Source: a virus. Taken from it: a DNA stretch of 64,000 bases. The stretch's first letter is position 1. Each line of letters begins with the position of its first letter. Under the pieces are notes generated by a model. It was not told the DNA's origin, searched no databases, and worked only from the letters and a program-made list of their open reading frames with translations. The stretch is taken from IMG/VR virus record IMGVR_UViG_3300021289_000001. One strand, 5' to 3'. Shown here piece after piece: positions 1 to 64,000 of this stretch. The translations under genes were made by a program, and so were the position numbers.

Positions 1-1234
1 AGCCATTCGCTCCATTGCCGTTCGTGTACGACGTGGGCGCCATGTCATCGGGTGACAATATCTCACCTGTAGCCCGGTCAACCCGCTGCCCCCGGCTACT
101 GCGCGCCTCTATCCATTTGCCCTGCTCACGCTTTGCCGCCTCATAAGCGGCTTTGGCATCGCCGCTGTATTCTATTGCTGTGTAGATGTCGTAAGCGTCT
201 CGACAATGGCCGATGGTGTAGAGCGGGTCTGATGAGCTATGGTGATAGCTCATCTCCTTATCACCATCCTTGAAAACGATAACCGACGTTTGGCCCTTTT
301 CGCGCCCTGGTCTAGCCAGGCGCGCCGTGTGAGTCTGTTCCCAGCCCAGCGTATAGCCGGCGCCCGTAAGCAGGTCAATCACGCGATGCGTGCGGTTAAA
401 CTCGGCAATCACACTGTCGGTTGGCTTGCCCTGGTCCGCCTTGCGGGTTGTCTGCTGGGCCTTGATGCCAGCCTGTGTAACCTCATCCAGCCCGATCAAC
501 TGCTCAATTTCGCTGAATGAGTAAAGGCGGCTTTCGTCATGTTCGATAATCGCCACAGTGGGGAAGTCAGGCGCATACTGTGGCTTAACGTTGGTCGTGC
601 CAGGGACGCGCAACACACGGGCCAAATCCTTGGAAACGGGATCACAGCCTATCAAATCAACCCACGCCGCTTGCACCGCTTGAATGTGCGTGCGGTTGGC
701 GTCTGTGACCGTTACCGGCTCACACAGGAACCAGTAAGCGTGATAGCCCCCACCGCTATCAATAATCAGCGTAGGCGCCAACGGTGCGGCTCTGATGCGT
801 TCTAGCGCCCTGGCCTTGTAGCGCTCACGGTCACTGGATACCGCTTTTTCCTTCGCTTCTTTGACGGCTGTTTTTTGGGCAATGTTGGAGAGCGTGTCGA
901 AGTCGTCAGGCAAAAAAGGAGCATACTCTTTCGTACTCACTTCGTCTTTGGCGTCAAACTCGCCAAAGACGCAATTGATTGCCGCTATGTAGCGGATTTG
1001 TGAACGCACTTGCGAAGGGTCAACCGGCTCGCCGCGTGCGTTCGTCTTGGGGATCTCGGCGCATGGATGGATACCAAAATAAACGTTTTTATGCTTCCAT
1101 GCGCCGGGGATAACGGTAGGCTCATCAACGGCAAACCATTGCGACTGCTTACCGTCATCGGTCCACAAATAAGCGTAGCGCCCACCGCGCCAAAGCGTTT
1201 CGAGAATCTCACGATTCGTTGTTACATTGCCCAT
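1..1234 (-). CDS. RepB/AEP-type DNA primase(-polymerase), runs off the left edge
   Basis: Not in the ORF track (no stop in window). Manual translation from ATG at 1234 is open to the edge (411 codons): MGNVTTNREIL...FGEFDAKD...IIDSGGGYHAYW...DLARVLRVPGTTNVK, matching RepB-primase motifs. Confidence 0.8.
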   Translation of the reverse strand, partial: MGNVTTNREILETLWRGGRYAYLWTDDGKQSQWFAVDEPTVIPGAWKHKNVYFGIHPCAEIPKTNARGEPVDPSQVRSQIRYIAAINCVFGEFDAKDEVSTKEYAPFLPDDFDTLSNIAQKTAVKEAKEKAVSSDRERYKARALERIRAAPLAPTLIIDSGGGYHAYWFLCEPVTVTDANRTHIQAVQAAWVDLIGCDPVSKDLARVLRVPGTTNVKPQYAPDFPTVAIIEHDESRLYSFSEIEQLIGLDEVTQAGIKAQQTTRKADQGKPTDSVIAEFNRTHRVIDLLTGAGYTLGWEQTHTARLARPGREKGQTSVIVFKDGDKEMSYHHSSSDPLYTIGHCRDAYDIYTAIEYSGDAKAAYEAAKREQGKWIEARSSRGQRVDRATGEILSPDDMAPTSYTNGNGANG

Positions 1235-1335
1235 ATTTACGCCTTTTCAAAAACAGAGGGAAAACACAAAACGCACCGCTCTGGCATGATCAGAGTGCAG
1301 TCGTTAGCTGTCGGTGCGGGCATGGCGTGAATCAA

Positions 1336-1758
1336 TTAGAATGGAATATCTTCGTCGCGCGCTTGTGCTTTGACGGCTGGCGCTTGACGCCCTGGCGCTT
1401 GATAAGCCGGAGCGCCCTCTTCTTGTGGCTTGCTGCCAAGCAGTTTGATTTCCTTAGCTGTCACTTCCAGCGAAGCCGCTGGATCTCCGGCCTTGTTAAC
1501 GTAGGCGTTGGCCTCTTCCATTTCGCCCATAACCATAACTTGGCGACCCTTGACGATATAGCCGGCGGCGACAAACTCCGCCAGCTTTTGCCAAGCCGTG
1601 ATCCGGAACCATACGGTTTTCTCTTGCTTCTGCCCATCGGCGGATGTCCAATGCTTGCTGACGGCCATTCGGAACGCCGAAACGGGTGTACCGCTGGCGG
1701 TGTATCTCATCTCTGGGTCATTGCCGACATTGCCAATTAGAATAATTTGCTGATACAT
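1336..1758 (-). CDS. ssb: Single-stranded DNA-binding protein
   Basis: IILIGNVGNDPEMRYT...WFRITAW OB-fold motifs; C-terminal DEDIPF tail. Confidence 0.97.
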   Translation of the reverse strand: MYQQIILIGNVGNDPEMRYTASGTPVSAFRMAVSKHWTSADGQKQEKTVWFRITAWQKLAEFVAAGYIVKGRQVMVMGEMEEANAYVNKAGDPAASLEVTAKEIKLLGSKPQEEGAPAYQAPGRQAPAVKAQARDEDIPF

Positions 1759-1778
1759 GATATTTTTTCCTTTCCAAA

Positions 1779-2684
1779 CTAAGCTGTAACCAATTCTTGT
1801 TGCTTTTCCGCTACACGTCCGTTAACCGCCTCGATCCACATTCGCCACATATCCGCCGATGTCTTAGGCTGCTTATCAAGCTTGCATTCTTCATAGGCGT
1901 TTTTGGCGTGAATAGCATCGCGAAAGCAGCCCTGTTCAAAGCCCCACGCTATCGCCTCTACCGGGCCACTGAACCGCTCAGGCGTGCTTTCCGCTTCTTT
2001 GACACCTTCGCTGTACATAGCTTGCTCAATGAGTTCTGGCATTCCACGCCAACCGCCTGCGGTATCGATTAGCCTAATCCCGCTCTTACCGTTGCGCGCC
2101 CATTCGACCAAAACCGTGCGCTTACCGTCAGCGTCTACATCCAGGCGCAGAATAGCGTTAAGGCTGCGGCGCAAGCGAACCAGTTCGGTCTCAGGGATGC
2201 TTGCACGCATAATCAATTTGGCGTTGCTGTCTCGTGATTCGTGCGTGTGCCAGATCCATAGTGTGTCTACGCCAGAGCCGGTAACGGCGTCTTGTAGCAA
2301 GCTCATGGTCATCGCCTTACCACGAAAAGCCGCAATCTTATTTTTGGCGCGGCCGTGTTCAATATCCGACATGGCAGCGTTGATGTGGGGGCGCAAGATG
2401 GCGGTCAGACTGTCCACAACGATGGTGCGCACGCCAGAGCCAGGGAGATTCTCACGCAGTAGGCGAGCGATATTGTCAGGGTCGGTGTTGTCGGTGTGGT
2501 CGTCACTCAACTGATAGACGGTGCCAGCGGCGTGTGTCAGTTGTTCGGTAAAGCGAGCATCGCTGTCGATCACCAGCGATGGTGTTTTCATTTGGCTGGC
2601 AAAATGGCTCTTGCCAGAACCGGCCGCGCCGTAGATAGCCCACTGGCGCGGCGGATATTGCGGCGCTTTCATTTCTTTGAACAT
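1779..2684 (-). CDS. Phage AAA ATPase (AAA_24/Sak4-like recombination protein)
   Basis: Walker A GAAGSGKS, Walker B IVVDS; adjacent to ssb. Confidence 0.75.
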   Translation of the reverse strand: MFKEMKAPQYPPRQWAIYGAAGSGKSHFASQMKTPSLVIDSDARFTEQLTHAAGTVYQLSDDHTDNTDPDNIARLLRENLPGSGVRTIVVDSLTAILRPHINAAMSDIEHGRAKNKIAAFRGKAMTMSLLQDAVTGSGVDTLWIWHTHESRDSNAKLIMRASIPETELVRLRRSLNAILRLDVDADGKRTVLVEWARNGKSGIRLIDTAGGWRGMPELIEQAMYSEGVKEAESTPERFSGPVEAIAWGFEQGCFRDAIHAKNAYEECKLDKQPKTSADMWRMWIEAVNGRVAEKQQELVTA

Positions 2685-2686
2685 TG

Positions 2687-2995
2687 TTATACCCCCACCG
2701 AAGTAGCGTAATCAGAGCGCTCTTTCTGGATCTGCGCTTGCAAACGAACAATTTCCGCCCGCAACACAGAGATCTCGTTATCACGACGGTCAAGCAATCG
2801 CTTGATGTGCTGCCAAGCTTCTTCACGCTCTGGGCAAATAACCGACGTGTCCTCGTTCCAGCATCCGCCAACTTGCGCCGCTGCCAGTAGCTTGGCCTCA
2901 GCAAACGAGTTAGCGTCTACTTCTTGCGGCGAAAATTCCTGTCCGCTATCATCGACAATCCCATGCACAATGTGTTTCATGCGTAATTCCTTCAC
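2687..2995 (-). CDS. Hypothetical phage protein
   Basis: ORF coupled to the AAA gene; C-terminal coiled coil. Confidence 0.6.
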   Translation of the reverse strand: MKELRMKHIVHGIVDDSGQEFSPQEVDANSFAEAKLLAAAQVGGCWNEDTSVICPEREEAWQHIKRLLDRRDNEISVLRAEIVRLQAQIQKERSDYATSVGV

Positions 2996-3019
2996 CGGTT
3001 TCAGTGACGGCTCACCAGG

Positions 3020-3058
3020 TTAAAAGAAAAAATAATCCCGTTGGAACGGGATAAAACA
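3020..3058 (-). terminator. Intrinsic terminator in the leader of the ssb/primase operon
   Basis: ATCCCGTT-gg-AACGGGAT stem followed on the minus strand by TATTTTTTCTTTT. Confidence 0.55.
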
Positions 3059-3158
3059 CAAGCTATGCCGGATTGACGCACCGGCTAACGGCGGCGTTTT
3101 CACCGCATGTAACACGAGGATCACCTCCTTCAAAAACCATTTACTATCTATAGATGTA

Positions 3159-3193
3159 ATTATAGCAGGTTTTTTACTTCTGTCAATAACTAA
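3159..3193 (-). promoter_or_regulatory. Sigma70-type promoter with TTAGTTATTGA motif
   Basis: TTGACA (3186-3181), 16-bp spacer ending TGC, TATAAT (3164-3159). Confidence 0.75.
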
Positions 3194-3258
3194 TATATTG
3201 ATTTGAGCGTAAATAAATAACTGTCAGCGCAATGTAAGATTTGCGCCGATGGCATGAT

Positions 3259-3597
3259 CTATAATTTGTCATGGAGTTCAGCGGCTAACGTGGTGCAATA
3301 ATCCTCGCCTAGCACCTGTACAAGCATACTGGCAGCCAGAGCCGGAGATAGCGAAGCGTCAATGATAACACAGTCCTTCGAGGTAAACCTTGGTTTGTCG
3401 CTCGGTTGTGGTCGGGGAGTGCTGAACTTCTCAACGAGCATAGCCGTGCTGGGGACGTTGAACTCAAATCGCAACAGTTGGGTGTAGCGCCTGATTGTCG
3501 CCACCTCAAGGCCAGTATGCTCGGAAATGTCCTGGGCGCGCGAATAGCCGGCTTTGATAGCCAGCAATACCAACATTTCCGAATTATTTCTTTTCAT
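3259..3597 (-). CDS. Putative HTH DNA-binding protein
   Basis: N-terminal SRAQDISEHTGLEVATIRRYTQLL HTH-like segment. Confidence 0.55.
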   Translation of the reverse strand: MKRNNSEMLVLLAIKAGYSRAQDISEHTGLEVATIRRYTQLLRFEFNVPSTAMLVEKFSTPRPQPSDKPRFTSKDCVIIDASLSPALAASMLVQVLGEDYCTTLAAELHDKL

Positions 3598-3808
3598 TGT
3601 TTTGAAAAACTATAGTATTATTTATTAGTGGGTTGAATATATCAGCGGCAATCTGCGCGATCGGCGTTTTGGCCGTGATTAGGAATTCTCGCTTGGTGCC
3701 GGCCCGCACCCGGCGCGCGAAGGTGTAGCCCTCGGCAATTAGCTTTGCTTCACGCTCCGGGTCAAAAATACCCTTACCTAACTCGTTTTTGTGGTTTGGG
3801 TCAAGCAT
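3584..3808 (-). CDS. Hypothetical protein
   Basis: Likely start MLDPNHK at 3808, coupled to the upstream XRE gene. Confidence 0.45.
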   Translation of the reverse strand: MLDPNHKNELGKGIFDPEREAKLIAEGYTFARRVRAGTKREFLITAKTPIAQIAADIFNPLINNTIVFQNNEKK

Positions 3809-4088
3809 GGGCAACCCCCATGAATTGCGCCAGTTGATTTGTGATGTCCCGGCGCGCAAGCGCGTACGCCTGCTGGCGTACAGCATCGTTATCGGAGATG
3901 CCCAAGAGATAATCAGCACTGACCCCCAGGGTCAAGCAAAGCGGAACAAGATGCTTAATGGCGAGCGGTTGCTTACCAGTTTCCGCCATATTGATTAGAT
4001 TACGGTCGATGTTCATCTTTTCGGCCAGTTCACTCTGGCTCAGTTTAGCGGCTTCCCGTGCCGCCCGAAGTCGTTCACTGTTGATCAT
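3801..4088 (-). CDS. XRE-family HTH regulator (Cro-like)
   Basis: LRAAREAAKLSQSELAEKMNIDRNLINMAETG...LGVSADYLLG; divergent from the CI-like gene. Confidence 0.9.
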   Translation of the reverse strand: MINSERLRAAREAAKLSQSELAEKMNIDRNLINMAETGKQPLAIKHLVPLCLTLGVSADYLLGISDNDAVRQQAYALARRDITNQLAQFMGVAHA

Positions 4089-4123
4089 GTAATAGCCCCC
4101 TTAGAATCAATCAATAAAATCTA

Positions 4124-4168
4124 TTAGTTATTTATTATAGCTATTTTTTCGTCATTGTCAATAACTAA
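4124..4168 (-). promoter_or_regulatory. Promoter/operator of the lysis-lysogeny switch
   Basis: TTGACA (4161-4156)-16 bp-TATAAT (4139-4134), bracketed by inverted TTAGTTATT motifs at 4124 and 4158-4168. Confidence 0.75.
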
Positions 4169-4189
4169 AAATGTCAGGAGACGACCACG

Positions 4190-4840
4190 ATGGATAAGCG
4201 AAAGATCAACGGTGAAAAAGTGGAGCATTTGCGCCAGGCGCGTGAATGGAGTCAGCGTCAACTGGGGGAGATGGTAGGACTGTCGCAAGCCGGGGTCAAC
4301 ACGGTAGAAAAGGAGTATCAATCGCCCGCCAAAGAATATCGAAGTACGTCCGTGGAAAAGTTTATCCGCTTGGCTGAAGCGCTGGACACGTCGTTGGATT
4401 ATCTAGCCGACCGCACCGATGACCCTACGCCGCCGGCAAAGCTCGCCCAGAAACTTGAAATAGTCGGAGACACACCGGCGCAAAAGCAAAAGTTTAAGAC
4501 CATGTTGGACCGTGCTAAGTTGTTGCCGGAAGATGAGCTTGACATGGTGATCCTGCTGCTCATGCGCTTGTCTGGCACTGAGCCGATTGCTCACACGTCG
4601 GAGGCCAGGGCCGCAGCGCAAATCATCGATGCGCTGTCGGATGAGGACCGCGCCGACGCCCTAGCCGCTGTGCGCAACCTGGAAAGTAAAATCAACGACA
4701 ACGTTGCAACGTTATCTGAGCGGATGAATTATTTGATTTCGCTAGTTGAAAGTCGGCTTGGGATTGATGCCCGTGCGGAGATTGAGCGAGATTTGGGAAT
4801 CAGATTGAGTGATAGCGTTGGGAAACAAATCGGCGCATAG
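4190..4840 (+). CDS. XRE-family repressor (CI-like)
   Basis: LRQAREWSQRQLGEMVGLSQAGVNTVE...LAEALDTSLDYL HTH plus helical C-terminal region; no peptidase S24 motif seen. Confidence 0.85.
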   Translation: MDKRKINGEKVEHLRQAREWSQRQLGEMVGLSQAGVNTVEKEYQSPAKEYRSTSVEKFIRLAEALDTSLDYLADRTDDPTPPAKLAQKLEIVGDTPAQKQKFKTMLDRAKLLPEDELDMVILLLMRLSGTEPIAHTSEARAAAQIIDALSDEDRADALAAVRNLESKINDNVATLSERMNYLISLVESRLGIDARAEIERDLGIRLSDSVGKQIGA

Positions 4841-5108
4841 TTTGTCGGTTAGATATTCGCAGATTTCTTCCAGCTTTTTGACTTGCTCAGTTACGGGAAG
4901 ATCATTAAGCTGGGGAGCTTTTTTTTTGTTCATATCGAAACTTTCTGTGATTAAAGTAAGTTCTGTAGGTAAACCCAATGTTAACATGAAAAGGCGATGA
5001 AATTGCCTTACATAATACTTTCCATTATATAATGCTTTTATCCTTACGGTAAGGATTAAGTATATCACAATTCACACAATTAGTTTTTGGTTTGAGCAGA
5101 GAATAATT

Positions 5109-5154
5109 ACATAAATAGTGCCTGTATCTACACGGATACAGGCACTATTTATGT
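5109..5154. repeat. Perfect 20-bp inverted repeat with 6-bp spacer
   Basis: ACATAAATAGTGCCTGTATC-tacacg-GATACAGGCACTATTTATGT. Confidence 0.9.
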
Positions 5155-5251
5155 GCTATAGTTAGTAAAGTATCGGCCCCAAAAAACTATCTAATCGCCT
5201 AGATAGTTAAGCGTGCGATATTTACTTATGAGAATGACCATTCTCTATTAA

Positions 5252-6151
5252 CTATCCGGGCAAAGCTAATAATGCGCTTTTTGCTGGAACAATTCCGCGC
5301 CGATCATAGCTCATTGTCAACGTGACGTTTTTATGTCCAACAACATTAGCTACGGTTACTAGGTCAACGCCGCTATCAATCAGCTTGCTGATAAATGTAT
5401 AACGAAAGTCATGTGGAGTAATATTTGCTACTCCTGCCTGTTTTGCTTTAGAGGTCAAGATCATGTATAGCCCCTGGTCAGTCAACCTACTATCTACAAT
5501 CCTGTCGTTTTTTAGCACACGCCGAAAGATAGCGCCAGGAGTTTTCAGAAGATCTATCCAAGTGGATAAAATTGCGGCAACTTCGTCGTTGATAAAAACG
5601 AGGCGATTACTCCATCCCTTTGTTTCTCTGAAATAGAGAGACTTTGCCCTTACGTCAAAATCAGGTATATCTAAGTTGATAATCTCACTGCGTCTTGCCC
5701 CAGTTGCATAAAGCAAAACAAGCATGGCATGATCACGGATTTCAGCATTGCTCGTTCCGGCGCATGTTGCGATTAGTTTCTTGATCTCGCTATCTTCCAG
5801 AAGTCTACCCGGTTTTTCGATATGATTTTCAATGTCGGAAACATCAGCGGCGGCAAGATAGTTATCGTGACTCATCAAGCCAAGCCGCCAGGCTTCTTTT
5901 AAAACACAACGCAAGGCGGAAAGCCCCTTGTTCACCGTGGATGGCGAAAACTCATCTTGTAGCCAGTCTTTCACGGCCCCTACATCATCTCTATCTAAAT
6001 TATGCCAAGCAAAACTATCGGCGTCATACTCGCCATCGCCCAAGAATTCCGCAATCCTATTCAGGATTTGAGATGTGCTGCGTTTAGAGTTTTTTGCCTT
6101 TAGACTCTCGATGTACATTGAAAAAGGTGTTAATTGTTCCTTTGTTTTCAT
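5252..6151 (-). CDS. Tyrosine recombinase (XerC/D-like integrase)
   Basis: RDHAMLVLLYATGARRSE (catalytic R), HDFR (HxxR), VGH and terminal Y (MSYD). Confidence 0.95.
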   Translation of the reverse strand: MKTKEQLTPFSMYIESLKAKNSKRSTSQILNRIAEFLGDGEYDADSFAWHNLDRDDVGAVKDWLQDEFSPSTVNKGLSALRCVLKEAWRLGLMSHDNYLAAADVSDIENHIEKPGRLLEDSEIKKLIATCAGTSNAEIRDHAMLVLLYATGARRSEIINLDIPDFDVRAKSLYFRETKGWSNRLVFINDEVAAILSTWIDLLKTPGAIFRRVLKNDRIVDSRLTDQGLYMILTSKAKQAGVANITPHDFRYTFISKLIDSGVDLVTVANVVGHKNVTLTMSYDRRGIVPAKSALLALPG

Positions 6152-6190
6152 GTTGTGCTCCTAAATGATTCTCAAAACAAATCAATAATA

Positions 6191-6275
6191 TAGTTATTAT
6201 ATTAACATATTTGTACCGTATAGTCAATAACTAAACTATTGAATTATTGACGATATACATACATGGTGATATAGT
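6191..6275. promoter_or_regulatory. Divergent promoters between the two recombinase operons
   Basis: Plus strand TTGACG (6247)-17-TATAGT (6270); minus strand TTGACT within the TTAGTTATTGA motif at 6224-6234. Confidence 0.6.
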
Positions 6276-6312
6276 ACAAATGTAATTTTTGAGAAAAACA
6301 TAAGGAGGGTTT

Positions 6313-6546
6313 ATGGTTATCAGGGATACTAATATTTTTCGGTCTTTACTGGCTCTGAGGGGTTTGCATCAGCAGATTGATATAGCCAAAAAATTTCATA
6401 CCAGTGAGAACTCTGTTACTCGATGGTTCAAGGGGAAGCCCATGCACCGAGGGACCGCCGAACGTATTTCGGAGTTTTTGGAAAGAGATTCTGGCGAGTT
6501 GTTTGTTGATAAAAGCGCTCCCTGTGACGTGTTGGGGTTAAGATGA
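6313..6546 (+). CDS. Small HTH protein (candidate regulator or directionality factor)
   Basis: QQIDIAKKFHTSENSVTRWFKG XRE-like HTH; SD AGGAGGG upstream. Confidence 0.65.
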   Translation: MVIRDTNIFRSLLALRGLHQQIDIAKKFHTSENSVTRWFKGKPMHRGTAERISEFLERDSGELFVDKSAPCDVLGLR

Positions 6547-6809
6547 ACAAAGAACTCGGCAAACAAATAATGGATGGTATCAAATCAGGCTTGCAGCCGT
6601 TCGATAAAGCGGAATTTCAGCGAGCATACGAAATGCAAGCCAAGCGAGAAAAACGCACAATGGATCTTCTTGGCATTAGCGAAGAAGAACTGGCGGTGAT
6701 TCGCGAGATGAGATGGCAAATACAACTGAATTGTGCTATGTACGGCCATAGGTGGCGTGATGTTGCCGGCGAAATTCAATGCGTATCGTGCGGAGAATAT
6801 AAAAAATAG
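6543..6809 (+). CDS. Hypothetical protein with C-terminal Cys/His motif
   Basis: Overlapping start; CAMYGHRW...CVSCG. Confidence 0.6.
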   Translation: MNKELGKQIMDGIKSGLQPFDKAEFQRAYEMQAKREKRTMDLLGISEEELAVIREMRWQIQLNCAMYGHRWRDVAGEIQCVSCGEYKK

Positions 6810-6875
6810 CCGCCGCAGCGTAATCGGCCAAGATCGCTGTGACGGCTAAAATTTGGAAAGGAAACATATTGTACC

Positions 6876-8417
6876 ATGAGTTCTTCAATATCCTCTGTAA
6901 GCCGCTGTGTTATTTGGGCGGCAGTGAGTAGTGAATCTCAAGCCCGTGACGAAAAGGCGTCTATACCCGATCAATTACGGCTTGGTAGAGAAGCCGCAGC
7001 GCTTCACGGTTTAACTGTTGTTGCTGAATTAATCGTGCCAGGGCAAAGCCGAAGCATTGTTTTGTTCGAGGATGCTTGCAAGAAAATTGCCGCCTATGCT
7101 CAACTCCACAGGATGATTCAGGGAAAAGAAATGGATGTCTTTATTTTCCTGAATCGTTCGCGCTTAGGCAGAATATCATCGTTGTCTATGACTGTGGCGG
7201 AATTATTGAGAGAAGCCGGTATTATTTGCTATGACTTGGAAAGCCCTCCGGCCACACTGACGGCGGATGATAGCCATGATGGGATGTTGACCGGTGCCAT
7301 AAAAAGCGTAGGCGCACAGCGGGAAATCATCACCTTGCAGCATCGGCATAAAATCGGAATGCTTGCCAGAACAGAGAATGGCCGTTGGCCCGCAAAAGTC
7401 CCTTGGGGATGGCTTGGCAATTATGCAACTAGCGTAGACGGTAAGCGGATTCTGATATCCGAGGAAGTAGACCCTGTGGCATCAGCGCACATTCGCCGGG
7501 CCTTGCTCGAATGGTATCTGCGTGATGGCATGAGTCAGAAAATGATTGCTGAAAAGTTCAACGAAGCTGGCGTGCCCACGCCCACGGGTAAGCGCTGGGA
7601 ACATGCTCACGTCGCCCATCTCTTCAATCTCGTGTTGCGCTTTGCCGGTTACAGCGAGATCAACAAGCGGTCAACCAAACGTGAATACGTGCGCGCTAAG
7701 GGCAACTGGCCGCCGATTCTCACGTTGGTTGAAGCTGAAGCGATACTAGCCGAACGTGCCAGGCGTGTACATGCGCCGCGCACGGTGTCACACGTTACCC
7801 TATTCAGCGGCGTTGTGTGGTGCCAACGGTGCAATCGCCCGATGTCAGCGGCGACCGACAAAGGATTCGGCCATGCGTACCGCTGTAACCACGTCAACCG
7901 CTTTGGCGCCCACGCAGACGGTCAAACCAAACGTTCATTGATCAGCTACAATAAGCTGATGGAAGCCGCAATAGAGGCGATTACAGAGATCCAAGATGCC
8001 AGCACACGCGCCGAAATTATCGCTGCCCGTATCCAGCCGCAAGGCAATGACGCCACGGCGCAACTGGCGGCCCTAGATGCTCGCCTGAAACGCCTAGAGG
8101 CCGCCCAGCAGCGTATTGACCGTGATTACTACATAGATGAGCGCGTTGACATTACGCGCCACCGTGCACTATCTGATGACATCCAGCGCCAAATCAGCGA
8201 GCTTGCACGCCAACACAGCGACGTTGAACAACAAGCACAGGTGCAACAAGCCGCCGCTAATCTGGCCGATGATCTGGCAGATATTGCGTCTGTGGGTCTA
8301 GCAAAGCTTGCAATGCCGGTGCGTGAAGCCAACGCTTGGTTGCGCCGTTCGCTGCGCATCTACATGCTCGATTGCGAAGCGGTTCAAGTGGACTTTTTAC
8401 CCCGTGCTATGCCATAG
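6876..8417 (+). CDS. Large serine recombinase (integrase)
   Basis: Resolvase domain (WAAVSSESQ, SRLGR), recombinase domain (NGRWPAKVPWGW), zinc ribbon CQRC...YRC, coiled coil. Confidence 0.92.
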   Translation: MSSSISSVSRCVIWAAVSSESQARDEKASIPDQLRLGREAAALHGLTVVAELIVPGQSRSIVLFEDACKKIAAYAQLHRMIQGKEMDVFIFLNRSRLGRISSLSMTVAELLREAGIICYDLESPPATLTADDSHDGMLTGAIKSVGAQREIITLQHRHKIGMLARTENGRWPAKVPWGWLGNYATSVDGKRILISEEVDPVASAHIRRALLEWYLRDGMSQKMIAEKFNEAGVPTPTGKRWEHAHVAHLFNLVLRFAGYSEINKRSTKREYVRAKGNWPPILTLVEAEAILAERARRVHAPRTVSHVTLFSGVVWCQRCNRPMSAATDKGFGHAYRCNHVNRFGAHADGQTKRSLISYNKLMEAAIEAITEIQDASTRAEIIAARIQPQGNDATAQLAALDARLKRLEAAQQRIDRDYYIDERVDITRHRALSDDIQRQISELARQHSDVEQQAQVQQAAANLADDLADIASVGLAKLAMPVREANAWLRRSLRIYMLDCEAVQVDFLPRAMP

Positions 8418-8498
8418 CACATGCCCACCTGCTATTCCATAACACGCACCTTACGACACTCCCCAAACTCACCTCTAATTTGCCCATAATTTAGCATA

Positions 8499-8545
8499 TT
8501 AGTTATTGACAAAATACGTAAAATTGCTATAATTGCATCTATAGT
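8499..8545 (+). promoter_or_regulatory. Early-gene promoter with TTAGTTATTGA motif
   Basis: TTGACA (8506)-16 bp ending TGC-TATAAT (8528), then TGCATCTATAG nearly identical to the 3159 promoter. Confidence 0.8.
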
Positions 8546-8580
8546 TATTTAATTTCTCTTTTGGAAAGGACTATAGACGT

Positions 8581-8787
8581 ATGGATGATCAACAGTTACG
8601 TGATTTTCTCTATGAGTTGCTGGGCGCACTGGGGCGAGAAAACAACCTGATTGCCGTCTCAGTTGCAACCGCTAAAATTCAATGTGAGCTTGCCAAGCTC
8701 AATGGCCGGCGCGATGCAGCGCTGATGCTTGGCAAGGTAGAACGCCGTGAAGATGACGGCGAGTTGCTCTTTATGGCGGTGCGCTAA
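8581..8787 (+). CDS. Hypothetical early protein
   Basis: SD AAGGA; first gene after the promoter. Confidence 0.65.
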   Translation: MDDQQLRDFLYELLGALGRENNLIAVSVATAKIQCELAKLNGRRDAALMLGKVERREDDGELLFMAVR

Positions 8788-9059
8788 TGTGCCAACGCAT
8801 CCTCACCATCGAGGAAGCCGAAGCGATTTACTACGACGAGATCAACGCCTATCAGCTTTTATGCGACATTCAAAGCTGGCTTGGCTTTGTGTGTCAACAA
8901 GACTTTGATTACGGCTGGGATCATTTCATGGTAAGGCATGGCGACCGCGAAGAATTGGTGAATGAGGCCCAGCGCAAGGGGTTTGAACAGGCGCTGAGCG
9001 TTTACGATGACGAATTGTTGAGTGAACGTGAGATGACAGCGGAGATGTGGCAACGATGA
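8787..9059 (+). CDS. Hypothetical acidic early protein
   Basis: Translationally coupled ORF. Confidence 0.65.
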   Translation: MCQRILTIEEAEAIYYDEINAYQLLCDIQSWLGFVCQQDFDYGWDHFMVRHGDREELVNEAQRKGFEQALSVYDDELLSEREMTAEMWQR

Positions 9060-9376
9060 ATGATTCAAATAATATAGTATTATTCGGCGTAAAATATCCC
9101 GTAGATAGACTGAATTGCGTCAGTGAATACGGCGTGCCCTATACAGAGCGAAAATTTAGCGTTCCTGTCGTAGATGGTGAAATTGATTTTAGTATTCGTG
9201 TTTATCCTAAGAATACTTTCGTCGTTATTGAATACTGGGATAATCGCTGTGGCGGTTCAGATCTCAACGAAATTACCGGTCCTTTAGTGCGAACGTTGCG
9301 CTTGCCTAATGACGAATTTACAGTAGAGCGCATAGAAGCCATTGTGTTGGGGTTTGGTGAGGCCAAAGCAGTATGA
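9047..9376 (+). CDS. Hypothetical early protein
   Basis: Coupled ORF; likely start at 9056. Confidence 0.6.
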   Translation: MATMNDSNNIVLFGVKYPVDRLNCVSEYGVPYTERKFSVPVVDGEIDFSIRVYPKNTFVVIEYWDNRCGGSDLNEITGPLVRTLRLPNDEFTVERIEAIVLGFGEAKAV

Positions 9377-9543
9377 AAAAAGCAGATTTATTTAATCCAA
9401 AAGGTTATGTTATTAGTTCAATAATCCTCTTGCTCGTTGCCTTTACAATAAAGGCTCCAGTGCTTCCGGTGTTAATTTCGACTCTTGCAGTGGTAATCGT
9501 GGCTTTACTCTGTAATATCGTTTACGATGTTTTTAAGCAGTGA
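9373..9543 (+). CDS. Small membrane protein (56 aa)
   Basis: Below the ORF-track cutoff; MKKADLFNPKGYVISSIILLLVAFTIKAPVLPVLISTLAVVIVALLCNIVYDVFKQ with two hydrophobic segments; ATGA overlap. Confidence 0.6.
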   Translation: MKKADLFNPKGYVISSIILLLVAFTIKAPVLPVLISTLAVVIVALLCNIVYDVFKQ

Positions 9544-9587
9544 TTTTTAGAACGCAAATTCTCATAAGGAGATTGAAGGAGGGGTAT

Positions 9588-9782
9588 ATGCACTATATAA
9601 AGGAATATGAAACTAAAATTGTTCGCACAGTCCATCGGATTACGCTGTATACAGGAGGTGATGCCGGTACGTTGCGGGACGCGCTTCGTCATGTTCCCGA
9701 TAAGGCGAAGCTGATAGACATCAGTACTGATGCGGGGGAAAACACGATCCTGATGTTTCAAGAAGAGAATCGAGTGGAATAA
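9588..9782 (+). CDS. Hypothetical early protein
   Basis: SD AAGGAGGG before ATG 9588. Confidence 0.6.
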   Translation: MHYIKEYETKIVRTVHRITLYTGGDAGTLRDALRHVPDKAKLIDISTDAGENTILMFQEENRVE

Positions 9783-9837
9783 CTTGCGATAATGATGTGA
9801 AAACACAGGCTATCTCATAAGTGAAGGAGCAGAAATA

Positions 9838-10026
9838 ATGTTTGAATGGCTGATTGAGGGATTACTTATTATTCGCAAGTACACCACGGATGCCAGTATG
9901 GTGGCCGAGCACGATCAACTGTGGATAGCAGAGGGCTTGCGCATGGAAGAGGAAGACGAAGTAAAGATGTTTCAGATGGGCTGGTTATGGGACGATAGTG
10001 TTGGCGCTTGGCTATACATTCTATAG
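9838..10026 (+). CDS. Hypothetical early protein
   Basis: SD AAGGAG. Confidence 0.6.
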   Translation: MFEWLIEGLLIIRKYTTDASMVAEHDQLWIAEGLRMEEEDEVKMFQMGWLWDDSVGAWLYIL

Positions 10027-10060
10027 GCGCTGATAATCGGGCATATCATAAGTTGGAGAA

Positions 10061-10345
10061 AATAGCACGGAAGAAGAAAAAGAATACTATATCGCTAGTG
10101 AGCATGACGACGATGACCGCGGGCCATTCGTGGTCATCTGCTCACGCTACATTGATGGCAACATCGCAGACGTGTACGGCGAAACGTTGGCCGAAGCGCG
10201 CCGGATGGCTGAACTGATAGTTGATTCGCTCAACAATATGGTACTCATCGAAGATTTAGACGATGACGACATTGAGTATGACGAAGATGGTTTCGAGGTA
10301 GGCTATCAGGACCGAGGAACAACTGAGACGTTTGGTCACGAATAG
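10061..10345 (+). CDS. Very acidic small protein, start codon uncertain
   Basis: Frame open from 10052; SD GGAG at 10055 but no in-frame ATG next to it. Confidence 0.5.
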   Translation, partial: NSTEEEKEYYIASEHDDDDRGPFVVICSRYIDGNIADVYGETLAEARRMAELIVDSLNNMVLIEDLDDDDIEYDEDGFEVGYQDRGTTETFGHE

Positions 10346-10372
10346 AACACGATAACAGGACTTATCATAGGC

Positions 10373-10525
10373 ATAAAAATAGGTTCATAGGCACGCCTAT
10401 GAACCTATTGGACACACATTAGAATCTAGTGCCTGCAAGCTTGGATTCTAATATGTGCAGTAAAGGGGTTTGCTCTTTATGAACCAAACTCCTCCCATGT
10501 AGTGAGTCAAACTCGCCCCATGAAT
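10373..10525 (-). ncRNA. Candidate structured small RNA
   Basis: TTGACA (10560-10555)-17-TAAACT (10537-10532) promoter, several hairpins, terminal perfect 15-bp stem (10378-10409) with U tract; no credible ORF. Confidence 0.5.
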
Positions 10526-10697
10526 ATTCATAGTTTATCGCAGCGTGTATCGTTTGTCAATAACATATAGGGGAATCGCTAGCTCGCCCGTGTCAAACCG
10601 TGCCCACCTCGGCTACACCGTATCTTCTGCGGCGGCAATCGGGAGCTTGCTAAGACGGCGGGTTGGCTTCCCCACATTTAATCAAAGGAGAATAAGC

Positions 10698-10850
10698 ATG
10701 GCAACTTGGAGTGGCGACAACGAAAGCGAATTCAAGGAAACTATTCTAGAGCAACTGGAATATCGACGCAGTGAATACAATCTTACATGGCCCCAACTGT
10801 TTCGACTCGTTTTAGAAGTGTTAGCTTATTTGATGGAGAATCATGAATAA
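10698..10850 (+). CDS. Hypothetical protein
   Basis: SD AAGGAG before ATG 10698 (shorter than the track ORF). Confidence 0.6.
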   Translation: MATWSGDNESEFKETILEQLEYRRSEYNLTWPQLFRLVLEVLAYLMENHE

Positions 10851-11076
10851 CAACACAGCAAAAAACGCCGAAGCATTAGCAGATGCATTTGCCGCACGCC
10901 TTGATGAAGCGCTAGCCGCTGCGAAGGCTTACGGCAGCGAGAAGGGTGGCCAGCCGTACCGCTGGCACATGGTACTCATCATGCGCTATATTGCCAAGCT
11001 AGAAGCCGCCCTGTCCGCCCAGGCTGCCGAATTATCTGAAGCGGCGAGCGCCGTCGTGCGTTTGCGCGGCGACTGA
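10843..11076 (+). CDS. Hypothetical protein
   Basis: Coupled ORF. Confidence 0.6.
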   Translation: MNNNTAKNAEALADAFAARLDEALAAAKAYGSEKGGQPYRWHMVLIMRYIAKLEAALSAQAAELSEAASAVVRLRGD

Positions 11077-11163
11077 CAGTCATCGGTTGCCGAAATCGTT
11101 CGGTTGCAAGCTGAAAATGAGTCACTGAAATCGATGCAAACGCATTCTAAAGGAGAATAGAAA

Positions 11164-11538
11164 ATGTGTGAATGTGGACTAAATGATCACAAAGATCAAA
11201 TCGAAAAGTATCCTGTTGGAACCAAAATCATTTTTTCTGATGAGGTTTTTGGGGAAGTCGCTTCCCATTGTGATGATGGGCGCGCCGTTGTCAAGATAGG
11301 CCCCAACACTTATACCTTCCATCATTTAGATTCCTACGCCAAGCACGTAGAATTACCACCTGAAATCGAACTCGCCAAACTAAAAGCGGAGAATGATTAC
11401 CTGTTTTTCTTTCGTGTCAATGCACCAACGCATGTAGTAGACGCCATTGATGCTGCCTACGTTGCGCAGGGCAAGACGTTGCCGGTAGGCTGGGCAGATG
11501 CGTTTGCGCTGATTATGCCAGCGTTGCCAGAGCGATGA
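11164..11538 (+). CDS. Hypothetical protein
   Basis: SD AAGGAG. Confidence 0.65.
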   Translation: MCECGLNDHKDQIEKYPVGTKIIFSDEVFGEVASHCDDGRAVVKIGPNTYTFHHLDSYAKHVELPPEIELAKLKAENDYLFFFRVNAPTHVVDAIDAAYVAQGKTLPVGWADAFALIMPALPER

Positions 11539-11765
11539 AAAACATTGACCGCAACGGCAAGCGCATCAAAAGCGGCATGAAAGCCATTTTCAACGGTACT
11601 GATATTATGGGTGAAACATGGTTAGAGCATGGTACTATGCGGTATGACCGCAGCTACAACGCATACATGTTCATAGCTGATGACGGACAGGCTCATGTTG
11701 CTATATTCGACTGGCAACCCGGCAAACGCATTTTCAAGTATTACGAAGTGACGAACGATAAGTAA
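11535..11765 (+). CDS. Hypothetical protein
   Basis: ATGA overlap; followed by a terminator. Confidence 0.6.
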   Translation: MKNIDRNGKRIKSGMKAIFNGTDIMGETWLEHGTMRYDRSYNAYMFIADDGQAHVAIFDWQPGKRIFKYYEVTNDK

Positions 11766-11818
11766 TCTGTTAAAATAAATCAGGCGGAGCGCTTCAAAAA
11801 CCGGCGTTCTCTTAATAC

Positions 11819-11908
11819 ATCGGCTATCGGTAGGACAGCTTCCAGGCGTGAGCACCGATAGCCGATTTTTTTATGGGCAACAAAAAAGCCACACGTTATT
11901 GTGTGGCT
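11819..11908. terminator. Convergent intrinsic terminators
   Basis: ATCGGCTATCGGT...ACCGATAGCCGAT+T7 (plus) and AGCCACAC-gttatt-GTGTGGCT with A6 (minus). Confidence 0.8.
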
Positions 11909-11952
11909 CAGTGGAAACATACTGTTGTTACTCGATAGGCTGTCACCTCCTT

Positions 11953-12828
11953 TCATTTTTTTAGTTTCACTACTCCATTGATTGACATTGCGTGCCCGGC
12001 TTTTTGCAGCGCTTCCAAATCGTTGCGCACCGTATTTGTACTTACATCCAGTAGATCCGCCAAATCCGGCACGCTCATTTCAGAATCGTGCAACTTGTTC
12101 AAAATCGTGTCCTGCCTTTCTGCAATTTTGCGCTGCTTCCCTGCGTTCATTCGTGCAATTGGGTCAATCAAAACCGGTGCAATATCGGGATTTTGCGTAA
12201 TTTCACTAGGTATTTTTTGCACTAAAGGCGTCTCAATGTTCAATTCCGTGTCTACCGATTTTGCACGATTGCCCCGCAATTCTGCAATCATATCGACAAC
12301 AACGCTATCTACAAGCTCTTTCGTCACCTTGCCAACGGCTTTATTGACCTGGGCCTCTATTAAACTTTTATCGACCTGGGCAATGGCATCAACGAGATGG
12401 CGCCTGACGCCGCTGGCCAACTCACGTTGCGCCTCGGCTACCTCACGTCCGTCTAGCGACCGTGTGTAGGCGCTGATTGCCAACGCCAAACCAAGCTCGC
12501 CCAGGCCCGGCAAGGCAAAGCCCAGTAGCCACCCTGACCAGCCGGCGTGCGCAGCGTAGGCAGCGCCTTGAATGCTGCCTGATACGATAGTTAAACCCAC
12601 AGTGACGGTCAACACGGTTAATAACTTGCCGTCCCGCATGTTCCATTTGATCTCGGATAACAGCGCTGCCATCACCACCAGCACGGCGGCTAGCGCCACG
12701 GCCAGCGACCACGCCAAATAGACGTTATCTTCCAAGGTGTTGAAAAATGCTTGGATGTTGAACAGGCTCGCCACGGCAAAGGAGATCATGACGATATGTG
12801 CTAGGTGTTTTGGTTGAATACGTTTCAT
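11953..12828 (-). CDS. Membrane protein with C-terminal winged HTH
   Basis: Four N-terminal hydrophobic helices; MSVPDLADLLDVSTNTVRNDLEAL HTH. Confidence 0.7.
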   Translation of the reverse strand: MKRIQPKHLAHIVMISFAVASLFNIQAFFNTLEDNVYLAWSLAVALAAVLVVMAALLSEIKWNMRDGKLLTVLTVTVGLTIVSGSIQGAAYAAHAGWSGWLLGFALPGLGELGLALAISAYTRSLDGREVAEAQRELASGVRRHLVDAIAQVDKSLIEAQVNKAVGKVTKELVDSVVVDMIAELRGNRAKSVDTELNIETPLVQKIPSEITQNPDIAPVLIDPIARMNAGKQRKIAERQDTILNKLHDSEMSVPDLADLLDVSTNTVRNDLEALQKAGHAMSINGVVKLKK

Positions 12829-12840
12829 ATTACATCACCC

Positions 12841-13107
12841 TCATAACGTTGTTTGTTTTTCGATCCACAGAACAATCTTGCCGGGATTGCCGAATTTACC
12901 AGCATGTACACCATACCGGAGATAGATACTCATGGGAAAGATGATAATGCCAAGCACCACGAATACCGGCCCCCATAAAGGCTCCTTGACAAGCGTTGCC
13001 CCGCCGATAATGTAGCCTATTGAGCAGGCTGTTGCTATCTTGGAAGAGTACACACCCAGAAGAAGCGCAAGAATCCCCGTTGTAATCCAGTTCAACAGTG
13101 TTTTCAT
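12841..13107 (-). CDS. Small membrane protein
   Basis: Likely start MKTLLNWI; three hydrophobic segments. Confidence 0.55.
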   Translation of the reverse strand: MKTLLNWITTGILALLLGVYSSKIATACSIGYIIGGATLVKEPLWGPVFVVLGIIIFPMSIYLRYGVHAGKFGNPGKIVLWIEKQTTL

Positions 13108-13242
13108 TTCCACATCTCCCACAGTCTCGCCCATACCCAGGGTAATTGAAATCGAAAACCCATTAACACGCCATAGACCACATAGATCCCGATAATGCAC
13201 AATAACTTCTCGCCAGCGCTCATTACTGGCGGCGGTGTTTCT

Positions 13243-13572
13243 TTAGGCATCTCTATTTCTCCACCATGTAATCAGCCCTGCGGCGATGATTACCCCGGCC
13301 ACGGTCCACCAGCTAAAGCCGCCTAGCCCATTTACGCCGCTATACTGAATACAAGACTTCATGCTGGTAAACCAGCTATTTTCTTCGCAACCCACGGTAA
13401 TGCGTGCCTGTGCGTCTAGCTTGGCAATTGCTATAGCGCCCTCAGTTTGCACCTGTACGATTTTGTACGATGTAATATGCCCGATGGCACTATCCACAAA
13501 AAAAAGCATACCGAACATGAGGCCAAATAGGACCAAGATTGACAATAGGCAACCGGCGATTTTAATTTGCAT
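13243..13572 (-). CDS. Membrane protein
   Basis: Hydrophobic N- and C-terminal segments. Confidence 0.65.
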   Translation of the reverse strand: MQIKIAGCLLSILVLFGLMFGMLFFVDSAIGHITSYKIVQVQTEGAIAIAKLDAQARITVGCEENSWFTSMKSCIQYSGVNGLGGFSWWTVAGVIIAAGLITWWRNRDA

Positions 13573-13811
13573 TATGCGCCCCCTGGCAGAACTTGCATTA
13601 CTTGCACTGTGATCTGTAGCCGACTATTGCACGCCTGAACCAACAAGCATAGCAAAATAGCTTGCGCCGTGATAATGCTGGCAAATAGCAACGGCGACAC
13701 GGGCATAGTAATGTAGGCCAGGGCGCCCACAATGGCGAGCAGGGCATAAGATTTGACTGGTGAGACTTTAAGTAAAACTAGCAAAAGCATTGCAATAATC
13801 GTGATGTACAT
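13572..13811 (-). CDS. Small membrane protein
   Basis: Almost entirely hydrophobic; SD AAGGAG. Confidence 0.65.
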   Translation of the reverse strand: MYITIIAMLLLVLLKVSPVKSYALLAIVGALAYITMPVSPLLFASIITAQAILLCLLVQACNSRLQITVQVMQVLPGGA

Positions 13812-13834
13812 GGTGTTTTCTCCTTATGTGGGAT

Positions 13835-13946
13835 ACGTGATTGACGTGATTGACGTGATGTGATAACAACGTGATAGATCACGTTTCTCTTGAGTAAATT
13901 TTATTTTCAGCGAGTGCGTTTTTCACGTCAATCACGTCAATCACGT
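13835..13946. repeat. Iteron-like 24-bp inverted repeat built from a 9-bp unit
   Basis: ACGTGATTGACGTGATTGACGTGA (13835-13858), its exact reverse complement (13923-13946), and internal palindrome AACGTGAT-ag-ATCACGTT (13868-13885). Confidence 0.9.
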
Positions 13947-14590
13947 TAAATTAGTGAGTTGTATGCATCTATGATGGCAGCCTTAGCACTGTCAGAATTG
14001 ACGTAATCTTTTAGGTTGAACTGCCATAATCTAGAGCCGTTCTTAAACCAAACTGGTGGTTCGGTTTTGTCGATAATCATCTTGGCGCGCTCTTTGGTTG
14101 TGTTGGGTAAGTCCCCCCGCTGTGCCCACGGTGCAATATTGCCTTTCAGTAACACGCCCTCTTCATTAATTAAATCTTCTTCAAAAGCAGCCAGCGTATA
14201 ATCAATTAGACTGTCGAGCGCTAATTCTAAATCGGCGTTTTTGCTTGGCTTGCTGACTGGCGCAACCGGCTGTACTTCCTCAAACGGTAGCACGGGCATG
14301 GTCATTTCGGCTGAAGGCGGCTCTTGATCTTCCTCATCTCGCATTTCTATCAGCCCTGCCGGTTCATCGTCTAGCCAAACTTGCTGACGGTAATATTTGT
14401 ACAGCAACACGTCAGCGCTGTGGATGTCAGTCTCAAATATCCAAGACGCAACAAGACGCCGCATAACCTTGTCAACGTAGGCGCATAGGTTGCCGACAAT
14501 GACAAGGGGGATTAGCAAAACGCCTAACGCCTTGACGCCTATTGACGGTTGTTGTTCAATGCTACTGGTGACAAAGTTATGCGTTTTCAT
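13946..14590 (-). CDS. Hypothetical protein with N-terminal TM segment
   Basis: 214-aa ORF ending at the edge of the repeat element. Confidence 0.65.
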   Translation of the reverse strand: MKTHNFVTSSIEQQPSIGVKALGVLLIPLVIVGNLCAYVDKVMRRLVASWIFETDIHSADVLLYKYYRQQVWLDDEPAGLIEMRDEEDQEPPSAEMTMPVLPFEEVQPVAPVSKPSKNADLELALDSLIDYTLAAFEEDLINEEGVLLKGNIAPWAQRGDLPNTTKERAKMIIDKTEPPVWFKNGSRLWQFNLKDYVNSDSAKAAIIDAYNSLI

Positions 14591-14592
14591 GT

Positions 14593-14805
14593 TTATCCTT
14601 GCAGTTTGATCTGATTCTCTCTGTCGGTTATCGTGATTACCCTGCCGCTTTTCAGGTAAACTTTTTCGATGGAATATTCACCGTGTACATCACGGTCTAC
14701 CGTCGTTGACGCAACCGTATCGGTTACGATGTCACGTTCGCTTACAGTGATAGTTACGGTTTTTCCACTCAAGTACAGAGGTATCATTTCCCACTCCATT
14801 CCCAA
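14593..14805 (-). CDS. Hypothetical protein
   Basis: Coupled ORF. Confidence 0.5.
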   Translation of the reverse strand: MGMEWEMIPLYLSGKTVTITVSERDIVTDTVASTTVDRDVHGEYSIEKVYLKSGRVITITDRENQIKLQG

Positions 14806-15191
14806 CCGGCTGGCGGGTTAGGCCGCACGCGCCCATCGGCGCTCACGTGTGTTCCAGTGCCGTAGTCGGCAGGCTTGCCAAGCTCCATGCTGCCGCATTC
14901 GTCTGTAACGGCTGTGCATTCTGGCACGTTGATATAGTGCCCCTCGCTGAATACACGGTGCATTCCTGCTGGCACTGTTAGCGGTGCATCTGGGACAACG
15001 GCTGCTACTCGCTTCTCTTCCATTACTGTTCCAACGGAAGGGTGAAAATAATCCCAGCCCATCTTGCCGAAATACAGGGCGCCGAAAATCAGGATGCCCC
15101 AAAACAACCAGGTGACTAGAACATTCTTGCTGTTATTTGCGGGTGCGCTTTGTACCATTGTAATTGCTCCTTTTTGTTGAACTTGTACCAA
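14784..15191 (-). CDS. Membrane-anchored protein
   Basis: Single TM (VLVTWLFWGILIFGALYFG); small Cys-containing outer domain. Confidence 0.6.
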   Translation of the reverse strand: MVQVQQKGAITMVQSAPANNSKNVLVTWLFWGILIFGALYFGKMGWDYFHPSVGTVMEEKRVAAVVPDAPLTVPAGMHRVFSEGHYINVPECTAVTDECGSMELGKPADYGTGTHVSADGRVRPNPPAGWEWSGK

Positions 15192-16284
15192 ACAAGACTT
15201 CCTCTTTAAAACCCTTGATGAACATTTTGCTTTGCCGTTTGCCGTGATAGGCGGCGGCTTTTGCCGTGCTCTTTGCCGTTTCTGTCGCTAGCTTGCCGAC
15301 GCCCTGCGCCGCCTTGCCATATGCCTGCTTTGCCTCTTTGACATCCTTACCAAACGCCTCTTTGATCCTGGTGAACTTGCCATCAGTCGCCAAGATCTGC
15401 GTCAAGACCTCGGCTGAACCGACTTGAATCGTGATAGGCTTGCCCGCTTCCGCAAGTTTGATTTGATGCTGACGGTCCTTCTCGCGCTCTTCCATTTCAC
15501 GGGCGAATTTTCTTTGCTTCCACTTGGCACGAGCAATCAGATAGCCCATGATGAACACACACAGGGCGCCGGCGAGCACAAGCACTTCTGAGAAAAAAAT
15601 CACGGTCAAAATTGCCAGCACTACCAGCATCATTAAGACTTTTTCAAGCCCACCACCGAAGAAGATACCGAAGGCTACCGACTGCTTCACGTCGGTGAAG
15701 TGTGGAGCGTAGTGACGGCTATTGTCAGTGACGTGCATACTGTGATCATCGTAGGACGTGTTATTGGTAATGTGCGTACTGTGGTCATCGATGGCCGTGT
15801 AACTCTGAACGCTGTACGTTTGACTATGGTCATCGGTGACGCTGTACTGATTTGAGCTATAAGCCTGTACGTTGTGCGAGTCGGTCAACTGATAATTTTG
15901 CTGAGTGTAATTTTCCTCATGCACTTCGGATGTGCTAACAATATCGCCATGCAGGTGAGCATGTTGATCGTGTGAGTCTGTCGTATTCGTCACTTGCCGG
16001 TTGTCGGCGTACTGGCGATTGTCATGCCGGTTATCGGTGCGCACATCGGTGCGCGTATTGTGTACTTGCCGGTTATCCTGTCGGTTATCATTGCGCACGT
16101 CGGTGCGACTGCGCCCGGCCAGTAGCCCCACCATTGCCCCGGCTACACCAATGGCCGTGCTTACTACGCCGTTTTGCCGCTGGGCCAGATACGGATTGCT
16201 GCGCACAATCGGGTAAGCGCGTGCGCCTTCATTCAGCTTGATAACAGGCGGCGATGGTTTCTCAATGGTGATTACTGGTTTCAC
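15133..16284 (-). CDS. Membrane protein with D/N/H/T-rich low-complexity repeats
   Basis: DNRQ/DDHS-type repeats between hydrophobic segments; basic C-terminus. Confidence 0.7.
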   Translation of the reverse strand: MKPVITIEKPSPPVIKLNEGARAYPIVRSNPYLAQRQNGVVSTAIGVAGAMVGLLAGRSRTDVRNDNRQDNRQVHNTRTDVRTDNRHDNRQYADNRQVTNTTDSHDQHAHLHGDIVSTSEVHEENYTQQNYQLTDSHNVQAYSSNQYSVTDDHSQTYSVQSYTAIDDHSTHITNNTSYDDHSMHVTDNSRHYAPHFTDVKQSVAFGIFFGGGLEKVLMMLVVLAILTVIFFSEVLVLAGALCVFIMGYLIARAKWKQRKFAREMEEREKDRQHQIKLAEAGKPITIQVGSAEVLTQILATDGKFTRIKEAFGKDVKEAKQAYGKAAQGVGKLATETAKSTAKAAAYHGKRQSKMFIKGFKEEVLFGTSSTKRSNYNGTKRTRK

Positions 16285-16491
16285 TTAGCCATCCCTTCGC
16301 GCCCAACTGGACGCAAACCAAAACGCTACTAAAAACAAATTAGTCAGGGCAAACGGCATATACTCGCCGGTATTGCCCCACCAGAGAAGCGACAATATCC
16401 AGAATGCCATCGTGAAGATTGCGGCTTTGGCGCATAGATCACGGTAGACATCCCACCAATATCCGCTTCTCACGCTCCACCTCCCCGCCAA
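16285..16491 (-). CDS. Small membrane protein
   Basis: Two hydrophobic helices. Confidence 0.5.
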   Translation of the reverse strand: MAGRWSVRSGYWWDVYRDLCAKAAIFTMAFWILSLLWWGNTGEYMPFALTNLFLVAFWFASSWARRDG

Positions 16492-16514
16492 CTAACCATG
16501 TAGACAAGCATCTC

Positions 16515-16631
16515 TTAGCACTCCTGACATTTCCATCCAAACCAAGTTGACTTGTGACAAGTTTCCTGTTGGCATTTGTTGCACCACATGTAGCAAACTC
16601 CACAACGAACAAAATCAAATAGTTTTTTCAT
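16515..16631 (-). CDS. 38-aa Cys-rich (zinc-finger-like) peptide
   Basis: MKKLFDFVRCGVCYMWCNKCQQETCHKSTWFGWKCQEC; SD GGAG 7 nt upstream. Confidence 0.55.
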   Translation of the reverse strand: MKKLFDFVRCGVCYMWCNKCQQETCHKSTWFGWKCQEC

Positions 16632-16798
16632 GTGCGTTCTCCCTAGAAATAAAAAAAGACTTCAAAAGCGATAGATGCCTCGCTGAAGTCTTGGAGAATG
16701 ACGATATTATGAGATAAACTCATACCGTCAAGCTGTCCCGGTTAACGCCCCTCAGCTTGGCTTTGGCGGATGGGTGTATAGAGCACCTATCCGCTGTT

Positions 16799-16978
16799 TT
16801 ATTTAGTTGTCTGCTGTTCTTGGTATCCGCACCTCTCTGCTAGTCGCTCAATTGCTTTAGTAAAATCCAAACTACCATCCGTCGTTATCCAGTTGTACAA
16901 ATCGTCTTTGATGTACGCTCGCCATTGTCGCCGCCGCTTGTTGGCTGGTAACGGCTTGCGCCCTCGCTTAGTGTCAAT
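16799..16978 (-). CDS. Putative 59-aa DNA-binding protein with ATT start
   Basis: AGGAGG-6 nt-ATT; IDTKRGRKPLPANKRRRQW... AT-hook-like N-terminus. Confidence 0.45.
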   Translation of the reverse strand: MDTKRGRKPLPANKRRRQWRAYIKDDLYNWITTDGSLDFTKAIERLAERCGYQEQQTTK

Positions 16979-16990
16979 TTTAATCCTCCT

Positions 16991-17054
16991 TTAGTTATTT
17001 TTTTAAACTCACTTTAATAACTAAAATATTACCACCGTTTTTTTTCGATGTCAA
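16991..17054 (-). promoter_or_regulatory. Promoter of the membrane-protein operon with paired TTAGTTATT motifs
   Basis: TTGACA (17054-17049)-17-TAATAT (17031-17026); inverted motifs at 16991-16999 and 17016-17024. Confidence 0.65.
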
Positions 17055-17259
17055 TACAGAAATTGAAAAGCAGGCAATTTGCCGAACGATGTTCGGACAT
17101 GACCGCAAAAGACTCATTATAAGACGTAGGGCAATCGTATGATTAGACCTATTGACTCCGCAGAAAGTTCGTGATAAAATTACGGTTGTAAGAGGCAAAC
17201 AAAAAAGCCTTGTCAGTGCGGACACACTGACAAGGCAATTCAAGAAAGGAACTTTCAAG

Positions 17260-17460
17260 ATGAGCAACAAGTATAACACCTTCCGCAGTAGCACGCAAGA
17301 CCGCACCGGCAATGGTCAATTCAGCACAAAGAAACACGTTGCCACCGTCAGCGAATTAAACGATAAGGCGCAACGCCAAGCCGAAGCTGACAAGGCGAAC
17401 AAGGCAGTCGTAGCGGCGTTAGGTTTGGATGTTGAGTACAGCGATATTTTTGCGGTCTAG
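17260..17460 (+). CDS. Hypothetical protein
   Basis: SD AAGGA before ATG 17260. Confidence 0.55.
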   Translation: MSNKYNTFRSSTQDRTGNGQFSTKKHVATVSELNDKAQRQAEADKANKAVVAALGLDVEYSDIFAV

Positions 17461-17520
17461 CTAAAAATGAGAGGGGTGGAGATAGTATCAAAGCTCCTAT
17501 ATCTAAAAAAGGAAACTAAA

Positions 17521-17934
17521 ATGTTAACTCATGCAAATGGCGGTAAATTAATCCACATGACAACGAATGGCAAGAAAACCTTTTGTGATAAGAAAGTTGG
17601 CGAAATGTGGTCTGTCTGGAAAGAGCCGTTGAGTGGCGGCGAAGTGATGAGCGATTGTCCACTCTGTGGCGGCCCCGCTGAATTTGAATATCATCGCGAA
17701 GAGTTGCGCCAAGCTTGCGCCGTACGTGCCGAACAAGAGCGCCAGCTAGAAGCGGAGCGAAAACAACGCAATGCCGAGGTGCGCCAAATCAGAGACGAAT
17801 TCGCCTTCGACTTGGCCGATTTGCTCAACAAGCACGCCATAGCGGTTACGATTCAACCGACTGGCTGGGCGAAGAAGTTGAAAATTGAGACAGAATATAA
17901 AGGTATCTCGATTAAAGTTGAGGTTGTAGTTTAA
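17521..17934 (+). CDS. Hypothetical protein with zinc ribbon and coiled coil
   Basis: HM...FC and CPLC motifs; SD AAGGA before ATG 17521. Confidence 0.6.
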   Translation: MLTHANGGKLIHMTTNGKKTFCDKKVGEMWSVWKEPLSGGEVMSDCPLCGGPAEFEYHREELRQACAVRAEQERQLEAERKQRNAEVRQIRDEFAFDLADLLNKHAIAVTIQPTGWAKKLKIETEYKGISIKVEVVV

Positions 17935-17978
17935 TATAATAGAGCGCCGCCGGTCGCCTTGTAACCGGCAAAGGAACC

Positions 17979-18191
17979 ATGATGACCAAGAAAAAAGACC
18001 CGTCCGAACTATTGCCCACCGGTCGCCGTCGCATCGATGGCACAACGCCTGAAAGCACGCCGGCAGATCCATCGGTCGTGCTACAATTAACGATTACCAC
18101 GTCACAGCGGGATTGGATGATGAGCGAAGCCAAGCGCCGTGGTATGAGCGCCAGCGCCTTACTAAGAAGTTGGATAGAGGAAAACAAATAA
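17979..18191 (+). CDS. Ribbon-helix-helix (CopG-like) DNA-binding protein
   Basis: VLQLTITTSQRDWMMSEAKRRGMSASALLRSWIE. Confidence 0.7.
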   Translation: MMTKKKDPSELLPTGRRRIDGTTPESTPADPSVVLQLTITTSQRDWMMSEAKRRGMSASALLRSWIEENK

Positions 18192-18275
18192 CCCTGCCGT
18201 CTGTGTTCCCCCTCAGCGCATCGCTGTCACAGATAGCAGGGTCATAGGAATAGTTTAGCAGTTTCTAGCCTATTG

Positions 18276-18452
18276 TCAAGCCTTTTCGTAGGTGACAACG
18301 ATAACCTGTACAGCCTTAGCGAAGAAGCCCAAGCAACCTGATTTTTGGTTTTCGGTGATGACGCTGACTATCTTCCAGCCTTTTTTGCCCATCTTGTTAG
18401 CATCTTTTTGGTATAACTGATTATTCCGATAAGTTTTGACTTCAATTGCCAT
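18276..18452 (-). CDS. Small hypothetical protein
   Basis: Start MAIEVK with SD GGAAAGGA. Confidence 0.55.
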   Translation of the reverse strand: MAIEVKTYRNNQLYQKDANKMGKKGWKIVSVITENQKSGCLGFFAKAVQVIVVTYEKA

Positions 18453-18619
18453 TCTGTTTTTCCTTTCCAAATAAATAAGCACGGTGATCTCAGAATAGCA
18501 TATTAATCGTTTGTTGAAACTTACACGTTGTTTACAAGCTGGTTTTCGTAAGGCTCCCCGGCGTGCCGCTAAACGCCGGAATAATTAGCCCCCAGTGGGC
18601 GGAAGGAACAGTGAATATT

Positions 18620-18898
18620 ATGGCAACAAAATTAGACAAGGGCTTGTTGTTTGGTGGAGCAGCAACCGGTGAGCAGGTATTGATTGATAATTTCATCAAT
18701 AACGATACTGTAATCGTTGTCGATGGTGCGGAGTTTTCGCACGGGAATATTGACCGGCATACGTGCGCCGGGTATGCTGTACCACGGATCTACCCTACGG
18801 CAGATGAATATCCGCACTGGATAGGATCAGAAGGATTTTTCCACCCTTCCAATGAAAAAGCGTGCCAGCTTACGCTCAAAGCTTATAGTTGCAGGTAA
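18620..18898 (+). CDS. Hypothetical protein
   Basis: SD AAGGA; start MATKLDK. Confidence 0.55.
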   Translation: MATKLDKGLLFGGAATGEQVLIDNFINNDTVIVVDGAEFSHGNIDRHTCAGYAVPRIYPTADEYPHWIGSEGFFHPSNEKACQLTLKAYSCR

Positions 18899-18993
18899 TC
18901 CACCCACCACGGCCCATACCCACCAGCGCGGCATACAGCACGAATTGTATAAACCGAAGGTGTACGAAGTGAAATAGAGAAAGGGAAAAAACC

Positions 18994-19188
18994 ATGAACG
19001 AACGAACAGACGAAGAAAAGAAAGTAATCTTGCGAGCAATCGGCTGGGTTCAAGCCGGCGATGACGGCGATGAATGGTGGCCGCCACCCCAAATAAAGGA
19101 ATTGCAGACCGATATGCTTACCGTGAATTTGACTGAAGCATATCGGATGACGGTGGACTTAGTAAACAAGCTTGTAAGCGACAACTAA
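18994..19188 (+). CDS. Hypothetical protein
   Basis: SD AAGGG; followed by a hairpin at about 19192-19227. Confidence 0.55.
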   Translation: MNERTDEEKKVILRAIGWVQAGDDGDEWWPPPQIKELQTDMLTVNLTEAYRMTVDLVNKLVSDN

Positions 19189-19385
19189 CAAAGGACAAGC
19201 CCAGTGCTTATGCTGGGCCTGTCCTTTAGTTCTGTACGAGGAACCAGACTTTCGCAATGCCGCTGGGGAATTGGAAATTTTGGATTTTATTTATTGTTTG
19301 GTAAACTAGGAATGTTCCATACAACAGACTCGACTTTCTAGAGCTGACGACTTCGATAGCGGCCCCTAATCTTCTGTCGAAGTCC

Positions 19386-19420
19386 AAGAAACCTGCCATT
19401 CCTGGCAGGTTTCTTGTTTT
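19386..19420. terminator. Terminator at the end of the virion operon
   Basis: AAGAAACCTGCCA-ttcc-TGGCAGGTTTCTT perfect 13-bp stem. Confidence 0.75.
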
Positions 19421-19422
19421 AT

Positions 19423-20400
19423 TCAGTTCTGTACGTAAAACCACGCCTTAGCGATGCCACTCGGAAAGCTCATCACATTAGGACATCCGCCGCACTTGCT
19501 CACAGCCCCACTACCTTTCGTAGACTTCACTTGAAAGCTGTGCCACCCATTCGCCAGCTTCGTTGTGTCAATCGAGAATGCAATCCATTTTTGGAAGTTG
19601 CCGTCCCGGTCAAACAAGTTGACCCCAGCACTGTCCAGCATCTCAGGCCAAGCGCCCGCCGCCGGAATGTAGTGCGATTTGTCCAGATCAACGGTCAAGT
19701 GTGCCGATGGTTGCTGGGCACGGGCGCGTAGGACCAGCGTACCGTTAACCGGCGCAATGGGCACGCAATCAATGATGGCGTTGGTGTAGTCAAACGACGT
19801 GTACCAGCCCCGCCCGATAAGCTGTGTTCCGTTGCAATCATGGCGGAAATCCGATGACGCCCCGCCATTGCGCACCAAAACCGGTATGCCGCTGCTGGAG
19901 ATCATCTGCTTGCCATCGGGTGTATCGATGTAGGATTTAACCCGCAGTTCGCGCCAGCCGTCTTTCATCAGCCGGGTATCCAGTTGCACATCAAAGCCCC
20001 AAGCGCACACGCCAGCGCAGGTCAAGTCGCCCATTTTTTTAACCACTAAATCTTTTGGCCGTTCGTCAGTAATGCTGAACCGGTGTAGCTTGCCAGGGTT
20101 GTCGTGCATCACAATCCGCACCGATAGCGCAAGCACGCCGGACACTTGCTTGCCAATAGGAATCAGAATTCCCGTATGTACATGCCCGTAAGCCGGTTGC
20201 CACCAAGCTTGCATCTCCACAGGGATAGCATCACGACTAAACGCACCGAACGACAGCGCCGCTACTTTACCGGCTACCGCTGGCATGGCGATAACTTCCG
20301 ACGTGTCAGCGGTAGTATCGCCGTCGCCCTCGTTATCTTGCGCATAGGCTGGCAACGTCAGCGCACATAGCAACATCAAAACTAAAAGTAATCTTTTCAT
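19423..20400 (-). CDS. Secreted protein with two Ig-like/beta-sandwich repeats
   Basis: Signal peptide MKRLLLVLMLLCALTLPAYA; repeated LDTRLMKDGWRELRVKS / IDTTKLANGWHSFQVKS. Confidence 0.65.
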   Translation of the reverse strand: MKRLLLVLMLLCALTLPAYAQDNEGDGDTTADTSEVIAMPAVAGKVAALSFGAFSRDAIPVEMQAWWQPAYGHVHTGILIPIGKQVSGVLALSVRIVMHDNPGKLHRFSITDERPKDLVVKKMGDLTCAGVCAWGFDVQLDTRLMKDGWRELRVKSYIDTPDGKQMISSSGIPVLVRNGGASSDFRHDCNGTQLIGRGWYTSFDYTNAIIDCVPIAPVNGTLVLRARAQQPSAHLTVDLDKSHYIPAAGAWPEMLDSAGVNLFDRDGNFQKWIAFSIDTTKLANGWHSFQVKSTKGSGAVSKCGGCPNVMSFPSGIAKAWFYVQN

Positions 20401-20410
20401 TATGTACCTC

Positions 20411-20698
20411 TCAAATTGACAATGCGTCGGCGGCCATCTGTGCGGCTTGCGCTGCGGCAAAGGCTTGCGCCTTGCGTACTGCGTTGCCGGTTGCCGTCTC
20501 CACAACAAAACGTTTCAGCGCTTGCACTAGGAAAACAAGCTTTTCCTGTGACGTGCCCTCAACGGGTCCGTTTTGCGCTTCGATAAATTCATTGACCAGC
20601 AAACCGGCTTTTTCGTTGGGGATCTCAATTGTTACCGGCTCTAAATCAGCGTACTCAAACGTTATCCTTGCCATGCTCCAGCCTTTCAATGCGTTCAT
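20411..20698 (-). CDS. Hypothetical tail-region protein
   Basis: ORF after the tail fibre. Confidence 0.55.
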   Translation of the reverse strand: MNALKGWSMARITFEYADLEPVTIEIPNEKAGLLVNEFIEAQNGPVEGTSQEKLVFLVQALKRFVVETATGNAVRKAQAFAAAQAAQMAADALSI

Positions 20699-21485
20699 TT
20701 AGCACCACAATGCTCTGGATAAGGTCATTAAACAATTGAATCTCATTTAATGCCTTGCCCGCCGGGTGATCCTCGTCCCTATCCATCCCGTAACGTGGCG
20801 CATCTTCCACGATAACGCCGTCAAATTCTTGCCCGTTGAAAGCGCCGTTTTTATAGGTGAATTTGTGTAGCGCCTTGCGGCCCGCTTCTAAGATATTTCT
20901 GAGGCTTTCCGCAGGGCTACACACGGCTCCCAGGATATTTTTAAATAATCGGCTGCTGGTCTGCGTGCCTATGACGGTGCCCGTGGTGCCGCTGGTCGGT
21001 TGCGTGTTAGCGCCAGCCGTGCGCAAGTTGCCGCTGGTATCAAACCACAGTGGATAGAAGTTAGCTGCTGAATCTTCCAGCAGAATAAAGCCGCCTGATG
21101 GTGTGCCGCCGTTGGAATTGCGGCCCACAAAGATCCGGCAGCCGAAGGATGCCCCGTTATTGAAGCTGGGCAATGACAAAAATGTGTCGTTGCTTTGCAA
21201 TGCCAGCTTGAAGCGCTCCACGCCGTTATACTGGCCCTCGATGGCAAAGCCACTCGTGCTTACTGGCATATTCAACGTGATAGCGTGAGCGCCGGTTAAT
21301 GTAGGTGCAATGGTTTGCGCCGCTGTGAAACTCTGCGTTTTTTCAAGTAAGGCAAACGTCGTCAAAGCGCCGGCGTCATCCAGCAATTTAAGAATGCTAG
21401 GCGTTGCCACTGTGGAGAATACCACAACGCCTTCGCTTGGCGTGCTCGGCGTGCTCGCCTCTTCCCTGATTCGTATTTGTCCCAT
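20655..21485 (-). CDS. Tail fibre/spike with C-terminal intramolecular chaperone (peptidase S74)
   Basis: TSSRLFKN autocleavage S..K motif followed by ...LIQSIVVLNERIERLE. Confidence 0.8.
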   Translation of the reverse strand: MGQIRIREEASTPSTPSEGVVVFSTVATPSILKLLDDAGALTTFALLEKTQSFTAAQTIAPTLTGAHAITLNMPVSTSGFAIEGQYNGVERFKLALQSNDTFLSLPSFNNGASFGCRIFVGRNSNGGTPSGGFILLEDSAANFYPLWFDTSGNLRTAGANTQPTSGTTGTVIGTQTSSRLFKNILGAVCSPAESLRNILEAGRKALHKFTYKNGAFNGQEFDGVIVEDAPRYGMDRDEDHPAGKALNEIQLFNDLIQSIVVLNERIERLEHGKDNV

Positions 21486-21700
21486 TAGATTATTACCAAA
21501 TCCCCTTGCACGTCTACTGTGCCGATGACCTCAAAGCGGTCAGCGACGATATACTGATAGTTGCCAAAGATGGTCAACGTCTGCCCATCAGCGATGACCC
21601 TGCGCACTTGTGGCCCATTTGCCCACAAGCTATCTGCCTTATGCACAAAATCAGCCTTGAGCAGATTCACCATTTCGCTATTGCGCTGTTGAATCGCCAT
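21485..21700 (-). CDS. Small tail-associated protein
   Basis: Coupled ORF in the tail module. Confidence 0.55.
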   Translation of the reverse strand: MAIQQRNSEMVNLLKADFVHKADSLWANGPQVRRVIADGQTLTIFGNYQYIVADRFEVIGTVDVQGDLVII

Positions 21701-22866
21701 TAGCTAAATCCCCCGATGCCTAACTGGTTCAGCTTTTGCTCAATCTTAAACGTGTGGGCGCCGTTAATCGTCAGCGTATCCGGTGCCCTGAATGAAACTG
21801 TCTCGGCAAAAATAGCCCGTGCGTCATTATCCAAATCAGCCTCTTGCGCTTTCGCTGGTAACAGATCCGCTACCCAGATCCACGCGCCAGGTCTAATTCG
21901 CCACGGTGCCACCACGCCGCCGATGTTGTCTAGAATAATGCTTGCACCTTCCCTAAGTGGGCGCAGATACTTAATGCTTTGGCTTATCGGCTGGTACACG
22001 GCGCGCCGGTTTTCGTAGAGGCCGAAGGTGTAACGGTTGCCCGAAATATCCCCAAGGTTGACAATACCTTTTATAATATCACTCGCCATATTGTCGTCTT
22101 GCTCATAGGATGATACTTGCAAGGTGTTGGCGGTAATGCCGGTTAGGTCTGTGCTGATAGTGCTGTTTGGCTCGGCTTGCAAGATGGCCTTGAGCTTGTC
22201 CGAAACGTTAACCAGCGCCGTGGCTGTGTTGTTGTACGGAAATCTACCCAGTAGCGCCTGATAGCCCACACAATCAAGCCTTAATTCAAATGCCGAATTT
22301 TGCGCCGGTACCGTCAAATCCTCGCTGCGCGTTGGTCTACTCAGTTTGTCCAAAGTCAAGTTTAGCAGATAGGTGATCATGTCGTCCGATACGCCGCTGG
22401 TCGATAGAATCTTGGTGAGCGTGCCATATTTAGCAATACTCGCTGCGTTAGTCACATAGTCCGTAGATAGCCGCAGACCAGACAGAACAACGCCCGTAGA
22501 CGTGTCAAAAGACGAATAGATAAGCTTTATCTTGTTGGCGATGTCCAGATATGGCCCGATGGTTTTGCGCACCCCGGCTACATTGATCTCGATCTGATTG
22601 ACAAAACCTTCCCACACCACACTATCAGCGTCAGCGCTAACCACCACGCGCCGCCCCAGCCCATTATCAAGCCAGTTTTCTAGCCTAGCCACACTTTCAC
22701 TGAGAGTCAAGCTGGCATCGAAAAAGCCTCCCACGTTGGCGATGGTGTGGGCATACGCCGTCGCCTGTTGTCCGTAGTCGCCATAGAATGCTCCGCCGCG
22801 CCACAACGGTTCGTAGATTGAGAGCGCTAGGCCACGCGCCGCAAAGGAAGTGTTAGCCATTGCCAC
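21700..22866 (-). CDS. Tail hub/baseplate (Tal-like) protein
   Basis: Second gene after the TMP; beta-rich; size consistent. Confidence 0.6.
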   Translation of the reverse strand: MAMANTSFAARGLALSIYEPLWRGGAFYGDYGQQATAYAHTIANVGGFFDASLTLSESVARLENWLDNGLGRRVVVSADADSVVWEGFVNQIEINVAGVRKTIGPYLDIANKIKLIYSSFDTSTGVVLSGLRLSTDYVTNAASIAKYGTLTKILSTSGVSDDMITYLLNLTLDKLSRPTRSEDLTVPAQNSAFELRLDCVGYQALLGRFPYNNTATALVNVSDKLKAILQAEPNSTISTDLTGITANTLQVSSYEQDDNMASDIIKGIVNLGDISGNRYTFGLYENRRAVYQPISQSIKYLRPLREGASIILDNIGGVVAPWRIRPGAWIWVADLLPAKAQEADLDNDARAIFAETVSFRAPDTLTINGAHTFKIEQKLNQLGIGGFS

Positions 22867-25738
22867 GGCCCCCTAGAAAACGCTCATGCGCGTACAGTTG
22901 TACCTGGTAGACCGGCGTGTACGGGCAAGCCATATATTCACCGTTCCAGATTTCACTGAGAAAATAGAAGCGTTGCGTCTTGCCCGGTTGTAACATGAGC
23001 GCGCCACTGGCCGATGGTCGCCACATAGACACGGCGGTATCCAAGCCGCCTGGTTTAATCATGGCCCGCAACTGGCGCTTGTGGTAACTAGCGCTGTCAA
23101 TGTCTAGTGTTGTGTTAATCGTCAAGCCGCCATAATTATTAATGTTGCTTTTGCCGGGATCTTCGAAGTAGCCCACCCATTCATCCACGGGGATTAAGAC
23201 AAGTTCGTACAGATTCGCTTGGGCGCTATAAGGCGCAATGCCCTTGGCTTGCACGTTGAAATAAAAGTTAGTGCCCACTTCGGTTGGGTCAAGATTCGCC
23301 TGTGTGCCAACGGTAAATTGCCCCATGTCCAGCAGCCGGGCTTTGCCTTTCGTGCTGACTACGGTGCGCAACGTCTTTTCTTCGCTCTCGGCATAGACTT
23401 GATCACCGATGTTTTTAAGCTGAAGCTTCAACGTAATCGCTTGATCAGTGCCATAGTAGCTGTAGCGCAAGAACGCTCGATACGTCCCATAGTAATCTTT
23501 GCTGGATGAGTTCGGATTGATGTTATAGCCGCCGCCCACATAATCCAGATAGTAGCCGGCGTAATTTTCGTAATTAATATTGGGTGTAATCTGCCAGTAA
23601 TAGCCGCTCGCCGTCGCCTGCCAGTCGGTCAACACAGAATAGGTGCCTGTGGCCGCCGGGTTGTAGGGAAGATTCGGAATCAGGTAAGGCTCAAAGGTTG
23701 CCCCGCGCGCCATGCTGCGCAGACCGATGCGCATACTGCTACCGCGCGTCCAGTTGTTGCCGTCGCCGCCGTCGTTGGCGTTGGTCAAGCGAAATTCAGC
23801 CAGTGCCGGGATGTCACCGCCAACACTGGTTACTTCCACATAATTGCGCGCCGGTGCATAAATGCTGCTCGCTGCTGGCGGTGTAGTCACCGCGCCGATG
23901 GCCGTCACTCTAAGCCTAATCCAGTTGGCGGTAATGCTGTTGATCGTTGTGGGCACCCAGTTCGCCGCTGGCACCCAAGACAATATGCCAGAACGTTTCA
24001 AGCCTTGTGTCGCATCGACCAACTCCGGCAACGCCACCCACGCCGACCCGTTCCAGTATTCATAAACTAGCGTCGTCGTTTTGTTGTTGGCGGTCAAAGT
24101 GAAACTATAAGCATTAGGCAATGAACGGATGTCACCCAAATTGTTACGGATGACACCTAGATACAGGATGTCACCGACTGCTACCGTGCTCGGCAATAGA
24201 TTGCTGCCGCTTGTGCTCACAGCGCCGCCCAGGTTGGTGTAGCCCGATGGACTTGCATCAAACACGGTGATATAGGCCAGCATCGGCTCAGTAGAGCGGT
24301 TGCCGATGTAGATAGGCGTGTTGCAGTTTGTTGGCGTCAGCGGTCCACTGGCCACGGTAGCAAAAGACTCTTCGTAGATAACGTTAGAGTTCCAAGCGAA
24401 CAGACTGCCCAGCGCACTCTCGGCAAGGCCGCCCGATGCGCTGCCGACGCCGCCCGTGGGATTCTCGAAGATCCACGCCAGCCCATTGTCAATCGAATAA
24501 TAAACGCCCGCCGCCTCGCTGTAATAGACCGTGTTTTTTGTTGGGGAATAGTATAGATAGGTCGCCGCGTTGGTTTGTTTCAGCATGACAAAGTTTTGGC
24601 CATCGTCAAACGAAATATCGATTTGACTTGCCGTGCCATTGCTATAGGTGCCAAGCAACGCAATGCGATTATTGAAAGTGATAATGGAATAGTAAGGCCC
24701 AATCGAGTTGGCTTGCGTGATAGCAAAAGCGCCGCCTTTGGGTTGGCGCCAAACGTCGTAGGCATCCCCGGCAATCACAGCGCCTGTGCTTGTGGCAAGC
24801 AGCGCCTTCACAGCGCCATTAAACACGCTGCTGTAGGTTGACCACGCCCCGCCGCTGGCCGATTGCACCCTGATAATGCTATCGCCGCCGCATAGTAAAC
24901 GACCATCAGGCAAGATGGTGAAGGAGTAGCAATTTGCACTCGATACTTCCTGCGTCCAACTGCCACCGGCCAGGGTTGCCGACCAGATACCGCTGTTGGT
25001 GTTGGCGCCCGCTGGCCTTGCCACAGCAGCGTATAATTTTCCGAACGCCACAGTAAACTGATAAGCCAGATTGCCAGCGCTCAGGGCTTTGGATGTTGAC
25101 CATGATGCGCCGTTGTTGGTTGATATGACGATGTTGGGATCTGAACCGGCGAACATATTGCCATTGCTCGCCACGGTGTACAGCCCAGCGCTAGCCGTGG
25201 CCGTACCGGTGCGGCTGTTCCAGCTTGGCACATAGTTCTGCCAGGTGACGGCGTTGTTGATAGCTTTGCACGCTGGCGCATTGGGCGGATTTGCAAGCCA
25301 AGCGCTGCGGATAACCGCCAGATCCATGTCAATCATGGCGCTGCCAACGTTGCCGGCGAACGGTTGGTCGTACATATCGCCGTAGTCCTGCGTACCACCG
25401 CCGAAAATCAACGCATAGCGGCGGCTCGTTTCGTCACTGGCGCGGCTAACCAGGTAGACCAAACTATTTTCAGCATCGTTGCTGAAATAGTTTTCAGCCT
25501 GTACCAAGATGCCATCGAGCGCCCGCTGATTGGCGATGGTTTCATTTTGGTTTTTGCCAACGATTTTGATTGTGTAAGACTCAGTAACGGTCTTGTACAG
25601 GTTGGCAAAGATTGATTCTGTCTCACGCTGCGCACGGGCAAAGCGCACACGATCAACGCCGATCCCATAGCCGGTTTGGTTTACGCCCAGTAAGTTGACG
25701 ACTTTGACACCATCGGTTAAGTAAAGTTCAGCGAACAT
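22853..25738 (-). CDS. Distal tail (Dit-like) protein with inserted beta-propeller
   Basis: Directly after the TMP; Asp-box repeats STNNGASW, SFDDGQNF, SIDNGLAW. Confidence 0.65.
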   Translation of the reverse strand: MFAELYLTDGVKVVNLLGVNQTGYGIGVDRVRFARAQRETESIFANLYKTVTESYTIKIVGKNQNETIANQRALDGILVQAENYFSNDAENSLVYLVSRASDETSRRYALIFGGGTQDYGDMYDQPFAGNVGSAMIDMDLAVIRSAWLANPPNAPACKAINNAVTWQNYVPSWNSRTGTATASAGLYTVASNGNMFAGSDPNIVISTNNGASWSTSKALSAGNLAYQFTVAFGKLYAAVARPAGANTNSGIWSATLAGGSWTQEVSSANCYSFTILPDGRLLCGGDSIIRVQSASGGAWSTYSSVFNGAVKALLATSTGAVIAGDAYDVWRQPKGGAFAITQANSIGPYYSIITFNNRIALLGTYSNGTASQIDISFDDGQNFVMLKQTNAATYLYYSPTKNTVYYSEAAGVYYSIDNGLAWIFENPTGGVGSASGGLAESALGSLFAWNSNVIYEESFATVASGPLTPTNCNTPIYIGNRSTEPMLAYITVFDASPSGYTNLGGAVSTSGSNLLPSTVAVGDILYLGVIRNNLGDIRSLPNAYSFTLTANNKTTTLVYEYWNGSAWVALPELVDATQGLKRSGILSWVPAANWVPTTINSITANWIRLRVTAIGAVTTPPAASSIYAPARNYVEVTSVGGDIPALAEFRLTNANDGGDGNNWTRGSSMRIGLRSMARGATFEPYLIPNLPYNPAATGTYSVLTDWQATASGYYWQITPNINYENYAGYYLDYVGGGYNINPNSSSKDYYGTYRAFLRYSYYGTDQAITLKLQLKNIGDQVYAESEEKTLRTVVSTKGKARLLDMGQFTVGTQANLDPTEVGTNFYFNVQAKGIAPYSAQANLYELVLIPVDEWVGYFEDPGKSNINNYGGLTINTTLDIDSASYHKRQLRAMIKPGGLDTAVSMWRPSASGALMLQPGKTQRFYFLSEIWNGEYMACPYTPVYQVQLYAHERFLGGRGNG

Positions 25739-28700
25739 TAGTTAATCGCCCTCTCTATAATTCGCTGTACCCGATTCTCAAACATCACTTCATCCATCGG
25801 CGTGTAAATGTTCACGCCGCCCATGCTCATGTTGATTGAGCGGTTCGATACCGGCCCATGCGCCACGGTCGCCGGTTGCATGAGCGGTCGAGAAAATGCT
25901 TGTTCCATGCCTTGCCCTAGACCCCATACAATATTCTTGCCGATGTCGGCAAAGACCTTCGATGGACTAGCAATGCCTAATTCTTTCTTGGTATTTTTGA
26001 TTAGCTGGTCAATTAGGCGCGTTGTGGCAATAGTGATGTCATTCGCCGTGGCATTGATGCCCATTGTCAAGCCTGTGAAAATATTCTCGTTGCCTAAGCC
26101 AGCGTCCTTGGCTTGCTTTATAAGGTCTAATTGTGTCTTGAGATTTGCCAGTTGGGTCTGCTTATCCGCCAAAGCAAGCGCTTCTGGCGTAAGCTGCTCC
26201 TGCGCTTTCTTGACCAGTGCATCCATCAGCCGGTTAGACGCCGTTAGCAAATCCGTAATGTTTGCGCCGCCGCCTAGCGCAATGCCATTGAAGATGCTGC
26301 CTAAGTTGACGCCGGCGCTTGTGGCTTTGCCGATAAGGTCAAGTTGAGACTGTAGAAAGTCCAGCTGATCCTGTTTCTTCTGTAGCGTCTTGGTAATGCC
26401 CAAAGCGTTATTATAGGCGTTGAGTGCATCGGTACGTTCGTTTTCCAGTAAAAGCACGCTGCGCAGTTTTGCCAGCAGAGGATCTAGCACGCTGCCCGCA
26501 TATTGCTTGGCAAGGCTTGACGCTACACCGCTGACATTTGTGTTTAGATCAACATTCAAACCTTTTTCAATGAGGCTCTTGCGCAATGCGTCAAAGTTCG
26601 CCTGATCCATCACCTCTTGCAGCATGCTCATTTTGCGTAGCGCATCAGTAGACATATTGTCGGCATTGTCGAAATAGTTACTGAAAACTTGCGACACGTT
26701 CCAGCCTAGCTTTGCCGCCTGGTCAAGCATGGCGCTTTGCTGATTGAGCATAGCGGTCATCGCATTGCGATTGTCAATGCCTAAGCCGTTGTTTGGCTGC
26801 GTGCCTTGCATAGCCGCAAGGATGGCTTGGCGATCACTCAGCAACTTGTCGACCTTGCCTAGCGCATCCGTGTCACCGGTGCGCACGTACATCGCTTGGG
26901 CCTGCTGTAACTGATTGCCTAAATCCTCGAACTGCTTGGTCAACTGGTCAAATTCAATTTTCTGAAAGAAGTTCATCGAATGCTTGCCTAGCGTTTCGGC
27001 TTGGCTCAGTTGTCCATTAAATTGCGCCATTGCGCCTTGCAAGTCGTAGATGCGCTGTAACTCTTTTTGCTCCTGTGCCAAGCGGTCTTTCGTAGCGTTG
27101 GCGAGATAAGCAGCGCTGTCCTTGATAGCTGATGCAATCTGCTCAGGCGTGGCCGTCGCAATGTTTGCGCCTTGCAGAATGATCCTGGGGTTTAGATTGT
27201 TATTCTTGATGATGTCAAGTAGCTTGATGCGGTCTTGTAGCTTCTGGTTAAAGCGGTCATAACCGGCCAGCGAAGCATTGAAAGCATCGCCGCCTAACAT
27301 GCCTTTATTTAAGTCACCCCAACTTTTGCCCAGGCTAACAATGTCGCTGAATGAACTGCTGAAATCCGAGAGCGCACGGTTGGCGCCGTAAAGTTTATCG
27401 GCCCAATCCATCCAGGTAGCGGAGAAGTCGCCCACGCCGCCTAGCCGCCGCATGACGTTCTCTAACGTGTCAACCAAAGCCCCGGCGCGCTGGCCCATGC
27501 CAACGATGATCCCATCAATAATCGAGCGCCCTAACGGTTTGTATTCTTTCGCCGGTGAACCAAAGCCGATAATGTCTTTGGCGAGACTTTCTAAGTCGCT
27601 TAGGATACCTTTTAACTTCGCCTTAAGCGCTGACGCCGCATTGGTAATGCCCTCGCCAATACCGTCGATAATGCTTTGGCCGATATCAGTCCAACCGGCA
27701 GCATTAAACGTGCTAATCATACTGCTGGCAATCTCAGTCACTTTGCTATAGATGCTGCTCGCCGCTTGCATTAAACCATTGCCGATAAGCGTTAAAATGT
27801 CAACGCCTAATTGTAGCCAGCCTGGTTGCTTAAAGGCGTTGATGATCCCTGTCGTAATATCGCTAATCGTTGAAATAATTTGCGGTAAAGCGCTGGCGAC
27901 GCCATTATTGACAAACAGCGAAATATCGCTACCGTACCGTTGCCAATTCGGTGACAGTAGCGTTGTTTTGATTTTATCGGTAATGCCCTGCGTCGTTGCG
28001 CTGATACTTTCGGCTGAACTGGCAAAGCCCTGCTTAAAGCTTGCCATTGCCGATTCAGCTGCGCCACCCCAGCCGGCCGCGTTAAATGTTTCAATAAAGC
28101 CTTTGGCAAAGCCGGCGGCTAACTCAGTGAACAGATGCGCCACGGTGCGCAAGCCAGCGATGATCATATTGCCGCTACTGGCCCCAGCGCTGTTAAAGTC
28201 GCCTTTGGTAAAGCCGTCAATCAGCGCCTTAGCTAGTTCAAGCGCCGCCGATGCGATGGCCGCCACGCCTGCTAGAATGCCCGTGGTGACGCTACCGATA
28301 AAGCGCCCGACCGCTGGTCCTATTTTGGGAATGGCGTCTTTGTCAAGCCAGCTAACGGCCGCGGTCGCCCACTCGCTAAAGCTAGCCGTGATCGAACTGC
28401 TTCCGCTACTAATTGCGCCGGTAATGCTGCTGATGTAGCTACCCGCCGCTGCTACCGCTTTAGGCGTTGCGCCTGTTATCCATTGCACACCGGCTGTAGC
28501 GTAGTCAGCAAAAGCGGCTGTCCAGTTGGCTAGATTACCGGCAACTTCGCTGACTAAGCCGCCAACGAAGGTCGACATTGGTCCTGCTGCTTGGCCCGCC
28601 ACATCAGCCAACCATGCCACCGCAGCAGCCGCATAGTCAGCGAAAGCCGCTGCCCATGTCGCCAGATTACTAGCCACGGTTGTCACTAGACCGCCCACAA

Positions 28701-31020
28701 ACGCCGCCATAGGCCCAGCGGCTTGACCGGCAATGCCCGCTATCCAACTGAGCGCCCCCGTTGCAAACGCTCCAAAACTGGCTATCCAGTCAGGCAGATG
28801 GGCGCCCACGGCTCTAATCAGCGCCAAAGCAATCTCGCCGCCTGCTATGCCCAGCGCCAAAGCAATCTTGCCAACGGCTTCAACCAGAGCCAAGCCAAAA
28901 CTGAGCATCGCTGGAGCGACGTTAGGAATGAGATCTGTGGCAATCCAACTAATCAAGGCGCTGGCCATGCCACCGGTTGAACCGCCGACTTGTTCTGATC
29001 CGGTGCCAGAAATGTAGTCAATTAGCCCAGCCACATAGCCGCCTAATGCGGTGATGGCGTTGGGTAGTGCATCGCCAATCCAGCTTACAGCGGCTGTAGC
29101 GTATTCGTACACCGCCGCAATAAACCCAGGCAACGCATCGCCCACAGCGGTTGCTAAAACGGTAAAAGCCATGCTTGCCGTCTGTGACAATCCACTCCAT
29201 AGCGCTTTGAGATTGTCAAAGCTGGTTTCGTTGCCGCTGACGAAATTAACAATTTCCTCTAAAGCGCCGCTTAGATTTTCTTGAATTGCTGTGGACAAAG
29301 GAACAAAAGCCGCGACTAAATCTTGAATCGCTGCGCTTACCTTGTAGGCAGCATCGGCCAACCAGTCAGGAAACACATCCTCCCAAGGATAATCATAGCC
29401 CACTAAACCGTTAGCAAAATCGCTGATAACTTGGTTGACGCCCTCGAAAATCGTAGCGACTTCATAGGCTTTATCAGCCAGCCACGGCGGAAAAATATCC
29501 TCCCACGGGAAATCTGTTGGCGTGCCATCAATAAAAGCCGCAATGCCCTCTTTAAGACCTTCAAAAACATTTGAAATCTCATAGGCTTTGTCAGCAAGCC
29601 AGTCAGGAAATATGTCTTCCCAAGGGAAATCCGTAGGCGTGCCACTGACAAACGCACCTACCACATCGGCTAACGTTTGGATGCCACTCCACAGGCTCTC
29701 TAAAATCGGCATGGTCGCATCGCGGATGCCAAACCAGTTATCATTCCACGCCGCACCCAGCAAAGCCGCAGCGCCGATGATGGCGATGACCGGTAGACTT
29801 AGCCCAGCGATAGCCGCACCGATGGCCGTTATCGCCGTGTAAAGCGCAGCGCCGCCTAGTATCGCTGCCACGCCCATCAAAGCGCCAGAGAAAGCAGCGA
29901 AGTGATCGGAGACAAACTGAATTGCATTGCTGATGCTGTAGGCGATGTCAGCCACGGTAGGCGGAAAAATATCTTCCCAGGGATAGTCGAAGCCCACGGC
30001 GCCGGCCAGGAAATCAGTTGTCAGCGCTGCCAAGCCATCTAGCACGCCAGAGATTGTTTGAGCCGCCGGTACTAACCAAGCTGGCAATAGTTTGTCCCAC
30101 GGGTAATCTTGTAGACCCACGTCAAAAAACGTCTGCACAGCATCGGCCAGAATACCAAACCAGTGAGTCAGCGCCGGCGCCACACCTGACAAGAATTGCC
30201 CCATCAGTTGAGTCATTCGCTGTTGAATCGGCAAAAACACGCTGCCGATGGTCGCCGTAATATCGGCCCAAGCTGCGGCGTTGATTTTCGTGCTATTCGC
30301 TAGACCGTCACTCGTGCGCGCAAAGTCACCCTGCGCCGTCTTGGATTGTTCCATAACTAGCGCATAGACCGCTTGTGCTTTGGCGTTGGCGTCAATGCCG
30401 TCTTTGGTTTTTGCCAAGCCCATTGCCAAGGCTTTATGTTCAATCGCCGCCGCATTGATATTAATGCCCAGCGTTTTTAAGCCGTCAGTTTCGCCGCCTA
30501 CCGCCGCCCGCAACTTATCCATGACGATGGTAGGGTCCATGTTGTTGAAGGAACCCATATCAGCGGCTAACTGTACCAAGCCCTCAGACATCTCTGTACT
30601 TTTGGCTTTACCAATGCCCATTGCATCGAACAGAGCGCCATAAGTGCCAGCGGCGTCGAGCGCCTGTAAGCTGCTGATCCCCATGCTGGTAGCAGCGGTC
30701 GATGCCCAGTCCTCTATCTGGCTACTGTTTTCACCAAAGACTACGCCGATTTTGCTAACGGTTTCGTTGAGGTCACTCGCTAGGCCGATGGCTTCAGGGA
30801 CAAAACTACCTACCGCACTGGCCGCCGCTGACATGGCATTGACCACCGCACCGCCCATGACATTAGCAACGGTTGACCCGATAGAAGAAAAGGCGCTGCC
30901 AAAGCTGGAAGACGCTTTTTCTGTAGCATTATTCGCCTTTTCGATTGCGGATGAATACTTCGCCATGCCGCTATCAAAGCCGCCTAAATCTACTACCCCT
31001 CTGAGTCCTATTTCTTCCAT
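25738..31020 (-). CDS. Tape measure protein
   Basis: 1760 aa, Ala/Gly-rich helical; ASDLNETVSK..VVFG N-terminal motif; W/F periodic repeats; SPSKVF. Confidence 0.95.
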   Translation of the reverse strand: MEEIGLRGVVDLGGFDSGMAKYSSAIEKANNATEKASSSFGSAFSSIGSTVANVMGGAVVNAMSAAASAVGSFVPEAIGLASDLNETVSKIGVVFGENSSQIEDWASTAATSMGISSLQALDAAGTYGALFDAMGIGKAKSTEMSEGLVQLAADMGSFNNMDPTIVMDKLRAAVGGETDGLKTLGININAAAIEHKALAMGLAKTKDGIDANAKAQAVYALVMEQSKTAQGDFARTSDGLANSTKINAAAWADITATIGSVFLPIQQRMTQLMGQFLSGVAPALTHWFGILADAVQTFFDVGLQDYPWDKLLPAWLVPAAQTISGVLDGLAALTTDFLAGAVGFDYPWEDIFPPTVADIAYSISNAIQFVSDHFAAFSGALMGVAAILGGAALYTAITAIGAAIAGLSLPVIAIIGAAALLGAAWNDNWFGIRDATMPILESLWSGIQTLADVVGAFVSGTPTDFPWEDIFPDWLADKAYEISNVFEGLKEGIAAFIDGTPTDFPWEDIFPPWLADKAYEVATIFEGVNQVISDFANGLVGYDYPWEDVFPDWLADAAYKVSAAIQDLVAAFVPLSTAIQENLSGALEEIVNFVSGNETSFDNLKALWSGLSQTASMAFTVLATAVGDALPGFIAAVYEYATAAVSWIGDALPNAITALGGYVAGLIDYISGTGSEQVGGSTGGMASALISWIATDLIPNVAPAMLSFGLALVEAVGKIALALGIAGGEIALALIRAVGAHLPDWIASFGAFATGALSWIAGIAGQAAGPMAAFVGGLVTTVASNLATWAAAFADYAAAAVAWLADVAGQAAGPMSTFVGGLVSEVAGNLANWTAAFADYATAGVQWITGATPKAVAAAGSYISSITGAISSGSSSITASFSEWATAAVSWLDKDAIPKIGPAVGRFIGSVTTGILAGVAAIASAALELAKALIDGFTKGDFNSAGASSGNMIIAGLRTVAHLFTELAAGFAKGFIETFNAAGWGGAAESAMASFKQGFASSAESISATTQGITDKIKTTLLSPNWQRYGSDISLFVNNGVASALPQIISTISDITTGIINAFKQPGWLQLGVDILTLIGNGLMQAASSIYSKVTEIASSMISTFNAAGWTDIGQSIIDGIGEGITNAASALKAKLKGILSDLESLAKDIIGFGSPAKEYKPLGRSIIDGIIVGMGQRAGALVDTLENVMRRLGGVGDFSATWMDWADKLYGANRALSDFSSSFSDIVSLGKSWGDLNKGMLGGDAFNASLAGYDRFNQKLQDRIKLLDIIKNNNLNPRIILQGANIATATPEQIASAIKDSAAYLANATKDRLAQEQKELQRIYDLQGAMAQFNGQLSQAETLGKHSMNFFQKIEFDQLTKQFEDLGNQLQQAQAMYVRTGDTDALGKVDKLLSDRQAILAAMQGTQPNNGLGIDNRNAMTAMLNQQSAMLDQAAKLGWNVSQVFSNYFDNADNMSTDALRKMSMLQEVMDQANFDALRKSLIEKGLNVDLNTNVSGVASSLAKQYAGSVLDPLLAKLRSVLLLENERTDALNAYNNALGITKTLQKKQDQLDFLQSQLDLIGKATSAGVNLGSIFNGIALGGGANITDLLTASNRLMDALVKKAQEQLTPEALALADKQTQLANLKTQLDLIKQAKDAGLGNENIFTGLTMGINATANDITIATTRLIDQLIKNTKKELGIASPSKVFADIGKNIVWGLGQGMEQAFSRPLMQPATVAHGPVSNRSINMSMGGVNIYTPMDEVMFENRVQRIIERAIN

Positions 31021-31836
31021 TACTTTTTCACGCTGCCTTCAGCCTGCTTTTTCAACCTATCGGATTCACTCAAATAATCTTCATAGCTTGCCATGTCGCT
31101 TTTGACGCTTTCAAAAGCCATGATCTCGGCTTTGTCATCCTCAGAGAGCAAGCGCCAACGCTGGGGAGTCAAGCCCCACTGTTTCATGACTTCCATTTCG
31201 TGAAATCTTGGGGAAGTCCACCACTTCGATCCCCGGCTCCGCAGGTTGTTGTCCTCGATCAGTTGGTCCAACGGCGTTCGTTTCTTTCCCCACGACACCG
31301 CGAAACGAAGCTCGCGCGGCGTCGAGTGTCTCCTTGTCTACGCCGGTCTCTTCCATAATGGCGTTGGTCAAGCCGCCGATGTCTTCAGCGTCAACCAACA
31401 ACTCATTCATAATGTAGTGGAATAAGCGTTCTAACGGCTCACTTGGCACTTCCACTCCAAACGCTTCTTCAAGTTCTGCCCAGCCGTTATCTTCTGGCAG
31501 CTTGATCTTGGTACCCTTGACGAAATAAAACTTGAGCATTCTTTCACTCAAGAAGGTGGCTTGCTTGGCAAGGTTGGCTTTGTATTCCGCCATTGCCGCT
31601 TTTTCTTCTGGCGTTTGTGCTGATTCGTCATCATGTTGAAACGTCTGTACACCGCCGCCCATCAGGGGCACGGTGTATGTGGGTGCGGTTGCCGGGTAAA
31701 GCTCTTGTGCTTTCTTTTGGTTCGCTTGTTGGACTTTGGCCGCTTGAAGTTGGGGAATCGGCATGATGTCGATGATATGCCCGCTGCGTGTGGTAAATGT
31801 CTTTGCCATAACTCTACTTTCTGTAAAAAGGGGCAC
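31020..31836 (-). CDS. Tail assembly chaperone pair (G/GT-like, overlapping ORFs)
   Basis: ORF 31141-31836 and overlapping +1-frame ORF 31020-31298 just upstream of the TMP. Confidence 0.7.
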
Positions 31837-31881
31837 TATAGATACTATAGTGCCCCTAGAAAAACCTTGAGAAAACCTTGA

Positions 31882-33333
31882 TTACTGGCGAGGGGCAACC
31901 TTGAGGATCACGCCGGTGCCACTGTTGATTTCACCGACCACCCAGAAGTTGTTTTCGTCCACGGCAAACCCACCGTTTAAGCCGCTGTTCGCCGGGACGG
32001 TCCAAGTCTCCCAGGTATAGCCGCCGTCGATAGTCGTTAGGATATTGCCAACAGGACTTGCGTTGTTGACTGTCAGCATACCGATCAAGTCACTGCCAGG
32101 GATAAAGGCAATGTTACGCACTTGCCCCACGCCGGAGCCGGTGAAACTACGTGCGTTCCATGTGGTGCCACCATCGGTCGTGTAGTAGAGCAAACCGTTC
32201 TGCCCGCCGACCCACATGCGGTTAGAATCCAGCACCCACACAGTGTTGAGAATGGTTGACGCTGGCGCCGTCTTGAGTGTCCAAGATGCCCCGCCGTCTT
32301 GCGTCACAGCCACAGCGCCCGCTGCACCGACCACAGCGCCTACTTTGTCAGTAGCGAAGTGGACGGCGTGGAGATTCGATGTGGTCGTGATACCAGCGTC
32401 TTGGGTTGTCCAAGTCGCGCCGCTGTCAATGCTCTTATAGATGTAGCCAGCCCCAGCCACAACCCAAATGTTATAAGGGTCATAGGCAAAGAGGCTGTTG
32501 TGATTCTGCCCAAACTGGGCATTGGTTGACCCAACGTTAACGCTGGTCCAGGTCACGCCGAGGTCATCGCTATAGGCAATGGCCATTGGTCCACCGGCGC
32601 GAGTTGTGCCAAGCGCCACGACCACACGGGTTGTTGCCCGGCCTACTTGAAAACAGGTGATCGCCGCAATCTTCTCGCTAACGGCAAACGGATCTGCCGC
32701 CGTCGCCGTCCAGGTCACACCGTAGTCATTTGTGTACAGCACATCAGGCGTGGCCGCAGCAACGTTGGCGCAACTAGCAAAGCCGGTCTTGCCCAGATCA
32801 ACGCCAGACCCGCAGAAGTGAATGTCGGTAATCGCACCGGCTTCGGATGTGCTCTTGCGGCTAACGGTCTTTTGGAAAATACGATAGACCGGCGGCAAAG
32901 CGCTGATGCCAAAGCTCATCATGCTTGGATTATCATCCGACTTGTTGACCAAATCAGACGCGCCACGTTCCCCGATGCGCACACCACCCAGCACCCATGA
33001 CCGGATGTAGTTGCCGAAGGTATCGGCGCGGCCCTGATCACGCTGATGGATGAATAGCGTGTTACCGTCACGCCCAATCATGCGCTCCAGTGCATTCTGG
33101 ATGCCTTCAACGTAGGTTGAAATGCTGGTTGTTACCGGATCAGGCGGATTGACGGTTGACGTTTTGACTTGCCAACCGCTGCCCGATGGATTAAAACAGC
33201 GGATCAACTCGTTGATGTCCCCGCCCGGCTCCGTCAATGCGTCGGCGTCGGCGCATCCAACAAAGTCGCTTTTTGTGTTTGGGCCTAATGTCTGTACAAA
33301 AATAGCCCCGTTACTAGTCTTAAGAGTCGGCAT
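31882..33333 (-). CDS. Major tail tube protein fused to BNR/YCF48-like beta-propeller
   Basis: Precedes TAC/TMP; about 160-aa tube-like N-domain then repeated S/TxDxGxTW Asp boxes. Confidence 0.7.
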   Translation of the reverse strand: MPTLKTSNGAIFVQTLGPNTKSDFVGCADADALTEPGGDINELIRCFNPSGSGWQVKTSTVNPPDPVTTSISTYVEGIQNALERMIGRDGNTLFIHQRDQGRADTFGNYIRSWVLGGVRIGERGASDLVNKSDDNPSMMSFGISALPPVYRIFQKTVSRKSTSEAGAITDIHFCGSGVDLGKTGFASCANVAAATPDVLYTNDYGVTWTATAADPFAVSEKIAAITCFQVGRATTRVVVALGTTRAGGPMAIAYSDDLGVTWTSVNVGSTNAQFGQNHNSLFAYDPYNIWVVAGAGYIYKSIDSGATWTTQDAGITTTSNLHAVHFATDKVGAVVGAAGAVAVTQDGGASWTLKTAPASTILNTVWVLDSNRMWVGGQNGLLYYTTDGGTTWNARSFTGSGVGQVRNIAFIPGSDLIGMLTVNNASPVGNILTTIDGGYTWETWTVPANSGLNGGFAVDENNFWVVGEINSGTGVILKVAPRQ

Positions 33334-33661
33334 TTTCTTCTCCTTTGATGCCCGTCAAAATCTGGTTCAAGACAGGTCCGTAAACCTGTAAAATCACGCC
33401 CGTCGCTTTTGACGGGTTGGCTTCTAAATCCTCATAAGTCCAAATGCCGACGTTGTTCAATGCCCGTGCGAAGTCGGCTGCTTTTGGTATGCGTTTGATG
33501 TGCTTGGCAAAGTCAACTCCATACGGTGCGGCGCGCTCAGGGTTTTTCACATCGCCATTCTCCACATCCTTGGATGGCACATAGCCCCGGTGTAAGCCGG
33601 TTTCGTCTGCCCATTCAATGAGCGCTTGACCCTTTTTTACCTTGATTACATTGACTATCAT
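33320..33661 (-). CDS. Hypothetical head-tail region protein
   Basis: Position only. Confidence 0.55.
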   Translation of the reverse strand: MIVNVIKVKKGQALIEWADETGLHRGYVPSKDVENGDVKNPERAAPYGVDFAKHIKRIPKAADFARALNNVGIWTYEDLEANPSKATGVILQVYGPVLNQILTGIKGEENADS

Positions 33662-34155
33662 ATTGCGTGCCCTGTCGCTTTCGCCGCTTCACTCATGGCG
33701 GCCAACATCCTCTTGCCGAATTGCCCGGCCCACTTGCGCTTGATTTTCTCGCTAAACTTGCGTGCCTTGGTGCCGGGATGGTGAACCACTTTGGCGTAAA
33801 CTACATCGCCATTAGCGCCGCCTGCCGATGAGCCGATAACGCCCGGTTGCGTCTTGGCACGGTAGCCGGTTGCAAAAACCAGCCGCTTGGCATTGACCGG
33901 CGCAATCACATGCGGCTTGGTGCCCTCATCTACAAAGCCGTAAATCTCATCACCGGTGCCCACTTCGACCGATGGCGTGCCCCCGGCTAAAGAAATTTTT
34001 ATGTCAAACTTCGGCTTATGTTTCCAAGTCTGCGTTGTGGCTTCAAAATCCTCTTTGATATCCTTGCCGACGCGCCTCAGTTCGTTGAGTAGTGCCAAGC
34101 GTGCGGCTTGCGTGTTGGGCGCTTTGGCTTTAATGGCATTGATCTTAGTGGACAT
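33658..34155 (-). CDS. HK97 gp10-like tail completion protein
   Basis: VEVGT...FVDEGTKPHVI...VHHPGTKARKF. Confidence 0.75.
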   Translation of the reverse strand: MSTKINAIKAKAPNTQAARLALLNELRRVGKDIKEDFEATTQTWKHKPKFDIKISLAGGTPSVEVGTGDEIYGFVDEGTKPHVIAPVNAKRLVFATGYRAKTQPGVIGSSAGGANGDVVYAKVVHHPGTKARKFSEKIKRKWAGQFGKRMLAAMSEAAKATGHAI

Positions 34156-34403
34156 TAGGCAGGCTCGTAGGTCTTTTCAAAGATGTCATTTTTACAAGGG
34201 TAAAATTCGCCGTTGATGCCTTTGATAATCCAGTCGCCAGGATTGGCGCGCATGATGCCCTCTAATGTTTCGATGGCTATTGAGCCAACGCCATCAAACC
34301 ACCACCCTTGAAAGTTCTTAAAAAATTCTTCAATCTCTGGTTTAGTGTCGCCTGTCCATTGAACCGCTTCGATTACAACTGGTTTCTTACGATATTTCGC
34401 CAT
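34155..34403 (-). CDS. Conserved phage protein (YRKKPVVIEAVQ...PGDWI family)
   Basis: Recognisable widespread phage motif; function unknown. Confidence 0.7.
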   Translation of the reverse strand: MAKYRKKPVVIEAVQWTGDTKPEIEEFFKNFQGWWFDGVGSIAIETLEGIMRANPGDWIIKGINGEFYPCKNDIFEKTYEPA

Positions 34404-34405
34404 GC

Positions 34406-35410
34406 TTAAATGCTGCTCCCTCGCCATAACTTGCGGCTTCTCGCCACGTTATAGGCCCATACCGCACCATCGGTCATCCCCAACGGATTATTAATTCGCT
34501 CCCTGGTTAATACCGCCGGGATCGTCGTGTCTCTTTTCCAAAGCCGGTGAATCACGTCGCACTGATTGCAGATTTCCTCTGGTAGCAGCGTATGGGCCAG
34601 GCGAATGATTGCTTCCTTCATGGTCACATCCAGCGATGTCAAACCGGACTGATAATAAAGCCTCACCAGATGCTGCTCACCGGCGCAATAGGACACCACA
34701 CAGGTCGTTGAGTCGAGCGTTATTTCGCCACGCCGCTTATGGCGGATGTAGGCGCAAACGTTCGTTACCGTTTCAGCGCAATTTGGTTGGCTTGCCACGA
34801 GTTCAGCCGTTACCGTCGCATCGTTATAAATGCGCTTTACATCAACCGTCGTCAAGAAATTACTGAGGTCGGTATAGGCCCAGCCCCATTTCGGATTAAT
34901 CACGTTGTTGACTAAACGGCAACGAGGGATCTCGATGGTTAAATTGCCGCCGCTGTACGTGATTTTGGACGGCGTGATCTCTCGTTCGCTGCCAGGGTAG
35001 TACACTTTGACTTCGCTTGTATTGCCTATCGTTGCTGCAAATGGTCCTACGACCGCCGGTTCGCCGGTGTAAGACACAACGCGCCCAGCGGCTAACGTGC
35101 TAATGGCTTGCTTGCCAGTCTGAATCAGGTTGCCGTACTGAGCCAACAGTAATCGGCTGATGTAATCCTGCTCATCTGTTACCCATGTTGGATACAGGTA
35201 GAAGCCTAGCATATCTTGCAGCAGCGTCTGCGCGTTGGCGAGCGCTCCAGCGATGGCGAGACGTTGCGCCTCGGTCCACTGCGTTCTACAGTCAAACTGC
35301 TCTTGACCGTCATAGGCCACGCCAAAGAATGCGCATTCATCGTAACTAATGAAGGCTGCATACTCGGCTAGGGATATAGCGGTATTCGGTAGAGCGCTTG
35401 GTAAGGTCAT
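34406..35410 (-). CDS. Putative head-tail adaptor/connector
   Basis: Position between capsid and neck genes; IIRLAH C-terminal adaptor-like helix. Confidence 0.5.
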   Translation of the reverse strand: MTLPSALPNTAISLAEYAAFISYDECAFFGVAYDGQEQFDCRTQWTEAQRLAIAGALANAQTLLQDMLGFYLYPTWVTDEQDYISRLLLAQYGNLIQTGKQAISTLAAGRVVSYTGEPAVVGPFAATIGNTSEVKVYYPGSEREITPSKITYSGGNLTIEIPRCRLVNNVINPKWGWAYTDLSNFLTTVDVKRIYNDATVTAELVASQPNCAETVTNVCAYIRHKRRGEITLDSTTCVVSYCAGEQHLVRLYYQSGLTSLDVTMKEAIIRLAHTLLPEEICNQCDVIHRLWKRDTTIPAVLTRERINNPLGMTDGAVWAYNVARSRKLWRGSSI

Positions 35411-35616
35411 GCTTGTTCAATAAAATGCCAGGTGTACGGAATCGGCGTTTCGTAGTGATAGCAGCAAGCTTGAAAAAACACCCCATTCTCTGCGGCGTCA
35501 AACACTTGAAGATCAACGTTGGTTGAATCGGTGATATTGACCACAATGGCCGGGCGATGCGTGCCATCCGCCATAACAAAATGAACCCTTGCGCCAATAT
35601 ATAATGTGCTGTCCAT
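35407..35616 (-). CDS. Hypothetical phage protein
   Basis: Coupled ORF. Confidence 0.55.
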   Translation of the reverse strand: MDSTLYIGARVHFVMADGTHRPAIVVNITDSTNVDLQVFDAAENGVFFQACCYHYETPIPYTWHFIEQA

Positions 35617-35628
35617 GATATTATCCCC

Positions 35629-36495
35629 TTATCGAAAGATGATTCTTGCGTAACCGTCGCCGCCATTACCGCCAGCGCCGGAATTGTTACCATTGAGTGA
35701 AGCACCGCCGCCGCCGCCGCCGCTGCCCCGAATGCCATTGCCGCCATTGCCGCCTGTGGTAATACCACCACCACCACCACCGCCACCATTAGCGGGCATA
35801 GAAGACAGGGCAGGCGCAGGCGCTGATGTACCATTAGCGCCGGTAGCCGCGCCGCCAGCGGTGCCGCCTGATGCGCCAGAAAAACCGCGCCCGCCTTGCC
35901 CACTCGTGCCACCGGCGCGCGGCGTGTTGGTTGCATCGATACCGCCACCGCCAGCACCGCCGCCCGGCGCCACACCATTGACCAGCGACGTGGTTGGGGT
36001 TGCGCTTGCGCTACTGTTGCCGCCACCATTGTTTGACCATACAGCCGCCGTAGATGATCCACCGCCAGCAGAACCAGCCGCCGCTGTGCCACCGCTGCCA
36101 CCTGTACCGGCGACCGCATTGGCGATAATGTTACCGCCAACGGTCAACGTGGTTGCGGCGCTGCCATTTGAACCAGCGCTACCATCTGTATCGTCTGTCG
36201 TTTTTGCCGCTGCACCTGCGCCGCCTGCACCGACCACAAGCGTCACCGTGGTGCCAGGGCCACCTAGCTCGGCAATCGAGTAGACAAATGGCGTGTAGCC
36301 GCCACCCGACGCACCACCACCACCAAAACGCGTGCTACCCGCTGCGCCACGGCGCCCACTGCCGCCGCCGCCGCCAGGACCGATAAGCACACCCTCCATC
36401 GTGGTGTAACCAGTTGGGATGACAATCGGCGTAGTGCCCGGCGAAGCGTAATCTTGGACATTCGGTATCGGTGACGGATTAACAATTGAACTCAT
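35629..36495 (-). CDS. Glycine-rich virion protein
   Basis: IGPGGGGGSG and GGxGGxG repeats typical of phage Gly-rich domains. Confidence 0.75.
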   Translation of the reverse strand: MSSIVNPSPIPNVQDYASPGTTPIVIPTGYTTMEGVLIGPGGGGGSGRRGAAGSTRFGGGGASGGGYTPFVYSIAELGGPGTTVTLVVGAGGAGAAAKTTDDTDGSAGSNGSAATTLTVGGNIIANAVAGTGGSGGTAAAGSAGGGSSTAAVWSNNGGGNSSASATPTTSLVNGVAPGGGAGGGGIDATNTPRAGGTSGQGGRGFSGASGGTAGGAATGANGTSAPAPALSSMPANGGGGGGGGITTGGNGGNGIRGSGGGGGGASLNGNNSGAGGNGGDGYARIIFR

Positions 36496-36498
36496 AAT

Positions 36499-36891
36499 TT
36501 ACCCCTGTGCGTACATGACGCGGCCAGATACCTGAACCGCCACCGAACTATTGATAATGAAAGCGCCGCTGATCATAAAGCGTGGCAACCAACCCAGCGG
36601 ATCAAGCACCATCGCGCCGCCTTGGTTAAAGGTCATTGCGCCGGTCAGGTTGGTTGAACCATCTTTGAAGGTCAATACGGTTGCCCCGGCCACGGTGAAG
36701 AACAGGCCAAACACACGAATCGTTTGCCCAGCGACAGCAGCAATAATCTGATTGTCGCCGCTGCCACTGAAGGAGATCGGCGTGCTAATCAAGCCAGTGG
36801 GCAGCGTGGTTGCCAGTGCGCCCTGTCCTACTGCAACATAGGCAATCGGCGTCGCATCGCCCACGCGGGCTACAGCATCTTCAAATCTCAT
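36499..36891 (-). CDS. Putative virion decoration protein (paralog of 36894-37322)
   Basis: Shares SGDN..I/V..QTIRV..LF..V...FKDG...AVQVSG with its neighbour. Confidence 0.6.
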   Translation of the reverse strand: MRFEDAVARVGDATPIAYVAVGQGALATTLPTGLISTPISFSGSGDNQIIAAVAGQTIRVFGLFFTVAGATVLTFKDGSTNLTGAMTFNQGGAMVLDPLGWLPRFMISGAFIINSSVAVQVSGRVMYAQG

Positions 36892-36893
36892 AA

Positions 36894-37322
36894 TTAGGTG
36901 CTCTTTGTGTAGTACAACATGCCGCTGACTTGCACGGCTGCCGATAAATTCAAGATAAGGCCATTGCCAGATGTGGTAATGAAATAAGGCTCGCCATCGA
37001 AGTCGAAAGCTAGACTGGCATAGGCTTGGAGCGGTAGCGCCGGGTGAAAGTCACTCCCGGCGCCGTCTTTGAATTTGAGATTGACCGCCGCTGCCACCAC
37101 GAGGAATAGCCGATGCACGCGAATGGTTTGCAAAGCTGTACCACTGACCAGCGTGTTATCGCCGCTAGACGCCGCGTTGATCGCAACCGCCGTCATTTTG
37201 GCGACCTTGGGAACCTCGCGCGAGTTAACGGGCACTTTAGCGTTCGCAGCGTCAACACCGCTGTTACCTGTGTCAGTTAAATAGAGTGGATTGCCGTCTG
37301 CGTCTTTGCCCTTATAAGCCAT
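36894..37322 (-). CDS. Putative virion decoration protein (paralog of 36499-36891)
   Basis: Same shared motifs. Confidence 0.6.
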   Translation of the reverse strand: MAYKGKDADGNPLYLTDTGNSGVDAANAKVPVNSREVPKVAKMTAVAINAASSGDNTLVSGTALQTIRVHRLFLVVAAAVNLKFKDGAGSDFHPALPLQAYASLAFDFDGEPYFITTSGNGLILNLSAAVQVSGMLYYTKST

Positions 37323-38852
37323 TTATATTCCCCCAAGCAGACTTAAATAGATGCTGCTGTTGCTGTCGCTGAAATCGAACATATAACCACTGCCGCCGAT
37401 TACCGCCGCCGCTGTGCTTGGCATGGGCATTAAGTTGACGCCAGGTTGCACGCTTAGGAATATGCCGTTGCCGTTGTAGGCATCGCCGGCAATCCAAGCA
37501 TTATTCGGATCACACATATAGATGTCTTGTAGCCCAGCGTTGGCTGGTGTGCCTTGCAACTCCCAGTCAAAACCACCGTCAATCGTGACATAAACCGCGC
37601 CGCCGCTGGCAAAGTTAACGACCATGTACCCAAACAAACCCGATCGAAAGCGAATCGTGCGAATCTCGCCATTGCCGCTACCGGCAAATAAGCGCTGCGC
37701 CCACGTTGCGCCGCCGTCGTTGCTGTAGTACAGCAGACCGTTGACACCGCCGGTCCATAAGGTGTTTTCATCGATCACGGCCACCGTATTGAGCGTTGTT
37801 GCCGCTGGTGCGGTGCGCAGGGTCCACGTGTTACCACTGTCGCCCGTAGTCAATACAGCGCCATTAGCCCCGACCGCCGCTCCAACCGTAGCGCTAACAA
37901 AGCGCACGGCATATAAAGCGTTGCTTGTGGCAATGCCAGCATCTTGCGCCGTCCAAGTTAGCCCAGCGTCAATGCTTTTGTAGATATATCCGTTACCGCA
38001 CACAAGCCAGATGTTGTACGGATTAAGACAAAATAGACTGTTATGGTTTTGGGCATACTGGCCGTTGACGCTGCCCACGTTGACACTTGTCCAAGTGGCC
38101 CCAGCATCGTCACTGTAGGCGATTGCCATCGGACTACCGGCCCGTGTGGTGCCCAGCGCTACCATAACTCGGGTTGTAGAGCGTGCTGCCAAAAAGACGC
38201 CGATAGCGGCAATGTTTTCGTTGGTCGAGAATGGGTCCGTTGCTGTAGCTGCCCACGTTGCACCGTAATCGATTGTATAAAGCACATCCGCTGTTGCGCC
38301 GCTGCCGGCTTTACAACCTGCATAGCCGGTCTTGCAACTGTCAGTAAAGATGACCGATGTAATGCTGTTCGTCTCTACCGTCGTCTTGCGCACAATCGTT
38401 TTTTGTAGAATTCGGTAGACTGGCGGTAGAGCGCTAATGGCGTAGGAGACTAGCGAGAAATTGTCATCCTCACGGGTGTACAAATCGCTGGCCGTGCGCT
38501 CACCAATTCGAATGCTGCCTAGCACCCAAGACCGCACGAAGTTTAGAAACGCATCGGCGCGCCCCGCCTCACGCTGATGGATAAACAGGTTGGCATTGCT
38601 GCCACCGATTAAATCGAAGGCGTTTTGAATCCCTTCGATAAATGTGCTGATGCTAGTCGTCACCGGCTCAGGCGGCGCAATGGTTGTGCTTTTGACAATC
38701 CAGCCATAACCGGACGGATTGAAACAACGAATCAACGTGTCAATCTCGCCGCCCGGCTCCGTGAGCGCGTCCAGATCAACACAGCCGACAAACACCGGTC
38801 TGCCGTTGTCTTTCTGGATGAAGATAGCGCCGTTGGAAGTTTTTAAAATCAT
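37323..38852 (-). CDS. Second tail-tube-like/beta-propeller protein (paralog of 31882-33333)
   Basis: Colinear similarity: LKTSNGAIF, DALTEPGG, IRCFNPSG, SALPPVYRI, RVxVALGTTRAG. Confidence 0.75.
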   Translation of the reverse strand: MILKTSNGAIFIQKDNGRPVFVGCVDLDALTEPGGEIDTLIRCFNPSGYGWIVKSTTIAPPEPVTTSISTFIEGIQNAFDLIGGSNANLFIHQREAGRADAFLNFVRSWVLGSIRIGERTASDLYTREDDNFSLVSYAISALPPVYRILQKTIVRKTTVETNSITSVIFTDSCKTGYAGCKAGSGATADVLYTIDYGATWAATATDPFSTNENIAAIGVFLAARSTTRVMVALGTTRAGSPMAIAYSDDAGATWTSVNVGSVNGQYAQNHNSLFCLNPYNIWLVCGNGYIYKSIDAGLTWTAQDAGIATSNALYAVRFVSATVGAAVGANGAVLTTGDSGNTWTLRTAPAATTLNTVAVIDENTLWTGGVNGLLYYSNDGGATWAQRLFAGSGNGEIRTIRFRSGLFGYMVVNFASGGAVYVTIDGGFDWELQGTPANAGLQDIYMCDPNNAWIAGDAYNGNGIFLSVQPGVNLMPMPSTAAAVIGGSGYMFDFSDSNSSIYLSLLGGI

Positions 38853-38886
38853 AAGATATACTTACAACTGAAAGGAACACCGAAAA

Positions 38887-39186
38887 ATGACAGAATTAGA
38901 GCTATTGAAAAGAGCAGTCAATAACAACGTAGACGATGAATTTCTGCTTGATTACCTGGCCCATTGCACCGACAACGAACGAACTGGTCATGTCTCTGTT
39001 ACGATTGCTTGGCGGCCACTAGGTAATAATGAACCTTTGGTCGTTCTAGACCGTGATACGTTCAGTAATGCCATAGATGGCAGACCATGCGAGACGGCAA
39101 TCATCAACGCCGGATCTAACGTGTTCCCCATTGATGGCTGGAATGTTGCTATCCCTGAAAGCATTGCTAAAAGCCTTATCAACTGA
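38887..39186 (+). CDS. Moron-like hypothetical protein antisense to the late operon
   Basis: SD AAAGGA; AT-richer; only plus-strand gene in the module. Confidence 0.6.
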   Translation: MTELELLKRAVNNNVDDEFLLDYLAHCTDNERTGHVSVTIAWRPLGNNEPLVVLDRDTFSNAIDGRPCETAIINAGSNVFPIDGWNVAIPESIAKSLIN

Positions 39187-39315
39187 AAGGAAAACCGATG
39201 ATTAGCTCACCTGATAATCGCTATGGTGGATCTGGCGGCGGACCTAAAACCATAGATCTTTCGGCTTTAGTATCTAGTCCTGTACCGGTCAAGCTAATTG
39301 CAATTCCGTTACCCG

Positions 39316-39618
39316 CTACTTCTCCTGACTCAACGTCTGTAGAAACGACTGTGCCCCAGCCACGCCCAGCACAGTCAGCACCCACGTCTTAACCTTGGAC
39401 TGCGGCAATAGCACGAGTAAGAGCGCGGCGTACATGCCCACACAATGGGGGCAACTGACGCCGCGCCCGGTGTTGCTTTTGACTCTGCCGCGGATGTCAT
39501 AATCATAGGCGCCTAGATTCTTGCGCAGATTGATAAAGACATCCCCCGGCCCATCATCCATTGCGATGAGCCGGGCAATGCGGTAGGCGGCAAACACTAG
39601 CCAAATGCTATTCAGCAT
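39316..39618 (-). CDS. DUF1360-like membrane protein
   Basis: AAYRIARLIAMD...SCPHCVGMYAALL. Confidence 0.65.
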   Translation of the reverse strand: MLNSIWLVFAAYRIARLIAMDDGPGDVFINLRKNLGAYDYDIRGRVKSNTGRGVSCPHCVGMYAALLLVLLPQSKVKTWVLTVLGVAGAQSFLQTLSQEK

Positions 39619-40090
39619 TCTTGAGCGCCTCGATTTTCTCAACGATGAAATCAAGCGCGCCGGTGCGATTCTTGCCCGCTTGTTCCATATCGAACACTTC
39701 GATCCACTGTTCAAGCGTCAAATCAAGTTCTTTGATCTCGGCCACGGTCAACGTGCCGGGATCGACGTTAGTTGGCAACGTTGGCGCTTCCGGTTCGGTT
39801 GGTTCCTGCGGCGCTTCGTAGAGCTTGAACATACTGAGCGTGTTTTGTTTGCGGCTCAAAAACCAGTCCACATCAGCGATATCAACGTACTTGATGGCAT
39901 CGCGTTCGTTGGCGCCGAAGGTATAGAAGCGCCCCGAAGGTGCGCCCCCCTTGCCGCCCCACGTTTCAGACCCTACGTTGCCGCCGATGTACTCAACAAG
40001 CACCATGCCATCAGGTACATCGGCCAGCGCTGGTGCCATACTGCGCATTTGTTCTACTGCCACGGTCCCACCTCCTCCACAACAAGCCAT
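39608..40090 (-). CDS. Capsid-associated protein
   Basis: Follows the MCP; C-terminal LTVAEIKE...EQAGKNRTGAL helical motif common in this position. Confidence 0.55.
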   Translation of the reverse strand: MACCGGGGTVAVEQMRSMAPALADVPDGMVLVEYIGGNVGSETWGGKGGAPSGRFYTFGANERDAIKYVDIADVDWFLSRKQNTLSMFKLYEAPQEPTEPEAPTLPTNVDPGTLTVAEIKELDLTLEQWIEVFDMEQAGKNRTGALDFIVEKIEALKNAE

Positions 40091-40106
40091 AAGTCAAACC
40101 TCCGAA

Positions 40107-41777
40107 CTAGTGCGCAGTAATGAAGTTCTTCTGCGGGAAGGCGGCGCTATACGGACTCATAGAAATCGTGGGTCCAAACTGGCTGCAAGACACGTTTTGG
40201 ATACGTGCATTAGCCCAAGGTGTCCAACTTAGCAAGCGTGGCCGCATCTCAAGGAACCGGGTGTAACAGGTGTGAGCGTGGCGTAACCAGGTCAAATATT
40301 TGCCGCCGTCGAGCGCTGCGTAATACTGCGTGTCGGCAACTTCAACTTGGGTTGCACCGTTCAAGTCCAGCAACTCAAGTTCCATTAACTTCTGATTGCC
40401 GATTTGACCGGTCAACATGTAAATGTCGCCCTTGGTTGGAATCGTCACGATAGAAGCCGTGCCAACATCGGGTGAAGTTGCACCACTGGCCGCCGTATAC
40501 GTAAATGTAGTAGCGCCGGTAACGGTAACGGTCGCCGTCAAGTTGTATTTACTGTCGGTTGCGCCGCTCACGGTCACGCTGTCGCCTGTGGTCAAACCGT
40601 GAGCATAGCGGGTGGTTGCCGTAACGGTTGTCGAAGATTCGGTCAACGAAGTCAACTGAATAACACCACCGGTCATGGTGCCGTAGTCGTAGCTCATCAA
40701 CGGAATAATGTCGCCGTCTAATGTGATGTAGCCGCTGCCAAACATGCCACCATTGAGGCTGTTGCGGAATTGCCGCGCCTCGTAGGTGTTTAGATTTGTC
40801 TCGTTATACTGGCGCCCGGCGCAAACGCTCCAACAGGCGAAAGCATCCAACAAACAGCGGGTCAAATAGTTGGGCATAACCAGGATGACATCGCCGGCAC
40901 GGTTGGCTTGGCTCGCCAGCATCGGCGTTGCCATAATGCGTTGTTTGATTGTGCGATAAGCGAACAACAGCGCATCAATGAGGCTGTACGTAGAAGCCAC
41001 AGCGCCGCCGTTATAGGTGATACCGCTGCCGCCGGCGAACGTGTTGTTGTTCCAGTTGATGACTTGCGAATCCATCAGCGGGCAAGCATCGCCGTTCGAG
41101 TTTGTGTAGCCGGTTTTGATCAGCCGTTGAAAACCGTTGAATTGACCGCTGGTGCCGCTGTTGCCGTTGATGAGCATGGTGCGGAGGTCGCCAAGGATGC
41201 TCTCCATTGCCAGCACAGCGTCATATTCATCGACGTTCATAATTTGGCTGCCATCGATCCTGAAACGAGGCTGCGTAATGCAGTAATTCATTTCATTTTC
41301 GGTAGCGTCGCGGGTAGGTCCACCCCGGCGCAAGCGAGCAAAATCAGTCAGCGTGAAATCACAGACGCCATAATCAACGCCAGCCGGGTCAGCGCAAGGG
41401 TCAGATACCCAGCCGCTGGTAACACTGCCGCTGCTATAGGCGGCCCGTTGCCAAGCAATAAAGGAGCGCTTCACGGTGTACTGGTTGGTCAATCTAGCGC
41501 CCAGCCAATCCATGAGCATGTCACTACCTTGGAAAGATAGCGACAAGACATCTTGATCAGTACAGCGGTCAAAAAGGCCAAAGCGCCCGGTGGGGCTGGG
41601 CAGCGTGCTAATCGTGTCACGCTTGACCGGCTCGGCAAACACTGCCGGTTGTTCAACAGCGCTGCGCTGATTGAGAATTTGCGCACGGCTAGGCTTGACG
41701 CCCGCCGCTGGTACGCGATGCTCGGCAATGGCACGTTGTTTCACCGTTTGCCGTGCGGTTTTCAGTTCAATAGTCAT
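40107..41777 (-). CDS. Major capsid protein with Thr-rich insertion domain
   Basis: Follows protease/scaffold; NGNSGTSGQFNGF resembles the HK97-fold G/F motif. Confidence 0.75.
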   Translation of the reverse strand: MTIELKTARQTVKQRAIAEHRVPAAGVKPSRAQILNQRSAVEQPAVFAEPVKRDTISTLPSPTGRFGLFDRCTDQDVLSLSFQGSDMLMDWLGARLTNQYTVKRSFIAWQRAAYSSGSVTSGWVSDPCADPAGVDYGVCDFTLTDFARLRRGGPTRDATENEMNYCITQPRFRIDGSQIMNVDEYDAVLAMESILGDLRTMLINGNSGTSGQFNGFQRLIKTGYTNSNGDACPLMDSQVINWNNNTFAGGSGITYNGGAVASTYSLIDALLFAYRTIKQRIMATPMLASQANRAGDVILVMPNYLTRCLLDAFACWSVCAGRQYNETNLNTYEARQFRNSLNGGMFGSGYITLDGDIIPLMSYDYGTMTGGVIQLTSLTESSTTVTATTRYAHGLTTGDSVTVSGATDSKYNLTATVTVTGATTFTYTAASGATSPDVGTASIVTIPTKGDIYMLTGQIGNQKLMELELLDLNGATQVEVADTQYYAALDGGKYLTWLRHAHTCYTRFLEMRPRLLSWTPWANARIQNVSCSQFGPTISMSPYSAAFPQKNFITAH

Positions 41778-41818
41778 GTTCGTTTTCCTCTAAAAGTTGT
41801 CTCTACACGGTTTCGGTG

Positions 41819-43123
41819 TTACTTGCGCGGCCGCATGGCCTTTGCGCCATTTGCCGCTACTTGCTCTAAGGTCAATTCGACCGGTTCTGCCTGGTGAACC
41901 TCGCGCGGTCGATAAGTCACTTTGACGTTGCGCTGCGCCGGTAAGTCAGCAACCCACTCGGCTTGTTTCTGTTCCTCTTCGGCCTCTAGTGCGCTCAGAC
42001 GGCCATCTGTGGCATCGTCCATTTGCACCAGCGCCTCTTTGAGTTCATCAATCAGACTCGACAAAGCGGTAATCTTGTCACTGATGGGATTCAACACACC
42101 GGCGAAAGCGCCAGAAGCTGCCACGCTGCGCACGATGGCTTCGATGGCTGTATCGTCCAGTTCAATCACGGGCGCTTCGGTAGTTTCTTCGGTCGTCACT
42201 ACTTCTTCGGTCTTTTCGCCTTGACGGGCGATTAGGCCACGTTCGGTCACATCGTCGTTAATGTTTTTGACAGTGCCCAGATATTTGGTTAGTTTTTCCT
42301 CATCCCCAAACAGACTGCGCAGCGCCGCAAGTTTTTTCTTATCCATGCTCTCGTTGCTTCTTTCTACCGTTAAGCCGGTAAACCACGCCGCCGCATCAGG
42401 TTCGGGCAGCAGACTAATGCGGGTGTTTAGCCCCGCCGTATACACTGCAATTTCGATACTGTCATCCAGTTTTAGGTACTCAATCGCGCCCTCCACTGGT
42501 AAATATTCAATGCTTGCGCCCCACGCCGCTGGGTCAGTCTCCCAGGCTCGGATCGTTGCTTCGGTCAATGGGTGTCCATCGGTAAACAGGCCTGATCCGA
42601 TATAGGCGTAATCCTCACGTGCCAAGAAATCGAATTGCCCAAACTCGAAAGCCGGGTCAACTTCGCCCAAATGATAGAAGTCCAAGGTGGGATAGAAGCC
42701 GGTACTTTCGGCTCTGGAGATCATGTCGTCGAACAGTTTGGTACTGTCGATTTCGCCGCACCGATTGACAATGGCTGTAGCCGCAATCATGAAGAAGCGT
42801 GTACGGCCATCGGCTTGACGGATCACAGAAAAGGCGCTGCGGTTCACCGGCGCAAACGACTGTTGCACCGGCTCAAGTGGCCCCATCGTTACGGTGTCAT
42901 CGTCGGCAATGTCAATGCCCGCACGGTACAAAAGCCCCTCGTTGTTGTAGAGGGCATACAGGGCCCCGGCTTCGATGTAGATGCTGACGAAATAGCCGTT
43001 TTCGTTGCCGGTCCAACTGTACAGTTGAAGCTGCTGAAAAATCTGCTCAAGGCTGACGGCGCGCTCAACTTCGATAGGTTCAGGTTCAACGGGTTTGCGC
43101 TTAAAGAGGTCTTTGAATTTCAT
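41819..43123 (-). CDS. Capsid maturation protease/scaffold
   Basis: Position; DFYHLG and WGASIEY motifs; acidic coiled-coil C-terminus. Confidence 0.6.
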   Translation of the reverse strand: MKFKDLFKRKPVEPEPIEVERAVSLEQIFQQLQLYSWTGNENGYFVSIYIEAGALYALYNNEGLLYRAGIDIADDDTVTMGPLEPVQQSFAPVNRSAFSVIRQADGRTRFFMIAATAIVNRCGEIDSTKLFDDMISRAESTGFYPTLDFYHLGEVDPAFEFGQFDFLAREDYAYIGSGLFTDGHPLTEATIRAWETDPAAWGASIEYLPVEGAIEYLKLDDSIEIAVYTAGLNTRISLLPEPDAAAWFTGLTVERSNESMDKKKLAALRSLFGDEEKLTKYLGTVKNINDDVTERGLIARQGEKTEEVVTTEETTEAPVIELDDTAIEAIVRSVAASGAFAGVLNPISDKITALSSLIDELKEALVQMDDATDGRLSALEAEEEQKQAEWVADLPAQRNVKVTYRPREVHQAEPVELTLEQVAANGAKAMRPRK

Positions 43124-43138
43124 GGTTGCCTTTAGAAC

Positions 43139-43173
43139 AAAAAAAAAGAGCCTTAGAAATTAATCTAAGGCTC
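43139..43173 (-). terminator. Intrinsic terminator upstream of the protease gene
   Basis: GAGCCTTAGA-6 nt-TCTAAGGCTC followed by a T9 tract on the minus strand. Confidence 0.75.
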
Positions 43174-43289
43174 AAAGGCTCACAGTTATTTGGTTGTTTT
43201 ACGGGGAATCTTGACCGGAATTCCCCGCCGCATTCGATGCCGGTTCATCTAGCCGATGTGATCGGCGTTACACGTTTAATTGTGTTTTA

Positions 43290-43364
43290 TGGTAGCGGGT
43301 TTTGGAATTGAACCAAATACCTCATGGTTATGAGCCACGCGAGCTACCGATGCTCTAACCCGCT
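43290..43364 (-). tRNA. tRNA-Met(CAT), 75 nt with encoded CCA
   Basis: Full cloverleaf: AGCGGGT/ACCCGCT acceptor, GAGC..GCTC D arm, CTCATAA anticodon loop, TTCAATT T loop, ACCA end. Initiator, elongator or Ile2 identity not resolved. Confidence 0.92.
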
Positions 43365-43498
43365 ATATATTTGTTAGGGGCTTGCCGCGTCCCCTACTGG
43401 CCGTCCCTTTGTGTTCGCATTGGTTAGCGCCAACACAGATATACTAGATACCTCAGTCAGTTGGCCCGCTTCACGGCTCCCCGTCCTATGCTGTTTTA

Positions 43499-43566
43499 GA
43501 GCCGCCGCGGGAATTGAACCCGCTTTTCTACGATTCGAACGTATTTTCTGGATGCCTCCAGCGGTT
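43499..43566 (-). ncRNA. Degenerate tRNA-like element
   Basis: Perfect T arm GCGGG-TTCAATT-CCCGC, upstream stem-loop TACG-TTCGAAT-CGTA, weak acceptor pairing, no CCA. Confidence 0.4.
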
Positions 43567-43597
43567 CGCCATTACCCTGTTATCCGATGCGGCATAC

Positions 43598-43801
43598 TCA
43601 TGCTGTTTTATAGCGATGCGGGTTCGATAAAACTTCGATAAGTTCGGTGACTTGGATGCGGGCAAATTTTTGTTCTTGTTTATTGCGGTTGTGATTAACT
43701 AATTCAACCGTACCGCTTCGTTCTATCCGAAATACTTTCATGCCGTTGATAGAAACAAAGCCGATTTCATCTATCTGAATTTGCTGCATATCCCGCTCCA
43801 A
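43598..43801 (-). CDS. Hypothetical protein with its own promoter
   Basis: TTGATT-17-TATAGT promoter (43804-43832) overlapping the TTAGTTATTGA motif. Confidence 0.6.
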   Translation of the reverse strand: MERDMQQIQIDEIGFVSINGMKVFRIERSGTVELVNHNRNKQEQKFARIQVTELIEVLSNPHRYKTA

Positions 43802-43936
43802 ACACTATAGCATAAGATTTTACAAAAATCAATAACTAAAATTTTAGACGTTTGGCATGAACCGTGCTATACTTTCGGCAGGTTCCTACGCCTCGATAGC
43901 GCCAAAAATCAATTAAGATTTTTGGCGCTATCCTTT

Positions 43937-44545
43937 TTACCGATACTCAATTCTGCATGCACAATTACTTAGGCAAGGGGTTGCTCCTGCACAGGGCACT
44001 GTACCTAGTTCACCGATTTTAACCCAGCCTTTAGCCGCCAGATCCGCACATCCGCTACAGTTTTCTTTGCTTTCATCTAGCACCCAACGTTCCTCACCGA
44101 ACTCGCCAGATGCTTCGATGGCCGCCGCCGCTCCTTTGTTGGCAGCTTGGTTTGCGCTGTTGATATACATTTTCGCACGGGCAGCGATGGCATCCTCTGA
44201 CATATCTGGTAACGCTTTGGTAAAGTCGTTCAGATAGGCATACTGAGACTTGACCATAGATCCTATGCTTCCCCAATCCTTCGCTGTCATCTGCTCAAGT
44301 CCGCCACGGGACAAGACATATTGCCTAATGTACTCATCTTTGATTTCTTGCCGCATGACGGTCTTGAATTCTTTGGCGGCAAGCTCACTGCTTTTGTACT
44401 GCCCGGCCAAGCCGCCGGCAATGTCGCCGGTTGCGGCAATGGACGTGCGCGCCAAAGCGACAACGGTTTCGGCTTTGACAAACTTACCTTTGTTGTCTCT
44501 GTAGCGGGCCAGGGTAGGCGAGTAGGTGTAGGGCATTAATGCCAA
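43937..44545 (-). CDS. Minor head protein (Mu gpF/SPP1 gp7-like)
   Basis: RYRDNKGKFV; ERWVL...CSGC...CLSNCACRIEY. Confidence 0.8.
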   Translation of the reverse strand: MALMPYTYSPTLARYRDNKGKFVKAETVVALARTSIAATGDIAGGLAGQYKSSELAAKEFKTVMRQEIKDEYIRQYVLSRGGLEQMTAKDWGSIGSMVKSQYAYLNDFTKALPDMSEDAIAARAKMYINSANQAANKGAAAAIEASGEFGEERWVLDESKENCSGCADLAAKGWVKIGELGTVPCAGATPCLSNCACRIEYR

Positions 44546-44889
44546 GCCTTCGCAAAGTCACTGTCGGGATATTTGATTTTAACTTGTTCGACTAGCCAGT
44601 CGGCAACCTCTTGAAAATCATCACATAGCGGTGATGTTGCCGTGAAGCCGTTGAGTTCATCGCCCAGCTTGACGGTAAATCCAGCATCATAGAAATACTG
44701 AATATTGTAATTAATCTCGCTGGATGCAATAGCGCTCAGGGTGCCCAGCGGTAGCACCATGTCAGCCATCGCCAACGTCATACCCTCAAGTAGCGCATTG
44801 ATAAGCGCTTGGTACGCCTGGGGATTATTGCCGATGAGCTTCACGTTGTAGCGCACGGCGACTTCCTCGGCTATTTGCCGGTTGTTCAT
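44536..44889 (-). CDS. Hypothetical protein
   Basis: Coupled ORF. Confidence 0.55.
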   Translation of the reverse strand: MNNRQIAEEVAVRYNVKLIGNNPQAYQALINALLEGMTLAMADMVLPLGTLSAIASSEINYNIQYFYDAGFTVKLGDELNGFTATSPLCDDFQEVADWLVEQVKIKYPDSDFAKAWH

Positions 44890-45107
44890 GACTCACCTCT
44901 CATTAGCTTCTGAAAGGCTTCTAAGGTTATGTCGTCAACGGCGCGCGCCGTGCGTTGCCATTCATCCTCTAATTCGCTGCGCCTTACCCATTCAATGCCG
45001 TTGCGCCATATCATTACATAGCCATCACGGGCACGGCTCGCCATTGATAGCGCCGTGACAAGAAAACTGGCAATAAAGCCTAGAATAGCACCTAACAAAA
45101 ATAGCAT
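44886..45107 (-). CDS. Small membrane protein
   Basis: N-terminal TM. Confidence 0.55.
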   Translation of the reverse strand: MLFLLGAILGFIASFLVTALSMASRARDGYVMIWRNGIEWVRRSELEDEWQRTARAVDDITLEAFQKLMRGES

Positions 45108-45216
45108 TAGCCGTACCTCAGTAGATAAAGTAACCCGCCTAGCGCAAGACCGTTAACGACAGACCACCAAAGCACCCATCGCCCCTCGTTGAACAGCGCT
45201 TTCCAGTTCCAGTGGA

Positions 45217-45507
45217 TCATGGTTTATACCTATAGTTTTCTAATGGAATCCAAACGCCCTCTTTGACTTCTATCAGGCAACCGCCGTCAGCATCATAGCG
45301 CCAGCGAAAGCCCATGCTTTTTGTCTTGGCTTGACAGATAGTGAGATTACGCTGATAAACGTTTTCCCCCGCTTTTGTTGCGATGAAATTCATGCACCAC
45401 ACAATAAAAAGACCACAGATGACAAAGAGAATGCCGTAGATAAGAAGCGCTAAAAACCCGCCAAACCAACCTTCTAAATCAAAGATTTCGCCCAGCGATT
45501 CTTTCAT
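45217..45507 (-). CDS. Membrane protein
   Basis: TM segment plus Cys-containing domain. Confidence 0.55.
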   Translation of the reverse strand: MKESLGEIFDLEGWFGGFLALLIYGILFVICGLFIVWCMNFIATKAGENVYQRNLTICQAKTKSMGFRWRYDADGGCLIEVKEGVWIPLENYRYKP

Positions 45508-45899
45508 TCGATATCCTTCGTCAGTCCGAACGTAAGCAATCCGCTAAACGACGCAACTAGCGACGGCGCAAAAGCTTTGGCTAAACTGTACTTCATGTCG
45601 TTCATTGCCTTAGTAACATCGGACACAGCGTCGGCAAGTGTTTGCGGTGATACTGGCAATGGCTCGCTCAAGTCTAAGCGCCCCCATTCGCCGCGTTCCT
45701 CGTAGGCTAAAAGGTACTTCATGTCATCTTTTGACAACAAAGAAAACCAGCGCCAATAAAATTCAATTGCGTCAGAAAACAGCACTTGCGCCGCATGGTA
45801 AGACCCCACCAAGCGCGCCTCGTGCAACATAGGCTCTATCGGCTTGACTTCCTGTTTGAACAGTGGACCCATATCACTTGAAAACGGACCTAGATACAT
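45504..45899 (-). CDS. Hypothetical protein
   Basis: Coupled to the portal. Confidence 0.55.
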   Translation of the reverse strand: MYLGPFSSDMGPLFKQEVKPIEPMLHEARLVGSYHAAQVLFSDAIEFYWRWFSLLSKDDMKYLLAYEERGEWGRLDLSEPLPVSPQTLADAVSDVTKAMNDMKYSLAKAFAPSLVASFSGLLTFGLTKDIE

Positions 45900-45900
45900 C

Positions 45901-54971: not shown

Positions 54972-55424
54972 TTACACCTTAGCAAGCGTTATACCTGTTT
55001 GCGCCTGGTACTTTCCTTTGCGGTCGGCATAGGATATTTCCGGCTCGCCGTCGCCCTCGAAGAAGAGTCCAGAAATGATTAATGATTTATCTCTGACTCT
55101 TAATACGACTTCCATTGTGTCCGATAGTTCTTTTGTTTTTAGTATTTGCCACGCACAAAAGAGCATGATATACGGGGGTGATTTCAAAAATAAATCAAAT
55201 GGGATCGTAGAGACTTGTTCGGCAAAATGCCACTCTTTGTGGCATCCTTCACAGAGGGAAATCAGATTGTCCATTTCGTATTCCCCCAGATCCTGTTCGG
55301 CCAAGACATGGTGCGCATGAAGATTGCTCGTCATTCCACACCTTACACAACAGTAGTTATCTCTTGCGTGTACTGCCTGTTTAATCTTCTGATTTTGATA
55401 TTTTTTCATTTTGCCCCCACCCAC
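54972..55424 (-). CDS. HNH endonuclease fused to the displaced dcd C-terminus
   Basis: CVRC...LHAHH...DNLISLCEGCHKEWH; last 30 aa match the dcd end. Confidence 0.85.
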   Translation of the reverse strand: MGGGKMKKYQNQKIKQAVHARDNYCCVRCGMTSNLHAHHVLAEQDLGEYEMDNLISLCEGCHKEWHFAEQVSTIPFDLFLKSPPYIMLFCAWQILKTKELSDTMEVVLRVRDKSLIISGLFFEGDGEPEISYADRKGKYQAQTGITLAKV

Positions 55425-55939
55425 GTTCGATTGTCTCTAATCTCGCGAATCGTTGACCAATGCACGTTAAATGTTCTTCCGATTTCACGCATCGATACCC
55501 CGCCATCGAGCATCTCTCTTATCCTTGGCACATCATCGCTACACAATTTTGCATTGTGGTGATCTGGGCCAAGTCTAACGCCGTTGGACCTTTTTCTATG
55601 TAAAACCCTGAATGAATGTTTCAGGTTGTCGGATGCTGAAACCCATTCCAAATTGCTCGCCCGATTGTCAGACCGAACTCCATTTATATGATTGCATTGA
55701 TAACCATCTGGACAATCACCAATAAAAGCGCAGGCGACTAACCGATGAACCAACATAGGCTTTTGTGCGCCATCTTTGGTTAGACCAATAATGACATACC
55801 CATTATTGTTAACATGTAACTTCATAATCTTTCCAGGCTTTGATGTGCGACTGCCACTTTTGCGCTTTACATTACCGTAATCGCTAACCATATATAAACC
55901 TTCATACCCATTCACATCAAGCCATTTCTCATCATTCAT
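55406..55939 (-). CDS. NUMOD4-HNH homing endonuclease
   Basis: WLDVNGYEGLYMVSDYGNV (NUMOD4), VHRLVA, NHINGVRSDNRASNLEW, C-terminal HTH. Confidence 0.93.
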   Translation of the reverse strand: MNDEKWLDVNGYEGLYMVSDYGNVKRKSGSRTSKPGKIMKLHVNNNGYVIIGLTKDGAQKPMLVHRLVACAFIGDCPDGYQCNHINGVRSDNRASNLEWVSASDNLKHSFRVLHRKRSNGVRLGPDHHNAKLCSDDVPRIREMLDGGVSMREIGRTFNVHWSTIREIRDNRTWVGAK

Positions 55940-55960
55940 TGCCTATCTCCTTATTATTGT

Positions 55961-56040
55961 TATACCGCAGATATACCGTTATTATACCGTAGAACTAGAT
56001 ATTTGCCAAATCGGACAAACTGCGGTATATTTGCGGTAAA
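55961..56040. promoter_or_regulatory. Operator array and promoter between HNH and RHH genes
   Basis: TATACCG at 55961, 55972, 55983; inverted CGGTAWA at 56023, 56034; TTGCCA-17-TATATT. Confidence 0.65.
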
Positions 56041-56051
56041 GGAGAATAATA

Positions 56052-56219
56052 ATGGACAAAAAAGTAAAACGAAGTTACACAATCACAGATTCCGCCGATG
56101 CTCTTCTTGCTCAATTAGCCATCAAGAATGGCGTAAGCAAGACTGCTATTCTTGAATTGCTAATCAGAAAAGAAGCAAGAGAACAAGGGGTAGAAATCAA
56201 GAAACTAGACGCGGGATAA
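56052..56219 (+). CDS. Ribbon-helix-helix protein (55 aa)
   Basis: Below the track cutoff; [44 protein letters not shown]; SD AAGGAG. Confidence 0.8.
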
Positions 56220-56792
56220 AGTTATTCCGGTCTGATTTTGATATTTACCTTTTCTATCCGCATAAGAAATCTCAGGCTCTTCACCCTCAAAGAAAATGCA
56301 CTGCGCAATGCCCTCGTTAGCATAGATTTTGCAGGGTAGCGGCGTTGTGTTGGATATTTCGATGGTGACATAACCTTCCCAGCCTGGCTCAAACGGCGTA
56401 AAGTTGCAGATGATCCCGCATCTGGCATACGTGCTTTTGCCTAAACAAAGCGCCATGATGTTGCGCGGGATGCGGAAATATTCCACGCTGCGCCCCAGGG
56501 CAAAACTGTTGGGCGGAATGATGCACACATCGCCTTTGAAGGGAACCAGGGCCGATTCGTCAAAGTTCTTAGGGTCAATGTGAGTCAGTCTGCCGGTTGC
56601 CGCCGTGAATATGCGGAACTCATCAGAGATGCGCATATCATAGCCGAAGGATGATAAACCGTAGGAGATGACAGATATTTCATCTTGCCAAATATCGTTA
56701 GTTCGATGGATTTTTACCTGTTCATCAACAAATGGCTCAATCATACCGCAATTCTGCGCTAGGTTGCGGATCTTCCAATCTGGTTTAATCAT
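56205..56792 (-). CDS. dcd: dCTP deaminase
   Basis: [47 protein letters not shown]. Confidence 0.97.
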
Positions 56793-57022
56793 TCTGTCTC
56801 CTTTATCAATCTATTGATTATTTCTTGCACACGTTTTATTTGCAATGCGGTACAGTACATCTCAAAACGTTCGCCTGCTAACAGCCGACGCGCCGCCCGC
56901 TCTTCGTCTTGTTCCACGATTTCCCGTGGCTTGTTGGTGACGAAGTTATAGGTGATCACCTTGCCCTCTTTGAGCTTTATGGGCCTACACGGGATGTTGT
57001 GCGTGTCGCCGGCTATTGCCAT
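56789..57022 (-). CDS. Hypothetical protein
   Basis: Coupled ORF. Confidence 0.55.
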
Positions 57023-57025
57023 AAG

Positions 57026-57679
57026 TCACCACCTTGTTGACCCACGAAAATTAATATGCGTATCGCCTGTGCTTTCAATCGGTCGCCTATACTCCTTGGC
57101 GCAGTCGTTACACAGCGGAAACTTATCAATCAAATGATGAGCAGCGTTACCACACTCGCACCACCCATGCGGCCCATGCCCCCAAAGCTTATCTGGCCTT
57201 TCTTTTTTGAATCGGCGCAAATATTCATAGCAACGTTCGCAGCGCCCTGACTTTTTGCGTAGCACAGCATCCAGCGGTATGCCACAAGTCTTGCATACCG
57301 GATCATCTTGAAAGTATTTACGCGGCCGTTCTTTGCCGTGGTTATACCAATAACGATAACAGGATGTACAGCGCATATAGCCCATGATCGACGGATTACC
57401 GCAATTTTTACACCATCTGGGCAATTCGGCTTCCTGAATCCGCCGTTGCCAAAGCTCTTTTGGTCGCTCAATGCCTTTGCGTAAAACATATTGCCGACAG
57501 GCCCGACATCGACCGTAGCCGTTTATTTGCTCGCGTCCGCAATTGATGCAGGACGCATAAACGCCTCTGGTCGTTGGACACGCTGGACGCTCTGACCCAT
57601 GCCGGTAATAATAGGTCGAACAGCGTTGACAGCGGCCCTTAGTGAATGTTGGGCGCTCGTTACAGATTGTGCATAACAT
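57026..57679 (-). CDS. Multi-zinc-finger repeat protein
   Basis: Four to five repeats of CxxC...GxCxxCYxY...GxERP. Confidence 0.7.
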   Translation of the reverse strand: MLCTICNERPTFTKGRCQRCSTYYYRHGSERPACPTTRGVYASCINCGREQINGYGRCRACRQYVLRKGIERPKELWQRRIQEAELPRWCKNCGNPSIMGYMRCTSCYRYWYNHGKERPRKYFQDDPVCKTCGIPLDAVLRKKSGRCERCYEYLRRFKKERPDKLWGHGPHGWCECGNAAHHLIDKFPLCNDCAKEYRRPIESTGDTHINFRGSTRW

Positions 57680-57701
57680 GATTAAACTTTCTGTTTTGGT
57701 A

Positions 57702-57746
57702 GGGCACAGGAATCACAGGAATTCAATTCCTGTGATTCCTGTGCCC
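57702..57746. repeat. Perfect 21-bp inverted repeat with tandem 9-bp unit
   Basis: GGGCACAGGAATCACAGGAAT-tca-ATTCCTGTGATTCCTGTGCCC. Confidence 0.9.
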
Positions 57747-57833
57747 GGCTGCCCTCTGCCATCCTTTGACGTTGCCACACCAGCAACGAAAGATGACCCC
57801 CTGTTGGAGAACGGCTATTCACCGCTCACGCTG

Positions 57834-58118
57834 TTAGCTAGCGTGATCATCGGTTGCGGGCAGTGATTGCCTTAGCATATTCATAAAGATTGACCACTGC
57901 TCATCGGTGCAAGCGGGTAGCTCTTTACGCTCAAACTTGGGTAGCCAAGTTTGTTCAAACTCTTTTGCGCTACACACGACCCAACGCGGCACGCTGCGCG
58001 CTTGCCTAACATGTGGACCCCAGCCGCCACGGTTATAAATAAATACCGGACCCTCTGCGAATTGTCTAGTTGCCATTGATTGCCCTCTCCGCCAACTTCC
58101 TGGCAGTAAAAAACCCAC
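57834..58118 (-). CDS. Hypothetical protein
   Basis: ORF in operon; start uncertain. Confidence 0.45.
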   Translation of the reverse strand: MGFLLPGSWRRGQSMATRQFAEGPVFIYNRGGWGPHVRQARSVPRWVVCSAKEFEQTWLPKFERKELPACTDEQWSIFMNMLRQSLPATDDHAS

Positions 58119-58166
58119 GTACAGTAGACAGCGCCTATTTATACCTTGATGTTGAATTTGGCGTTC

Positions 58167-58604
58167 CTATGCGTTTTTCAAATAACTAATGATTTGACTT
58201 AGGTAATTATCGGTCGCCATGCCGGTAGGAATGCGAATGAGTCGATAGCCCAGCATGGTCGCCGTGTTGAGCTTGACGCAATCTTCGATAAACCCTTTTG
58301 GGCGAACATGACGACCATTCGTATATATGCCGCCGTCTAGCTCAATCACGGTGCGCGTCGCTTCGTGCAAGTAATCGTTGTGCCATTTGCGTTCCTGGCA
58401 AACCTTAGATTCTTTGATCAGCTCAGGCCCGCCGCACCGTTGCCAAACATTCTCGAACTGGCGAGCGAAGGATTCACGCATCTCACGTTCTAGATCCCGG
58501 CGCGCATCGGTCTTGGTTTCTTTCGCCGGGATCTGTGTTAGCTGGGGATTCAGCGCTGCGACATCGGGCGATAGGGTTAAATCGGCAAGGTTAAGTCTAG
58601 TCAT
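58167..58604 (-). CDS. DUF559/Vsr-like PD-(D/E)xK endonuclease
   Basis: RKWHND...VIELDGG...GRH...DCVKLN.A..LGY. Confidence 0.85.
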   Translation of the reverse strand: MTRLNLADLTLSPDVAALNPQLTQIPAKETKTDARRDLEREMRESFARQFENVWQRCGGPELIKESKVCQERKWHNDYLHEATRTVIELDGGIYTNGRHVRPKGFIEDCVKLNTATMLGYRLIRIPTGMATDNYLSQIISYLKNA

Positions 58605-58810
58605 TCGTTTTCCTCACTTTCAAATATCGGCCCCAGCGCCGCCTCATCCGCCACGGGATCATCGCCCTTCTTGCGCTTACGGGTCCTGACAACCTCACGC
58701 TCCATTGCTTCTAGCGCCTGTAACAGCGTGTAATCGGCTGGGCAAAATGCCGTCTCGCTACCGTAGGCGGCGAGACGTGCGGCGCGCCTTGCCCGTTCAC
58801 GAGGGGTCAT
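58601..58810 (-). CDS. Hypothetical protein
   Basis: Coupled ORF. Confidence 0.55.
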   Translation of the reverse strand: MTPRERARRAARLAAYGSETAFCPADYTLLQALEAMEREVVRTRKRKKGDDPVADEAALGPIFESEENE

Positions 58811-59169
58811 GGCACTGCCTCTTCAAACGCCGGGTTATCGCCATAGCTACCGCACGTCGGATGGATGCACTGTTTGCACGGCTTCTGGTAAGCACATTCC
58901 TGTTGCCGCTTCATTATCGCATCATATTTCATGTCCGCTTGGGTCAATTCTTTGACAGCAACAAGCGAATCGTTGTATTTCATGGCAGCTTCTACAAGCA
59001 CTTCAAGAATGCGCCGGTTTAACGGCCCCACAACGGCTGGTATGGTTTCGATTTCTTTTATCACCACGGTTACCGTTTTCCCTTTAACTTTGCGTTGCTT
59101 TGTGACTTCTCGGACATGCGGTTCCAGCGCTTTCAACGCCTTTTCGATGGCAACGTCAAGATTTGTCAT
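58807..59169 (-). CDS. Hypothetical protein with C-terminal Cys cluster
   Basis: Coupled ORF. Confidence 0.55.
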   Translation of the reverse strand: MTNLDVAIEKALKALEPHVREVTKQRKVKGKTVTVVIKEIETIPAVVGPLNRRILEVLVEAAMKYNDSLVAVKELTQADMKYDAIMKRQQECAYQKPCKQCIHPTCGSYGDNPAFEEAVP

Positions 59170-61724
59170 GCCGTCACCGCTTCTTCTTGTGCCACATCAA
59201 ACAACGACGGCGTAGAGCGTTGCAATTCAGCATCTTGGCTATACTTGACGTTGTTCTCCCAGTACATGCTATTTAACTCGATAGAATAGCCGCGCCGGCC
59301 CTCTTTGATGGCCACAACGCTAACGGTGCCCAGACCGCCAAACATATCGAGCACCAGATCCCCAGGATTGGTATAGCGGCGCATCAGGCGCTCTACGATG
59401 TCGAGCGGCAATGGGCAAACGTGCTTTTCGACACGGCGACGCGCTTGGTTCATATTCAATGTACGCATGAAAAGAACATCGGTCCAAACGTACTCTTCTT
59501 GTTCAGCAGGCGCTTGTGGGGGCATAACCATGAATTTAGCGGGCAGCCGGTCGCCCAAAGCTTCATTGAAAGCGACGTGCTGCTCAAAGTCGTAGGGGTT
59601 TTCTTTGCTCCAAGCCTTATACCAGTTGTAAATCTGGCCCGTATCCATGCCACGCAATAGCTCAGGATTCTCGATCGGCGTCAAGGCTTCGCCGTTGCTG
59701 CGCCACGTCTGATGAGCGTCAATCTGCCAGCGGCCTCGGCTATATTCAGCCTTGTCTTTGCGCACCGGCTCATCAGCATAAGAGCGGGTTTTGTCGGTTT
59801 GTGGCTTGCGGAATAATAGGACATATTCAGGCATACCCACACCCATCTTTGACCCATCTTTGCAATTCTCAGACCAGCCAAGCCGATTCGTTGAGTTGTT
59901 TTCTCTTACCACATCGGTTGGAATCGTTATACGTCCGTAGCTAACAAAGCCGTGCTTGCGAAAGGCCCGGTTGCAATCATCGCTGAACGGATCCACTTCC
60001 ATCATGCCATGCGGTGTCTGGTGCCCATAGAGCAAGCGGTCTTTAACGTGGATACATGCCATGCGGCCAGGCTTGAGGATGCGCAACAATTCAGGGATCA
60101 GGAAGTCCATTTGTAGCCAGAAGTCTTCATCGGCAGCATTATGGCCGAAGTCATTCAAGGAAGCGACGTATTCATAATGGTTGCCGAACGGAATAGAGGT
60201 AATCATGGCATCAATGGAGTTATCCGCCATTGTCATCGTTTCAATGACACAATCATTATTGACAGCGGTAAATAAATTACCGTGTACCACCTGACGCGTA
60301 ATGCCCAAGGTGCGCTGCATACCGGCGGTTAGCGCCTCATTCGTTAGGCCAAACTCTTTGATAATCTGGCGCATCCGCTTGACCATCTCATCATGTTGAC
60401 GCCATTTCTTCATCAGCACGTCAACCACGTGATCCTCGGCGTCAGTGTGGATAATGTCAATGCGCACAGTGTGATTCTGGCCGTAGCGTTGGAGCCGGTG
60501 TAGCGACTGGATAAACTCGCGGAACTTGAAGCCGACGCCTAAGTAGATTGCTCTGTGGCAATGGCGCTGAAAGTTTGGCCCGCTGCCCAGCATAGACGGT
60601 TTAGCGGCCAAAATCTTGATACGGCCGTGAGTGAAATCTAGCGTGAGCTTCTCAGCTTCATCGTCTTTTTGGGAGCCATAGACAGCCTTAGAATTTGGAA
60701 TAGCCTTGGCAATGGCGCGGCGCTCATCCTCTAAATCGTGCCAAATTAGGAAGTGATCATCCGGTGATTCTGCAACAAGCCCAGCAGCGCAGACGGTGCG
60801 AGCATCAAGGCTGTCATGTTTCTCGCGCATCGCTTGCGTGACGCCAGCAGAGGTGTCTTTGAACAAATAATGCTGGCCGTCGCGGTCAACCAGATCCCAC
60901 GCCTTCTGGTGATCAGCTGTGAGCCGGTGAAACTTGATGTCTAACTCTGGCATGACATAGCCGGTATCGTCATAACCAAGGTCGGATGGCGTGTCAACGA
61001 ACAAGGCCCAACTTGCCACCCATAACCAAAATTCTTTCTCCATGTGGGCAAGCAAAACCAAATCGCCAGCTTTATCAGGATTGCGACCAAACCAGCGGGT
61101 CAAACTTTGACCTGCGTCCATTGCATCTAGGAAATCAGCGAAATAAATAAGTTGGCGGTAATCGTTGGGCGCCGGTGTAGCCGTTGCTACCCAGCGGTAG
61201 GGGATCTCACTCAGTATGCGGCTGAATTCTTGTTGGGTCTTGGTGCCCAGGTTGCCCAGGATAGCGCCTTCATCCAGACAGACGCCAGCGATATTTTCTT
61301 GTAAAAACGCTTCGCTAATTTGACCATCGCGCACGCGTTCATAGTTCGTGATGAGATATGGCGTCTCAGCGGCTAGACCTTGCTCATCAGTGCCGATATA
61401 GGCGAACTGTACGCCCATCGCTGGCCCATCCTCATGGATGAATTGATGCTTTACCCCTAGTGGGCAAATCACGAGCACCTTGCGCCCTGTGTGCATGTGA
61501 ACCTGGCGCAGAATCTCAATTTGAATGCGACTTTTGCCCATGCCAAACTTAGCCGCAATAAGCGCTTTGCCACGCTGCAAGGCCCAGCTCACGATGTCAC
61601 GCTGATGGGGAAACAATGAGGGGTGAAACTCGATGACGTTCAAGCCGCCGCTGGCAACCAGTTGATTCTTGTTTCTTAAGAATTGCATGTAGTACGCTAA
61701 CTTATTCATGATCTCCCTTTCCAA
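59166..61724 (-). CDS. SNF2-type helicase fused to beta-class N4-C/N6-A DNA methyltransferase
   Basis: GMGKS, CLDEG, TATP, RLQRYGQ; then TSIPF (motif IV), LLRILKPG, DMFGGLGT (motif I). Confidence 0.9.
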   Translation of the reverse strand: MEREIMNKLAYYMQFLRNKNQLVASGGLNVIEFHPSLFPHQRDIVSWALQRGKALIAAKFGMGKSRIQIEILRQVHMHTGRKVLVICPLGVKHQFIHEDGPAMGVQFAYIGTDEQGLAAETPYLITNYERVRDGQISEAFLQENIAGVCLDEGAILGNLGTKTQQEFSRILSEIPYRWVATATPAPNDYRQLIYFADFLDAMDAGQSLTRWFGRNPDKAGDLVLLAHMEKEFWLWVASWALFVDTPSDLGYDDTGYVMPELDIKFHRLTADHQKAWDLVDRDGQHYLFKDTSAGVTQAMREKHDSLDARTVCAAGLVAESPDDHFLIWHDLEDERRAIAKAIPNSKAVYGSQKDDEAEKLTLDFTHGRIKILAAKPSMLGSGPNFQRHCHRAIYLGVGFKFREFIQSLHRLQRYGQNHTVRIDIIHTDAEDHVVDVLMKKWRQHDEMVKRMRQIIKEFGLTNEALTAGMQRTLGITRQVVHGNLFTAVNNDCVIETMTMADNSIDAMITSIPFGNHYEYVASLNDFGHNAADEDFWLQMDFLIPELLRILKPGRMACIHVKDRLLYGHQTPHGMMEVDPFSDDCNRAFRKHGFVSYGRITIPTDVVRENNSTNRLGWSENCKDGSKMGVGMPEYVLLFRKPQTDKTRSYADEPVRKDKAEYSRGRWQIDAHQTWRSNGEALTPIENPELLRGMDTGQIYNWYKAWSKENPYDFEQHVAFNEALGDRLPAKFMVMPPQAPAEQEEYVWTDVLFMRTLNMNQARRRVEKHVCPLPLDIVERLMRRYTNPGDLVLDMFGGLGTVSVVAIKEGRRGYSIELNSMYWENNVKYSQDAELQRSTPSLFDVAQEEAVTA

Positions 61725-61739
61725 AAATGATTTAGTATC

Positions 61740-61784
61740 TTAGTTATTGATTATAGCAGTTTTTTACTATTTGTCAATAACTAA
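61740..61784 (-). promoter_or_regulatory. Promoter of the methyltransferase operon with two TTAGTTATTGA copies
   Basis: TTGACA (61777-61772)-16 bp ending TGC-TATAAT (61755-61750); exact inverted 11-mers at 61740 and 61774. Confidence 0.8.
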
Positions 61785-61812
61785 TATGGTAGATTGACGG
61801 TAAAAAAATAGT

Positions 61813-62088
61813 TTAGCGAGTGACAGACACTTCTGGTTCGGTCGATAGGCTATTCTCAGCGCTTTCTAGCGCTTCGTATATCTCATTGCATTCCTCATCG
61901 GTCAGTTGCCGTACTTCGGGACCAAACACGTTCAGGCGGATCATTTGCACTCGATACAGCCAACGTGTATAGGCTTCCGGCACGGGTTGACCGTTGCTTA
62001 GTTTGTTGGCGATGAACTTGCTTAACCAGTTGGTCAACGCATCGGGCGGCAAAAGGAGCGCTAAAGCGTCTTGCTGTGCTTGGGTCAT
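61813..62088 (-). CDS. Hypothetical protein
   Basis: Coupled to the helicase. Confidence 0.55.
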   Translation of the reverse strand: MTQAQQDALALLLPPDALTNWLSKFIANKLSNGQPVPEAYTRWLYRVQMIRLNVFGPEVRQLTDEECNEIYEALESAENSLSTEPEVSVTR

Positions 62089-63800
62089 GCTGCCACCGCC
62101 ATTGATGACGGCTGTCCAGCCCGTTTGATTGCTTGCATAATCAACTTCTCATTGATGGCATCTGATAGTTTGCCCGCTGTCATGCCGTCCACATAAACCC
62201 GCAATTTTTGACCAAGGGCTATTTGATTCTCGGACGGCTGGCGTAATCGCCAGGGTGCGTTAGCGTGGGTTAGCGTGTTGCGCCCGTATTTTTTCGTAAA
62301 CTCTTCAGTTTGCGCGGCCACGGTTTCAAACTCCCCTTGCAAATATAATTTCGCCTGGTTCCAGCGCTCTCCCTCTTTTCGCCAGATGGCCCATAGCTGG
62401 GTGCCACATGGCGAGACGGCCAACGAGCGGTCAATGTTATCTTCACCTTTGCCGAGCGAAACGATACGCCAGCCCTCAGCAGTGGCGGCCCATGCTTCTT
62501 TGCGATTGCTAAAATAATCCAGCATGACATATTCGATATGGTCGCCAGCTTTGTGGAGTGGCTTGTCTACCATGCCACCACCACCACCGCCCAGGCTTGC
62601 CCATACCGGCGGCTTGCGCTTCTTTAGCCCTAACTTGATCATGCGCATGTCCAAGTTGCGGGCGCCTATCGGCTGATAGTCGAAGATGTCAACATTGCCT
62701 TTGCCAGGATGAATGCGCAGGCATCGCCCTACCATTTGCAGATATAGAGCGTCTGACTTCGTTGGGCGCACCAGGTGACAGCATTCTAACTGCGGCAGAT
62801 CCAACCCCTCGGTCCACAGTTGGCAATTCACCAGTGTCGTGTACTTGCCGCTACGGAAGCCGTCTAAAATATCGCTACGTTCGCACTTGTCGGTTGTGCC
62901 ATCGGCGGCAATGGCCTTGATGCCCTGCGCTTGGAGTAAGCCAGCCAGCCGGTACGCGCCGGCCACGGAGGGGACAAAGGCAATCGTGGGGCGATGGCCG
63001 ATTTTATCCATGTGGGTTTTGACGACAAGCTTAAAGCAATCATCTGTTTCGACGGCCGCAACAAGCTGCTCATTGTTATAGTCCCGATTGCCGCCGCTAC
63101 CTTGTACGCTGACGCCTGATAGGTCGATATTCGTTTTGACGCCATGTACGTTGGGCTGGCACAAAAAGCCCTCATCGATCAAGCGCATCACGCCGACGTT
63201 GGCAGCTTCCTTCTCAAAGACTTCGCTCAAACTCTTCTTGTCGCCGCGCTCAGGTGTAGCGGTGACGCCCAGCAGCTTGAGCGCTGGGTTAGCCGTGCGC
63301 AGGCCAGTGATTACGTTGTTGTACGTTCCTTCATTCTTGCAATGATGCGCCTCATCGATGATGAGCAGGTCAATTTTGCCGTAACTCAAAAGCTCTTGAA
63401 GCCGGTGATCTTTCTTATTACCCAACGTTTGGACCGTTGCGATAATGATTTGGCGATGACAATCATTCGTGTTCGCCATAACGATCCCGGCGCGCTGGGT
63501 TAGGTGCGGCCAGAATTGACCCAGGCGGGCAAGAGGTTGATCGATCAACTCCTTGCGATGCGCCATAATCGCCACCCTTGCGCCGGGATTCTCGCTGATG
63601 TAGCGTTCCACCACGCCAAACAGGATATTTGTCTTGCCGGCGCCGGTTGCCGCCACCGCTAACACACTGTTGTGTGATTGCCAGTCAACAAAGACGGCAT
63701 CGATTATTTCAGTTTGATAAGGTCGCCATTCGATAGTCATGGTATAATTGCTCTCGGAAGGTTTACGCTTCCACAATGGCCTGTTGGGTGTTCTCAGCAC
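62085..63800 (-). CDS. SF2 DEAH-box helicase (IRC3/ResIII-like)
   Basis: RPYQ, ATGAGKT, DEAHH, TATP, QMVGRCLR. Confidence 0.93.
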   Translation of the reverse strand: MLRTPNRPLWKRKPSESNYTMTIEWRPYQTEIIDAVFVDWQSHNSVLAVAATGAGKTNILFGVVERYISENPGARVAIMAHRKELIDQPLARLGQFWPHLTQRAGIVMANTNDCHRQIIIATVQTLGNKKDHRLQELLSYGKIDLLIIDEAHHCKNEGTYNNVITGLRTANPALKLLGVTATPERGDKKSLSEVFEKEAANVGVMRLIDEGFLCQPNVHGVKTNIDLSGVSVQGSGGNRDYNNEQLVAAVETDDCFKLVVKTHMDKIGHRPTIAFVPSVAGAYRLAGLLQAQGIKAIAADGTTDKCERSDILDGFRSGKYTTLVNCQLWTEGLDLPQLECCHLVRPTKSDALYLQMVGRCLRIHPGKGNVDIFDYQPIGARNLDMRMIKLGLKKRKPPVWASLGGGGGGMVDKPLHKAGDHIEYVMLDYFSNRKEAWAATAEGWRIVSLGKGEDNIDRSLAVSPCGTQLWAIWRKEGERWNQAKLYLQGEFETVAAQTEEFTKKYGRNTLTHANAPWRLRQPSENQIALGQKLRVYVDGMTAGKLSDAINEKLIMQAIKRAGQPSSMAVAA

Positions 63801-63825
63801 TCAACGGGTCTTTTTATTTGGCAGA

Positions 63826-64000
63826 TCACGCTATTTTCTTGATTTTTGTATCCAGCAATATAGAGCAATTCGGCACTATGATTTTTCCGCCATGCCAACT
63901 CGCTCGCTTGGTAGGCTGGAAATCGCTTAAGATGTTTAGCTGGGCCAGTTGCCTTGCGTCCTTATATCGCTTTGATGGTTTGAAATAACCACCTCCGTAT
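63826..64000 (-). CDS. C-terminal fragment of a gene entering from the right edge
   Basis: Open frame YGGGYFKPSKRY...KKIA* ending at 63826. Confidence 0.45.
   Translation of the reverse strand, partial: YGGGYFKPSKRYKDARQLAQLNILSDFQPTKRASWHGGKIIVPNCSILLDTKIKKIA

Follow-up and report, generated by a model that had tools for sequence, protein, structure and literature searches.

A free-standing homing-endonuclease cassette probably supplied a phage dCTP deaminase gene with a foreign 3' end and left the native end as a relic

Organization of the dcd locus

The window analysed here is the whole 64,000-nt stretch of viral DNA from IMG/VR record IMGVR_UViG_3300021289_000001. The dCTP deaminase gene (dcd) lies at positions 56205-56792 on the minus strand and encodes a protein of 195 aa (Pfam DCD, E=1e-32), on which the NCBIfam dCTP_deam equivalog model scores 149 bits (cut-off 92.8) with an alignment reaching the last model position. 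Codons 1-165 (56298-56792, minus strand; Pfam DCD and TIGR02274), hereafter the N-part, have the composition and the nucleotide identity to relatives expected of a phage gene, whereas codons 166-195 and the stop codon (56205-56297, minus strand) continue in frame with a low GC3. A second copy of codons 166-195 with its stop codon is found at 54972-55067 on the same strand, and the insert that separates it from codon 165 spans 1230 bp (55068-56297). For brevity, the copy in frame with dcd is called the attached tail and the second copy the relic.

The insert begins with the attached tail, followed by an opposite-strand gene for a ribbon-helix-helix (RHH, CopG-like) protein of 55 aa (56052-56219, plus strand), which is convergent with dcd and overlaps the dcd end with the last 15 nt of its ORF. 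A terminator-like hairpin 3' of the RHH gene (56212-56229, plus strand) is located within the attached tail. A putative divergent promoter and operator region with repeats (55940-56051, assigned to neither strand) separates the RHH gene from HNH-big (55406-55939, minus strand), which encodes a nuclease of 177 aa with NUMOD4, HNH_3 and HTH_38 domains. The last gene, HNH-small (body of residues 1-119; 55068-55424, minus strand; Pfam HNH, E=5e-7), is fused in frame to the relic, giving an ORF of 150 aa (54972-55424, minus strand) with the HNH domain at residues 26-65. Beyond the relic lies a phage gene of 91 aa (54694-54969).

The left junction reads ...GCG CAG TGC/ATT TTC TTT GAG GGT and the right junction ...TCT GGA/CTC TTC TTC GAG GGC, so the left (TGC/ATT) and right (GGA/CTC) breakpoints coincide at one dcd codon. 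The CTC-TTC at the right junction encodes the Leu-Phe that is present at this place in relatives. This anatomy is established by the sequence to the base, including the presence of the dcd C-terminal tail in two places, as the initial annotation had reported.

Similarity and composition of the two tails

Both dcd and the small HNH ORF end in the C-terminal tail of dCTP deaminase, the copy on the HNH ORF being detected by tblastn with E=3e-14. The two tails are identical at 25 of 29 aligned residues, with a one-residue indel (the extra residue being in the HNH-fused copy), and are ~65% identical in nucleotides, in agreement with the earlier count of 25 identical residues with differing codons. 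This residue identity is unremarkable, because no other part of Dcd is as conserved as the tail and any foreign copy would look alike: it is nearly invariant across ~120 Dcd homologues, and any two orthologues have ~75-90% of it in common. The real signal is the existence of an out-of-place second tail fused to an HNH ORF. The initial annotation had described the attached tail as recoded, which overstates the case, as it is simply this highly conserved segment in a foreign version and no product of design. An assembly artefact was considered and rejected, since two tails that are only ~65% identical cannot mislead an assembler.

In composition, a shift falls exactly at dcd codon 165/166. GC3 is 0.53-0.73 across dcd codons 46-165, with a mean of 0.58 for the phage genes, and drops to 0.33 in the attached tail (codons 166-195), among the lowest 2% of values for 30-codon windows across the genes of this phage. 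The relic has a GC3 of ~0.63 (0.80 in its first 15 codons and 0.47 in its last 15), and codons 91-120 of HNH-small, immediately before it, are cassette-like (0.27-0.33). The insert as a whole has a GC content of 0.408 versus 0.507 for the window, a value within the lowest 0.5% for windows of 1230 nt. Dcd codons 16-45 are also low in GC3 (0.27-0.40), indicating that local composition is noisy.

Which of the two tails is native

The nearest classical dcd relatives (L003, L004 and L007) are distant and mutually non-independent and provide ~90 nt per tail comparison. Nucleotide identity to these three is 0.70-0.72 for the N-part and 0.71-0.75 for the relic, as against 0.63-0.67 for the attached tail, and the fraction of identical codons at conserved residues follows the same order of tails (0.50-0.54 for the N-part, 0.42-0.46 for the relic and 0.22-0.35 for the attached tail). 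At the amino acid level, the two tails are about equally near relatives (23.1 versus 21.8 identities of ~29). When the same 45 nt are compared, the relic matches intact native tails at 40/45 (L009) and 36/45 (L003) positions and other relics at 38/45 and 34/45, and the attached tail is the outlier against all of them (24-30/45). Relics of different loci are thus no more alike than each is to intact native tails. In DNA, stretches of 52-71 nt align between the window relic and those of L017 and L019 with 79-87% identity.

Gene order points in the same direction. The relative L004/L005 is collinear with the window from a methylase gene through a number of small genes and dcd to the next two genes downstream, and carries no cassette. 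The L004 dcd product (P0012; ~75% aa identity to the window Dcd) carries a relic-type tail: the extra residue of the relic (GDGEPE, the DG indel) is present in it as well, a state that occurs in only 2 of ~119 homologues. In addition, the spacing from the stop codon to the next gene is 2 nt for both the window relic (next gene at 54969) and L004 dcd. The attached tail contains the end of the RHH gene and the hairpin, which ties it to the cassette.

These data suggest that the relic is very probably the phage's own tail and that the attached tail arrived with the cassette; this falls short of certainty because the samples are of ~90 nt and the relatives are distant and non-independent. The initial annotation thus finds support in its proposal of a free-standing endonuclease cassette inserted in the dcd 3' end, in its view of the attached tail as cassette-like (AT-rich and overlapped by the RHH gene end and the terminator-like hairpin), and in its view of the displaced tail as phage-like, with an identity to relatives equal to that of the N-part and the DG indel and 2-nt spacing of L004. 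The comparison with cassette-free relatives was likewise favourable, with a distant relative only. No close cassette-free relative of this phage was found in any collection searched: deposited phages gave no megablast match and a best tblastn match to dcd of <=61% identity, the best dcd match in IMG/VR was <=62% identical, and the best in a collection of 5.8 billion proteins was 78% identical in amino acids.

A clade of HNH endonucleases at dcd 3' ends

HNH-big matches Pfam HNH_3 (E=1.7e-14), NUMOD4 (E=4e-14) and HTH_38 (E=2e-6) as well as phrog_59 (E=1e-48), and keeps the family-invariant residues N83, H84, N96, N105 and H108. The gene has its own ribosome-binding site and promoter-like site and lies outside any intron or intein. 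Its four closest relatives in the 5.8-billion-protein collection (68, 59, 56 and 51% identity) come from four independent contigs (L017, L018, L019 and L180), and in each of them the nuclease gene is located directly downstream of a DCD-family gene. In a quick tree of 120 family members, HNH-big and these four group as a single clade (SH-aLRT 98), and all five members lie at dcd 3' ends, whereas dcd was found within 3 kb at only 1 of 160 loci of more distant family members. The association with dcd is therefore established clade-wide, and the collinear relative L004/L005 without the nuclease indicates a patchy presence at a fixed site. No member of this clade with >40% identity was found among 50,697 deposited phage genomes.

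Relics of classical dcd tails are also established at other loci, following or fused to the nuclease gene in three of the four relatives (L017, L018 and L019). The relic in L017 likewise begins at codon 166 and ends in a stop codon that overlaps the ATG of the next gene; that of L018 is decayed (...YNKRKGGGKYQGQTRITLPRV); and that of L019 (KGKYQAQTGITLAKV) is in frame on the nuclease C-terminus. The DCD gene upstream of the nuclease in these three contigs is of a divergent type, 22-27% identical to the window Dcd and below the dCTP_deam cut-off, indicating that the relics are not local duplicates of the upstream gene. L180 differs in that the nuclease gene follows an intact dcd of the classical type, with no relic to be seen in the 125 nt of downstream sequence available; insertion within dcd is therefore not a requirement. 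The position of the clade, together with the tail relics, indicates a nuclease lineage whose home is the 3' end of dcd and which has repeatedly left classical relics there. Because the whole clade sits at dcd 3' ends, HNH-big is most likely the driver of the cassette, as an element targeting dcd, and the small HNH protein is not a likely one.

HNH-small retains all invariant Cys, His and Asn residues of its family, which consists of free-standing proteins of ~98-135 aa. Its likely start is the ATG at 55409 (the called start, from P0121), which overlaps the TGA stop codon of HNH-big as ATGA. No close relative of HNH-small was found, and the nearest ones are encoded immediately downstream of tyrosine integrase genes and not in the vicinity of dcd. 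We take HNH-small for a passenger or an additional nuclease that has settled between HNH-big and the relic. It seems to have lost its natural end, with the ORF now running into the relic, and the in-frame fusion may be a matter of chance (one in three). Residues 91-120, which might also derive from dcd, weakly resemble Dcd residues 136-165, with an ungapped BLOSUM score at fixed register that beats shuffled sequences (p ~1e-5 to 7e-5), and also fit the C-terminal helix of the small-HNH family; alone, this segment scores ~0 bits with the HMM of either family. Unlike the relics of L018 and L019, the window relic is undecayed at conserved positions, which suggests a recent event.

Putative regulation by the RHH gene

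The RHH protein matches Pfam RHH_1 with E=5e-4 and 20.3 bits, just under the cut-off of 20.5, and its atlas neighbours include the RHH_3 and RHH_5 clusters. An AAGGAG motif is located 8 nt ahead of its ATG. No relatives of this protein were found in viral or genome contigs, PHROGs or NCBIfam. The spacer of 112 bp between HNH-big and the RHH gene contains back-to-back promoter-like sites, TTGGCA-17-TATAAT towards HNH-big (11/12 matches) and TTGCCA-17-TATATT towards the RHH gene (10/12 matches); in the promoter scan as a whole, the number of such sites is no greater than in shuffled sequence. An inverted repeat (TATACCGCAG/CTGCGGTATA) frames these two sites, as do tandem repeats of the CGGTATA type, which overlap the -10 elements. 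The nuclease gene of L019 is also preceded by the string TACGGTATAAT, which includes the -10 element, and the promoter thus seems to be part of the nuclease unit. Repeats of this kind are typical binding sites of RHH proteins, and it is plausible that the RHH protein acts as a repressor of the cassette promoters.

Alternative explanations

Collectively, these features are best explained by a free-standing homing-endonuclease cassette, driven by HNH-big, that inserted between dcd codons 165 and 166 and left the native tail as a relic, a reading to which we assign a probability of about 0.8. Exchanging the roles of the two tails gives an unlikely alternative, in which the AT-rich attached tail is native, dcd was never interrupted and the cassette landed downstream of it, bringing along a GC-rich relic from an earlier host. 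The insertion of the same nuclease clade directly after an intact dcd in L180, the identity between the window relic and those of L017 and L019, and the similarly low GC3 of dcd codons 16-45 would all fit such a history. It is countered by the 45-nt comparison, in which the relic is equally near intact native tails and other relics and the attached tail is an outlier against everything, as well as by the RHH stop codon and hairpin inside the attached tail, the compositional break exactly at codon 165/166, and the downstream junction and DG indel that the relic has kept in common with L004. Duplication of the tail in place, with subsequent divergence of the copies, no foreign DNA and a later arrival of the nucleases between them, would account for the start of both copies at the same codon. 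Nevertheless, synonymous sites are saturated (~65% nucleotide identity) while the relic is undecayed at every conserved residue, the attached copy has the composition of the cassette and not that of the phage, and relics at other loci stand beside unrelated DCD types, which excludes local duplication there; a duplication of this kind is very improbable.

The identity of the driver can be questioned as well. HNH-small is physically joined to the relic, has its catalytic Cys, His and Asn residues all intact and is coupled to HNH-big by the ATGA overlap, which would be expected if it had invaded dcd with HNH-big as a passenger, or if both act together, e.g., as two nickases. Against this, its nearest relatives are free-standing genes after tyrosine integrase genes, it has no close relative at all, and in L017 and L019 an HNH-big homologue alone abuts the relic, so that a leading or joint role for HNH-small in the invasion is unlikely. 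A group I intron or an intein, with a mature dcd product that uses the downstream tail, deserves mention because phage dcd is known to host an HNH_3-bearing intein (cyanophage CL131, PMC6293099). However, the upstream frame in the window by itself supplies a full tail with its stop codon, the insert has no match to an Rfam intron family and no Hint domain, an opposite-strand gene and promoters lie inside it, and the CL131 intein occupies a different site, after residue 132; the probability of an intron or intein is therefore negligible. Insertion of a cassette led by HNH-big remains the preferred reading.

Proposed mechanism of insertion

In the mechanism that we infer for this insertion, HNH-big would cut a cassette-free classical dcd near codon 165/166, in the region coding for the conserved GIAQ-x-(L/I)-FFEG motif, and the break would be repaired from a cassette-bearing phage during co-infection. 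Such repair would copy in the donor dcd tail and then the cassette, so that dcd would stay whole and its target site would be split. The recipient's own last 30 codons would stay downstream as the relic, to be read in frame as the C-terminus of the small HNH protein, which would be translationally coupled to HNH-big. The coincident breakpoints are compatible with repair that started at the break, and the right-hand joint may have arisen either through homology to an older relic or through an illegitimate joining event. The initial annotation had proposed that the cassette repaired the gene with a cleavage-resistant allele; both the repair and the resistance are putative. Expression would proceed from the cassette's own back-to-back sigma-70-like promoters, which are flanked by CGGTATA repeats and, judging from the sequence, probably repressed by the divergently encoded RHH protein.

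Relation to known mobile elements and implications

Free-standing homing endonuclease genes of the HNH, Seg and Mob types are found beside nucleotide-metabolism genes in T4-like phages, and the nuclease of the window resembles them in being free-standing and next to a nucleotide-metabolism gene. In the intronless homing of T4, double-strand-break repair co-converts flanking markers, so the nuclease is passed on together with the donor's version of the gene next to it. Known T4 examples occupy intergenic positions or break a gene into two functional pieces, and none is known to leave a gene end in duplicate. Our literature search also found no phage case of a duplicated gene end or of a dcd-specific free-standing nuclease.

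The closest parallel comes from the gene hybrids formed by mobile ORFs (mORFs) in fungal mitochondria, as described for atp6 of Allomyces macrogynus (PMC3630166, citing Paquin et al. 1994) and for atp6, atp9, cox2 and nad3 of Glomus sp. (PMC3630166). In these hybrids, the native C-terminus has been displaced by an endonuclease ORF together with a foreign C-terminus, and it remains the nearer of the two ends to relatives (PMC3630166). The phage dcd has the same order of parts, namely the gene core, an in-frame foreign C-terminus, an endonuclease ORF and the displaced native C*-terminus, and in both systems the inserted end resembles the native one in protein but is only ~64-81% identical to it in DNA. 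The native C* of the window is likewise nearer to relatives in DNA, as judged from a small sample and distant relatives. The two systems differ in that the window belongs to a bacteriophage and not to an organelle, and that its nuclease is a NUMOD4-HNH_3 enzyme, whereas the text of the fungal paper accessible to us calls the mORF products only endonucleases and names no family (PMC3630166). Moreover, the nuclease of the window is not in phase with dcd, as the dcd stop codon, the opposite-strand RHH gene and the promoter region intervene, although an in-phase nuclease is not universal among the fungal cases either (PMC3630166), and, unlike in the fungal mORFs, a second HNH gene reads into the native relic. 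The cyanophage vB_AphaS-CL131, with its HNH_3-containing intein in dCTP deaminase after residue 132 (PMC6293099), is a further case of a phage dcd invaded by a mobile element with an HNH_3 nuclease; the window differs in having no intein and in its site at codon 165/166. What is new here is the likely role of HNH-big as the driver, as indicated by its clade at dcd 3' ends.

The locus thus provides a clear phage case in which a nuclease cassette keeps its host gene working by means of a foreign gene end, an arrangement so far documented in fungal mitochondria, and its nuclease defines a clade of dcd 3'-end-specific HNH endonucleases that is confined to metagenomes. Hybrid genes and stray gene fragments arise from such elements and may be misread by annotators as fusions, e.g., as an HNH protein ending in a dcd tail. 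The predicted target, the region coding for GIAQ-x-L-FFEG, and the nuclease form a testable enzyme-substrate pair. More tentatively, this HNH lineage might spread among phages by carrying whatever "immune" dcd is linked to it, which would be a 30-codon foreign tail in the window and a whole divergent DCD gene (22-27% identical to classical Dcd) in L017, L018 and L019, where the tail relic would be all that is left of the classical gene. If so, nuclease expression would be checked by the cassette-borne RHH repressor, and the nuclease would cause phages that are unrelated to one another to exchange a core gene of nucleotide metabolism for foreign versions.

Relatives of the cassette genes

On contigs L017, L018 and L019, relatives of the NUMOD4-HNH_3 endonuclease gene (HEG) each follow directly on a divergent DCD-family gene (L017:368-934, L018:1773-2312 and L019:267-809, respectively). 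The proteins encoded by these upstream genes share 22-27% identity with classical Dcd and score under the NCBIfam cut-off for dCTP_deam. When L017 and L018 are compared, similarity is confined to the DCD and HNH genes, the flanks being dissimilar, and the gene pair may move as a unit.

The HEG upstream regions of the window (55975-56010) and L019 (800-1000) have in common an 11-nt string, TACGGTATAAT, containing a -10 box that follows a -35-like hexamer at a distance of 17 nt. The nuclease proteins of the window and L019 share only about 56% identity. P0276 (L181:277-1074) combines two complete NUMOD4-HNH_3 nuclease units in tandem within a single ORF, and its gene adjoins an E1 dehydrogenase gene, not dcd.

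Genomic context of dcd and the window

Two genes upstream of dcd, the window encodes a 217-aa protein (57026-57679) built of repeated CxxC zinc-ribbon units, for which DZR matches are weak. Unlike in the window, thyX lies directly upstream of dcd at the loci of the nearest classical dcd relatives (L003, L004 and L007); in L004, a 291-aa HNH gene is located just before thyX. The sole other window region matching the cassette in AT-richness is 4900-8417 (GC about 0.40 at 4900-6450). An HTH_3 regulator (4190-4840) is encoded in or beside it, together with a tyrosine integrase on the minus strand (5252-6151) and the product of a serine-recombinase-like gene (6876-8417); with the latter two, the phage therefore has two recombinases.

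Affiliation of the small HNH

In the small HNH ORF, an ungapped alignment of residues 91-120 (window 55065-55154) with Dcd residues 136-165 beats shuffles (p about 1e-5). This part of the ORF fits the C-terminal helix of the HNH family itself as well; it might be a dcd relic that is older and has decayed. The small HNH shares 45-49% identity with its nearest relatives in L013, L015 and L016. Because at each of these loci (L013:2816-4097, L015:2-1102 and L016:1-1251) a tyrosine integrase gene precedes the HNH gene by 12-14 nt, the small-HNH relatives are suggested to constitute an integrase-linked HNH family.
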